Part shown: piece after piece, positions 1 through 64,000 of the stretch | Numbering within the stretch: the stretch's first letter is position 1 | How the letters are laid out: every line of letters starts with the position of its first letter | Origin: Octopus sinensis | Taxonomy: Eukaryota | DNA length: 64,000 nucleotides | NCBI RefSeq assembly: GCF_006345805.1 | Contig: NC_042997.1 | Coordinates: 81,096,001-81,160,000, forward strand | Direction: 5' to 3' | The notes under the pieces: model-generated | What the model saw: only the letters and a program-made list of their open reading frames with translations | Told to the model about the DNA's origin: nothing | Databases searched by the model: none | Position numbers and translations under genes: made by a program

Positions 1-340
1 TTGGTTCAGAGTCCAATACATTAATAATTAAGTTATGCTGAATGTATCCCTGGAATAGTTCAATTTTAGTAAATTATTGGAAGCTGGGCTCTTTTATTAC
101 TTGTTGTTCATTTGTGGCACTGATTAACCTTAAAAACTAAAAGGGCAGTTACAATCTTATTTATATGTTTCTCAGAGTGCAACTGTATTCACATTGTGTT
201 GTATATAACAGATTTCATACCGTGTCCTGTATGAATTCTTCTTATAGTGTTCCATATAACAATATTTATATTATGTTTCTTATAACATCCTTCATATTGT
301 GCTCCATATAACAATTCATCATAATGTATTCCATCTTTAT

Positions 341-520
341 GTTCTGAGTTCAAATTCCACCAAAGTCGACTTTGTCTTTCATCCTTTCAAAGTTGATAAA
401 ATAAGTAACAGTTGAGTACTGGGGTCAATGCAATTGACTTACTCCCTTCCTGAAATTGCTGGCCTAGTGCCAAAATTTGAAATCATTTTTATTATTATTA
501 TCATTATTATCATTATTATT
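341..520 (+). mobile_element. 5'-truncated tRNA-derived SINE with Nin/Deu-like central domain and (ATT)n tail
   Basis: B-box-like gttcaaattcc, then gtcgactttgtctttcatcctttc..gataaaataagta..ctggggtcaatg; same sequence recurs 7 more times in the window. Confidence 0.75.
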
Positions 521-529
521 TATCCAAAA

Positions 530-1660
530 ATATATGGCTGCACTTGACTTTCAGCAATCTAGAGAATGCCTTTGACAGGGTCTCTTGCTCCCTGATCTGG
601 TGGTCACTGTGAAAGTTAAGAGTAGATGAATGGTTTGTTAAAAACCATACAATCCATATACAGGAGTTTAGTCAGTAAGGTGAGAGTAAATAATGAGTAC
701 AGTGATGAATTAAGTGAACAGATACATGTTTCTCCAGGGCTTGACTCTCATTCCCCTCCTATTTATCATTGTCTTATTACCAATTACAGAGTTATTTAAG
801 ACTGGTTGCCCATGAGAACTTCTCTATGCTGATGACCATGTTCTTATAGCTGAATCTGTAGCAAAATTAAAAAAGAAATTCTCAATGTTGAAGCAAAACC
901 TGGATCCAAAAGGCCTAAAATGTAACTTATCAAAGACCAAAGTTCAAAGCAAGAAAGCAGACAGTATACTAATCCCTTCAGGAAAATTGCCTACTTTCAT
1001 CTGTAGAAATTCCATACAGTATATTTAGTACAAACTATGGACACATGTGAAATACAATGGAATCACAGAAAGATTAACAGAAACTACACTTTGTTTGTGA
1101 CAGATGCATAGGAGCAATAAGCACTGAGAACATATGGAAATAGATTTTTTCAAATGCCCAAGAGGATCTGTAGAGGTAGTAGATACTTTCTGTACCCGAG
1201 ATAATTAACAGTAAAGGAGGACGTTCTAAAAGTATAGCTGCTAGAATACAAACCACTTGGAGAAAGACCAGAGAGTTATTACCTCTGTAACAAAAGGCCT
1301 CTCTCTGAGTGAAAGGCAGATTTTATGATGCTTATGCATGAACAGCAACACTATATGATAGTAAAGTGTGAATTGTGGATACAGAGGACATGCAAAGACA
1401 AGGAAGAAGTGAAGTTAGCATCCTCTGTTGGATGTGCAATGTCAGTGTACACATACAATAAAGTACAAATGTGTTGAGAGAAAAAGTTGTGCTTAAAAGA
1501 TATCAGATATGGTGTGTAAGAAAGAAAACTGTATTGGTTTGGTTATGTAATGTATATGGATGAGTACAGCTGCATAAAGAGGTGCGGATTGTTAAATATG
1601 AATGGAACATATGGGAGAGGGAGACTCAGGAAGACATGGGACAAAGTTGTGAATCTGCAT
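530..1660 (+). pseudogene. Heavily degraded RTE-clade LINE RT/C-terminal fragment
   Basis: Remnants of AFDRV..SLIWWS (~570-610), ctc tat gct gat gac = LYADD at 822-836, and GRLRKTWDKVV in ORF 1550-1750; collinear with the younger RTE copies in this window. Confidence 0.75.
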
Positions 1661-2280
1661 AGGCTAATTAGATTGAACTCAGAAAGGGGTCCAGTTCTGG
1701 AAGTTAAAAAGGTCTTTCTCAGTGTGCAGATACTACAATTTTTGAATTAGTGAGCTAGACAATTGGCAATTGAGGGAAGCAGTTGTCAACAACAGCTGGT
1801 GGGGGATACCCTGAAGATGTTGACTGAATATGAGTTGGTAACATTTAGTAATGAGATAGTGATAGAATATAGAGAAATAGATTAGAAGGTAAACTAGTTA
1901 GCAAGCTAGAAAAGGCAATTAGCCAAGGCATTGCAACAAGCATGCAAGAATAGCCATTTCTTCAATACAAAACTTGAAGGCTGTGTTTTCAGAGCTGGAG
2001 CTTTTCTACTGAAACCAGCCAGAACAAAACCCATTTGGTGGACATGGTTGCAGAGGTTTGATGTGGTAACAGACACATTTCAGTCTTTGATGGACCAGGA
2101 TGAGCACTTACTATTCTGTTCAAGCAGATACATGCAGCATTCCAGTAGCACATTTTCTTAACTATTTTGAGTGATACCAGAAGCAGTTATAGACTTTAGT
2201 GTCTAACTCTTGGCAAAAGGTACAAGGTAAGAAGACATGAAAGGCTAATAACAGCAACTAAAATACAGGGGATAGTGAAT

Positions 2281-2950
2281 GGTTGTATGAAGGACAAATT
2301 GCCAAGTTTGGAAGGTCTTTCCCTATGAGTTTTATGGTATTATGCCTCTTGACAAATATCTATCACAACTGGCAATAGATCAATCTACAATATTCACCTC
2401 ATGAAAAATCATAGAGGGGCATGGTAACAAATTTGGTTTTGATGAGGCCCTAATTAAAATGAGTCAGTAGAAAGCATTTGATAGCCAAACAGACTTCGCA
2501 ACAGTTTTGGATCCATTTTTAGAGGCTGGATCACAGCAATACACAAGAACATTTGCTTGATGAAATATTTATAGCAGCCTCTTTTTGGAATCTTTTCATA
2601 TCATGTGTTCAATCCACCATGGTTGTACTCTCTCATCTCTTCTATACAGATTGGTTCTCAAACCATTGTTGAGGTGTGAGAGAGCTGTGTTGGCATATGC
2701 AGATAACATCAGTATGATAGCAATGGACACCTTAGGAGTGGAATTAGTTAACATCATTCTAAAGGAATACAAGGCAATGGTAGGAACAAATATAAATACA
2801 GACAAATGAGTGAGATTACATGCTTAACGCCTGGGAAAGTAAGTCTATGTCATTGAACAGTGCTGTGGATTGAACCAGACCCCAAGCAACTAAATGGCTC
2901 GGGGTCTTGTTTGGTCTGGACTTCCAGGTGGACAGGAACTGAAATGAGGT
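2281..2950 (+). pseudogene. Degraded L1/Tx1-like LINE reverse transcriptase remnant
   Basis: ORF 2585-2809 HGCTLSSLLYRLVLKPLLR..AYADN..EYKAMVGTNINTDK resembles QGCPLSPLLY.LALEPLL..AYADD..Y...SGAKIN..K; KAFDR-like at ~2471-2484; GLPYEFY-like at ~2311-2336. Confidence 0.6.
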
Positions 2951-5804
2951 GATGAGCAAGATGGTCAGCCTTTCTTAAAAATAGGCCAAGAAAAAGCTAT
3001 CCTTGAAAGGTTGAGCTGAAGTAATGGTGAATGCCTACATAGCCTCCATAATAATTGACTGCCTGACTCATCCCCCTTTTGGCTAGAGTGGAGCATCTGC
3101 CCTTCTGATTCCTGTGGAAGGGATGTGTTCCACTGGACAGATAGTCCATCTCAGAAAGGCAGGTTTGGTTGATGATGCATAGATATGCACTGAGACTGTG
3201 CCATCTGCAGATTTTCCTGGAGAGTAAGCAGATGTAATCTTCATTTGTAAAGCACGTTTTTCTTCCATTATGAGCCACCAATGAAGTGGGAGTGGTTTCT
3301 GATGCAACACTTACATTTGGAACTGTCATTAATAGCATATTCATTGCTCATAGAGATAGCCATAGAAACAAAGAACTCATGCTGTAGTCCAGACTATCTT
3401 AAAGAGAAAATTCCTGTAAAAATCATAGATAGTCTTCCCTACCTCCGACACACTGAAATATTCTAATATTCATTATTAATCTCATAAAGAAAATTAAAGA
3501 AAATGTCGATAATACTTTAATAAAACATTTTTATTATGTGAAATTATTTTGCTTTTGCTTTTTAGAAAACCATAACTGGCAATAATTCAAAGTATAGGTC
3601 AACAATTTCAATAGTCATTCAATTTACTTCAATTCTGAGGTTATCTATGAGGATAAATTCTTCTTTATTGTTTGTAACTAATATACTCTAGAAAAATAAA
3701 ATAAAATATAACATTGATGTAATAAATTAAATTTCCCAGACTATAAATGTAATTTTGTTTATTTTTAGGTTTTATACTACATTTCTAATCTACGGTTAGT
3801 TTAATTATAGTATTTCTAAATACACATTTTTTTCCCGTTGAGTTAGATTTTTATTTCTAAAGCACTACAATTTAGTAATCTTTCACATAGAAATAGAGGG
3901 TCTATTTTGAACTTAGTTGAGAGAAATGTATACATGTAAGAATATAACTGGAAATGCTTGGGAATTGCACTGATTGAAATATAGCATAATCACATGAAAA
4001 ACAAGGTTAATAAATGAGAAATATTATTGTAATGATACTTTTCTGAAATTTAGACATATTAACATCTTAATGCTCTCTTTAGTTAATGAGATACTCAACT
4101 GGACAAGACAAAGTTTCAAGGCTATTAATTAGTTATTTGCTTGCTCACATCGTGTCACAGCTGCTGTGCTCTGTACCTTAATGTCATAAGTATACCTTGC
4201 TATAAATATTTCTTCAATCCTGTTTCAAATGTAGGTATATTATGTATTATTTTAGGCTTATGGATATATACTTATATAAAAAAAAATGTGTGTATATGTA
4301 AACCCTTGAAAATTTCATTGCAAAAAAAGCTGACACACCCAAATACTAAGTTTTTAAATACTGGACTCAACTTTGAACTTTGAACTTTACATTGTCAAAG
4401 CAAAGGATTAAATTTAATAAAGCTAATGACTCATCCACATATCAAAAACCTTACTCTATCTACTGACTTCCTTTTTGAGAACAACTAAAAACCAATCTCA
4501 TGACCTGAAGCTGACATACCAAAATATACATACCTATTTGCAAAGTCCTACAAGCATGAATAAAATCTGAACTAAATCATAACCCCAAATTTAATCAATA
4601 GCATATTCTCCACAACACCTCTTTGTCACAACCCACCCTAAAACATGACCCCCACAAGCATTTTGTTAGCTTGCATGTCCCTCTTACACCACAACACAAA
4701 GAAGAATCCCTCAGTGACACTTCAATTCCTTCACCATATTCCTAACCTTCAGTACTCCAATTACTCACTCTTCTATATTGTTGTTGCTACGTAACCTTAT
4801 ATCAGCTTTATCACACAGACTTATGATCGAATACATTTCAGCTGTAACAATCTTAACTTTTTTTGCATTTTATTCTCCCAGTGTATCTAAGATTGCATCA
4901 ACAAACATGTTCTTTCTTTTATGATGTTGGGAGAGCATGGTTTGAATGGAATTTGCTGCTTCTTCTAGCAAAGCAAGCAACTGTATAGAAAGACCCTCGT
5001 TGGTTCATCTCTATTGTTGTTGTTTACTTAATCATCTTCAATTACCTGACTGGCAATATCTATGATCAAAGACATTTCAACCATGGCCATCTCAGTTTTT
5101 TTGATTCCATCATCTAGATGTATTTCCTTCTTTTTAAGATGGCAATGTGTGATTTGACTGCCAGTATTAGCCACTCAAGTAACCAACATAGTGGTTCCCT
5201 CATTGGCTGATCAATCATCGATGTTATTCCCCTGGATAATCAAACATATTATAGACTATTTTCAGTATTATGCACATTAGCTGAATGACTATGTTTATTA
5301 TCACTAGCAAAGAATTGTGCAAAAGTAATCTTCAGACTGACAGATATTTGGAATTTACTGTCTGCCATTACAATTCAAGACAAGATTTATTCAAATTCAA
5401 TATATAAAATATATATGAATAGTCATGCATGCATACAGTTACACATGCAAACCTAAGATGCAAACTCATTTGTGATTGTCTGCTCATATGAATATATGTT
5501 TGTGATTATGCAATAGCAGAGGCTTGTGAAAGAAAAACCAAAGTAAAAGCATAGGATAAATCTTTAGCAAAATCATAGTTGCTTCATGGTTGGAATGGTT
5601 GCAGCTACTCCTAGTTTGATGTGGTGGTTGCATGGATAACAGGAGGTGGTGGGGAAATGTGATTACAATATGGACAAAGAAACAATATGGTAGGAAGAAT
5701 TTGATAGAATTGGCAAGAATTGAAGGTTGAGTGCCCAAAGTTAAAATTTATGGAGAGAGAGAGAAGAACAGCTTTAATCAGCAGAGAGGGAGAAGTGACT
5801 AACA

Positions 5805-5805
<1 letters not shown>

Positions 5806-5852
<47 letters not shown>

Positions 5853-5920
5853 TATATACACGTGTATGTGTGTGTGTGTGTGTGTGGTGTGTGTGTGTGT
5901 GGTGTGTGTGTGTGTGTGTG

Positions 5921-5962
<42 letters not shown>
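5806..5962. repeat. Compound (TA)n-(TG)n microsatellite
   Basis: Direct reading. Confidence 0.95.
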
Positions 5963-5964
<2 letters not shown>

Positions 5965-6249
5965 GTTATTTCATATCTGCTTTCCATGTTGGCATAAGCT
6001 GAATAGTTTGACAGTATCCAATGGTTTGAAGAATCATATCTTACTCCAGTGTCTCAGTTTTTAGTCTGATCACTATTTTACAAAATGTACTGGGTGCTTT
6101 TTTTCATGGCACCAGCACTAGTGATTTTACCATTTGTATTTCCAGGCTAAAGAACCCCTTCAACTGGGTGGGAGTATATTAGAGAGTAAATTTGCTTTAT
6201 ACTAAGTGTTGATAATTAAAGTTGTAGCAGAAGTGATTTACACTGTCAT

Positions 6250-6837
6250 TGTGTGAGATGTTTTCCTTTTGCCTCTTCTAGGCTTAAATACCCCAATATT
6301 GGCTCCACAAGGCCTTTTTGTTCCAACGGTCACATGACCTCGTGATTAAACGAACCTGTTGTTTGCATTGGTCACCTTCCAGCTGTCCAGTCGTGTTGGC
6401 GCAATAGTTTATTTTTCCTTGCGTGGGAAATTAATCATCAGCTTCTGGGAGCCCACTATTCCCTATAAGTACAGCAGTTCAACTATTCTAGGTCTTTGGC
6501 ACTCACCACTAACCACATGCACAACTTGTCTCCAGCAACGATGTATCTAACACCAGCCAGTCTCCGTTTTCATCTCCATCAGATGCCTGTCTCCATCACT
6601 GCTGTATGAACATCATATGACCAACAGCTACCTCTACGCAACACCAACAGTATGTCAACTATGTCTATGACATCAACAGTCCAGCCTAACCACGAAGTTC
6701 TTTCACACATCTTTGTAATAACCTGTTGTTATGTTATGTTAATTCATGTATGGTAATCATTGTATTTTATGACGGAGAATAAAATGTCGCTTACCAGTTT
6801 AGTTTCAATCTCAAGTTGTATATATTTCTCTCCAACA
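6250..6837 (+). mobile_element. Probable solo LTR (~590 bp)
   Basis: Starts tgtgtgaga, ends tctccaaca (imperfect TG..CA inverted termini); flanks tcat/ttat (4-bp TSD with 1 transition); TATA-like tataagt at 6464; aataaa at 6778. Confidence 0.55.
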
Positions 6838-7017
6838 TTATCCTCATTAACCATCTTCATTATAAAGTATTGAAAGGACAGGAATAGGTTTGTTGTTGAA
6901 GAAGAGATACATGGCTACTCTGCATTATATAAAGTTGAGTGGGGTTTAATTGGTGTGGAACTGGAAAATGAGGTAAAGATGGCAATAACAAGGTATCAGT
7001 GCATACGCTCAAGGTAA

Positions 7018-7248
7018 GGTGGTGACCTGGCAGAAGCGTTAGCATGCCGAGCAAAATGCTTTGCCGTATTTCGTCTGCTGTTATGTTGTGAGTTCAAATT
7101 CCGCCGAGGTCGACTTTGCCTTTCATCCTTTCGGGATCGATAAATTAAGCACCAGTTACGCACTGGGGTCGATGTAATCAACTTAATGCCTATGTCTGTC
7201 CTTGTTTGTCCCCTCTATGTTTAGCCCCTTGTGGATAATAAAGAAATA
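7018..7248 (+). mobile_element. Near full-length Nin/Deu-type tRNA-SINE with alternative 3' tail
   Basis: A-box-like tggcagaagcg, B-box gttcaaattcc, Nin-like core, tail tgtccttgtttgtcccctctatgtttagccccttgtggataataaagaaata. Confidence 0.8.
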
Positions 7249-7889
7249 GGTATAAGATGAACAGAAAAGAGTAAAAGGGCAGAAGATAAGCAGAGTATGT
7301 GGGTAAAAGGTGCAAGAGTACGGGAAGAGGTTAGACATAAGGATAAGGCTGAATGTAGTGAATGATGAACTGGGGTGAAAAGGTAGTCAATGATAAATAT
7401 GAAAGAGAAGAAGGCGATAAGAATGAGAAGCAAACTTCTTAGCCACACTACCACATCTGTGCACATATGAGGTGCATTCAAAAAGTATCCACCTTTATTT
7501 TTCCCTACTACAAGTAATGTTGCATGGGCAAAATCCTTTGGATAGGAGGTGATGCCACTCCTCCTGCACATGCATGAAAATTTTGGCACTGGTAGGCCAT
7601 GTCAATTTTGGGCTGTTATGCCTAGAGTACAAACGTGTGTGTGTGTGTGTGCGATTGTCCTCTTCCGCTTTTCATTATTTAAATTCTTCTTCTGAGGAAG
7701 GAACTGGTTTCTAATAAAGATGCAGAACTCCATCATTAGAATATAGATAACAAAAACAATCACATTTCAAACTTGAGAAAAGTCTTGCATATTTTTTTAC
7801 TATCTCGCTTACAGATTGTATTTGTAATATAGAAGTTAGTTTGTTGATTTCCTTTTCATTTATGTATGCATGCATGTATGGGTGTCTGA

Positions 7890-8038
7890 CCAATTTTGAA
7901 GGAAGGAATAAGTTGATAACATTGACAAGGATGAAAGGCAAAGTCAGCTGCTGCAGAATTTGAACTCAGAACTTAAAGATGGACAAAATACCATAAAGCA
8001 TTTTGCCTAGCCTGTTAACGATTTTGCCAGCTCATGGC
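7890..8038 (-). mobile_element. Degraded Nin/Deu-type SINE
   Basis: Reverse complement of head and core (ggatgaaaggcaaagtc..gaatttgaactcagaac..gccagctca). Confidence 0.7.
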
Positions 8039-8319
8039 TTTCTTCTTTTTATATATTAGTATTCTTTCTAGAACAAGGGAATCAGTTTCTAACAAAGAAA
8101 CACAAGCTCCATCATTTGCATTTGGATATTGACAATTATAGTTGTTATATATTCGACTTTAAGAACTCTATTGTATTCTTTCTGTTCTACATACAGATTT
8201 TATCTTTATAGTTCAATTAGCCACTTTCTTTCTTTGGTATTCCTAGCTTCTCTAGATTATGGCTTAGAAATTTACCAATGATTATTGCTATGAATGTAAA
8301 TTTATAATCAGGGAAGTGG

Positions 8320-9400
8320 AGTTGCAGGTTTTGAAGCAGTTGATAGATACTCTGTTTCTTGCTTATTTTGGAAGAGATGCTCACACACGCAGAGTAACTT
8401 ATCTGTACATCTGTACATGGCTTGTCTTTTCAGTCCCAAATAGCTATGTCAGGTCTGCTATGGTTGTTATGATGGGAATGTTCCACCAGTATTCCTTGTG
8501 ATGATATGTCTGTATTCCATGACTGCCCTTGGATAAATGTTAACATTTATCCAAGGGCAGTCATTTCTGCAGATGGTGTTGTATATTGTTTTAGCAACTT
8601 CATGTCACAGTAGATGTTCCTTGATAACATTTTTGGACAGCAGCTGATTATATATGCTATATTCTTGATGGAAGAATGGCATAAATGACACAGTTGCATC
8701 TTTGGATTTTAAGAGCTTTACTGTTTTGTTCATGAGAGATTTTGTAGTTATCTCCTACTCTTAGACTGTGAAAACATAGCCTTCAAGATGTGATGTAGAG
8801 GTCACAAGTTATCATTGTCTAGTTTACGGGAAATATACCCACACATAACATTTTTAAGATGTGTAGGGTGTTTCTCTTCCACATCTTTGCTGAGATATGA
8901 GAGCCCAATTCATATAGCAGGTCAAGCCAACCCACATGATGTTTGTTGCTCATTTCATTTTACAGTACTTGGTTAATGTATCCATTTTTGCCACTATTAT
9001 TTGGAAGGTGATGGATGCTGTCAGGGAGATATCACGTGGCACTCAAATGATGTCTGCTTTAATTTTAAGCCTCTTCTTCAACTTTTCATAGGTAGAGCCT
9101 GTTGACGTCACTGTTTCTGCAGAAATTTGCAGTTAATGACAAGTTTTTATGTCTAGAAAGCAGATTTCCTCCGTAGATTAGTCAAGTATCCAAAATGTTG
9201 GTATTAGCATGGGTACTGCAAATGCATTGTGGGATATTGTCTGGTAAAATGAAATTTATGACTGCTAGCTCTGTTTAAGTCTGTTGTAATATATTCTTGT
9301 TACTCTATTCTTGCTAACAGCACCTTTACATGATATATTTTTATTTATACCTATGTATTTTTAGCACTCATTTTGTGGAATAGGGGAGATCAAGAAACCA
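8320..9400 (-). pseudogene. Degraded R4/Dong-clade non-LTR retrotransposon (late RT, zinc knuckle, restriction-like endonuclease)
   Basis: Minus-strand translation: HNAFAVPMLIPTFG (~9195-9232), HLEGYVFTV*E*EITTK (~8740-8790), Cys/His knuckle ..NIA.IISCCPK (~8635-8705), NHSRPDIAIWD (PD motif, ~8430-8465). Confidence 0.65.
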
Positions 9401-9849
9401 CTGGCACAAAAATTTAAGGTTTAGGGAACAGTTTTTCCACATTCAGTTTTGTGTATGTATATATATATATATATATATATAGTGACAAACCACTATGTAT
9501 GTGTGTATATAAATGCATACACACATGCACACACACATGCACAAGTACACATCCTTAGCACAAGAAATCATTGAGAAGATATTTCTTATCATTCTTAATA
9601 TAAAATATAAATATTCAAAAAAATATCAGACTCAAAGAAAAAATTTAGTAAGGAAACCAAGAATAATAGTAAAGCTGTACAATCAATGTCAAAAATCTGT
9701 TTTACAGCATGAACAGAAGAAATTACACACATCCTCCTACTATTTACCAAATCCCATTGTAAGTGTGCAACATTAGCATTAACTGTACTCATTTCACAGT
9801 AAATAGCTCAGCAAAGAGTTTGTGTATGGTGCAAAAGTAATGTTAGAAG

Positions 9850-11883
9850 ACCAGAGATGCTCAAAATATCTGGCAGTGCCGGCTATAGCCTAGTCACCCG
9901 TATAGTTAACCAGGTGATACACAAAGGAGTCATACCCAATGATTGGTGTAGCAGCACCATAGTCAACTGCTACAAAGGTAAAGGTGATGCTTTAGATACA
10001 AATAATTACAGAGGTATCAAGCTGTTGGATCAGGTAATGAAGGTCCCGCAGAAGGTCATAGCCCAATTAATTAGGGAGAGAGTCAATTTAGACGAGATGC
10101 AGATTGGGTTTGTGACAGGAAAAGCACCACTGATGCCATATTTCTGGTAAGACAGCTGCAAGAGAAATATCTCGCCAAAGATAAACCTCTGTACCTGGCT
10201 TTCATTGACATGGAGAAAGCCTTTGACAGGATCCCCCGATCCCTTATCTGGTGGTCAATGAGGAAACTAAGGATAGAGGAATGGTTAGTGGGAGCTGTGC
10301 AAGCCATGTACAGGGACACTTTCAGTAAGGTGAGGGTTGGCAACAAGTACAGTGACAAATTCCGGGTAGAGGTAGGGGTCCGCCAAATAGCCCCCTCCTA
10401 TTCATCATAGTCCTCCAGGCAATAACAGAGGAATTCAAGACAGGATGCCCCTAGGAGATCCTCTATGCCAATGACCTTGTCCTAATTGCTGAGTCACTAT
10501 CAGAATTAGAGGAGAAGTTTCAGGTGTGGAAGCAAGGATTAGAATCAAAGGGCCTTAGGGTTAACCTAGCTAAAACCAAAGCCCTAATAAGTAGGAAGGC
10601 AGACAAACCACAAATCCCTTCAGGCAGATGGCCCTGCTCGATCTGTAGAAAAGGCGTAGGTAGAAACTCTATAAGATGTACCCAGTGTAAGCTATGGACA
10701 CATAAGAGGTGCAGCAATATCAAAGGAAGGCTAACTGGGAAGATAGTTTTTGTATGTGGTAGATGCTCAGGAGTAATAAACACTGAAAATGTGCAGAGAA
10801 CAACTGCCCCACATTCCAGGAAGAAAAACTACAAATAGTTGTAGCTTCCATTAACTAGGTGACCAAGTCAGTAGCGGGGGAGGGTGCACTGAAAGTGTAG
10901 CTGCTAGAATAAGAATAGCCTGGGCAAAGTTCAGAGTATGATGCATATGTATGAACAGCCATGCTACATGGCAGTGAAACATGGGCCATGACTTCTGACG
11001 ACATGTGTAAGTTCACAAGGAATAAAGCCAGTATAATTCGATGGATGTGTAATGTCGGTGTGCATACTTGACGGAGTGTAAGTATCTTGAGAGAAGAGTT
11101 GGACTTAAGAAGCATCAGATGTGGTGTGCAAGAGAGATGACTGAGCTGGTATGGTCATGTGGTGAGAATGGATGAGGATAGCTGTGTGAAAAAGTACCAC
11201 ACCCTAGCAGTTGAAGGAACCTGTGCAAGAGGTAGACCCAGGAATACCTTGGATGAGGTCGTGAAGCACGACCATCGATCATTAATCCTCACCGAGGCAA
11301 TGACTAGTGACTGAGACCTTTGGAAATATGCAGTGTGTGAGAAGACCTGGCAAGCCAAGTGAGACCATAACCCGTTGCTTATGTCAGGGGTGTAACCAAC
11401 CCACTTATGCATATCTTCTTTCCTTCGTTGGACACTAAACTCTACTTGCGAAAACCTGTTGAGGCAAGTGAAATCGAAATCAAATCAAATTTGATAACTG
11501 GCATCCGTGCCAGTGGAGCGCTAAGAGCACCATCTGAGCACCATTTGAGCATGATCGCTGACTGGCTTCTGTGCCAGTGGCACATAAACAGCACTATTCA
11601 AACATAATCATTACCAGCTTCGCCTTACTGACACTTGTGCCGGTGGCACATGAAAAACATTCAAGCAAGATCATTGTCAGTGCTGCTGGACTGTCTCCTG
11701 TGCAGGTGGCAGGTAAAATCACCCACTACACTCGCGGAGTGGTTGGCATTAGGAAGGGCATCCAGCTGTAGAAACACTGCCAGATCAGATTGGAGCCTGG
11801 TGCAGCCATCTGGTTCAGTCAAATCATCCAACCCATGCTAGCATGGAAAGCAGATGTTAAATGATGATGATGATGATGGTGAT
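9850..11883 (+). mobile_element. 5'-truncated RTE-clade LINE: RT with PHD insert, C-terminus, 3' UTR and (GAT)n tail
   Basis: ORFs 9857-10150, 10210-10410 and 10524-10838 give NYRGIKLL, EKAFDR.PRSLIWW, NLAKTK and the C4HC3 finger; frameshifts and stops; ends catgctagcatggaaagcagatgttaaatgatgatg. Confidence 0.92.
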
Positions 11884-12073
11884 ATATAATGTATTTGCAT
11901 TCAGCATAAATTTGTATACAGCAAAGACTTCTGTATAAATGTGGAAACATCACCTTTCTCTTTCTCTAACAGAATGTATGGCAACTAAAAGACAAAAGTA
12001 CCACAAAAATTGATAAACTGTACCAAATCATAATATGGTGGATCTGGATTGTGTTAGTTATGTATTGGCCAAA

Positions 12074-12515
12074 GGTGAAATTCCTTTGAATTTCTTTGAT
12101 ATTCTTTAAGCTTTTAGAATTCTCTGAAGTTTTATAAATATATGAATATTTGGATTCTTCTTTCCTAATTCAAAATTTCTATCAAAGGCTCTCCAATAGC
12201 CAATATGACCACCCTTCCTTTCTTATAATTGCAAAAAAAAAAACGTTTCTTATAACTGAAAAAAAAAATGTTTCATTTGGACATCTCTCAATTTGCTGAA
12301 TTTAAGATTTGAGCTAAATGTAATATGCCATCACCAAAATAAGTTAAACCTAAGATCCTTTTATATCTCCGAGCTAATTACTGTACAATTTTATAGGTGG
12401 AATTCTTTTGAATTTCTTTGAGGTTTTAAAATTCTCTGAAGTTCCATAAATATCATATGAATATTTGGATTTCTCTTTCCTAATTCAAAATTTCTATCAA
12501 AGGCTCTCCAGTAGC
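12074..12515. repeat. Local ~125-bp direct duplication (12074-12200 and 12396-12515)
   Basis: Shared gaatatttggatt..tttcctaattcaaaatttctatcaaaggctctcca. Confidence 0.85.
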
Positions 12516-13299
12516 TAAGTGCTGTTCAAATGGATTTCACAAAACAGAAAATTATTAGAATTGCCTTGTCTCCTCTCGTCTTTTTTTCACCATTGATAAA
12601 AGAACCCAAAACTGACAAATAAATTATGTGCATGTTACTGCTGCAGTTTACTATATTGCATTTTATTTGTTTATTTAAGCAATGATTAACTGTTTTTGCT
12701 GAACTGTAAATATAAAAGTCTCTGTCTTCTTCTTCATTCCTTTCTACTTTCTTTTTTCACTTTCCTTCTTTCTCAGTCCCCCCCCAACCATCTTTTTCCC
12801 CCATTTTCATTTTCCTTCATAATTTTACCTTCCCACTACATCTATATTCCATAAACCCATATTCTTCTTTTTGGCTTTCCATTCATAGCTAAGTCTTGTT
12901 CAAATGCATTTTGCAAAATATGACCTCTCTTCCCTTCTTATAACAGAAAAATTAATTTGAATTAGTCTACGAAATCTTGTACAAACTTTAAATTCATTTC
13001 TATTGTATATTTATGGTATTGTGTAATCTCCTGTTTGGAAAAGGCTTGTATCCTTCAGTTACTCCCCACCACACACACACTGCCATCAAACTTTAAAATT
13101 TTAACAATAGCTTCAGAAACAACTAGCAGCACAACTACAAAATATAAAAATAAGTAGACAAAATATTTCTTAAACTTAATAGAATGAAGAACCTGCATGA
13201 ATTAGATGATAATTCATAGCACTGATTTGTCTCCAACCCCTTTACTAAAAAGAAAATACCTGCAGGAAAACAAATGGGGATATCCAGAATGAAATCATT

Positions 13300-14350
13300 A
13301 TCTAAGAGCAAAAAGACTTCATACTTGCAAATTGATGACCAAACAAAGCCACAATAGTCTTCATCCTCATATCTGATTCTCAGAAATCATATAAAAATTT
13401 TGACTTGAACCTGTCCATTATACTTATTTATCCTTAGGAACATGATTCTGGAATAGTCAATAATCACTTATTAGATAGAATCTTCCTGAAAGTCAAGGTG
13501 TTTCTTTAGATTTTATGGAACAAAACTCTAGAAGTTAATGATTAGTTTAAATCTATACCAAATAAGAACAGCACAACATTTCTACCATTTGATATTAAGG
13601 ACTGTTATATTTCTATTGACTAAATTCTACTAATCAAAGCATTTGACTATATTAGATCCACAACTCATATCACTGATCCAAAAATAGAAATAATATTACA
13701 TATTTGTAAAACAACAGTCAATTATTATAACTCTATTTGGATTCACAAATACTCTAAAATCTATTTCCATGATAGAATGAAGGCAAACCACTTAAGAAAC
13801 ATTTCGCCATAACACAAATATTAACAAATTTTTAATCAAAATACTATTAAAACTTTCTAACTTCAAAACTTTCCTAACTTCAACCAAAACTTAGTTCTTT
13901 TAATCTCTCAAAGCTGAATAACTTAAGCACAAGTTTATCATCAAATCAATGTTATTGTACTAATGTTATATCTTACTCTTTAAACTCACATTGTTTAGCC
14001 AAAGACAAAGTTGACCAATGTACAGTAATACAAGGAGCATCTCTAAAATATTCACTGAAATTACCTCAAATCCTTTCAAATTTAGATATAATTTCCACAG
14101 CTACACCTTTAGAAACCCCAACAAATGCACCAAAGTTTTCTGACTAGCTACAGCTGAAATTGAAAAATAAATCCGTACTTTTTACAATCTAATCTGGATG
14201 GTATCCAAAGCCAGATCCTACCAAGAATAAAAAACTGTGTGACATTTGCATAACTGAAAGTTTGATGATACTATTTGTTAAAATCCTTAAAGGACATTCT
14301 GAAAGGATTCTAACTTGTATACAAATAGATTTTAAAATAAACTTTTTCAC
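13300..14350 (+). pseudogene. Degraded Penelope-like element (linker + GIY-YIG endonuclease)
   Basis: SIWIH..HKY*QIFNQNTIK (~13735-13855; cf. IWFNPP..HKIFNRNT.K); HCLAKDKV.., RYNFHSYTFRN, LCDICITESLMI (cf. CNLCL.EK..I) at ~13990-14275. Confidence 0.55.
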
Positions 14351-14550
14351 CTGCTTAATTATTTAAATAGTAACATCAGTCTATGTGCATTTTTATTCCA
14401 CTTCATTTTCAGATTTACATTTCAACTCAGCATTTTTATAATGTGATTTATTCAAAATTTGACATGGTTCTAAATATAAATTTCATTTCTTAATTATTAT
14501 CTCTTCATTGCATAATCTAAATTCTTAGTTTTCACTTTACTATTCTATTA

Positions 14551-14787
14551 TTTGTTTCAGTCATTTGACTTCAGCTATGCTGGAGCACTGCCTTTAGTCG
14601 AATAAATCGCCCCCAGGACTTATTCTTTGTAAGTCAAGTACTTATTTTATCGGTATCTTTTGCTGAACACATCAACATCGACTGTAAAACGATGTAAACA
14701 CATCAACATCGACTGTCAAACGATGTTGGGGGTACACAAATACACACACGCACACAAACACACACACGTGCGCGCACACACACACAA

Positions 14788-14818
<31 letters not shown>

Positions 14819-14830
14819 CACATACACACT

Positions 14831-14889
<59 letters not shown>

Positions 14890-15026
14890 CGACTGGCTTC
14901 TTTCAGTTTCCGTCTACCAAATCCACCCACAAGGCTTTGGTCAGCCCAAGGTGCCATGCAATGAGACTGAACCTGAAACCATGTGGTTGGTAAGCAAGCT
15001 ACTTACCACACAGCCACACCAGCGCC
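14551..15026 (-). mobile_element. CORE-type tRNA-SINE (OR-like) with internal (CA)n/(TA)n microsatellite
   Basis: Minus strand: gtggctgtgtggtaagtagcttgc..ggttcagtc..gcaccttggg head/CORE, microsatellite 14735-14890, tail ..aaatgactgaaacaa; 31-bp internal tandem duplication ~14667-14728. Confidence 0.8.
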
Positions 15027-16726
15027 TATATCTAAATTCTTTCCTTTTATTAATTTGGCATTTATTGTCTTCTCTCCAAATAATACTTCCCTGGTTTCCT
15101 AGCTAATTAACTATATTGTTTCATATCTCTAGATTTATCTTCTATTACAAATTAAATACACACTACACACAAAGTCAGACAATTTAAATGTAAAGGTATG
15201 TTGATCCTATTTTTCTAATTAACTTAATTTATGAATTGCATCCTTTTCAACTAAACGAGTAAAAAATAATACATTAGCTTAAATTCTTTAATAATTATGC
15301 TTTATACCTTCTCCAATCTATATCCTTTTAGATTTAAAATAATTAATTCACTCTACTTTCTTCTGTTTTATCAATCTTTAGACTTATTTTGTTTTAAATT
15401 CACTCCCTGAGTTGATATTCTTTTAGGATATCTTCCTATTCCACAGTATTTTATTTAAATTGAGCAACACTGTCTCATAAATATTTACTGAAATTCCTGA
15501 AACATCACAGTCTCTTTTATATTCTATATTATATACTCATGTAGATTTAAATTAATCAATACTGTTTTATCAAATTCCATTATTCTTCTTTAATCAATAC
15601 TTAATAATCACTACATCAGATATACTAATTTAATTTAAATTCCTTAATCAATATTTACTTTTCAGATAATATTTAAAGAATTTTTCTAACCAAATTTTTT
15701 TCATATCTTGTACTAGATTAAATTCTTGAATTAATACTTCCTAACTCCCATCTTCTAAACCCCATGCCCTTCTAGATTTAATTACTCAGTATTTTTTCTT
15801 TTTCTTTTTAACTTTTTTGCCTGACTATTTTGCTTTAATTCTTGAACCATTTCCGTCCCTTCTATATTCCAGATTATATATTTTGTATACTTTTAGGGAT
15901 TTAAATTAATCCTTATTGCTTCATTACATTTTAGCTATATTTCCTTAATCTATACTTTCTAATCAAATCATCAGATATAGTCATTTAATTTAAAGTCAAT
16001 TCCTTAATCAATATCTGCTTTTTCCATCTTCAAACAATTGCAATCAATACTTTCTATCCAATTTATTTCATATACCTGTTAAGATCAAACTCTTAAATTA
16101 ATATCATCTTACCCTATTTTCTAATATCTATGCTCTTGTAGTTTTAAATTACTTAACACAGTCTCATTACCCTTTCAGTGTAACCTACTTAATGACATTT
16201 ATAAATTTAAATTAATTAATACATTATCACTTTTAATCAAATATGTATACTTTTATGACATAACATTGTAAGATTTCTTTCAACATGAACTAAATGAGTT
16301 ATGTCCTTTGCACTAAAGACTAACTATAAACTGCTTCACAAATGAAACTGTTGATTTTTCAAAATTTTTAAGAAACGTTCTTGAAATATCTACATTTTCT
16401 TCAATTTTTCCCTCATTTAAGTAACCATTTTTCATTTTCTAATCAGTCTACATCCACCTGTATTTATATCTACAGTATATTATATTTATGTAATTTTCAG
16501 AGCACATAGTGTTATTGATCACGTATAAAACCATGCATAGAAAAAATTCACTCATTGAAAATTCCTCATGAATGAAACAGACAGCTTTATGAAATAAATA
16601 TCCAAACTCTACATTCTTTTTCTTTGATGATTGTGGTATATTGTGTTCACACAAACAGAAACTTCCACTTATGTGTGTGTGCGCTGGGCATGTGTATCTG
16701 ATTGTATGTATACATGTGTATACATA

Positions 16727-17396
16727 CAGGGGTTGGACAAAATAATGGAAACACCTAGTATCACAGCATTATAATCTTGAAATATCTATAAAACTGTCAA
16801 AAGTTTGTCTATTTTTATGTTTTTGATTTACTATTAATGTTGCTTAATATGTTTTGCTAAAATTGCTGCTTCTTTTCAGATACCATCAGAAAAGGTAATT
16901 AAAATTCATTAAATGACAGATCTATTGGACTTTCAAAGAGGTAAAATTGTTGGTGCTCATATGGCAGGTGCTAGCGTAATGAAAACAGCCAAAATGTTTG
17001 GTGTATCAAGAAGTACTGTCTTGAAAGTAATGACAGCCTTTGAGAAAGAGGGAAAAACTTCCTTGTTGAAACAAAACTCCAGAAGAAAACCAAAACTCTC
17101 AGATAGAGACCATCAGGCTCTTACGCGAATTGTTAGAAAGGATCACAAAAGTACAGCTCCCAAAATTACTGCAGAGCTTAATGACTACCTTGAGAACCGA
17201 GTTTCCACAAAAACTGTTCGCCAGGAGATGCACAAAAATGGATTTCACGGGAGGGCTGCAATCAGAAAACCACTTCTTTCAAAAAAAATACGTTGCAAAG
17301 CATTTAGAGTGGAGTAAAAACCTACAGAATTGATCCCTAGAACAGTGGAAGAATGTTCTTTTCTCAGATGAGTCATCCTTTACCTTATTTCCGACC
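16727..17396 (+). mobile_element. 5' half of a Tc1-family (DD34E-type) DNA transposon
   Basis: TA at 16725-26 then TIR-like caggggttggacaaaataatggaaacacc; ORF 16913-17317 with paired-like HTH, GRKPK-like motif and RAA.RKPLL; after a frameshift at the A8 run continues WKNVLFSDESSFTLFPT (first catalytic D). Confidence 0.9.
16913..17396 (+). pseudogene. Tc1 transposase N-terminal half (frameshifted, truncated)
   Basis: 134-aa ORF plus shifted continuation to the SDES motif; stop in LQN*. Confidence 0.85.
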
Positions 17397-17399
17397 ACT

Positions 17400-18045
17400 G
17401 ATTGAGCTGCAGCTCCGTAATTCCTCTTTGGTCATGGAAATGAAGGGCTCTTCCATTGTGATGACTGCTGCTTTGTTTCAGGGTCGTACCCATTGTCCCA
17501 ACTCTTGTCACCAGTAATGATTCTCGACATGAAGGCCAGGTCACCAGTGACATGCTGACAGAGATCTTTACAGACTTTGACACAATGTTCTTTTTGTTCA
17601 ATGGTCAGCAGGTGGGAGACAAATATGGCAGAGAGACACTGCATGTTCAATTCAGACATTAGAATTGCTTCACAGACCCATACAACATACCAACGACATC
17701 AGCAATGTTGTTGATTGTCCTCCGATAATCTTCATGTACAAGCTGATGAATTTTCCCCACCATTTCTGAAGGTGATGCTCAGGACTGGTCTTCCAGATCA
17801 CTCATCGATGTCCAGGTATGTTCTCCTGCTTTTGAAGCGCCCATGCCACTTGAAACATTGTGTACGACCATTGCCTCATCATCATAAGCTTGCCAAAGCA
17901 GGCTCAATGTCTCCCTAGTTTCCCAAGTCTTTCCAAGTTTAACATAAAATTTCATGTTGGCTCTTTGTTTCAACTTCCTGTCTATGACAAAATTGCAGAC
18001 TACAGAATCCACATGATTACAAAAACACAAATTTTTCACAACTTG
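17400..18045 (-). mobile_element. Mariner transposase 5' fragment (pseudogene)
   Basis: QRANMKFYVKLGK..ETLSLLWQAY.DEAM and RIITGDKSW..GYDPETKQQSSQWKSP in ORFs 17779-18039, 17432-17659 and 17380-17601. Confidence 0.85.
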
Positions 18046-19004
18046 TAATTCTGTATTTGTGTTAACTAATTTTATGTTGGTTGTAAAGGTAATATTAAAG
18101 CTACACTAATTGAATGTCCTAACTAAATATATATCATACATATCTGGTGATTTGTGTGATATGAAACTGCAAGGCCATTGTCTTTGTCCATTCATATATT
18201 TAGAGTTTTGAATATTGTTTTTACCATATCTAGAATGTATATATATTCAACATATATATTCACTGTAGTACAGGTGCCTACATTAAATGGAGCATTGCTA
18301 TTTTCATCCACTTAAACTTACTATAACTACTAATGGTGCTGTGCTTCTTTCCAAATTCCAATGCTTTGGTGAAATGAGGTTTGAAAATTAACAGATAAAA
18401 CTTGAACTCAGTTTGACATTAAGTGCAAGTTCACTCAAAGTCAGACTGAGTAAACTTGCAACTATTTTTATTCTTGAGACTATTGAATCATTAAATTGCT
18501 GTTATTTATTTATTGAAAGCTGATGGCTTTTCTTTTTCTCTTTTTTTTTACTTTTTATTGGTGTTAATACTGTTTAGATTGTGCTTACTGACTATACCAA
18601 GTTCATTCTTTACGCAATTTATCAACCTGTATTTGAAGTTTACTGGCAAATTTTCTTTGTGATCATTCAGAGTAATATATGGCTTTTGTTTACACTTAGT
18701 TTTCTAAATTGCAATCTAATCTAAATTGTTTTGAGCTTTGCTTCCCTCTTGATTTCATCATTGTTGATGAAATTTGTCTCTCTAAAGGTGTGTATATGTC
18801 ATTTATTAAGAGGTCATTGTAGGTGTTCATATCTCATTTATACAGGTTTTATGTGCGAACGAATATACTCAGCTAGATTTCTTTATTGTTTATATGTTTT
18901 TGTTGAGTTTATATTGGAGAATATTTCTATGTATCTCCAACCTTACCTTACAAGGCATGTCTAGAAGCTCTGCTTTGAAACTTTCAAGATTCTAGATATA
19001 CCAT

Positions 19005-19220
19005 TGTCATTGTGATCATTATCATCATCGTTTTAACATCCACTTTTCTATGCTTGTATATGTTAGAGGGAGTTTACTAAGGTATATTTTCTACTGCTGG
19101 ATGCCCTTCATGTTGCCAACCCTTACCTGTTTCCAAGCAAGATATTTTCCCATTACTTGACATGCTTTGCAGAATACTGGAAATGAATGACACTGCTTTT
19201 ATGACAGTGATGCTCATACA
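19005..19220 (-). mobile_element. Short element carrying the RTE-type 3' tail
   Basis: Reverse complement of ggttggc..gaagggcatccagc and ..gatgttaaaacgatgatg. Confidence 0.55.
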
Positions 19221-19570
19221 TACAGACAGACACATACACACATATTCACACATACACACACATACATACATACACACATACATACATGCATACACACACA
19301 TGCATACATACATACAAACATGTATGCATACATACATCACTCCATCCATCCATCCATCCATCCATCCATCCATACATACATACATACATACATACATACA
19401 TACATACATACATACAATGGGCTTTTTCAATTTCTGTTTCCCACATCCATTCATAAGCTTTTGGTCAATCTGGAGCTATAGTGGAAGATATTTGCCCAAG
19501 GTGCCATGCTGTAGGACTGAAGCTGAAATCATGCAGTTGGGAAGTAAACTTCTCAAGGACACAGTCATAA
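19215..19570 (-). mobile_element. CORE-SINE 5' half plus its (CATA)n/(CATC)n microsatellite
   Basis: ttgcccaaggtgccatgc..ggactgaa.. matches the 14890-15026 copy. Confidence 0.7.
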
Positions 19571-20084
19571 CTGTTGGAAATTTTTGCTTTTCTAAATCAA
19601 AAGGTGTTTGTGGTTGATGAGTTTATATTGATATTTTCTTAAAAGTTGGTTTTCCATCTCATTCTGTCGCTAACATACTCCACTTTTTCTAGTTGTTAAT
19701 TCATTTGTATTTTGATTGCAGGTATTGTAATATTCTTTAGTAAATATGAGCAGGTATATTTTTCCACTATCAGCCACCTTCTTTGGTTATTTAAAGTATT
19801 CAGCTATACCAAATCTCTATAGCACTAAGCTTGCAAATACTTATATGCACAAACCAAACAGTACTCATTGATTCTTCTAGAGTAAATGAAGATTTGCTCT
19901 TGGACAGTCTTCATCAAATAATATATTGATAAAGACATTTTTGAAAATGTCAAGGAAAGTGTTTGCTGTTCACTGCCACAAAATAGTATGTCATAAACTC
20001 GTAGTTAGTCCTATTTATTTGCACTGTGCAGGAGATCAAGCAGGTTCTGTTTGATGGGTTTTTTGTTTATCGTAGGTTAGTACT

Positions 20085-21005
20085 TGTAGCAGAGCTACAT
20101 ATTACATAGTAATATGTGAGTCCACCTGCACAGCAGATGAATATATTGATGAGGTATCTAGCTTTGCTTTAATACACTAGCCTCACTTTGATACAGTAGC
20201 CTCATTCTGAAACACTAGCCTTGTTCTGAGCTACACTGTAGAAACTTCAGTTCCTGTCGCACGCAATCTCCCATATGTGACTCACATGTATTTTCACCTC
20301 AACACAAGATATATGGTTCATAAACAAAGATATTTTATCACACACACATTCTCAAAATGACTTTTCATTACACACATGCATAAATACTGTAATACAAATA
20401 TTATATGTTACTTCTTTCAGAGCAAAAGCAAAAACCAAAACTTTCTTTGTATGTAAACACACGATTTTGTATCATACTACATGCTTCCACCACAAAAGCT
20501 GAACACAGAATAAACAATATATTTATACACAAAATGTCTTATGGTGATTCATACCAACTGTTTTTCCATTTAATAAAATGCACTTGAACAGCCAATGACA
20601 GCCGCTATAAAATGGGATTTTTGCTTTTGCACTGAAAGGAGTAACATAATATTTGTATAACAGTATGTATTCATGTGTGTAATGAGAACAGTCATTTTGA
20701 GAATGCATGTGTGATAAAATATCTTCATTTATGAACCATATATCTTGTGTCGAGGTAAATAGATATGTGAGTTGCACGTGGGAGATTCCGCATGAAACTG
20801 CAGAGAAGACACGTGTCTTTGACTAAAACTTGGCAGGAACTAGAGTTTCTACAGTGTAGCTCATGACAAGGCTAGTGTCTTAGAATGAGACTACTATATC
20901 AAAGCGAGGTTAGTATATTAAAGCGAGGCTAGATACCTCATCGATATATTCGTCTGCTGTGCAGGTCGACTCACATATTACTATGTAATATGTAGCTCTG
21001 CTACA
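20085..21005. mobile_element. Non-autonomous foldback DNA transposon, TGT..ACA ends, 4-bp TSD (Ginger-like)
   Basis: Arms 20085-20436 and ~20615-21005 are inverted repeats; both flanks read tact; ~180-bp spacer. Confidence 0.85.
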
Positions 21006-21279
21006 TACTAATTGAGCAAAGATATCAAAGGTATTCCATTCCTGACCGTTTAGGCTTTTTAAGTGCATCTAGAACTACATTATCTAATGTGTCTTCCCTA
21101 TGCCTCATCTTTGATTTCATCATAGGTGATTGGATTTGTGTTATAGCATTTATTAGAAGTTCATTGGAGGTATTCATATCTAACTCATACAGGTTTTTAA
21201 TTTTTAGAACATATTTTGAGAGAGATTTTCCTGCTGATTCTTGGGGGTTGAATGACTAAATAAATGCTTCGTAGAATTT

Positions 21280-21600
21280 GCTTTTTACATGGCAATATTT
21301 TGTTTACCCTGTTGCCACTCTGAGTTTCTTGCTTTCTGCCCTTTCTTGGTATATTCCATCCATCCACCCATTTTCTCTGCCCATTATTCTTTGAGAGTCA
21401 TGCGGGTAGAGTCCTTGGGCATCTTCTCTATAGGGTCATATCAGAAGCAAATATCATTACGCTTCCAAGCTGAATTCCCAAGCATGACCAGATGAGACTA
21501 TCTAACCATCTTATTCTTGGTCTACTCCAAGGTCTACTGATTGTTGACTCAGCTTGAAGAAACTGTCTTGCAATTCTTTCTGTCACATTAGGAATACACA
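21280..21600 (-). pseudogene. Old RTE-like LINE C-terminal remnant (different family)
   Basis: SRPWSRPRIRWLD in ORF 21428-21613 (cf. RPRGRPR.RW.D). Confidence 0.45.
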
Positions 21601-21831
21601 AAATAAGTGTCAATGGAGTGAATTACACAATGTAACAAAATTTTTATATTTGTTTTTGTTTTTGGTCAGTAAGTGTTATTTCCTATTTGTTTCTATCTAG
21701 AAATCAAAGGAAATTACTACTATTCCCTTCAAACTTTACTTTTGTGATCTGGGCATCAATGTTTTGAAACACCTATTTTCCTTTACATTTCACACAGATT
21801 CAGTGCTGAGTTGCTGAAGCAGAAATACTGT

Positions 21832-21985
21832 TATAGCAAATATTCTGCTCAATACCAGATTTGCTTGTCAGTTGCTTGACCTTAATGACTTGAGCATGTT
21901 CTTTAGTGGCTGACAATATGTGCATCTCTGATCATGGGCAGGAGTAGTGGGAGGATATCATAGCTATGTGTTGAGAGGGATTTTG
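21832..21985. repeat. Partial, opposite-orientation copy of the 60682-61215 element
   Basis: agcaaatattctgctcaatacc..agatttgcttgtcagttg is the reverse complement of ~60960-61110. Confidence 0.8.
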
Positions 21986-23204
21986 AGGGTGTAAATAAAT
22001 GTACCAAAAGGAAAGTTTGAAGGAAATATTAGCCATTTTTCATACTTTCTAGGGGTAAGCAAATAGAAGATAACAGTTGCTGCCCAAGGACAAAAATCAT
22101 GTTTCACAGTGTTATCTGTTTCAAACAATGGGTGCATGTGTGTTTGTGTGTTCATGTGTGTATGTGTAAGTGCTTTCCATGTAATTTTGGTTGTTTTGTG
22201 GTGGCGGTGGTGGTAATGATGATAATGAAGAGGAGGATATATGTACGCATGCATATACATATATATATATATATGCCTGTATGTTTATATATTTAATTGA
22301 ACATGTGTGTGCATGTGTGTGTAATTGTTTTATCCTACAATTTGATATTGAAGAAATATAGTTTAGGTGGATATAAAAATCAAAAATATTATTTCATATT
22401 GGAAACAACATTGGTATTCAGTATTCAGTCTTGTATTATCATTCACCATTTTGGGAGAATAACACTTTGAAAATTCAATAAAATAAGTGAAATAATAATG
22501 AAATAAATATTATAATTCATAAATTCTTATCACAAACTGATCTTTGGTCTGAGTTTAATAATTCATGAAATACATTCTTTCGTCTTTAGGTCACAATTCA
22601 ACTTACAGGTGATTAATATTTTTAAATCTTTGAAAGGGGGAAAAAATGTTGTTTCTGACAAGGAAAGTTCATTCATTATTTTTTCTTTTTTGTTGAGTTA
22701 AAAAAATAGTTAGGAGACAAATAAACAAGTCACATGAACCATCAAATTTTTTATTTTGGCTTTTTTTTTTTAATATTTCATATTATATTTTACTAAAGAG
22801 AAAATAAACATAATCTTAATGGCTTTCTTATATTCAGTATTATGATGTTTTTAAATCTGATTTTTAGAGATGACATGATAGAAACAAGGTGGGGTATCTT
22901 ATAGAATGCTAGAGTGTTTTTATACACATAATATTCAATTTCAATATAAGCATGGAATTCAGACTGAAGAGAAGCTGGCTCAATCTTTAAGATGATGAAA
23001 TTAGAAACTGAACGTTGACAGAACAACTCAGTTTTGATAAAAATTTAATATAAAAACAATAGATAAAATATATATAAAAAATTTAATATGAAAAATAAAT
23101 AAAACATATAAAAAAAACTGATATATTGATTCACTGGTACTTTCAAATTTCACTAATATTTCCTATTATTAATATTATTATTTTTATTTTTATTATTATT
23201 ATTA

Positions 23205-23345
23205 TTTTTGCCTTTCATCCTTTCAATGTCAATAAAATAAGTAACAGTTGAACACTAGGGTTGATGTAACTGACTTAGCCTCACCCTTGAAATTGCTGGA
23301 CTTATGCCAAAATTTGAAACATTTATTATTATTATCATTATTATT
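23205..23345 (+). mobile_element. Nin/Deu-type SINE 3' fragment with (ATT)n tail
   Basis: gcctttcatcctttc..gaaattgctgga..ccaaaatttgaaac. Confidence 0.7.
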
Positions 23346-23404
23346 ATTATTGTTGTTGTTGTTAACAAAAATAGAAGAGTGCCATTGTTATCAAGTGAAT
23401 GATA

Positions 23405-23437
<33 letters not shown>

Positions 23438-23509
23438 CAATAATATTAATATGCTTAGTTTTGTTTGTTTTTGTATGTACCTGTGGTGTGTGTCACACTT
23501 ACTTCAAAG

Positions 23510-23620
23510 GAAGAAGTGAGTGGCAAAGCGAGAGAGAGGAGAACAGAGAGAAAGTAAGAGAGAAAAAGAGAGAATGAGAGAGAGAGAGAAAGAGAGAGAG
23601 AGCGAGTGAAAGAGACAGTG
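23510..23620. repeat. (GA)n-rich purine tract
   Basis: Direct reading. Confidence 0.85.
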
Positions 23621-23892
23621 GTTAGTAATGATGTTTGTTTTGTGTTCTTAAATGTTTATCACATCGCAAGAAAAGTAGATACATAAATCCAAAGAAAGTT
23701 GATACACATATTGTTAAATTAAAAGTGGGAGAGAGGAAAGACACAGAAGAAGTGAGAGGGAAAGAGAAAGAGAGAAAGTGAGACAGTAGATACATAGATT
23801 GAAAGAAAAGTTGATACATAGATACATAGACATTGCTAAATCAAAGACAAATAACTACAGCAAATATTGGCTCTCACTTTCACTTTTCATTA

Positions 23893-24064
23893 CTGCACGA
23901 GGACAAAAGTAACTTGCATAGTGGCTGAGTACTTCACAGACATGCAAACCATTAACGTTGTTCTCAGGGAGATTCAGCCTCACACAGAATATGACAAGGC
24001 TGGCCCCTTTCAGTCACAGCTACAACTCATTTTGGCTAGCTGAATGGACTAGAGCAAGATAAAC
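23893..24064 (-). mobile_element. Internal fragment of the tRNA-SINE family seen at 59528-59830
   Basis: gtggctgagtact..tctcagggagattcagc..gacaaggctggcccc..tacaactcatttt. Confidence 0.7.
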
Positions 24065-24360
24065 CTTCAAATGATTGGAAGAAAATGAAAAAAGATCCTA
24101 TATTGGAACAGGAAAATCTTTTTAGGTCACTATGGGTGTTAATCTAGTCCTAACAGCGGCATTTGTGGGTCTCACAGATCTGGAGGCCAAGCTATCTGGA
24201 GGCCTAGATAAACATCGATGTGCAGGCTATTATCAAACTGAACATGAGTCAAGAGCAAATATATGACAGAATAGCAATTATTTCGTTTTATCTTCCGCTG
24301 CTTATACTAAACACGTGACAATATGGAACATTTCCTTTTCTTCCACTCTTTTTTAAAAAA

Positions 24361-24672
24361 TGGCACTCTGATCGATGGAACAGTTTATCTGATCAATGGA
24401 ACAGTCTGCTCATAAAATTAATGCATATGTGGCTGGGCACTCCACAGACATGCAGACCATAACGTAGTTCTAAGGGAGATTCAGCCTCACACAGAATGTG
24501 ACAAGGCTGGCTCCTTTCAGTTACAGCTACAACTCATTTTTTCCAGCTGAGTGGATTGCAGTAAGGTGAAGTAAAGTATATTGCTTAAGAACACAGCACA
24601 CTGCTGGGAATTGTATTCATGACTTTATGATCGTGGGCTGAATACCCCTAACCACTGAACTATGCGCCTTCA
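24361..24672 (-). mobile_element. Near full-length tRNA-SINE (family of 59528-59830)
   Basis: Reverse complement includes head (ttcagtggttaggggtattc) and body; 20-bp internal duplication near 24368-24405. Confidence 0.75.
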
Positions 24673-25181
24673 CTCTCTTAACCATATAGAAAAGGAGTGA
24701 ATCGATAGAGACAGAGAAAGGAAAGCATCAATCATTTTCAATGACAATTAGACTGAAATATGATTGATCTTTTCTAGCTTCTTTACTTTTAACGATGAAG
24801 CAGAGGGAAAGACATTTAGTAATGAATGGAGGGAAAATCTTTCAGGCGTTTACGTTTTTATTCTGGGAGTTCTAGAAGGATTGAGTGTTAGTTCTCTCTT
24901 CTTTCCCCCACCCTCGGTACTTATTTGCCTTCTTTCATAGTTCTTCATGTCTCTTGGTTGGGGGGAAAGACCATGTTTTTTTTTTCAGGCATGTTTAACA
25001 TTTTCTCTACAAACTACAAACAAGCCCCACCACTTGCTTTTTCTTCTTATACAAAAACTAATGAATGGGATATAGCTGTTAAAAGAGCCCAGAAAAATGG
25101 GTAATTCTCCCTACAAAATGGGTAGGAGAGAAAAGTTGCCAACAGGTGGCTAAACGAAATTTAACTCTAGAATGTCTTCTG

Positions 25182-25499
25182 CTATAACCTCAGACTGACC
25201 AAAGCCTCGTGAGTGAATTTGGTAGACAGAAACTGAAAGAAGCCCATCATATAAGTGAGTGTGTGTGTGTGTATTTATGTGTGTGTGTTGTTTGTAGCTG
25301 TGTTTGCCCAGATCACCATTACTTGACAACGGATGTTGGTGGGTTTGAGTCCCCATAACATAGCTGTTTAACAGAAGAGACTGATAGAATAAGCATCAGG
25401 CTTACAGGGAATAAGTCCAGGGGTCAATTTTTTTGACTAAAGGGTTGTGCTTCAGCCTGGCCACCATCAAATAACTGGAACAAGTAAAAGAATAAAAGA
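25182..25499 (+). mobile_element. CORE-SINE lacking its tRNA head
   Basis: accaaagcctcgtgagtgaatttggtagacagaaactgaaagaagccc, (TG)n, tail ..ggaacaagtaaaagaataaaag. Confidence 0.75.
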
Positions 25500-25811
25500 C
25501 TACCAGAAGAACTTTCTGTACCACTACACCCAAGAAGGCTCTTTGAATATGTATGATGTATTTTAAGGCTAAATAGTAATTCTGCTTATATTTGCGTAAC
25601 TGAGATGTTTTGGTTGGATTATATAGTTATCGGTTTTACATTTCTTTCTATATTCTGTAATTGTCACAATATAGAAACCTTTCTCATGGCACCAGCACAT
25701 AATTTACAGATGTTTACATTTTTTAATATTTTCTGTGAATTTTTCACGGGTCCAGCTGGTTATTATTACTATTACTATTATTACTATTATTATTATAATT
25801 ATTATATTATT

Positions 25812-26100
25812 ACTTGGTTTGACTCAGGTTCCTGGTAGGATTTATGTGGGTAGTGAGTTACTAACTATAACTTTAGGTATTTGCAAGTTTTCAGCAGCCT
25901 TTCAAATGCTTAGAACCCTCCTGATAACCCTTGCTGTCCCTAAGAAACAAACATATTGTAGGAGCTCTACAAGACATTTTATTCCAATCTCCTTCAGCCA
26001 TTTATCTATATCTTGGCTTACTGTTCCCAATGCACCAATTTTTATAGACATGACTTCTACAGTTTTCATACATCAAATTCCCCTGGTGGTTTGCTGCGCT
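25812..26100 (-). mobile_element. R4/Dong-clade LINE 3' end abutting (TAA)n
   Basis: Minus strand LQYVCFLGTARVIRRVLSI* (cf. QK..LLGTA.ILR.VL*); short 3' UTR, then (TTA/CTA)n at 25760-25811. Confidence 0.7.
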
Positions 26101-26109
26101 TGAAAAGAC

Positions 26110-26415
26110 ATGTCAAATTAAGTAAAAGTATGGTTGTCCTTGCGTACAGGCTCATCCCATGTAACCCTCTCCAACTGAGCATCCCTAATCTCACAAGCTC
26201 ATAGGTGCTATTGTATAAAAAGTACCTGCGCCGATGCTGTGTAAAACCACCCAGTACACTCTGTAGAATGGTTGGTGTTAGGAAGGGCATCCAGCCATAG
26301 AAACCATGCCAAAATAGGCATGGAGCTTGAACAGCCCTTCAGCTGGTCAGCTCCTGTTAAACCATCCAACCCACACCAGCATGGAAAATAGACATTAAAC
26401 AATGATGATGATGAT
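26110..26415 (+). mobile_element. SINE-like element with RTE-type 3' tail and (GAT)n
   Basis: ggttggtgttaggaagggcatccagcc..ccaaccc..cagcatggaaaatagacattaaacaatgatgatg. Confidence 0.7.
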
Positions 26416-26782
26416 GGCTTGCCCAAGGGGCCAAGTAGGGCAAACCTGAAACCACATGGATTAAAATGAAGTTCTTATCTACAAAACCCTGTCTGCACCT
26501 TCTTAACCACATTACAATGAATATTTGTAAATCCCTAAAATACAGGGTATTTACAAAAACAATTTGATAAACTTGATTATAATGTTTCCCTGCTAGAAAT
26601 AGCAAATGCATCTCCATGAAATCCATTCACACCATCTAAAAGGAAACACTGTATAATGTAATTGCTGATATACCATATCTGAAAATATACCAGAGTAGTC
26701 ATTTCTGGAATGCTTTTACCAGCAAGAAATACTTTTTATATCTGAAGATGACATTGATTTATGTGTAATCTAATAGACCTAT

Positions 26783-26990
26783 ATTAGTTTCAAATTTTGA
26801 CACAAGGCCAACAATTTCAGAGGAGGGAGTAAATTGATCACTTCAACCCCGGTACTCAATTTGTACTTATATTATTGATCCTGGAATGCAAAGTCAACCA
26901 TAGCAGCATTTGAACTTGGAACACAATGACAGATGAAATGCCACTAAACATTTTGCCCAACGTGCTAACAATTCTACCAGCTCACCATCT
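26783..26990 (-). mobile_element. Nin/Deu-type SINE, degraded, full length
   Basis: Reverse complement from ggtgagctggtagaattgttagcacg to tgtgtcaaaatttgaaac. Confidence 0.7.
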
Positions 26991-27578
26991 AGGATTATAT
27001 TAAAGGAAATTTTATTAACTCTATGTGAAAAACTATTCTATTTATTATAAATATGTTGTTATAAATATGAAATGTAATTATAAATAAAAATGTAATTATA
27101 GATATAAATATCAAAATACAAAATAAAAATGTAAACTTGTTGTTAATGACTTTTTAAGAATTTAATATCATTTCAATAAATATAATACTATTTAATCAAC
27201 TCAAATGTATATTTTAATGTAAAATACAGACTTCTTCCAGAAGGCCACACTTCAGGAACTCAAAAGTCACATGTAGCTTTCAGGCTAAGGTTCTTACTTT
27301 ATCTCATAACATAAGTGTGTTTGATCCAGGTTGAGATGAAGCTTAGCAACAACAACTTCAATAGTTATAAAGGATTATATTAACTCTTCTTAAAAGGTGG
27401 TGAGCAGGGAAAAGCAGATGTTAAATGATGACGATTATCATTATGATAATGATTATGGTAATGACAATATATATATATATGACCAGGCTATCAGATGTTG
27501 CTACACATCGCTGGTCACAATGCATTTCACATTGTTTTAGTCTTCAAATGACGCCACCCCGCTGGCTAAGCAAGCAGG

Positions 27579-27620
<42 letters not shown>

Positions 27621-27707
27621 AAGAGCTCACGAAAAAACAAAAGACGAAGACAGGTGGTGTACAAAACAAACAGATGTATTAGTATAATGCTCAGGAATAG
27701 AAAAAGT

Positions 27708-27743
27708 CTTTTATGTTTCGAGCGTACGCTCTTCTACAGAAAG
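27708..27743 (-). ncRNA. Degenerate minimal hammerhead-ribozyme-like motif in a Penelope-type terminal repeat fragment
   Basis: Minus strand CUUU-CUGUAGA-A-GAGC(GUAC)GCUC-GAAAC-AUA-AAAG: stem I, stem II and GAAA core present; A6U change and broken stem III palindrome. Confidence 0.45.
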
Positions 27744-27770
27744 GGACACAGAAAAAACAAGGAGAGAAAG

Positions 27771-27776
<6 letters not shown>

Positions 27777-27813
<37 letters not shown>

Positions 27814-30608
27814 CATATATACACACATATATATATACACACACACACATATATATATATACACACACACATAAATATATATACATACATATACACACAT
27901 GTGAAATTCCTCCCCTCCCTATTATATATACATACATACGAACGTAGTGGATAACAGCTAGGTCTTTGGCCGCATTTTGGACCCTATTGTGTTCACTACT
28001 CTGATTGGTTGGTATTGGCACAATTTGTCTCTTACTCTATCGTGCCAATATGGAGTGTATAGCCAATCGAAGCCCCTAAATAAGGTCACATGTGATAGCC
28101 TGTTCTCAACTCAGTTTTGAGCCTACAACTCCTTATAAAAACCCAGCTTCTCCTTGTCTTGAGGTCTTTTGGTTCCAGACCTTTTAAGGTCTAGCCACTG
28201 ACCACACATGACACAGCCAGTTCCAGTGACAACACAACAGCAACCACGTTGAGACTAAATCAACTTCGTCCAACAGCATTCAGCGACCTCCAGCTCCACT
28301 GCCACCATTCGTTCTAACGTCAAAATCTCTCTACGTACACAACTCAACAAGCAACTCACCCAGGTTACAACACTGTGCTATTCGTGAATTACTTCACTAA
28401 GGATCAACAGCAAATATACATCCTGCGAGAACTCCTGTACCAAGTGACCCAGGCAGCAGCCTCACAGCCACAACTGCACATATGACATGTACTGCAACCA
28501 GCTCTGCATCATCGCCGCAACTTCTTGATACGGTATTTCAACTATCGTGTACAATTGACTACAAACTGGTATTTGTCATTCTTGTGTCTATGAACTTACT
28601 CCTCACTTCGATGGCTATAGACTCTTTCACTGTCTCTTCTTCATCGCCATCCTTATATGTTCTTAACACGCATACATCTATGCCTGCATACACATGCATA
28701 CATATTATTCTTATGACAGCCTGTCTATTATTCTGTATATATGACACATGCACAAACACACATGTTAACATATCAATAAATCTTCTCTTAAATATTCTGC
28801 CCGGTTGTGTCTCTTTTTTCCCACTGGCACATAAATGCATTATTCTATTTATTGTACCAACCGTGTGATGTACTAAGGAGCCATTCTTGTTACCTTGCTT
28901 CGCATGGGCATTACAAATTGGTGACCCATTCCAGCTCCTTGAAACTACAAGAATAATTATAATGGAAGAAGGAGATACTCCACAGGTACCATAAACCTTC
29001 CATTCCATTATTACACTAACAAGGACAATGCAGGTCCTTGTTAGTGTATATGTTTTCATTCATGTGCATTAACCTCAGCATTAGAGCATTTTAGCTCTTA
29101 TTTCTAGCAATGTAGGTGTTTCTTAACACCCTAGTCACATTTAGTGACAATTATAATTCTCCTTTTTGGTGAAACATTGCAACCTGCTGTTTATACTAAT
29201 TATATATATATATATATATATATACATACATATATACACACATATATATATACACACACACACATATATATATATACACACACACATAAATATATATACA
29301 TACATATACACACATGTGAAATTCCTCCCCTCCCTATTATATATACATACATACGAACGTAGTGGATAACAGCTAGGTCTTTGGCCGCATTTTGGACCCT
29401 ATTGTGTTCACTACTCTGATTGGTTGGTATTGGCACAATTTGTCTCTTACTCTATCGTGCCAATATGGAGTGTATAGCCAATCGAAGCCCCTAAATAAGG
29501 TCACATGTGATAGCCTGTTCTCAACTCAGTTTTGAGCCTACAACTCCTTATAAAAACCCAGCTTCTCCTTGTCTTGAGGTCTTTTGGTTCCAGACCTTTT
29601 AAGGTCTAGCCACTGACCACACATGACACAGCCAGTTCCAGTGACAACACAACAGCAACCACGTTGAGACTAAATCAACTTCGTCCAACAGCATTCAGCG
29701 ACCTCCAGCTCCACTGCCACCATTCGTTCTAACGTCAAAATCTCTCTACGTACACAACTCAACAAGCAACTCACCCAGGTTACAACACTGTGCTATTCGT
29801 GAATTACTTCACTAAGGATCAACAGCAAATATACATCCTGCGAGAACTCCTGTACCAAGTGACCCAGGCAGCAGCCTCACAGCCACAACTGCACATATGA
29901 CATGTACTGCAACCAGCTCTGCATCATCGCCGCAACTTCTTGATACGGTATTTCAACTATCGTGTACAATTGACTACAAACTGGTATTTGTCATTCTTGT
30001 GTCTATGAACTTACTCCTCACTTCGATGGCTATAGACTCTTTCACTGTCTCTTCTTCATCGCCATCCTTATATGTTCTTAACACGCATACATCTATGCCT
30101 GCATACACATGCATACATATTATTCTTATGACAGCCTGTCTATTATTCTGTATATATGACACATGCACAAACACACATGTTAACATATCAATAAATCTTC
30201 TCTTAAATATTCTGCCGGTTGTGTCTCTTTTTCCCACTGGCACATAAATGCATTATTCTATTTATTGTACCAACCGTGTGATGTACTAAGGAGCCATTCT
30301 TGTTACCTTGCTTCGCATGGGCATTACAAATGGTGACCCATTCCAGCTCCTTGAAACTACAAGAATAATTATAATGGAAGAAGGAGATACTCCACAGGTA
30401 CCATAAACCTTCCATTCCATTATTACACTAACAAGGACAATGCAGGTCCTTGTTAGTGTATATGTTTTCATTCATGTGCATTAACCTCAGCATTAGAGCA
30501 TTTTAGCTCTTATTTCTAGCAATGTAGGTGTTTCTTAACACCCTAGTCACATTTAGTGACAATTATAATTCTCCTTTTTGGTGAAACATTGCAACCTGCT
30601 GTTTATAC

Positions 30609-30612
<4 letters not shown>
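27777..30612. repeat. Near-identical tandem duplication, unit ~1415 bp, delimited by (TA)n
   Basis: 27901 aligns to 29316 and 29189 to 30601; the 3-nt offset is explained by three 1-bp homopolymer indels. Confidence 0.95.
27900..28831 (+). mobile_element. LTR-like element (second copy 29315-30243)
   Basis: tgtgaaa..ctggcaca termini; CCAAT-like motifs, ccttataaaa at ~28131, aataaa at ~28775; no clean TSD. Confidence 0.45.
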
Positions 30613-30642
<30 letters not shown>

Positions 30643-30643
<1 letters not shown>

Positions 30644-31110
30644 TAGCAAAGATACCCAGCATTGCCCGTGTTACATGCAATTGAAGAATTAGACTTTTCT
30701 GTTATATTTTCTCTAATGAACTGGAATACCTATGGTTCGAATTTCATCAAAATTGCAGATGAGGGTTCTTTCCCTCTTTACACACCCTAAAAAAATTCTA
30801 ATCACGACACATGTATCCCATACTACTGATCTTTATGTACAGATTCCAAAATTCCAGTCTTATGGAACCTGTTAAAAGGATTTTGCTCCTGAAAAATGGA
30901 GGTCATGGAGCTCTAAAATGTGGGAGTCAAGGCCCCTATTGGGGGTGGGTGTTTTAATGTCAACCAGAGAAGTTGAATTGTTGAGAATTGTTTAAACTTG
31001 GGTCTTATATCTATTGTTTGAATTTCTTTGAAATAGGAAATATATGTATGTTCACTGGGTTTGTAAAAGTGAACATAAAAAAATGACTAAAATTTGGGAG
31101 TTAAGGGGGT
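30643..31110 (-). mobile_element. Helitron-like 3' terminus and adjacent non-autonomous body
   Basis: Minus strand cacgggcaatgctggg hairpin-like sequence then CTAG|T at 30643; resembles the 3' end at 37640-37668. Confidence 0.55.
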
Positions 31111-31179
31111 CTTAGAATCCTCATGAGAAGTGGAAACTTTGAGAATACTTCTTGATGTATGTCAATTACCCAACAGCCA

Positions 31180-31531
31180 TGCTGAAATGGTGTTTTTAGG
31201 TATCACGTGCTCAGGAGCCAATCCAGCAGCACTGGTATCAACCTCGCTTGAATGTTGCTTTTCATGTGCCACTGGCACAAGTTCGAGTAAGGTAATGCTG
31301 GTAATGATTACGCTTGAATGGTGTGTTTTACATGTCACTGGCATGGGAGCCTGGCAACAGCCCTGGCAACGATAACGCTTGAATGGTGCTCTTTGTGCTC
31401 CACTGGCACAGATGTCATTGAATTTGATTTCGATTTCAATTTCACTTGCCTCCACAGGTTTTTGCAAGCAGAGTTTAGTGTCCAATGAAGGAAAGGTATG
31501 CATAAGTGGGCTGGTTACACCACTGGCATAG
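31180..31531 (-). mobile_element. RTE LINE 3' UTR fragment
   Basis: Reverse complement of the 11370-11700 type UTR (gaggcaagtgaaattgaaatcgaaatc..). Confidence 0.8.
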
Positions 31532-34500
31532 GCTCTATCACTACTTAGGCTCTATCACTACATATCTGACACTCCTTTACTCTTTACACTCTCATACCTT
31601 TCTCGCTCTATCAACCATCACTCACCCACCTCATTCCTTCTATCTGACACTCCTTTACTCTTTACCCTTTCATCTTTTTACACCCTTATATCTTTCTCTC
31701 TATATGATCCTCACCTCCTCATTCCTTCTATCAATTAATCTTGATTGACCACTAACCACTAAATTGACTGACCACTAAATTCCCAATCGTAAAACAATAA
31801 GACCATCATTGTTCTTTCTCTTCATCTCTTTATTATCTCTCTCCCTGCTTTTCTTTTTTGTTTTTTTTTTCCTCTCTTCCTGCTTTCGATTTGACCTTAC
31901 AAATACATTCCCAACTTTTAAGGCACTTTAAATAAAACCCTCAATTCAATAACACTGTGAACAAACTCTATACTTGGAATGACCAATTTTAAATACTATT
32001 GGAACTTACTCACAAAGTACTAGAATCTTATATGCATACCATTCTGCCTAAATAATGGATCTACAGATGCAATATCACTGCATGTCTCACATATATTTTC
32101 ATCCCTCCACTTCACTCTCTATTTCAAATCTTATCTAAAATAACTATTGCTTAACCATTTTCTTACACTTCTCTTTATAAATGTTCTGTAAACTTTCACT
32201 GCCTTGGATTTTTTATCTCATTCTGTTAATATATATATTTCTTTGTTGCTTGGTAATAACCAGAAATAACTCTGACAAAAGTAGCATTAATTTTTTAGGT
32301 CATTAAATTTTTCTCGACCGATCAATGGGCTATTTCAGTAAAACTATCAATAACGAACCTATAATGACTACTGGAAACAGCTATAAGTTAATTTACTACA
32401 ATAAAGAAAAATATGTAATGACCATCATTCCCGCTTTGTCTTGTATATCATTCTGTGTAAAAATCAGTATAACTGGAGCACAAACATAGATTTACTATAT
32501 AGAATGGTAATAAGCAGTAACCTTGGATGCAAGTTGTACAATGATTTTGACTCTACTCAGAGTCACCATGTCAGTAAATAGCCTGTTCTTATTCCTAAAC
32601 TTACTTAAGAATAATTGCTTCTAATTTGGACACACGTTCAGCTATGTTGAGGAGAAAGTTTAGTTGATGCCCTCAACATAACAACTTGACTATCATTTTG
32701 TTTTATCGACTCTATTTAACTGATTACTGTTTAAGAGAATCAAGGTCATATCTCCAACTTGTAAATAAAAGATTGAAAAGCAATGGCTAAAATGGATGGC
32801 TTGATATAGAAGCTGAGGATCAAGTCTTCAAGACGTGTTCTCTGTCTCAATAAATTAATTCTTCATAAAATGGATTTACACCCAAAAATGTTCCTTTTCC
32901 ATCTTCTTGTCATAATGGATGAAAGATAAATAGTTTTTAATCACACTGTTACTGAGAAAAGTTGCAATTTTTATGCCTAATTTTAAGCAACCTAATCAAA
33001 ATTCTTATCCTGAAACTAAATACCATCTGCTTGATTTAATACTATTTCTTTTAAGCACTCATATTCCATAAAGTATTTAGAATTCTTTTTGACATTTAAC
33101 TATTTTTAGTAACTAAACATTTTCAGTTATATAAGTGTTTTTCCCCCCATCTAAATTCCCAATCGCAAAACAATAATATATTCTTGTTTTAAAGATACAC
33201 TACAATAAAAATTGCAAATGTCTTTTGCCTTGCCAAAATTTATTCATTACTACAATAACTCCTTGCTTATTGTTAAGTGTGTTTTTCTTTATGGTCATTT
33301 ATAATGCAAAATCTATACAAATGATAACCCATTATTATTGTTCATTTTACCTTGTTTTCATTTTCATAATGTGTTCAGCAGGCATTCTTATTCACATGTT
33401 CTTAGTGTCAAGTTAGAACAATATAGTCAATCTGATGAATAAGAGCTCAATGTTCTTTCAATGTGCAATCATTTTACTTTGTAAAATTATCTTCTATTAT
33501 GTTCATATTGTCAATTCAAGCAAAGTAAAATCTTTAAGTGGCAAGTTTTCAGTCTTGCACCACTTTTGTTGGTTCCACTCAATAATTTGCAGCATTCTTT
33601 TAAATATAGATTCAGCTTTAAAATATATTTCCAATATAATTCAGCTTAGAAAATTGGAAAAGCAGAAAGAGCTGATTTCCAACCATAAATCTAACTTCAC
33701 ATTGCAGATTTTTTTATCTTACGATAATATTGTAATAAAAGTTATTTGATATCTTCATTAAACATAATCAAAAGACAAATACTAAAAAAGAATTCTAAAG
33801 AAACTTGATCTCACCCATCACACACACACACACACAAAGCTAAACGAAAAATATTACAAGCCAAAGAGAACCTCTACATGAGTGCACAACCTGTTAGAAA
33901 TAACTGCAAAATCTCCTTCAATTTACATCCTATTGTGTTTTGGGTTTTTTTTTAAAGAAAGATAAGATAGTCACAATCATAGGTCTATTCAATCAGGGCT
34001 GGTCTAGATTTAAACAACAATGATTTTATCTTTATAATTCTGTATAAATTTACAAATAAAATGAAAGACAAAATTTTAATTTGGAGGTAATTTCATCTCA
34101 CATACTCTAGACACACATAACCCACCAAAATATTGGATAAGAATTATTACAAAAATCAAGAGCACATATAAATATATGAACTACTTATGAAATTATATTC
34201 ACTCTGAAGTTATAAACAAGAGCCACTAACTCTTGTTAGATTAGTTGTTAATTTAGGGTAGCTGTGGCTGAGGGGACATAATGACATAAAACACAGAGTG
34301 TCCCAAAGTCCATTTATGCTAATGAATTGAGAGTGTATTATGAGCATACAATTGTCTCAAAGGAGAAGGTATTTTCCATTGATGAGATGCAACATTGATT
34401 AGCAGATTCATGTTTGAACTCTCAGAATGAATGGTAGTTTAAACATGAAGAGTGGAAGTTTAAAGATAAAGAAATATGAGTACTGCAAAACAGAATGTAG

Positions 34501-34987
34501 ACCTTGCCTAAAAGTTTGGCCAGTAGGGAGGGAAAGTTGTAAAGCTATTTCTGGCCATTAGTTGATCCCTGCAGGAAGTTAATTTCTAGATATGATCAGA
34601 TATTAAGGATGAGGTTTTGATACTTAGAACAGAACAAAGCAGGTGGTAATCTATTTGATCTCATGTCTCCAAATCAAAGATATTAGACCGTTTTTATGAC
34701 CAAAGTGATTTGTGAAGTAATATAAATTAATATGAAAAGATATAAAACATCTATATTCCATGCAACCTAACAAATAAACAGTTAATAAATTTAATAAAAT
34801 CTGTTCATGTCTGTTAAAGGCAAAAACTGATTTTTGTTGACTAGGATGATTCTATGAAGAAATGAGAAGTGTTTTGGAAAGTTGAAAACCTTACAATATT
34901 TTGATTTTCTTCAAATAGACACCCTACCCAAAATAACTGAACTCATCTCTCCCCATGGTGCAGGATCTTATTTTTGCATATTTCTTG

Positions 34988-35125
34988 TAGCAATGACTGT
35001 GTAGTTAAGAAGTTCACTTCACAACAATGTGGTATTGTGTTCCATCCCACGCATGCCATCTTGGGCAGATGCTTTCTGCTATGGCTTCAAGCTAATCAAT
35101 GCCTTGTGAGTGAATGCATATGAGT
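34988..35125 (+). mobile_element. Degraded CORE-SINE head
   Basis: gactgtgtagttaagaag..catcttgggcagatgc..gccttgtgagtgaat. Confidence 0.55.
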
Positions 35126-35127
35126 GT

Positions 35128-35204
35128 GTGTGTGTACTTATATATATATATTTATATATGTGTATATTTATATGTATATATATATATATTTATATATACA
35201 TATA

Positions 35205-35250
<46 letters not shown>

Positions 35251-35325
35251 AAAATATATACATATATATATATGTAAAAATATATACATATATACATATA
35301 TATATATATACATATATATATAATA

Positions 35326-35419
<94 letters not shown>

Positions 35420-35424
35420 GTATA
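35128..35424. repeat. Long (TA)n-rich microsatellite
   Basis: Direct reading. Confidence 0.95.
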
Positions 35425-36354
35425 TCTCTTATTATAAAAGGCAGATTTTATCTGCCCCCCTTTGTCAGTTATAGAAATCTACAATATAGGATTTCTTCAA
35501 TTACAATTTACTTAGCATTTTTAAGAGTAGAATGCATCGGGTTTTGCCAGGTCCACTTTTTTAAATTTAAACTCCAATTAAGCAAAATTTACAGAAAACT
35601 CACATTCTGGTGTGTATGTCAAATGCTTTTCTTAATGTGGTTTACATCACATGCACACGCACACACACAGTGTGCAATGAATAAAATGAAAGTAATTCAC
35701 CTTTTGTAGTGAGTGACTCTTTCAGTCTGCCACTTCCTCTTTACACACATAGACACACAAATATATAAATAAAATTGTAAGCTAACGTGCGTGTGTGTGT
35801 GCGTGTGTGTGTGAGGGTGCGTGTGTGTGTGTGTGTGTGTGCGTGCGTGTGCGTGAGTGTGTGACAGGAAAGTTTTTTAGGACGAATATAAGACCTATAT
35901 CGGCGATGTTTCGCTTGTCGTAGCACGGGTTTCCGTCGATTTCCGTAAAAAACTTTTATTTTTTTACATAAGTAATGAGAGCGAAAGAGACTAAGAGAAA
36001 GCGATTGTATGACGAGGGAAGTTCTTTTGAAGTTACCGTGCATGGGACGCATTGATGTACATGTGTGTGTGTGTGTGTGTTTGATGGAGTGTGGGAGACA
36101 GACAGTATGTTGTGTAAGTGAAGTGCTTCTGTTAGTGTGTGTGAAGAAACAGAGAGAGTAATGTGTGAAAGAGAGAGATAACTGAATTTTTTTACTCGGT
36201 GTATGTGTATATGTATGTATGCATGTGTGTATGTATGTGTGTGTGTATGTATGTATGTATGTATGGCCGATTCAGTGTTTACATTTTTTACGGAAATCGA
36301 CGGAAACGTGTGCTACGACAAGCGAAACATCGCCCCTATATCCAAGTAGCAGAA

Positions 36355-36821
36355 AGATCGCCCAAAAGTGTATATAGATATTTAAATGTATTTATATATT
36401 CATCTATACACAGATGTATGTATAATGTGTGTGTATATATTTCCATACACGTAACCATTCACTCCGCACAAAGTTTTTTAGGACGAAAATAAGATCTAAA
36501 GTTATCTCTAAGTAGCACAGAGATCGCCCAAAAGTGTATATAGATATATAAATGTAGTTATATATTCATTTATGCACACATGTATGTATAATGTGTGTGT
36601 ATATATTTCCATAGAGGTAACCATTCACTCCATACAAAGTTTTTTAGCACGAAAATAAGATCTAAAGTTATCTCTAAGAAACAGAAAGATCGCCCAAAAG
36701 TGTATATAGATATTTAAATGTATTTATATATTCATCTATACACACATATATGTATAATGTGCGTGTATATATTTCCATAGAGGTAACCATTCAATCCATA
36801 CAAAGTTTTTTAGGACGAAAA
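36355..36821 (+). repeat. 166-bp minisatellite, ~2.8 copies, inside the Helitron
   Basis: agatcgcccaaaagtg at 36355, 36521 and 36687. Confidence 0.9.
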
Positions 36822-37102
36822 TATTTATATATAAAAGAAAGGTTGTCTGTCTATCTACTCCGATTTAGATTCCTAACTACTCCCCCATTTTGCGATGCAG
36901 TTTAACCAAAACCGGGTATCTTATAGTCGTGATTCATATCGAGCCCTTCTGGGTATTAGCGCACGTCTACGATGAGTCTATGATTTTACAAATAATTTAC
37001 CATCATTTTTTTCCATTTTAATGCATATTTTTTTTAATAAACGGAAGTAACTCTCAAACTTCACACCAATATGCGTGCTCATATGCGACGTAATATCACA
37101 TC

Positions 37103-37565
37103 AGCAGCATTTCCTCACACCCTCCTTGCACTTGGCGAAGGCAAAATACCAGGGGATGAAAATGGTAATATTGCCATCGATTCCATTTGAACCATTGTTA
37201 AGACGCCTTCTGATCTCAGAGATGCAGTGTTCCCAGATCTACAAGCTAATTATCAGAATATGGTTTGGATTGGCAAAAAGGCTGTACTGGCCCCGAGGAA
37301 TAAAACTGTTCACCATATTAATGATGAAATGCTAAAACTCATTCCTGGGGAAGTCTATGTATATCAGTCTATCGATACAACTCCTGACCCAGAGGACGTC
37401 ATCAACTATCCAGTAGAGGTACTCAATTCCTTTGAGCACCCCGGACTACCACCACACTTTCTCAAACTTAAAGTTGGTGCCCCTATAATGCTCATCAGAA
37501 ATTTGGTTCCCCCAAAACAATGCAATGGCACATGTTTGATCGTTAAGTCCTTATCTCCCACCGTA
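37103..37565 (+). pseudogene. Helitron RepHel helicase (Pif1 family) fragment
   Basis: AVLAPRNKTV..IN..IPGE..YQSIDT..NYPVEVLNSFEHPGLPPHFLKLKVGAPIMLIRNL.PPKQCNGT; upstream LLALGEGK..* with a stop. Confidence 0.9.
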
Positions 37566-37830
37566 AGCTTATATCAATATTTGCCTGAATAATCATCATA
37601 ATTCAGTGCAATCATTAACAGTACTTTCAAGCAATTCAGCCCCGAGCAACGCCGGGCAATTCTGCCAGTATATATATAAATATACACAAATATAAGAGAG
37701 TGTCCACTATGTGGTCGACTCTTGCGCTAAAAATAGATCCGTTATGGTCTCAACCACCAAAAATTGTTTCCAAGGAGAATTAGCACAACCATTAACGTAA
37801 ACGAGCAGGGCAAATGAAAAATAACAAAAA

Positions 37831-39990
37831 TGAAGGGATTTGTGGTTTGCCTGCCTTCCTACCTATTAGGACTTTGGTTTTAGCTAGGTTGATTCTAAGG
37901 CCCTTCGATTTTAAGGCCCTTCAATTCTAATCCTTGTTTCCACACTTGAAACTTCTCCTCTAGTTCTGATAGACTCAGTGATTAGAGAAAGGTCATCAGC
38001 ATAGAGGAGATCCCAGGGGCATCCTGTCTGGAATTCCTCCGTTATCGCCTGGAGTACTATGATAAATAGGAGGGGGCTGAGGACTGAACCCTGGTGGACC
38101 CCAACCTCTACTGTGAATTCTTCAGTGTATTTGTTGCCAACCCTCACCTTACTTACAGCGTCCTTGTACATGGCTTGCACAGCTCTCACTAACTATTCAT
38201 CTATCCCTAGTTTTCTCATTGACCACCAGATAAGGGATCGGGGGACCCTGTCAAAGGCTTTCTCCATGTTAATGAAAGCCAAGTACAGAGGTTTATCTTT
38301 GGCTAGATATTTCTCTTGCAACTGTTTTACCAGAAATACGGCATCAGTGGTGCTTTTCCCTGGCATGAAACCAAACTGCATCTCATCCAAGTTGACTCTC
38401 TCCCTAATCAGTTGGGCTATGACCCTCTCTGTAACCTTCATTACCTGATCCAACAGCTTGATACTTCTGTAATTATTTGTATCTAGGGCGTCACCTTTAC
38501 CTTTGTAGCAGTTAACTATTATGCTGCTACACCAGTCATTGGGAATGACTCCTTCATGTATCACCTGATTAACTATATGGGTGACTAGGCTATAGCCGAC
38601 ACTGCCAGATATTTTGAGCATCACTGCAGTAATTCCTGATGGGCCCGGGGCTTTCCCTGTCCTCATACTTCTAATTGCCTTGACTACCAAGGAACTGTCA
38701 ACACGGATAGCTGGTCCCTCTGTTAGGTCGACATTCGGCAGACTCTCTTTATCCCATGTATTTTCTTTATTCAGCAACCTTTCATAGTGGCGTCTCCAGA
38801 CCACTCTCTTTGCAGCCTCATTTAGTGCAACTGAACCATCATCCATGCAAACACATTTCTCTGCTACCACATCATAATTCTCTCTCACACACTGTCTGCA
38901 ACACGAAATACCTCAAGTCTTTCGTCCTCATGGCGCAGAACATTGGCAAATTTTTTCTTATCAGCTTCCCCTCTGGCTAAATACACCTGCCTCCTAGCTT
39001 CCCTTCTGGCAGTCTGATACTCTTCCCTGCTACCACCATTCTTTCAGTCCTTCCAAGCCTGTTTCTTTTGTCTAATAGCCCTGTCAACAATATTGTTCCA
39101 CCACCACGTTATTTTGGGTCTTGAGGGGACTTTGCACCAACCACAGATCTGGTCAGTGGCTCTCAGCAGGTTGTCCCTTAGAAACCTCCAGTTGTCTTCT
39201 ACCCCATGTGAAGCTATATCCCATTCTATTTCGTCAAAGGCTTCAAGTAATATGTCTCTAAATCTCTGTCCATTGGCAGGATCTTTAAGCTTCCAGACCC
39301 TTCTTCTCTATGTTGGTCGTCTTCTGGTCATCCTCTTAGTCCTGATCCTAAAGTCACTAACTACCAGTCTATGTTGTGGGGTACATTCTTCGCCTGGGAA
39401 GGTTTTTGCATTTATAAGCAGCAATCTTTCCCTTTTTCTGGCAAGGATGTAGTCAATTTGGCTAGTATGTCGGCCCAATCGGTAGGTGACTAGGTGGCTG
39501 GTAGGTTTCCTGAAGTTAGTGTTGCAAACCATAAGATCATTCGCATCGCAGAACTCCAGCAGCCTGGTTCCCTCCTCGTTGTGGGAACCATAACCATAGC
39601 CTCCATGTACGCCATGGAAGCCCCCAGCATGTTGTCCAACATGCCCATTGAAGTCACCAGCCACAAAGAGAAGGTCCCTGTCGTTCGTCAACGAGGTAGT
39701 CTGCAATAGGGTGTCATAGAATCGGTCTTTCTGTCCATAGGGTAGCCCTGGCTGAGGGGCATAGGCCGATATAATGGTTGCTAATCCATGATGAAGCACT
39801 AATCTAATCTAAAGTATTCTGTCGCATACTCTGACTACCTCAATTACCTTATCTACCCATTTTTCAGCGAGAAGTATACCCACGCCCCCAACCCCGTCAG
39901 TGTTCCCAGCCCAGAAAATCTTGTACCTGTGTTCTTTGCCTCTCGCTTTGAGGCCGCGACCTGTTCACTGACAAAGCTTCGTGCTGCATC
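37831..39990 (-). mobile_element. RTE-clade LINE fragment: APE endonuclease through RT YADD
   Basis: ORF 39308-39799 SAYAP..GDFNGHVG..SQIDYIL..QHRLVV; ORF 38193-38888 GKAPGPSG..NYRSIKLL..EKAFDRVPR; ORF 37911-38189 VHQGSVLSPLL..LYADD. Confidence 0.93.
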
Positions 39991-40007
39991 TCTCTCTCTC
40001 TCTCTCT

Positions 40008-40058
<51 letters not shown>

Positions 40059-40488
40059 CCAAATCAATCAGGTGCAACCCTTCAGTGTTATATTCATCTA
40101 CATGTCGTACTTTGCGGTCTTATTTATCGTATATTTTTATTATTTATAGATAAATATACAAAGTATCTGATAAAAGTATATATTAATTCAATTTTGTGGG
40201 GATTAATTGATATGCAGGTATTCTATTTCCAATAATACAAAAATAACCTAATGAGTATATCTTACAGTAAACTCATGGTATCAGTTTGTACCTCACGAAA
40301 TAATACTTAAAGGATATAACCAAAATTACCATCAGAGTATATAATACACTTCATTAATTATATTGTACTTTAGTTAATACTTATAATTATTAAATATGAA
40401 GGAAATACACATGTTTCAGTATTGGAAGATTACAATATATATAGATATACACAACTGTATACCCATATATATATATATATATATATAT

Positions 40489-40578
40489 ATCTATAAAATA
40501 ATATGTTACATTACTCGATAGTCAAGATAAAACTCTGAGTTTCAGATGCCGAGTAATGCAACATATTATTTTATAGAT
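40489..40578. repeat. 29-bp inverted repeat with 32-nt loop
   Basis: atctataaaataatatgttacattactcg / cgagtaatgcaacatattattttatagat, 1 mismatch. Confidence 0.85.
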
Positions 40579-40667
40579 AAATTTCCTCTATTTACATAAT
40601 ATTGAGGTCTCTTTCTTTCTTTTGTTATCTTACCGTTTTACCATATATATATATATATATATATATA

Positions 40668-43600
40668 TAACGAGTACAGTGAAGAATTCCGGGTAGAGGT
40701 TGGGGTCCACCAAGGTTCAGTCCTCAGTCCCCTCCTATTTATCATAGTCCTCCAGGCAATAACGGAGGAATTCAAGACAGGTTGCCCCTGGGAGCTCCTC
40801 TATGCTGATGACCTTGCTCTAATTGCTGAGTCACTATCAGAACTGGAGGAGAAGTTTCAGATGTGGAAACAAGGATTAGAATCGAAGGGCCTTAGAATCA
40901 ACCTAGCCAAAACCAAAGTCCTAATAAGTAGGAAGGTAGATCAATCACATACGCCTTCAGGTAGATGGCCCTGCTCGATCTGTAAAAAAGGTGTTGTAGT
41001 AGAAACTCTATAAGATGCACCAAGTGTAAGCTATGGACACATAAGAGGTGCAGCAATGTCAAAGGAAGGCTAACTAGGAAAATAGTTTTTGTCTGTGGCA
41101 AATGCTCAGGAGCAATAAACACTGGAAATGTGCAGAGACCAACTTCTGCCACGTTCCAGGGAGACAAACTAGAAGTAGTTGATAGCTTCCGCTACCTAGG
41201 AGACCAAGTCAGTAGCGGGGGTGGGTGTGCTGAAAGTGTAACTGCTAGAGTAAGAATAGCCTGGGCAAAGTTTAGAGAGCTCTTACCCCTGCTAGTGACA
41301 AAAGGCCTCTCGCTCAGAGTAAAAGGCAGACTGTATGATGCATGTGTACGTACAGCCATGCTACATGGTAGTGAAACATGGGCCGTGACTGCTGAGGATA
41401 TGCGTAAGCTCGCAAGAAATGAAGCCAGTATGCTCCGATGGATGTGTAATGTCAGTGTTCATAATCGTCAGAGTGTAAGTTCCTTGAGAGAAAAGTTGAA
41501 CCTAAGAAGCGTCAGTTGTGGTGTGCAAGAGAGACGTTTGCGCTGGTATGGTCATGTGATGAGAATGGCTGAAGAAGATAGTTGTGTGCAAAAGTGCTAC
41601 ACCCTAGCAGTTGAGGGAACCTGTGGAAGAGGTAGACCCAGGAAAACCTGGGACGAGGTGGTGAAGCACGACCTTCGAACTTTAGGTCTCACTAAGGAAA
41701 TGTCTAGAGACCGAGACCTATGGAAGTATGCTGTGCGTGAGAAGACCCGGCAAGACTAGTCAGGCCATAACCCGTGGCCCCTACCTGGGACATAGTCAGT
41801 CCTTCTGTGCATACCTTCCTTCTTGTGACACTTATGAAGACCTGTTGAGGCAAGTGAAAATCAAATCAAAACAAATCAAAATAGATGAACATCAGTGGAA
41901 TTGTATTCTTTGTGGTACCAGTGCCGGTGGCACACAAGAAAACCACCCAAACGTGGCTGTAGCCAGTACCGCATCGACTGGCCTCCGTGCTGTGGGCACA
42001 ACAAACACCATCCGATCGTGGCCGTTCGCCAGCCTCATCTGGCACCTGTGTCGGTGGCACATAAAGACACCATCCGAAGACCCGGCGACGTAGTCAGTCT
42101 ACCTGTGCATACCTTCCCTCTTATGACACTTGTGAAGACCTGTTGAGGCAAGTGTGTGACACTTGTGAAGACCTGTTGAGGCAAGTGTGTGACACTTGTG
42201 AAGACCTGTTGAGGCAGAGGCAAGTGTGTGACACTTGTGGAGACCTGTTGAGGCAAGTGTGTGACACTTGTGAAGACCTGTTGAGGCAAGTGAAAATCAA
42301 ACCAAATCAAAATAGATGAACATCAATGGAATTTGTATCTTTGTGGTTCCAGTACCGGTGGCACACAAGAAAACCATCCGAACGTGGCCGTAGCCAGTAC
42401 CGCATCGACTGGCCTCCGTGCTGTGGGCACAACAAACACCATCTGATCGTGGCCGTTCGCCAGCCTCATCTGGCACCTGTGTCGGTGGCACATAAAAACA
42501 CCATCCGAAGACCCGGCGACGTAGTCAGTCCACCTGTGCATACCTTCCTACTTATGACACTTGTGAAGACCTGTTGAGGCAAGTGTGTGACACCTACTTA
42601 TGACACTTGTGAAGACCTGTTGAGGCAAGTGTGTGACACTTGTGTAGACCTGTTGAGGCAAGTGAAAATCAATCAAATCAAATCAAATCAAACCAATCAA
42701 AATAGATGAACATCAATGGAATTTGTATCTTTGTGGTACCAGTACCGGTGGCACACAAGAAAACCATCCGAACGTGGCCGTAGCCAGTACCGCATCGACT
42801 GGCCTCTGTGACGTGGGCACATAACAAACACCATCCGATCGTGGCCGTTCGCCAGCCTCATCTGGCACCTGTGTCGGTGGCACATAAAAACACCAACCGA
42901 AGACCCGGCAAGACTAGTCAGGCCATAACCCGTGGCCCCTACTTGGGACGTAGTCAGTCCACCTGTGCATACCTTCCTTCCTTCCTGTGACACTTGTGAA
43001 GACCTGTTGAGGCAAGTGAAAATCAAATCAAATCAAATCAAAATAGATGAACATCAATGGAATTTGTATCTTTGTGGTACCAGTGCCGGTGGCACACAAG
43101 AAAACCATCCGAACGTGGCCGTAGCCAGTACCGCATCGACTGGCCTCCGTGCTGTGGGCACGTAACAAACACCATCCGATCGTGGCCGTTCGCCAGCCTC
43201 ATCTGGCACCTGTGTCGGTGGCACATAAAAACACCATCCGAAGACCCGGCAAGACTAGTCAGGCCATAACCCATGGCCCCTACCTGGGACGTAGTCAGTC
43301 CACCTGTGCATACCTTCCTTCTTGTGACACTTGTGAAGACCTGTTGAGGCAAGTGAAAATCAAATCAAAACAAATCAAAATAGATGAACATCAATGGAAT
43401 TTGTATCTTTGTGGTACCAGTGCCGGTGGCACACAAGAAAATCATCCGAACGTGGCCGTAGCCAGTACCGCATAGACTGGCCTCCGTGCTTTGGGGATGT
43501 AACAAACACCATCCGATCGTGGCCGTCCGCCAGCCTCATCTGGCACCTGTGTCGGTGGCACATAAAAAACACATCCGAGCGTGGCCGTCTGCCAGCCTCG

Positions 43601-43863
43601 TCTGGCACCTGTGTCGGTGGCACATAAAAACACCATCCGAGCGTGGCCGTTCGCCAGCCTCGTCTGGCACCTGTGTCGGTGGCACATAAAATCACCCACT
43701 ACACTCTCGGAGTGGTTGGCGTTAGGAAGGGCATCCAGCTGTAGAAACACTGCCAGATCTGACTGGCCTGGTGCAGCCTTCGGGCTCCCCAGACCCCAGT
43801 TGAACCGTCCAACCCATGCTAGCATGGAAAACGGACGCTAAATGATGATGATGATGATGATGA
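40668..43863 (+). mobile_element. Young 5'-truncated RTE LINE with tandemly amplified 3' UTR and (GAT)n tail
   Basis: NEYSEEFRVEVGVHQGS..LYADD; PHD with a 2-nt frameshift; uninterrupted 209-aa C-terminal ORF 41130-41759 (FRYLG..RLRWYGH..GRGRPRKTW). Confidence 0.95.
41745..43690 (+). repeat. Higher-order tandem array of the LINE ORF end and 3' UTR (5 units of ~340-430 bp; 33-bp and ~60-bp subrepeats)
   Basis: atagatgaacatca at ~41881, 42312, 42702, 43043 and 43380. Confidence 0.92.
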
Positions 43864-44345
43864 TATACATATATAAATACTTATATACAATCGTCAGATT
43901 TACACTCATCTTCAGGTTTTATTTCAAAATATTATAAATCTAATTTTACATCCCTTTAAAAATAAGCAATACAATTAAGCATTAAAGATTAAAAATTAAG
44001 AATTAAAATTATACTTTGTAATATTAAGAATTAAAATTTATAAATTATACATTATAAATATGAATTAGTAAATATATATCAATCATGTAAAATCAAGTAT
44101 ATGTCAAATACAGAAAGTGAGATATAAGATTAAACATCAGAATAAAAATGTCTGTGTTTAAATGTAATATATAACAAGAAAAATTCAAATACATATCTTC
44201 CTTTTTTTGCTGGTACTAAAATGGTGATTTGAGGAAGAAGATAACATGGAACTATAGGTGATTAGTACCAAAATGGGTAATTACACTATACATAGTTTTA
44301 ATTTTAAAGTATCCTTTATTATTATTTTCAAATTTACCTATATTG

Positions 44346-44704
44346 GGAGGTATATATAATTTGTTATTAAATAATTTTAGTAATATTTAATTCATATATT
44401 TATTTTATTTAAATTATTGCATTATTTTTTTATTTTTTATTTATTTAAAAAAAATTTATTTATGTAGTCTATTCAAGTGCTTTAGAAATAAAATTATGTG
44501 GTTATTTGATTCAGGAGTTGGGGGTTCAGTACTTCATTTGACTAAATGTAAAATTACTTTGGTGCTTACATTTAACAATACACTATATAAATAAATTTTT
44601 TTTGAATATATAAAAAATTAAAAAATAATGAAATAATTTAAATAAAATAAATATCTGAATTAAATATTACTAAAATTATATAATAACAAATTATATATAC
44701 CTCC
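44346..44704. mobile_element. AT-rich foldback/MITE-like element
   Basis: ggaggtatatataatttgttatta.. / ..taataacaaattatatatacctcc; arms ~120 bp. Confidence 0.7.
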
Positions 44705-44922
44705 TGAAACACTGCAAGCTATTCAAAAATACAGTAATCACAGCATTAAAATCAGAAGGTGAAATAAAAAATGTAATGTGGAATGTGGTATGCAAACTAC
44801 TGGTGACCCTTGAAGACATAAAAGGAAATGCAGAAAAGGACAAATTCATAACAGAAATGAAAAGGATACTGTAGACAAGAAAAGGAAATAGGGACTGGAC
44901 TGATGCAAAACGAAACTAAGAT

Positions 44923-45855
44923 ATGAACCTATTCTCAATTTGTGATGACGTACAGAGGGTAGTAATACCTGAAACATTGCAAAAGAAAATGTTGAGGCAA
45001 TTCCATGCTAGACATCCTGGTATTTCAAGAATAAAAGCTTTAATGCATAGCTACGTATACTGGTCAAAAATGGATAGAGAAATCGAAAATTTAGCAAAAG
45101 GTAGCAGAGGATGTGCGCTAGTGACAAAATTACCAACAATGAAAAGTGAACCTTGGCCAAAAGTAGATGTTCCATGGTCGAGATTTCATATCAGTTTTGC
45201 TGGTTCCTTAAGTGGTTCATACTACTTAGTGGTAGTAGATAGTTTCTCTAAATGGTCTAAAATTTGTAAGAGTAAAAAGCCAATCTCCTCAAATGCGACA
45301 GATTTTCTACACAAGCTGTTTGCAAGATTTAGCGTCCCAGATGCAATAGTGTCTGACAATGGAATGCAATTTGCATCTTTTGAGTTTAAAAAGTTTTCTA
45401 AAACGTTCATTTTAAAACATATAACTATGGTGCCATGCCATCCCAGATCTAATGAACATGCAGAGTACTTTGTTGATACGTTCAAGAGAACCCTAAGAAA
45501 GTTGAATAAGGAAGTCACGGAAGAGGTAACTCTACAACAATTCTTAAGAGTATACCATGTGACAGAAAATCCAAATACACCAGCAGGTATTTCATCAGCA
45601 GGTGTGCCACCAGCAGAGCTGATGTTTGTGAGGAAAATAAAATCAGTCTTCAACAAATTACTACCTGGTAAGAAAAGAAAAATTGAATTGGATAATACAG
45701 CAAGATATTTCAAAACTGGTGAAAATGTATTTGTTAGGGCATATAAGAACAGAAAACAAAGTTGGGAAGATGGAATGATTACCAAATGCATAAGGAAAAT
45801 GCTATACTTGGTAAAAAGTAGAAAAGGTGTATACAAGAGACATGGAACCAACTGA
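44923..45855 (+). pseudogene. Ty3/Gypsy integrase (zinc-finger remnant, DD35E core)
   Basis: HARHPG..GC; YYLVVVDSFSKW, IVSDNG and NEHAEYFVDTFK with exactly 35 aa between the second D and E. Confidence 0.88.
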
Positions 45856-46136
45856 AAAAAAAGATTCGTTGAGAGCAAACCCAAGAAAATGAAAGAACCA
45901 ATGGAATGGTTATATGGTACTTTTCAAGGACCTACTCCACTACGAATAACTGAACTCAGATGCACAAGTGAAAGAAAAAGAAAATGTATGGAATTCCTGG
46001 AATTGGATGCCAAATGAAAAAATATTAAATCAGTAAACGTTTGGAAAAAATAACTCAAAAAAGGAAGATGGGGTGATGTAAAAATTATTGCTAATAAGAG
46101 AAATAAAATTACACAGTCTAAGAAAAAGAAAAACTT

Positions 46137-46346
46137 AAAAGGGGAGATGTTATGGGTATAATAGTAATAATGGAATACCCCTCCCATGTGATGAGTGCTA
46201 TGTGCTAGTCAGTACAAATACTGTGATGTAGGGAGCTGAGTGAGTGTCAGTCAAGTAGACGGTCATTAGATAGTCGTGTCTTACCTCTCTAACTATACTG
46301 CTATACCAGAGTGGACGCTATAACAGTCCAACATTGGATCATAACA
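46137..46346 (+). mobile_element. Polypurine tract and ~199-bp 3' LTR of the Gypsy remnant
   Basis: aaaaggggaga PPT directly followed by tgttatg (46148); inverted end cataaca at 46340-46346. Confidence 0.7.
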
Positions 46347-46451
46347 ATAATAAGCCTTCAAAAGAGTAAAAAAGAGAGAGAGAAAGACAGAAAAAAGGAA
46401 AATGTCCCTTGTAGTTGAAAACTATGGAAATATTTTTAAAAACATTTCATT

Positions 46452-46830
46452 CGCTTGAATGTTTTTTCATGTGCCACCAGCACAAGTGCCAGTAAGGCAA
46501 TGCAGGTAACGATCACACTTGAATGGTGCTTTTTACGTGCCCATCAGCATGGAGGCCAACTTGTTGCTCTGGCAACAATCACACTCGTATGGTACTCTTA
46601 GCGCTCCACTAGCACAGATGCCAATCATCGGATTTGATTTCAATTTCGATTTCACTTGCCTCAACAGGTCTTCACAAGCAGAGTTTAGTGTCCAATGAAG
46701 GAAAGGTACGCATAAATGGGCTGGTTACACCTCTGGCATAGGCCACAAGATTATTTTCTCACTTGAGCTTGCTGAGTCTTCTGAAGTACAGCATATTTCC
46801 AAAGGTCCAGGTCACTAGTTATTGCCTCAG
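46452..46830 (-). mobile_element. RTE LINE ORF end plus 3' UTR fragment
   Basis: Reverse complement of ..ctcactgaggcaataactagtgacctggacctttggaaatatgctg.. Confidence 0.8.
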
Positions 46831-46868
46831 TGAGGCCCAGTATATATATATATATATATATATATATA

Positions 46869-48119
46869 CGAAGAGATACCCAAAAGAAACTGGAATTTTG
46901 CAATATTATTTTATTCACTTAGTTTTACATGTTTACCTTTTTATCGCCTTCAAAGTATTCTCCATTTGAAGCAGTGCATCAGTTCTGATGATTTTCCACT
47001 ATTTGAAGCAGTGCTGGAACTCTTGTAAAGTGATGCCTTTTAACGCTTCCGTCATTTTTTTCTTCACCACTTCCAAATCTGCGAAATATTTTCCTTTAAG
47101 GACAATTTTCATTCAGAGGAACAAAAGAAGCTGCAAGAACAAGATCAGGTGAATAGAGAGTGTGGGTAAGTGGGATCATGCCATTTTTGGTCAAAAACTC
47201 TCTCTCACACTCAAAGCGGCATGCACAGGAGTATTGTTGTGATGAAACCACCACTCTACACTATGTTGTCTCACTGTGTCTTACAAACGCTTCAGAACTT
47301 CCAAGTAAAATGTCTGTGTGGACAAATTCTTTTGCATTAATGAAACAAATCAGCATCGTCTTTACATTGGACTTCACTCGACATGCTTTTTTGGGATGTG
47401 GTGATATTAAATGCTTCCATTGACTTGAATACTGCTTCGTTTCTGGGTCATAGCCATAGCACCAGCTTTTGATACCAGTGATGACCTTCGAAAAAAGGTC
47501 CAGATCAACTTCCAGCTCTTCTTTCAGTTCACAACATGCATTCAGTCTTGACTGCTTTTGATCTTCCATGAGCAAGCAAGGCACAAATTTTGCTGCAACT
47601 TTTTGCATTCGCAATTCCTCACTCAAAATTCATTGGCAGGAGCGCCAGGACACACCAGTCATATCAACAAGTTCGTCAATTGTTGTGACAGTCCTTCAAG
47701 ATCAGTTCCTGAATTTTTGCGATGATTTCATTTGTTTGGGAGGTTAACAGTCACCTTGAATGAGGTTGGTCTTTAAGTGACAAGTGACCATTTCTAAAAG
47801 TATGGAAACCACTCACATTTGTGTTTTGCTCATGGCTCTGTCCTTTTAAGCTATTTTGAAGCATGACAACTGTTTCAGTCACCGTTTTCCTCAACCTAAA
47901 ACAGAATTTCATGGAAGCACACTGTTTCTTCATTTCAGCCATCACAAAAATCAATGAACAAGCAAGAAGCACTGCAAAACAATGATGCATCACTGGATGA
48001 CACTAGTCGGTAGACTGATGCCTGAGGGTCACATCAAGTGGCTTCTAGCAGCAAAAGTCTGAACTACAACTGGCTTGCTCAACAGATAACGTTTCCAGTT
48101 ACTTTTGGGTACCTCTTCA
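46869..48119 (-). mobile_element. Full-span mariner element (1251 bp) with degraded transposase
   Basis: TIRs cgaagagatacccaaaagaaactggaa / ttccagttacttttgggtacctcttca flanked by TA; QCASMKFCFRL, WCYGYDPETKQ, FHHNNTPVH, YSPDL, NGEYFEGD. Confidence 0.9.
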
Positions 48120-48540
48120 TATATATATAAAACAAAGTATAAATAATGGTCGTCGTCATCATTTAGTGTCCATTGTCCATGCTGGCATGGGTTGGACGGT
48201 TTGACTAGGCTGGCATGCTGGAAGGCTGTGCCAGAATCCAGTCTGATTTAGCTTGGTTTTCTACAGCTGGATACCCTTAGTTGTTTCCAGTAGTCATTGT
48301 AGGTTCATTACAGATAGGTCTCTCAATTGGTCCATTGATCAGTTGAGAAAAGTTGAACAACCTAAAAGATTAATACTACTTTCATCAGATCCATTTCTGG
48401 TTATAATCTCAGACCTTACCATAAGAGATTTTTACTAATCTAAACAATATTGTTAGCCTGATGGGCCAACAGAGAGCTTATGAAATATTTTTCCCAGATT
48501 GATAATCTCTCACCAATAACTTTATATGTATTTTTACATT

Positions 48541-48893
48541 TTTCAAGCATTTGACTGTGGCCATATTAGACTACTGCCTTAAAGGATTCTAGCCACAGCA
48601 ACCAGCCCCAGGTCATTCATTGTAAGCCTAGTACTTATTCCATCAGTCTCTTTTGCCGAACCACTAAGTTACAGGGACATAAACGCACCAACATTGGTGG
48701 GGGGGGGGACAAAGACAAGCATACATAGATATATACACATATAAACGATAGGCTTCTACCAAATCCACTCATAAGGCTTTGGTCAACCCAAGGCTATAGT
48801 AGAAGATACTTGCCCAAGGTGTCATGCAGTGGGACTGAATCCAGAATCATGTGGTTTGGAAGCAAGCTTCTTACTACACAGCCATGCCTGCAC
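48541..48893 (-). mobile_element. CORE-SINE
   Basis: Collinear with 14551-15026. Confidence 0.8.
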
Positions 48894-49320
48894 CTATATA
48901 TATACATATATATAAATATATATATAATAATGGTGGTGGTCTATTCCATATGCAGAGTCTGTCCACCTTCTGTACCTACACCTTAGAACCATCATGGCGT
49001 CTGATGTGGCTTTTAAAACCAGACAATGTTTTAAAAAGACACCCACATAAATTGCATATCTGATTTGGACCACCAAGAGCTGCAGTTAAGTTCTGATCTT
49101 TGTGGATCTTAAAATGTCTTTTGAGGCCTCCATTAAATTTGAAGACCTTATGGCATACATGGCATTGAAAGACATATAGGTAGAATAGCTGGTGGAAATT
49201 CGTTTTTCATATATATGTATGTATATATATATATATATATCATCATCATCATCATCATTATCATCATCAATAAATCACAAATCCGAAAGAGAAACACACT
49301 CTAAGTTATACAGCAGTAGA

Positions 49321-49590
49321 GTATTTAGAGAATGTTAGTTATGCCTGGTTCATAGGCTTACCCAGAGTTTCACATCCATAAAGTGCTTAGCTTTACACAC
49401 GTCTCATCAGACACGTCTCATCAAACTTTCATGGCCCGTGTCTCATCAAGCCCTAATGGCCAGTGGCCATTAGGGCTTGATGAGACATGGGCCATGAAAG
49501 TTTGATGAGAGATTTTTAAAGATAAGTGCTTTATGGATGCGCAGCCCTGTGTAACCCTATGAACTGCCATAACTAACATTCACTAAATAC
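49321..49590. mobile_element. 270-bp palindromic foldback element with 1-nt spacer
   Basis: Centre ..ctaatggcca g tggccattag.. at 49463; outer gtatttag / ctaaatac. Confidence 0.9.
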
Positions 49591-49649
49591 ACACACACAC
49601 ACACACTCACACACACTCACACACACTCACACACACACACACCTCTTAC

Positions 49650-49975
49650 CTTTTATATGTGTCAGTTGCTAGTCTTGCTGGGGCACTGCTTTGAAGAATT
49701 TTAGTCAAATGAATGGACCGCTGTTCTTATTTTTTTAAAGCCTGGTATTTATTCTATCAGTCTCTTTTGTGGAACCACTAAGTAATGGGGGGTGTAAACA
49801 AATCAACACACATACATATATATTCAACAGGCTTATTTCAGTTTCTGTCCACTAAATCCACTTACAAAGCTTTGGTTGCTCCAGACTATAGTAGAATATA
49901 CTTGCCTCGGTGTCACACAGTGAGGTTAAACCCAGAACCATATGGTTGAGAAACAAACTCTTTACCACACAGCTA
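49650..49975 (-). mobile_element. Degraded CORE-SINE
   Basis: tagtagaatatacttgcc..cccagaaccatatggttg..ttaccacacagcta. Confidence 0.7.
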
Positions 49976-51084
49976 CTTAAATTTTTTATCAATATATCCC
50001 AACTAACAGCTACAATTGCAGACATTTTCATTTTCCTTTTTCATTTTTCTTCTAATTGATACTACGCTGGTTGCAAATTCTTTAATGATTTCAATTTACT
50101 AAACCTTTTAAAATGTCTCACCACAAGAATTTTATTATAATTTTCCATATGAGGAAATAAAATTGAAAAAATAAGAAAGTAACTGAAAATTATTCTTTAA
50201 AGCAAGAACATTCTAAAAACTTAAACCTTTAAAAGACTAGAAGAAATGAAATAGTTGTTTTAATACCTGTGAAGTTGTACAAAAGGATGAATAAATTCAG
50301 AATCTACAAATGTTAGGAAGATATTTCAAGGAACATTAGAATACTTAATTTACTATTATTATTATAACTTTATCTTTACTCTCAACAACAATACACACAC
50401 ATACAAATATAGAGAGAGGGTGGGGGAGAGGAGAGAGGAGGGACAGAGGGGCGACAGGGGAGGAAGAGAGAGGAGGAGCAGAGGAAGGGAGGGAGGGGAG
50501 AGAGAGAGATTGAAATAAAAATGTAAAAGCAAAACGTGTGGTATCACTCAAAAAAGACATTTAATTTAGAGAGAGAGAGAGTATATCTCGCCACCTCTGA
50601 AAGGCAGTCTCAACATCACACTTTCGGTGGTAGAATTTTAGTGATAAACCAAACTGAGCACTCATAGTACATACCTATTACATTATATCAGTTGACAAAA
50701 ACTCCTTATATATTCTATATACATATATATATATATAGTTTATCTGTTTAAAAACTCTTGTCTCATGTGTTTCCTTTCCATTCCATTCCTTCGCCAAATG
50801 ATGTTGTGATGCTAAGCTAAGATTTTCTCGTTTTTTTTTTCCTTCATACTTCATTCGCCATTAACACTTTAATTATATTATTTACTAACTACTAACAGCT
50901 TGTTTTCATGAGCTAACCTTTGAAAATGTCCCCTCAAAAAATATAATTTTATCTCTCATGTAATTTCATTAAGATAATTACTCGTTTCTTCATCTGTTTA
51001 ATCTCATTCTTATGACCATTATTTTTGTCCTTCTGTCCCCAAACCAAACTGTGCTTGTTCGCAGTGCACCCGCCCTTTCCCACC

Positions 51085-51181
51085 CCCACCACCAATACCA
51101 GATATCTCTATCTTCCCACCACCAATACTGAATATCTTTATCTTCCCACCATTTACATCGGATATCCCTTCTTCCACCACC
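51085..51181 (+). repeat. 30-bp pyrimidine-rich minisatellite, ~3 copies
   Basis: cccacc..tatctt units start at 51085, 51115 and 51145. Confidence 0.75.
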
Positions 51182-51332
51182 ATTACCCCGTGGCTATTCT
51201 CCCAACCCCTCATCCTCACTGCGCTGTTCTCTATATATTACCTGTACTTCTCTCTCTCCTAGGACAAATGCAATCAGTCCAGCTGCTCATCCACCCACCC
51301 ACTTAACTGGCTATCTTACATTTTGTTCTGTA

Positions 51333-53063
51333 AGAGAAATACCTAGCTAAAGATAAATCCCTATACTTAGCTTTTGTGGACTTGGAGAAAGCCTTTGACA
51401 GGATCCTCCAATCCCTTAACACGGTGGGCGATGCAGAAACTGGAGATTAACAAATGGTTAATAAGGGCTGTACAGGCCCTATACAGAGAGGCTGTTAGTA
51501 AAGTTAGGATTGGCAATGAGTATAGTGAAGAAGTAGGGGTCCACCAAGGTTCATCCTTCAGTTCCCTCTTATTCATCATAGTCCTCCAGGCAATAACAGA
51601 GGAATTCAAGACAAGATGACCCTGGGAGCTCCTCTATGCTGATGACCTGGCCATCTTACCAGAATCCCTACCAGAACTAGAGGAGTTTCAGGTGTGGAAG
51701 CAAGGATTAGAATCGAAGGGCCTTAGAGTCAACCTAGCTAAAACCAAAGTCCTAATAAGTAGGAAGGCAAACTCATCACACACCCCTTCAGGTAGGTGGC
51801 CCTGCTCAATCTGTAGAAAAGGTGTAGGTAGAAACTCTATAAGATGTACCCAGTGTAAGCTATGGACATATAAGAGGTGTAGCAACATCAAAGGAAGATT
51901 AACTGAGAAGATAGCTTTTGTGTGCGGCAGATGCACAGGGGCAATAAACACCACAGATGCTCAGAAAACAGATTGCATCACACTCCAGGGGAAGAAACTA
52001 GAAGTAGTTGATAGCTTCCACTACATAGGTGACCAAGTTAGTAGTGGTGGGGGGATGCTCAGAGAGTGTTACCACCAGAAAAAAAATAGCCTGGGAAAAA
52101 TTTAGAAAGCTTCTACCCCTACTGGTGACAAAGGGCCTCTCACTCAGAGTGAAAGGTAGATTGTACAATGCATGTGTGTGAATGGGCCATGACTGTGGAG
52201 AACATGCGTAGGCTCAAAAGAAATGAAGCTAGCATGATCTACTGGACATTTAATGTCAGTGTGCACACACAACAGAGTGTAAGCACCCTGAGAGAAATGT
52301 TGGACATAAAAAGCGTTGGATCTGGTGTGCAAGAGAGATGTTTGTGCTGGCATGGTCATGTACAATGGATGGATGAGGAGAGATGTGTGAAGAAGTTCCA
52401 CTCCCAAACAGCTGAAGGAATCTGGGGTAGAGGTAGACCTAGAAAGACATGGGATCAGGTGGTCAAGCATGACCTTCAAACATTGGGCCTCACAGAGGCA
52501 ATGACGAAAGACCGAGACCTCTGGAGATATGCTGTGACTGCAAAGACCCGACAAATGAAGTGAGTTCACGACTGTATCCTACACCAGTTTTGCATAACCG
52601 GCCCCAGCCCATTCAAAAGTACCTTGAATCGTAGGACGACCTGCTATGCTTCCTTACCTTGGATCGTAGGGTGCCCTTCTGTGCTTGAGGAGACCTACTG
52701 AGTCAAGTACATCAACATCAAAATAAAAATCAAATGGAAATTGTAGCTGTGATATTTGTGCTAGTGGCACGTGAAAAGCACCATCTGAATATGGCTAGCG
52801 CCGCCTTGACTGGTTTCCATGCCATTGGCACACAAAAAGCACTAACCAATTGTGGCCGTTGCCAGCCTCCTCTGGCCCCTGTGCCGGTGGCACATAAAAA
52901 GCATCCATTACACTCATGGAGTGGTTGGCATTAGGAAGGGTATCCAGCTGTAGAAACACTGCCAGATCAGACTGGAGCCTGGTGCAGCCTCCTGGCTTCC
53001 CAGATCCCGGTCGATTTGTCCAACCCATGCTAGTATGGAAAACAGACGTTAAATGATTATGAT
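51333..53063 (+). mobile_element. 5'-truncated RTE LINE (divergent subfamily) with 3' UTR
   Basis: EKYLAKDKSLYLAFVDLEKAFDR, LYADD, PHD (H>Y), GRGRPRKTWDQVV; RTE-type tail. Confidence 0.9.
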
Positions 53064-53579
53064 GATTACATGGAAAATTGCAAGCATGAAAAGTAATATT
53101 CTTAAGATTATAAACCTGGAAAAGTACAGGACAAGTTATTACACCTGGAAAAGTATAGGACAAGCTATTACTTCTAGTAAAGAATAAGAAACTTTTTACT
53201 TAAAATATTGCAGCAAAGAATGCCACTTCTAATATATCATTCTTTACAGTTCTAATCTTTTAAATTTATTGTACAAAGCTGTTTGTCTAATTTGTAAGTT
53301 TGTCTAATTAGTTACTTTTTTCTGTATTTAAGGTAGTAAATTAGCCAAATTCTATTTAAATAAGTATTGTGTTATTTGTAAACTATAATAAAATAATTTT
53401 TAATATTCAAATTTTAATTTTAGCTGCAATGTTTTAAGTAAAACGTTTCTTATTCTTTACTTTACTAGAAGTAATAGCTTGTCCTATACTCTTACAGGTG
53501 TAATAACTTGTCCTATACTTTTCCAGGTTTATAATCTTAAGAATATTACTTTTCATGCTCACATTTTTCCATGTAATCC
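53064..53579. mobile_element. MITE/foldback with ~155-bp TIRs inserted in the LINE (GAT)n tail
   Basis: gattacatggaaaa.. / ..ttttccatgtaatc; atgat on both flanks; ~30-bp subrepeat within each arm. Confidence 0.8.
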
Positions 53580-54354
53580 ATGATTTTTCCAGGCATTGCT
53601 GTTATAAGATAATTAATAATGTGTCAATTAATAATTTAAGATTTTAACTTTAAAAATACTGATAGATAATATTTCAATTTTTTTCATGTTTAATTTAAAT
53701 ATATGTTGTGATTCAATTATCTGATATTACCCATCCACACCAAATTGATGGCAGGGAATTTTACTCACCAAAAGTTACAAACAACAAGACCCCCAAACCA
53801 TCAGTTACCAGGCTCACCTTAAGTAACCTAGATTTTGAGTTAGGGATAATAAATAGCATTGACTGCTGCTAATCTAGATCTGTCAATAATTATTCAATAC
53901 AACAGTAATTATAAAAGCATATCAGATATACACAAGTTAAAATTACCTACATCCAATTAATATAAATTTGATTTATGAAAAATCCCTTTTAATTAATTTT
54001 GAAATTTAAAAAGTAAATTTAGAATATAAGCACTTTTAACCAATGCCTTTTCTGGACAACCTTACTACATGCCTTCAGGTCTGCCCATAGAGACACAGCC
54101 AAAAATGACTATATTCCTGCCTCAATAAATTTAGATACACATATCTGAAACATATAACATATTAATGAACTAGCCTGATTAAATAATTAACTAAAAAGAA
54201 AAGGAAAGCAACTAAAAAGAAAAGCAAACAAAGCAGAAAGCAAGTTAATTAAAGCTGAAAGAGAGCATTAATAATAAAAATTAAACTTACCCTAATTCAA
54301 CAGCATATTAAAAATAACTCCATGAAATACTTAATTAAAAAATAAAATATACTA

Positions 54355-54460
54355 AAGGTAAAGTCAACCTCAGTGGAATTTGAACTCAGAATAAATATAC
54401 AGACTAAATACTACTAAGTATTTCACCCAGTACACTAACATTTCTGCCAACTCACCACGT
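54355..54460 (-). mobile_element. Nin/Deu-type SINE head fragment
   Basis: aaagtcaacctcagtggaatttgaactcagaa..tctgccaactcacc. Confidence 0.65.
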
Positions 54461-54640
54461 TAGAAACTTACTCATTTTAGAAATATATTCTTATCTTAAC
54501 ATTATAGCTTGGGGCATTGCTTCTTACTTCCTCACTTACTGACTTAAAATTTTATTACATTTCACCTCATAACTTTTTTTCTACTGAACCAAATCTCAAA
54601 CTATTTATGCCAAAGTGTAGTGGAGGAGGTGTCCTCTTTA

Positions 54641-56745
54641 GCCCTTCCTAACACCAACCACTCTGGGAGTGTAGTGGGTGCTTTTACGTGCCACCAGCAT
54701 TAGGGCCAGTCAGGTGGTACTGGCAACAGCCACACTCAAATGGTGTTTTTTACGTGTCACCTGCTCAGGGGCCAGTCCAGTGGCACTGGCAATGACCTCG
54801 CATGAATATTTTTCACGTGCCACCAGCACAAGTACCAGTAAGGCAACGCTGGTAATGATCACACTTGAATGGTGCTTTTTACGTGCCACCAGCATGGAAG
54901 CCGTTCAACTGTTCTGGCAACGATCACTCTCGGAGGGAGGCCTTAGCACTCCACTAGCACAGATGCCAGTCATCAAATTTGATTTCGATTTCACTTGCCT
55001 CAAAAGGTCTTCACAAGCAGAGTTTAGTGTCCAATAAAGGAAAGGTATGCATAAGTGGGATGGTTACACCCCTGGCATAGGCCATGGGTTATGGTTTCAC
55101 TTGGCTTGTTGGGTCTTCTGAAGCACAGCATATTTCCAAAGGTTTAGGTCTCTAGTCATTGCCTCGGTGAGTCCTAATGTTTGAAGGTCATGCTTCACCA
55201 CCTCATCCCAGGTCTTCCTGGGTCTACCACTTCCATAGGTTCCCTCAATCGCTAGGGTGTGGCACTTTTTCACACAGCTATCCTCATCCATTCTTGCCAC
55301 ATGACCATACCAGTGCAATCGTCTCTCTTGCACACCACAACTGATGCTTCTTAGATCCAACTTTTTTCTCAAGGTACTTACACTCCGTCAAGTATGCACA
55401 CTGACATTGCACATCCATCGGATCATACTGGCTTACGCATATCCTCAGCAGTAACAGCCCATGTTTCACTGCCGTGTAGCATGGCTGTTCATACACATGC
55501 GTCATACAGTCTACCTTTTACTCTAAATGAGAGGCCCTTTGTCACCAGCAGAGGTAAGAGCTCTCTGAATGTTGCCCAGGCTATTCTTATTCTAGCAGCT
55601 ACACTTTCAGTGCACCCCCCTCCCTACTGACTTGGTCACCTAGGTAATGGAAGCTATCAACTACTTCTATTTTTTCTCCTTGGAATGTGGCAGAAGTTGT
55701 TCTCTGCACATTTTCAGTGTTTATTACTCCTGAGTATCTGCCACATACAAAAACTATATTCACAGTTAGCCTTCCTTTGATATTACTGCACCTCTTATGT
55801 GTCCATAGCTTACACTGGGTACATCTTATAGAGTTTCTACCTACACCTCTACAACAGATCAAGCAGGGCCATCTACCTGAAGGGATTTGTGGTTTGCCTG
55901 CCTTCCTACTTATTAGGACTTTGGTTTTAGCTCGGTTGACCCTAAGGCCCTTTGATTCTAATCCTTGCTTCCACACCTGAAACTTCTCCTCTAGTTCTGA
56001 TAGAGACTCAGCAATTAGAGCAAAGTCGTCAGCTTAGAGGAGCTCCCAGGAGCATTCTGTCTTGAATTCCTCTGTTATTGCCTGGAGGACTATGATAAAT
56101 AGGACTATGATAAATACCTCGATCCGGAATTCTTCACCGTATTCGTTGCCAACCCTCACCTTACTGACTGTGTCCTTGTACATGGCTTGCGCAGCTCTCA
56201 CTAACCATTCATCTATCCCTAGTGTTCTCATTGACCACCAGATAAGGGATCGGGGGACCCTATCAAAGGCTTTCTCTATGTTAATGAAAGCCAGGTACAG
56301 AGGTTTATCTTTGGCGAGGTATTTCTCCTGCAGCTGTCTTACCAGAAATATAGCATCAGTGGTGCTTTTCCCTGGCATGAACCCAAACTGCATCTCATCC
56401 AAACTGACTCCCTCCCTAATTAGTTGGGCTATGACCTTCTGCGGGACCTTCATTACCTGATCCAACAACTTGATACCTCTGTAATTATTTGTATCTAAAG
56501 CATCATCTTTACCTTTGTAGCAGTTGACTATGGTGCCGCTACACCAGTCATTGGGTATGACTCCTTTGTGTATCACCTGGTTAACTATATGGATGACCAG
56601 GCTATAGCTGACACTGCCAGCTATTTTGAGCATCTCTGCGGTGATTCCTGATGGACTGGAGGCTTTCCCTGTCTTCATACTCTTAATTGTTTTATCTACC
56701 AAGGTATTGTCAATTCAGATAGCTGGTCCCTCTGTTGGGTCGACA
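54641..56745 (-). mobile_element. RTE LINE fragment (RT, PHD, C-terminus, 3' UTR)
   Basis: ORFs 56034-56702, 55599-55976, 55284-55505 and 55097-55372. Confidence 0.92.
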
Positions 56746-57457
56746 GAAGCTTGGAAGTTGCTGTGATTGACGAAATGGTGGACTTAATATATTCAACCAC
56801 TACTGTGGTTGAATGATATGCACACAGTTGTTTAAGAAACCATAAATCAAAAATAACAGACACTTGTGTATTTGTAGACAGAATTGGTATATTAATCTTT
56901 ATATCATACAATATTATACATCCATTTCAACTAATTTTATCAATCAGTTTTGCCCATAAATTAAATAATTAAGTGCTTATCAGAAGAGCTGGTCTGAAAA
57001 GTATAGTGATGGCTCTCTGCTACTTGAAGTCAGTAAGTGTTACATCTGGTTTGTGGATGCTGTGAAAACAACAGAATAGATAAAGTTCAGAAGAGAATTC
57101 ATGAAGAGAGATAACTGCCTGCAAAGTAGAGTTTGGGTGGTGGCATCGAAGGGTTGATGAGAGTACAAGTAGAGAGGATAAGGAGTGGGCATCCAATCAA
57201 AGTCCATGTGTGGAAAAGTATGTGTATATTTATATGTATTTTTTAATGTAAAGTTGGGTGTGGTAAACACTACAGGTCATAGTAATAGGAAGTTCTAACA
57301 TCTATAATCATGTTGCATTCTGTAGATAACCAATCACATATTTTCTTTCATGTGTGGATGAACAGAAAATCATGCTTTTGCAGTTTAGATAGACAGGGAT
57401 GCAGCAAACCAATACTGGTTATCAAACAATGGTGGGAGGACAAACATTAACACAATG

Positions 57458-58105
<648 letters not shown>

Positions 58106-58110
58106 ACACA

Positions 58111-58260
58111 CCAGACTTCCACACAGTTTCACAGTGAAATGTGCTTGCAAGGCATTGGTCAGCAGAAGGGGCTCTAGAAGATGACATTTGCCCAAGATGC
58201 TGTGCAATGGGACTGAACCTTAAGACCACAGGGTTACAAATTGAGCTTCTTAACCACACA
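58111..58260 (-). mobile_element. CORE-SINE head
   Basis: ttgcccaagatgctgtgcaatgggactgaacc..ttaaccacaca. Confidence 0.65.
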
Positions 58261-58613
58261 ACAATAATAAATAAATGAAAAAATAAATAGCTAATTTATG
58301 ACAAAGATGAAGAGAGTAGGCTCTCCTATGGGACTGAATATTCGTCTCTACTGAATTCCATTTTGACATCTATGTTATTGATTACACTAATGCACTCCTG
58401 TCATTTCTCAGACACAATCATTAACCAACTTTCCTGAGATAACGTTTGAGTCCTCCAGAAAAGATTATTCTGCTGGTTTTCTGTCCTGAATTTAGGTTCA
58501 TAAACGTGTGTGTGTGTGTGATTGTGTGTGTGTCTATGTATTTGTGTGTGTTAGCATGTGTGTGTGTATGATTGTATGTATGTATGGCCGGAGTGTGTGT
58601 GTGTGTGTATACA

Positions 58614-58667
<54 letters not shown>

Positions 58668-58682
58668 TGTATGTCTGTGTGT

Positions 58683-58830
58683 GTGTGTAATTAGCAAGTT
58701 TGCTTCCCAACAACATTATTTCAGGTTCAGTCCCAATGTTTGGCACTTTGGGTGGCAAATGCCTTTTGCGAGGCCTCGATTGATGAATGCCTTGTAAGTG
58801 GACAAGATTGATGGAAACTAAAAGAATCCC
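58683..58830 (+). mobile_element. CORE-SINE head
   Basis: ggttcagtccca..ggcactttgggtggcaaatgc..gccttgtaagtgga. Confidence 0.6.
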
Positions 58831-59021
58831 ACCACACATATATATATTATTCTTATAAAAGAATGTTGTTGACAGTGACTTTGAAGTTTCAGCCAGTTAA
58901 GCCATTGTTGGGCTGTGATGCATTTTACTCTACAAAAGTACAGATAACCCATCAGATTGTTGTAAAATTGTTTTTATTATAACTGAACATAAAAACAAGC
59001 AATAATATATATATGTTTATA

Positions 59022-59087
<66 letters not shown>

Positions 59088-59174
59088 CACACACACACAT
59101 ACACACACACACACATACACATATATACCCACTCCATCTCTCACAAATGTGTGTGTGTGTGTACATATATTTGA

Positions 59175-59410
59175 GGGTGCTTGGCCTAGTGGTTATGGTG
59201 TTACACTCATTGTTGCAAAAACTTTGGTTCAATTCCTGAACCTGGTAGTGCATTGTGCTCTTAAGCAAAACACTTAGTTTCCTGTTGCTTTACAGTCATT
59301 TTGACACCTGATGTGTGGTGCATTGCACACCTGTTCAGACAATGTTGATTCAATGGAGGGAGTGAGCTAACATAAAGCACAAACATTTGATCACTACAAA
59401 CAAATCATTT
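59175..59410 (+). mobile_element. tRNA-derived SINE (further family)
   Basis: tggcctagtggttatgg A-box and ggttcaattcc B-box, then ttgtgctcttaagcaaaacact. Confidence 0.6.
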
Positions 59411-59527
59411 GTGCAGGCTGCATACACGCATGCACACACACACACACACACACACATTTGTATATATGTGCGGAATGTGGGATTCTTTTATCCTCTTCTC
59501 TTGATATTGTATGATATTTGTGCAAAA

Positions 59528-59830
59528 CATGTGGCTTTGTGGTTAAGGTATCCAACTCATGATTGTGCAGTCATAAGTTCAATTCCTGGTGGCATATTGT
59601 ATCCTTAAGCAAAACACTCTATTTCACATTGTTCTTGTCCACTCAGCTGGCAAAAATGAGTTGTACCTGTATTTCAAAGGGCCAACCTTGTCGTATTTTG
59701 TGTCACGTTAAATCTACATTAAAGGTATGTGTGCCTGTGGAGTGCTCAGCCACTTGCACATTAATTTCATGAGCATGCTGTTCTGTTGATCAGGTCAACT
59801 GGAACCCTTGTTGTCATAACCAATGGAGTC
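59528..59830 (+). mobile_element. tRNA-derived SINE; family shared with 23893 and 24361
   Basis: tggctttgtggttaagg A-box, agttcaattcc B-box, ccactcagctggcaaaaatgag body. Confidence 0.75.
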
Positions 59831-60331
59831 ATATATTTGTAAAATGTGCCTCACTGTCCAACAAGCAGTGCAGTTCATTTCTAATCCTCCAATCTTCTGG
59901 CCATAGGAAAATATTACATTACTTGGAAATAGAAATATGCAAGGGTTGTCAACAGGAAGAGCATCCAGCTGTAGAAAATCTTCTTAAGCAAATTATTAAT
60001 AACTACCTAATCTTTATTTATATTAGAACCGATGCAGACATCTGGGTTGGTTTTATCAGGATTAAGGTTTATGTTTTCATAGTCGCTGCTGACACTACTA
60101 GGGTGGCTAGTACTGCTACATATAGAGGTGATAGACAGTGGTTGAAGTAGTCAGCTGACAGACAGTATCATGACAGCTGATGTTGGCTACTTGACTGACA
60201 CAGTCACTATTATTAAGATGGAATATGGCACAATTGTTACTACCACTGCTATGGCTTTCTACATAAGGGCTGCAAATATTTTTATTATTGTTCTTGCTGC
60301 TACAACTGCCACCGCCACCGCCACTTCCACC

Positions 60332-60393
<62 letters not shown>

Positions 60394-60398
60394 TATTA

Positions 60399-60588
60399 GG
60401 CGCTGAGCTGGCAGAATCCTTAGCACACTGGGCAAAATGCTTAGTGGTATTTTGTCTGCTGGTATGTTCTGAGCTCAAAATCCTTGCCTTTCATCCTGTC
60501 AGGGTCAATAAATTAAGTACTGGAGTCAATGTAATTGACTAGTTTCCCCCCATCAAATTTAAGGCCTTGTACCTTTAGTAGAAAGGAT
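60399..60588 (+). mobile_element. Full-length Nin/Deu-type SINE
   Basis: tgagctggcagaatcc..ctttcatcctgtcagggtcaataaattaagtac..tagtagaaagg then (ATT)n. Confidence 0.8.
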
Positions 60589-60635
60589 TGTCATTATTAT
60601 TATTATTATTATAATTATTATTATTATTATTATTA

Positions 60636-60681
<46 letters not shown>

Positions 60682-61215
60682 GAGTGAGAGAGCAGTTCAT
60701 GCCATCAAAGTGACACTGGGGTAAAATATACGAAGCCCAATATACCCATCATGACTACCCGTCTGATAAAGGTACACCAGGCACATGCATCACAACCATA
60801 TGTGCGCGACATGGTGATCTCATATCAAGATAAACAGCACATGACCTTGCAGGTGGGGCCCAGTTAGAATTTTCTTCAGGTTGAGTAGCCCATCCTGCTC
60901 AAACGGTCCCTGAATAAGGGTTGTTTAAGGATGTTGAAAGAACCACGCATGTTTCCAAAGAATCCCTCTCAACACATGGCTATGATGCTCCCCCACTACT
61001 TCTGCTCGTGATCAGAGATGCACATATCGTCAGCCACTAAGGGGCATGCTCAACTGGTTAAGGTCAAACAACTGACAAGCAAATCTGTGGTATTGAGCAG
61101 AATATTTGCTGTAGCCCATCTTTTATACCAAGACAAAACAATGTACATGATAACACTTCCAATCAGTTAAGATCAGAAGCCATGAAAGCCACTGCCTGGT
61201 ACTGCATCATGGCAT
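60682..61215. mobile_element. 534-bp non-coding interspersed element embedded in (ATT)n
   Basis: (ATT)n on both sides (60592-60681, 61216-61358); partial second copy at 21832-21985. Confidence 0.7.
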
Positions 61216-61242
61216 TTATTATTATCATTATTATTATTATTA

Positions 61243-61275
<33 letters not shown>

Positions 61276-61309
61276 GTTATTGTTATTATTATTATTATGA
61301 TTATTATTA

Positions 61310-61358
<49 letters not shown>

Positions 61359-61361
61359 GAG

Positions 61362-61560
61362 GGTGGTGAGTTGGCAGAACCATTAACAAGCCAGGCGAAA
61401 TGCTTTTTTTTATCTGCCACTATGTTCTGAGTTCAAATTCTACTGAGGTCGACTTTACCTTTCATCCTTTCAGGCTAGATAAAATAAGTAGCAGTTACAC
61501 ACTGGGATCAATGTAATCGACTAGCCCCAAAATTTTCAAGGCCTTGTGCCTAGAGTAGAA
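61362..61560 (+). mobile_element. Full-length Nin/Deu-type SINE
   Basis: ggtgagttggcagaacc..gttcaaattc..gtcgactttacctttcatcc..tagagtagaa. Confidence 0.85.
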
Positions 61561-61579
61561 ATTATTATTATTATTATTA

Positions 61580-61993
61580 CTTTTTTTCTTCTTCTTTCAA
61601 ATTTTCTTCCATTTCTTGCCGAGTGTCTTCCCGACTCCTAGGGCAAAGAAACTCATAGTGTATATTGGTAGGCCATTAAACCAAACTCAGTAGTTCGTTC
61701 ATTTTTTTTAATTTTTATTTATTTATTTTTTTTAAAGTTAAATTAAAATACATGAGCAGCAACATTTCTCACATCGACAATGCTCTTCTCAATACGTGTG
61801 ATGTACCAGTTAAGACAATCTTTTGCACTTTTTGCAGGGATGGTAAGCCAGGGATCATTCTCATATAAGTTTCGGTTCCCTTCTTGATCATTCCTAGTGC
61901 TCCTACGATCACTGGTATTGTAACCGCCTTGAGATGCCACATTTTCTCAATTTCAATGAGTAGGTCTTTATATTTTCTGAGCTTGTCAAACTT
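61580..61993 (-). mobile_element. 5'-truncated R4/Dong-clade LINE (restriction-like endonuclease C-terminus + 3' UTR) within (TAA)n
   Basis: Minus strand ..KYKDLLIEIEKMWHLKAVTIPVIVGALGMIKKG..QKVQKIVLTGTSHVLRRALSM*; (TTA)n on both flanks. Confidence 0.85.
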
Positions 61994-62018
61994 ATTATTA
62001 TTATTATTATTATTATTA

Positions 62019-62067
<49 letters not shown>

Positions 62068-62732
62068 TTTATTATAGTTGTCATTGTTCTTATTTTTATT
62101 ATAGTTATCATTACCAATATATTATCACTAGCATTGCTGTTACAGTTATAATCTGCAATACATTAAAAGTCAGTTTTAATATTGCTTACTTGCTTGTAAT
62201 GTCACTCAGTGAAATTAGCACATAATTGGAAAATACCATGAATTAAGTTTACCCTGAAATGTTAATATGAATCGAACGAAACAAGTTTCATATAAATTGG
62301 TAAAGTAGTTTTCAAGATATTAGAGATTTTCAGGGTATAAATACCCAAAATGGTGCATAATGGGAAAATGTTCTGAAAATAATCTTCATCCTTGAAAGGA
62401 AGAAACTGTTTCTGTTAGACAGTGAGTTGACAACAAAAACAAAAATGATTTCTTTTATTTTCAATTTCTATTTTCACTATTGTTAAACACAAAATGTTAA
62501 TCATTTACAAATATTTTTAAGTGAATGTGATTTCAAAATGTAAGCTGTTTGTACAGTAAGTATGTATATTTTAGCTTTCTTTAAACAGACAATATTTTAA
62601 TGGTTTTTAAAATTATTTTCAAGTGAATACCATTACAAAAATGTTTTTGGTATATTTAAAAAATATCCTAAAGGGAAAATGGCTTTAAAAATACAGTAGA
62701 TATTTTGAGTGCATTCAACGTATATCCCCTCC

Positions 62733-62851
62733 AAAGATTTGGCTGCTATTTCTAGCATGCCCTGCTACCACGTAACAGCTATTTGTGAAAAAGGACCTGA
62801 AATACCTGTTATGTGGTAGCAGGCCATGCAAGAAATAGCAGCCAAATCTTT
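62733..62851. repeat. 52-bp-arm hairpin, 15-nt loop
   Basis: aaagatttggctgctatttct.. / ..agaaatagcagccaaatcttt, 4 mismatches. Confidence 0.9.
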
Positions 62852-62989
62852 CCAACCCACGAAACAAAACTCTGTTGCAAGGAAACTCAGTGTTTTCCGA
62901 TGACCCAACATGTCATGGATAGTCTAGTTATTATTATCATTATTATCATTGTTGTTGTTGTAGTTGTTGTTATTGTTGTTACTATTTAC

Positions 62990-63915
62990 ATTGTGACTGG
63001 CTATGTTGATATTACACCTATTTTTACCTTCTATAATGCTCTCTAGGTTAGGTAAAGTTGAGAATGAAATTCTTATCTTACATTTATTAAAGATATGGTA
63101 AGATTTAGTGCATGCGGGGGGAAATTTTTCACAAAAGAGGCAAATAACTTTTTAGAAATTTTTTTATTAATATTGGCTGACCAAGGGGGATTAAACCAGA
63201 TTGGGGCATCATTGTTTGAGTTTGACAAACTTTTGGATTTGCAGTATCTAAATTTTTATGTTTTAATGGTACTCTCAAGATAATCAGTGCCGCTATGCTT
63301 ACTTGCAGTGTTATTAAATTTACTATTACCATTACTGCTATTAATACGATTCATATAAGTAACATTAATGTTGGCAAATTTATCATTACATTCATTATTA
63401 TTGTTAATATTCAACACAGGTCTGTCAGTATTACAAATATCAATCACAGAACTATTAGTTTCAGTAATAATAATGGTACAATTGCTAATCTTTTTCTCTT
63501 TCATCAAAAACGTCTTTATGCACATATTACTACTATGACTATTACCACAAATATTCATATTATTATTAGTATTATTATTGTTATTATTATTATCAGAAGA
63601 ATTGTTATCAAGACTATTATTATTAATACTATTTTTGATGTTGCTATTGTTGTTGTTGTCATCATCGTCATCATCATCATCATCATTATTATTAATGCTA
63701 CTATTAACAGAACAATCTACTTTGTTCAAGTTGATATGGGAAGCTACATTATAACATTATGATTTTTATTATTTGCTTTCTTAATTTTCTTGTTCTAAAG
63801 CTCAGGACTTCCTAGACTTTTACAGTTATTTTTACTATTGCACATGATTGTATTTCAGTATGTATTTATATTTTTGCTCATACTATCCTGTTTTGTATGA
63901 TCTTTCATTTTACTA
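62990..63915 (-). pseudogene. Penelope-like element remnant: Asn-rich linker followed by the WFNPP motif
   Basis: In frame after the stop of ORF 63256-63729: ..APIWFNPPWSANINKKISKKLF..KNFPPH; after a frameshift YHIFNKCKIRISFSTLPNLESII. Confidence 0.7.
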
Positions 63916-63935
63916 GTCACAAAAACATAGTTAAT

Positions 63936-63976
<41 letters not shown>

Positions 63977-64000
63977 AAATCAAATTGCGATAAAATAAAA

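What the first reader, a model, noticed from the sequence alone, without database searches (positions are those of the whole stretch)
41745..43690. LINE 3' UTR amplified into a nested higher-order tandem array (nascent satellite)
Seen: five units (spacing ~431, 390, 341, 337 bp). Units at 41745, 42902 and 43245 begin with the last ORF codons (gacccggcaagactag); two others carry a deletion variant (gacccggcgacgtagtc). A 33-bp subrepeat is present ~5x at 42125-42292 and ~3x at ~42556-42662, and a ~60-bp subrepeat ~3x at ~43505-43690, before the normal tail. Other copies of the LINE in this window have a single, shorter UTR. Inference: RT template re-priming at insertion, or later slippage/unequal exchange, is turning a LINE end into a satellite.
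Basis: partly seen in the sequence, partly recalled or inferred. Interest (0 to 1): 0.7.

Follow-up and report, generated by a model that had tools for sequence, protein, structure and literature searches.

The report
Tandemly amplified octopus LINE 3' UTR
A dead, 5'-truncated octopus LINE copy has had a ~340-bp piece of its 3' end duplicated head-to-tail into five diverged units. This is a real but ordinary case of a transposon-internal tandem array, a known starting material for satellite DNA.

Summary
Five head-to-tail units start at 41741, 42076, 42507, 42899 and 43240. Each runs from the last 19 nt of the LINE ORF (stop codon included) to the end of the first clean 62-bp UTR subrepeat.

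All four junctions are identical (…ACCATCCGA|AGACCCGGC…) and show only 2 nt (GA) of microhomology. U2 and U3 share a 37-bp deletion, a G>A change and expansions of a hairpin-forming 33-bp motif.

The 62-bp x3 block is not new. Single-UTR relatives carry 2-3 clean copies (L001; L053 from Octopus vulgaris), and diverged copies in the window carry degenerate ones. Three other 3' ends in the window, L001 and L053 all have a single UTR.

Units differ by 2-8%, with many CpG transitions and nested shared-derived characters. I infer one old illegitimate duplication followed by stepwise unequal exchange or slippage at the DNA level. Four independent RT re-priming events at the same two bases are unlikely.

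It is neither a higher-order repeat nor a satellite: five units, 1.8 kb, one locus known. LINE 3'-UTR-derived tandem repeats are already documented (chicken CR1/HinfI, cetacean L1 satellite, HeT-A). Interest is low to moderate. The genome-wide search for the junction could not be run here.

The parts
40672..41759 (+). 5'-truncated, decayed LINE ORF remnant. It covers the RT from the YADD region onward, a Cys-rich PHD-like motif around 40960-41110, and the C-terminal 209-aa ORF at 41130-41759. The stop TAG is at 41757-41759.
   Evidence: Pfam RVT_1, E=2.9e-15, for 40672-40989. Frameshift near 40990 and stop codons. 295 homologues, the closest named ones from Octopus, some with a precomputed PHD domain.
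41741..42075 (+). Unit U1 (335 bp), the original ORF end plus UTR. Full head. GT deletion in the body, shared with U2. About 6-7 private changes.
42076..42506 (+). Unit U2 (431 bp). 37-bp head deletion, 33-bp motif x4.9, GTACCGG variant, GT deletion.
42507..42898 (+). Unit U3 (392 bp). 37-bp head deletion, a perfect 46-bp x2 duplication plus one 33-bp copy, GTACCGG variant, and an expanded (AAATC)n.
42899..43239 (+). Unit U4 (341 bp). Full head including the ORF-end codons and TAG. No private derived substitutions in the 200-bp polarised region.
43240..43576 (+). Unit U5 (about 337 bp). Full head. It continues into the remaining ancestral 62-bp repeats and the tail. It keeps the ancestral C at alignment column 149.
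42124..42292 (+). Array of the 33-bp hairpin motif (TGACACTTGTGAAGACCTGTTGAGGCAAGTGTG), 4.9 copies, inside U2.
   Evidence: TRF. Copies listed. A dimer folds at -25.8 kcal/mol, z=-4.3.
42547..42664 (+). A 46-bp x2 duplication (100% identical) plus one 33-bp copy, inside U3.
43500..43691 (+). Three clean 62-bp UTR subrepeats, each carrying the GTGYCGGTGGCAC palindrome. This is the ancestral state of the family.
   Evidence: TRF. The same block is in the single-UTR relatives L001 (3 copies) and L053 (2 copies). The motif occurs 17 times in the window, in or beside LINE 3'-UTR copies and fragments.
43692..43864 (+). Conserved 3' tail containing GGGCATCCAGCTGTAGAAAC, ending in (ATG)n at 43842-43864.
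   Evidence: Sequence. The tail core recurs seven times in the window. The same tail is in L001 and L053.

Best explanation
The array is a local tandem array inside one dead, 5'-truncated, frameshifted copy of an octopus APE-type LINE.

Step 1. One illegitimate event joined the boundary between the first and second 62-bp UTR repeats (…ACCATCCGA) to a point 19 nt before the end of the ORF (AGACCCGGCAAGACTAG…). The microhomology is 2 nt. Candidate mechanisms are replication template switching or end joining, and conceivably a single RT template jump. The result was a dimer of about 340 bp.

Step 2. Homologous unequal sister-chromatid or allelic exchange, or replication slippage between units, raised the copy number stepwise to five.

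Step 3. Along the way one unit acquired a 37-bp deletion between GAC(G)TAGTCAG direct repeats, a G>A change and a duplication of a 33-bp hairpin motif. That unit was then itself duplicated, giving U2 and U3. Small-scale slippage continued, giving the 33-bp x5 array, the perfect 46-bp x2 duplication and (AAATC)n length changes.

Shown: the anatomy, the identical junctions, the nested shared-derived characters, the ancestral single-UTR state and the CpG-decay pattern.
Inferred: the molecular mechanism of each step, and that the array has no function.
For: Junctions. All four are at identical bases.

Ancestral state. Single-UTR architecture, including the 62-bp repeats, is seen in the close relatives L001 (92% aa) and L053 (O. 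vulgaris, 93-94% nt), and in three diverged copies in the window.

Polarised characters over 200 bp with two outgroups:
- Derived in all five units: 2.
- Derived in U1-U4: 1.
- Derived in U2+U3: 1, plus three head characters.
- Derived in U1+U2: the GT deletion.
- Private changes: U1 about 6-7, U5 about 5, U3 4, U2 2, U4 0. The edge units are oldest and the centre units youngest.

Pairwise body identity is 92.0-98.2%.

Six of about 22 unit substitutions are CpG transitions, so these are real diverged paralogues.

The 33-bp motif is a strong hairpin, z=-4.3, which would favour slippage.

Internal-to-internal TE tandems and expansion by unequal exchange are documented (PMC5932611).
Against: No reads, population data or orthologous locus were available, so neither copy-number instability nor the timing relative to insertion is shown directly.

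The heterogeneity of private-mutation counts among units is not significant on its own (my chi-square on the counts gives p of about 0.1).

Only 2 changes per 200 bp separate the array ancestor from the outgroups. The first duplication could therefore date from the insertion itself, or from the source element.

One character conflict remains: G>A groups U2+U3 while the GT deletion groups U1+U2. Explaining it needs an intra-unit crossover or a conversion.
Confidence: 0.68

Rival explanations
1. RT template jumping during target-primed reverse transcription. While copying the RNA from its 3' end, the RT reached 19 nt into the ORF. It then jumped back to the boundary between 62-bp repeats 1 and 2 and re-copied the UTR. 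This happened either once, making the founding dimer, or four times, making the whole array at insertion.
For: The oldest unit split is old: U1 vs U5 is 92% identical, and only 2 shared-derived changes per 200 bp precede it. That is compatible with an origin at insertion. The junction has minimal microhomology, as RT jumps do. LINE RTs are known to switch templates (general knowledge).
Against: Four independent jumps would have to use exactly the same donor and acceptor bases. An origin at insertion predicts a star phylogeny. Instead U2 and U3 share at least four derived characters, U1 and U2 share a deletion, U4 has 0 private changes, and U2-U4 are 98.2% identical. Two close relatives and three in-window copies show no such jump.
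Confidence: 0.12
2. The multimeric UTR already existed in the transcribed source element, a LINE subfamily with an arrayed UTR. This locus would then be just one retrotransposed copy of it.
For: Inter-unit divergence is comparable with the divergence between separate copies of the subfamily (units vs L001 91-95%). The number of 62-bp UTR repeats does vary between copies, 2 in L053 and 3 in L001, so the family's UTR is length-plastic.
Against: The two nearest relatives recovered have single UTRs. No predicted protein in the 5.8-billion-sequence collection contains the junction peptide in the two frames tested. Both are weak negatives, because no eukaryotic genome could be searched at the DNA level.
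Confidence: 0.13
3. Assembly artefact: a single UTR or a short duplication was inflated by the assembler.
For: Tandem repeats of 92-98% identity are error-prone in assemblies. No reads were available.
Against: The units are structurally distinct: the 37-bp deletion, different 33/46-bp expansions and different (AAATC)n lengths. They also differ by substitutions enriched in CpG transitions, which is a mutational signature and not an assembly or sequencing-error signature.
Confidence: 0.05

Closest known systems
Chicken HinfI repeat (SCR1) derived from a CR1 LINE (Li & Leung 2006, as tabulated in PMC9659126 Table 1 and PMC6947457 Table 1)
   Same: The tandem unit consists of the LINE 3' UTR plus a partial piece of the ORF end.
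   Different: The chicken repeat is an established satellite-like family. Here there are only five units at one known locus, and only 19 nt of ORF are included.
Common cetacean satellite from the L1 3' end, and the Drosophila 18HT satellite from the HeT-A/TART 3' UTR (PMC9659126)
   Same: Non-coding 3' sequence of a non-LTR retrotransposon turned into tandem repeats.
   Different: Those are abundant, multi-locus or heterochromatic satellites. This array is 1.8 kb inside one element.
PisTR-A satellite from the hypervariable 3' UTR tandem repeats of Ogre LTR retrotransposons (Macas et al. 2009, cited in PMC9659126)
   Same: A TE UTR that already contains variable short tandem repeats gives rise to larger arrays. 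Here the family UTR already carries 62-bp repeats whose number varies between copies.
   Different: An LTR element in plants. There, amplification happened outside the element into long arrays.
Internal-to-internal TE tandems in Drosophila melanogaster populations (McGurk & Barbash 2018, PMC5932611)
   Same: A head-to-tail junction between two internal positions of a TE, at low copy number, a possible substrate for expansion by unequal exchange.
   Different: Their main route, double insertion with a tail-to-5' junction and a target-site duplication, does not apply. The junctions here lack the tail and (ATG)n.

Membership tests
TE-internal tandem array (internal-to-internal tandem, or minisatellite within a transposon) | Head-to-tail copies whose junction joins two internal positions of the same TE, with no terminal sequence or target-site duplication at the junction | tested here: met
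   The junction …ACCATCCGA|AGACCCGGC… joins the UTR 62-bp repeat boundary to ORF position -19. No tail or (ATG)n lies between units.
TE-internal tandem array | The ancestral element has the segment once | tested here: met
   L001, L053 and three in-window copies have a single UTR.
Satellite DNA | Long arrays (tens to thousands of units), usually at several loci or in heterochromatin | tested here: not met
   Five units and 1.8 kb at this locus, with no further units in the 64-kb window. Genome-wide abundance is not testable with these tools.
Higher-order repeat (HOR) | A block of several diverged monomers repeated as a unit, with block-to-block identity above monomer-to-monomer identity | tested here: not met
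   The head types run A B B A A. The identity matrix has no consistent i/i+2 periodicity: U2-U4 98.2% but U1-U3 93.3% and U3-U5 93.0%.
Double-insertion TE dimer (McGurk & Barbash model) | Junction made of an intact 3' end, a target-site duplication, and the 5' (often truncated) end of the next element | tested here: not met
   The junctions lack the 170-nt tail and (ATG)n. All four are identical internal-internal joins.
APE-type non-LTR retrotransposon (LINE) | Reverse transcriptase domain, an N-terminal apurinic-type endonuclease, and a 3' end with a short tandem-repeat tail | tested here: met
   RVT_1 on the array copy. Exo_endo_phos_2 plus RVT_1 on the adjacent related minus-strand copy at 37831-39799. 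(ATG)n tail. Assignment to a clade (RTE, CR1 or other) was not tested.
Twin-priming inversion (considered for the neighbouring minus-strand LINE fragment) | Inverted 5' segment directly abutting the 3' segment, the two being contiguous or nearly so in the element | tested here: not met
   The two fragments overlap in RT sequence, since both contain the YADD region. They are also separated by about 0.8 kb of unrelated AT-rich DNA.

The most novel reading that the evidence does not exclude
The arrayed UTR may not be a one-off. A LINE lineage in this octopus might carry and retrotranspose a multimerised 3' UTR, or the ~340-bp unit might already be seeding arrays at other loci. That would be a transposon-to-satellite transition caught in progress. 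The conserved 62-nt GTGCCGGTGGCAC hairpin modules would then be a copy-number-variable functional part of the UTR, for example for RT recognition.
Probability: 0.1. Interest if true: 0.5.

Novelty: new member of a known kind. Interest (0 to 1): 0.27.

Why it matters
The array is a clean, base-resolved example of how a transposon 3' end becomes a tandem repeat. It shows one microhomology junction, then stepwise unequal exchange, with slippage nested at four scales.

It also shows that this octopus LINE family normally carries hairpin-containing 62-bp tandem repeats in its UTR, in variable number. That is useful for repeat annotation of cephalopod genomes. As one five-unit locus in a dead element, it does not change what is known about satellite origin.

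Tried and rejected
- Rfam scan of 40500-44200 at E<=1 found nothing. ARAGORN on the whole window found no tRNA or tRNA-like SINE heads.
- A protein search with a plus-strand ORF spanning the U4/U5 junction gave no hits. The minus-strand junction ORF gave one hit, P0121 from O. vulgaris, which is a single-UTR copy.
- An exact scan of JGI metagenome contigs for the 18-nt junction gave 50 hits. BLAST showed no real similarity to the array in any of them: only L033 scored, with two 44-bp matches around the 18-mer, so I treat all 50 as chance matches.
- Scans of viral contigs and of prokaryotic genome contigs for the 25-nt 62-bp-repeat core gave 0 hits. Those collections hold no octopus LINE and carry no information here.
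- RNA folds of the 62-bp subrepeats and of the tail were no better than shuffles, z from -0.2 to -1.3. I make no structural claim for them.
- Twin priming between the minus-strand LINE fragment and the array copy was rejected because of overlapping RT sequence and the intervening spacer.
- Double insertion was rejected because no tail lies at the junctions.
- A target-site duplication could not be established. Both flanks are AT-rich low-complexity sequence with (AT)n on the 5' side, and the candidate ATATATAA is ambiguous.

Full report
**1. What is there**

The region lies in AT-rich, microsatellite-rich eukaryotic DNA. A plus-strand LINE remnant begins abruptly at 40672, just after an (AT)n run. 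Its translation contains the RT YADD region (Pfam RVT_1, E=2.9e-15), a frameshift near 40990 and stop codons. It also has a Cys-rich PHD-like motif and an intact 209-aa C-terminal ORF ending in TAG at 41757-41759.

The ORF has 295 homologues. The closest named ones are Octopus bimaculoides proteins at 71-72% identity. The closest overall is a metagenome contig, L001, at 92% aa identity. A second close copy, L053, lies in the Octopus vulgaris chromosome OX597841.1 at 93-94% nt identity. The window is therefore from an octopus, either O. vulgaris or a near relative.

**2. The array**

The anchor GAAGACCCGGC occurs at 41741, 42076, 42507, 42899 and 43240. The five units measure 335, 431, 392, 341 and about 337 bp and align over their whole length. 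TRF and the repeat finder recover the same periods. Exact 24- and 27-mers recur 3 and 7 times, against 0 expected in shuffles.

Every unit runs from the last 19 nt of the ORF to the end of the first clean 62-bp subrepeat. In order it contains:
- the last 19 nt of the ORF, stop codon included;
- a head of about 110 nt in all (these 19 nt included), with one 33-bp motif at its end;
- an (AAATC)n microsatellite;
- two degenerate ~63-bp subrepeats and one clean 62-bp subrepeat.

U1, U4 and U5 have the full head. U2 and U3 lack 37 bp, deleted between two GAC(G)TAGTCAG direct repeats, and carry expansions of the 33-bp motif. The expansion is 4.9 copies in U2, and a perfect 46-bp x2 duplication plus one 33-bp copy in U3. 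After U5 come two more clean 62-bp repeats, the conserved tail of about 150 nt, and (ATG)n.

**3. What is ancestral**

L001 has one UTR of 613 bp with the same head, one 33-bp motif, (AAATC)n, two degenerate and three clean 62-bp repeats, and the same tail. L053 is a shorter 5'-truncated copy with two clean 62-bp repeats.

Three more diverged copies in the window, about 80% identical, also have single UTRs of about 0.5 kb built from degenerate ~62-66-bp repeats. They lie at 10346-11886 (+), 51529-53066 (+) and 54641-56104 (-). The palindromic core GTGYYRGTGGCAC occurs 17 times in the window against 0.01 expected, in or beside LINE 3'-UTR copies and fragments.

The ~340-bp multimerisation and the 33/46-bp expansions are specific to this copy.

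Diverged copies have homologous ORF ends (…GAGAAGACCTGGCAAGCCAAGTGA…). The array therefore derives from the LINE, and the LINE did not capture a pre-existing repeat.

**4. How it arose**

*Junctions.* All four junctions are the same join, …ACACCA(T/A)CCGA|AGACCCGGC…. The parental sequences are …CATCCGA|GCGTGGCC… at the repeat 1/2 boundary and …GCGTGAGA|AGACCCGG… at the ORF end. They share only GA at the breakpoint. One illegitimate event followed by homologous amplification explains four identical junctions. Four independent RT jumps at the same bases do not.

*Polarised characters.* With L001 and L053 as outgroups over 200 bp:
- Two changes are shared by all five units.
- One is shared by U1-U4, so U5 split first.
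- U2 and U3 share G>A, plus the 37-bp deletion, the TTATGAC variant and the 33-bp duplication.
- U1 and U2 share a GT deletion.
- Private changes number about 6-7 in U1, about 5 in U5, 4 in U3, 2 in U2 and 0 in U4.

*Identity and timing.* Body identities range from 92.0% (U1-U5) to 98.2% (U2-U4), and units are 91-95% identical to L001. The pattern of old edges, young centre and nested shared-derived characters is what stepwise unequal exchange predicts. It is not the star phylogeny expected if all units were made at insertion. The one character conflict, between U2+U3 and U1+U2, requires a crossover inside a unit or a conversion.

*Reality of the units.* Six of about 22 substitutions among the units are CpG transitions. 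Over all sequences the figure is 9 of 41 substitution events, with 14 CpG dinucleotides in 200 bp. This is a germline decay signature, so the units are real paralogues and not an assembler loop.

*Ongoing slippage.* The 33-bp motif contains the inverted repeat ACACTTG/CAAGTGT. A dimer folds at -25.8 kcal/mol, z=-4.3. This is a plausible cause of the local slippage, which is still recent because the 46-bp duplication is 100% identical.

*What stays open.* The first duplication is old. Whether it happened at insertion (one RT jump), in the source element, or soon afterwards at the DNA level cannot be resolved here.

**5. What it is not**

- It is not a higher-order repeat. The head types run A B B A A with no multimer periodicity.
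- It is not a double-insertion dimer, because there is no tail, (ATG)n or target-site duplication at the junctions.
- It is not a satellite by size or distribution as far as can be seen.
- It matches no RNA family, and no tRNA-derived element was found in the window.
- The neighbouring minus-strand LINE fragment at 37831-39799 (EN plus RT) overlaps the same RT segment and is separated by about 0.8 kb of unrelated DNA. It is an independent insertion and not a twin-priming inversion.

**6. Search for other arrayed copies**

No eukaryotic genome could be searched at the DNA level.
- Two protein searches with ORFs spanning the junction found no protein carrying it. The only hit was the single-UTR O. 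vulgaris copy.
- The 18-nt junction in JGI metagenomes gave only chance matches.
- Viral and prokaryotic collections hold no octopus LINE at all.

This is weak negative evidence. The decisive test remains to be done.

**7. Comparison with what is known**

Tandem repeats and satellites derived from non-LTR 3' ends are documented:
- the chicken HinfI repeat from CR1, made of the 3' UTR plus part of ORF2;
- the common cetacean satellite from L1;
- 18HT from HeT-A/TART;
- PisTR-A from the variable 3' UTR repeats of Ogre (PMC9659126 Table 1; PMC6947457 Table 1).

Internal-to-internal TE tandems at low copy number are common in Drosophila populations, and unequal exchange is the accepted route of expansion (PMC5932611). 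An octopus RTE LINE whose 3' UTR is mostly microsatellite has been described (PMC9115989).

The present array is a new instance of this known kind, in a cephalopod LINE.

**8. Verdict**

The array is a real, old, five-unit internal tandem amplification of a LINE 3' end, best explained by one microhomology junction plus stepwise unequal exchange or slippage. It is ordinary in kind and of modest interest.

Noticed in passing
window 37831-39799 (-): A second LINE fragment of the same or a closely related family, on the minus strand. It has an APE endonuclease (Exo_endo_phos_2) and the RT up to just past YADD. It sits head-to-head with the array copy, about 0.8 kb away. It overlaps the array copy in RT sequence, so it is an independent insertion and not a twin-priming inversion.
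   Followed up: partly
window 37227-37592 (+): An ORF fragment matching the Pif1 helicase 2B domain (E=3.4e-14), probably a Helitron or PIF1-like remnant, directly left of the minus-strand LINE fragment.
   Followed up: no
window 36337-36823: A separate 166-bp tandem repeat, 2.9 copies at 91% identity, flanked by (TGTA)n/(GT)n. It has no evident relation to the LINE array.
   Followed up: no
window 10346-11886 (+), 51529-53066 (+), 54641-56104 (-), 747-1563 (+): Four further copies of related LINE subfamilies, 66-80% identical to the array copy. The three that reach the 3' end have a single UTR made of 3-5 degenerate ~62-66-bp repeats, each with a GTGCYRGTGGCAC-like palindrome. A tandem-repeat UTR is thus an old, conserved property of the family.
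   Followed up: partly
window 19087 (-), 26242-26416 (+), 48150-48278 (-), 59959 (+): Short dispersed elements that share only the tail core GGGCATCCAGCTGTAGAAA, some ending in (ATG)n-like repeats. They may be SINE-like elements or extreme 5' truncations using the LINE tail. ARAGORN found no tRNA-like heads.
   Followed up: partly
L053 9600-10700 and flanks (O. vulgaris OX597841.1): The single-UTR copy in O. vulgaris lies inside what looks like a C2H2 zinc-finger-type tandem coding repeat. A second, diverged LINE tail sits about 300 bp away at 10629-10785. The annotated 108-aa 'hypothetical protein' P0121 is simply an antisense ORF through the LINE tail and UTR.
   Followed up: no
window 31266-31513 (-), 46471-46837 (-): Two more diverged LINE UTR fragments containing the head and the palindrome motif. 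They were not characterised further.
   Followed up: no
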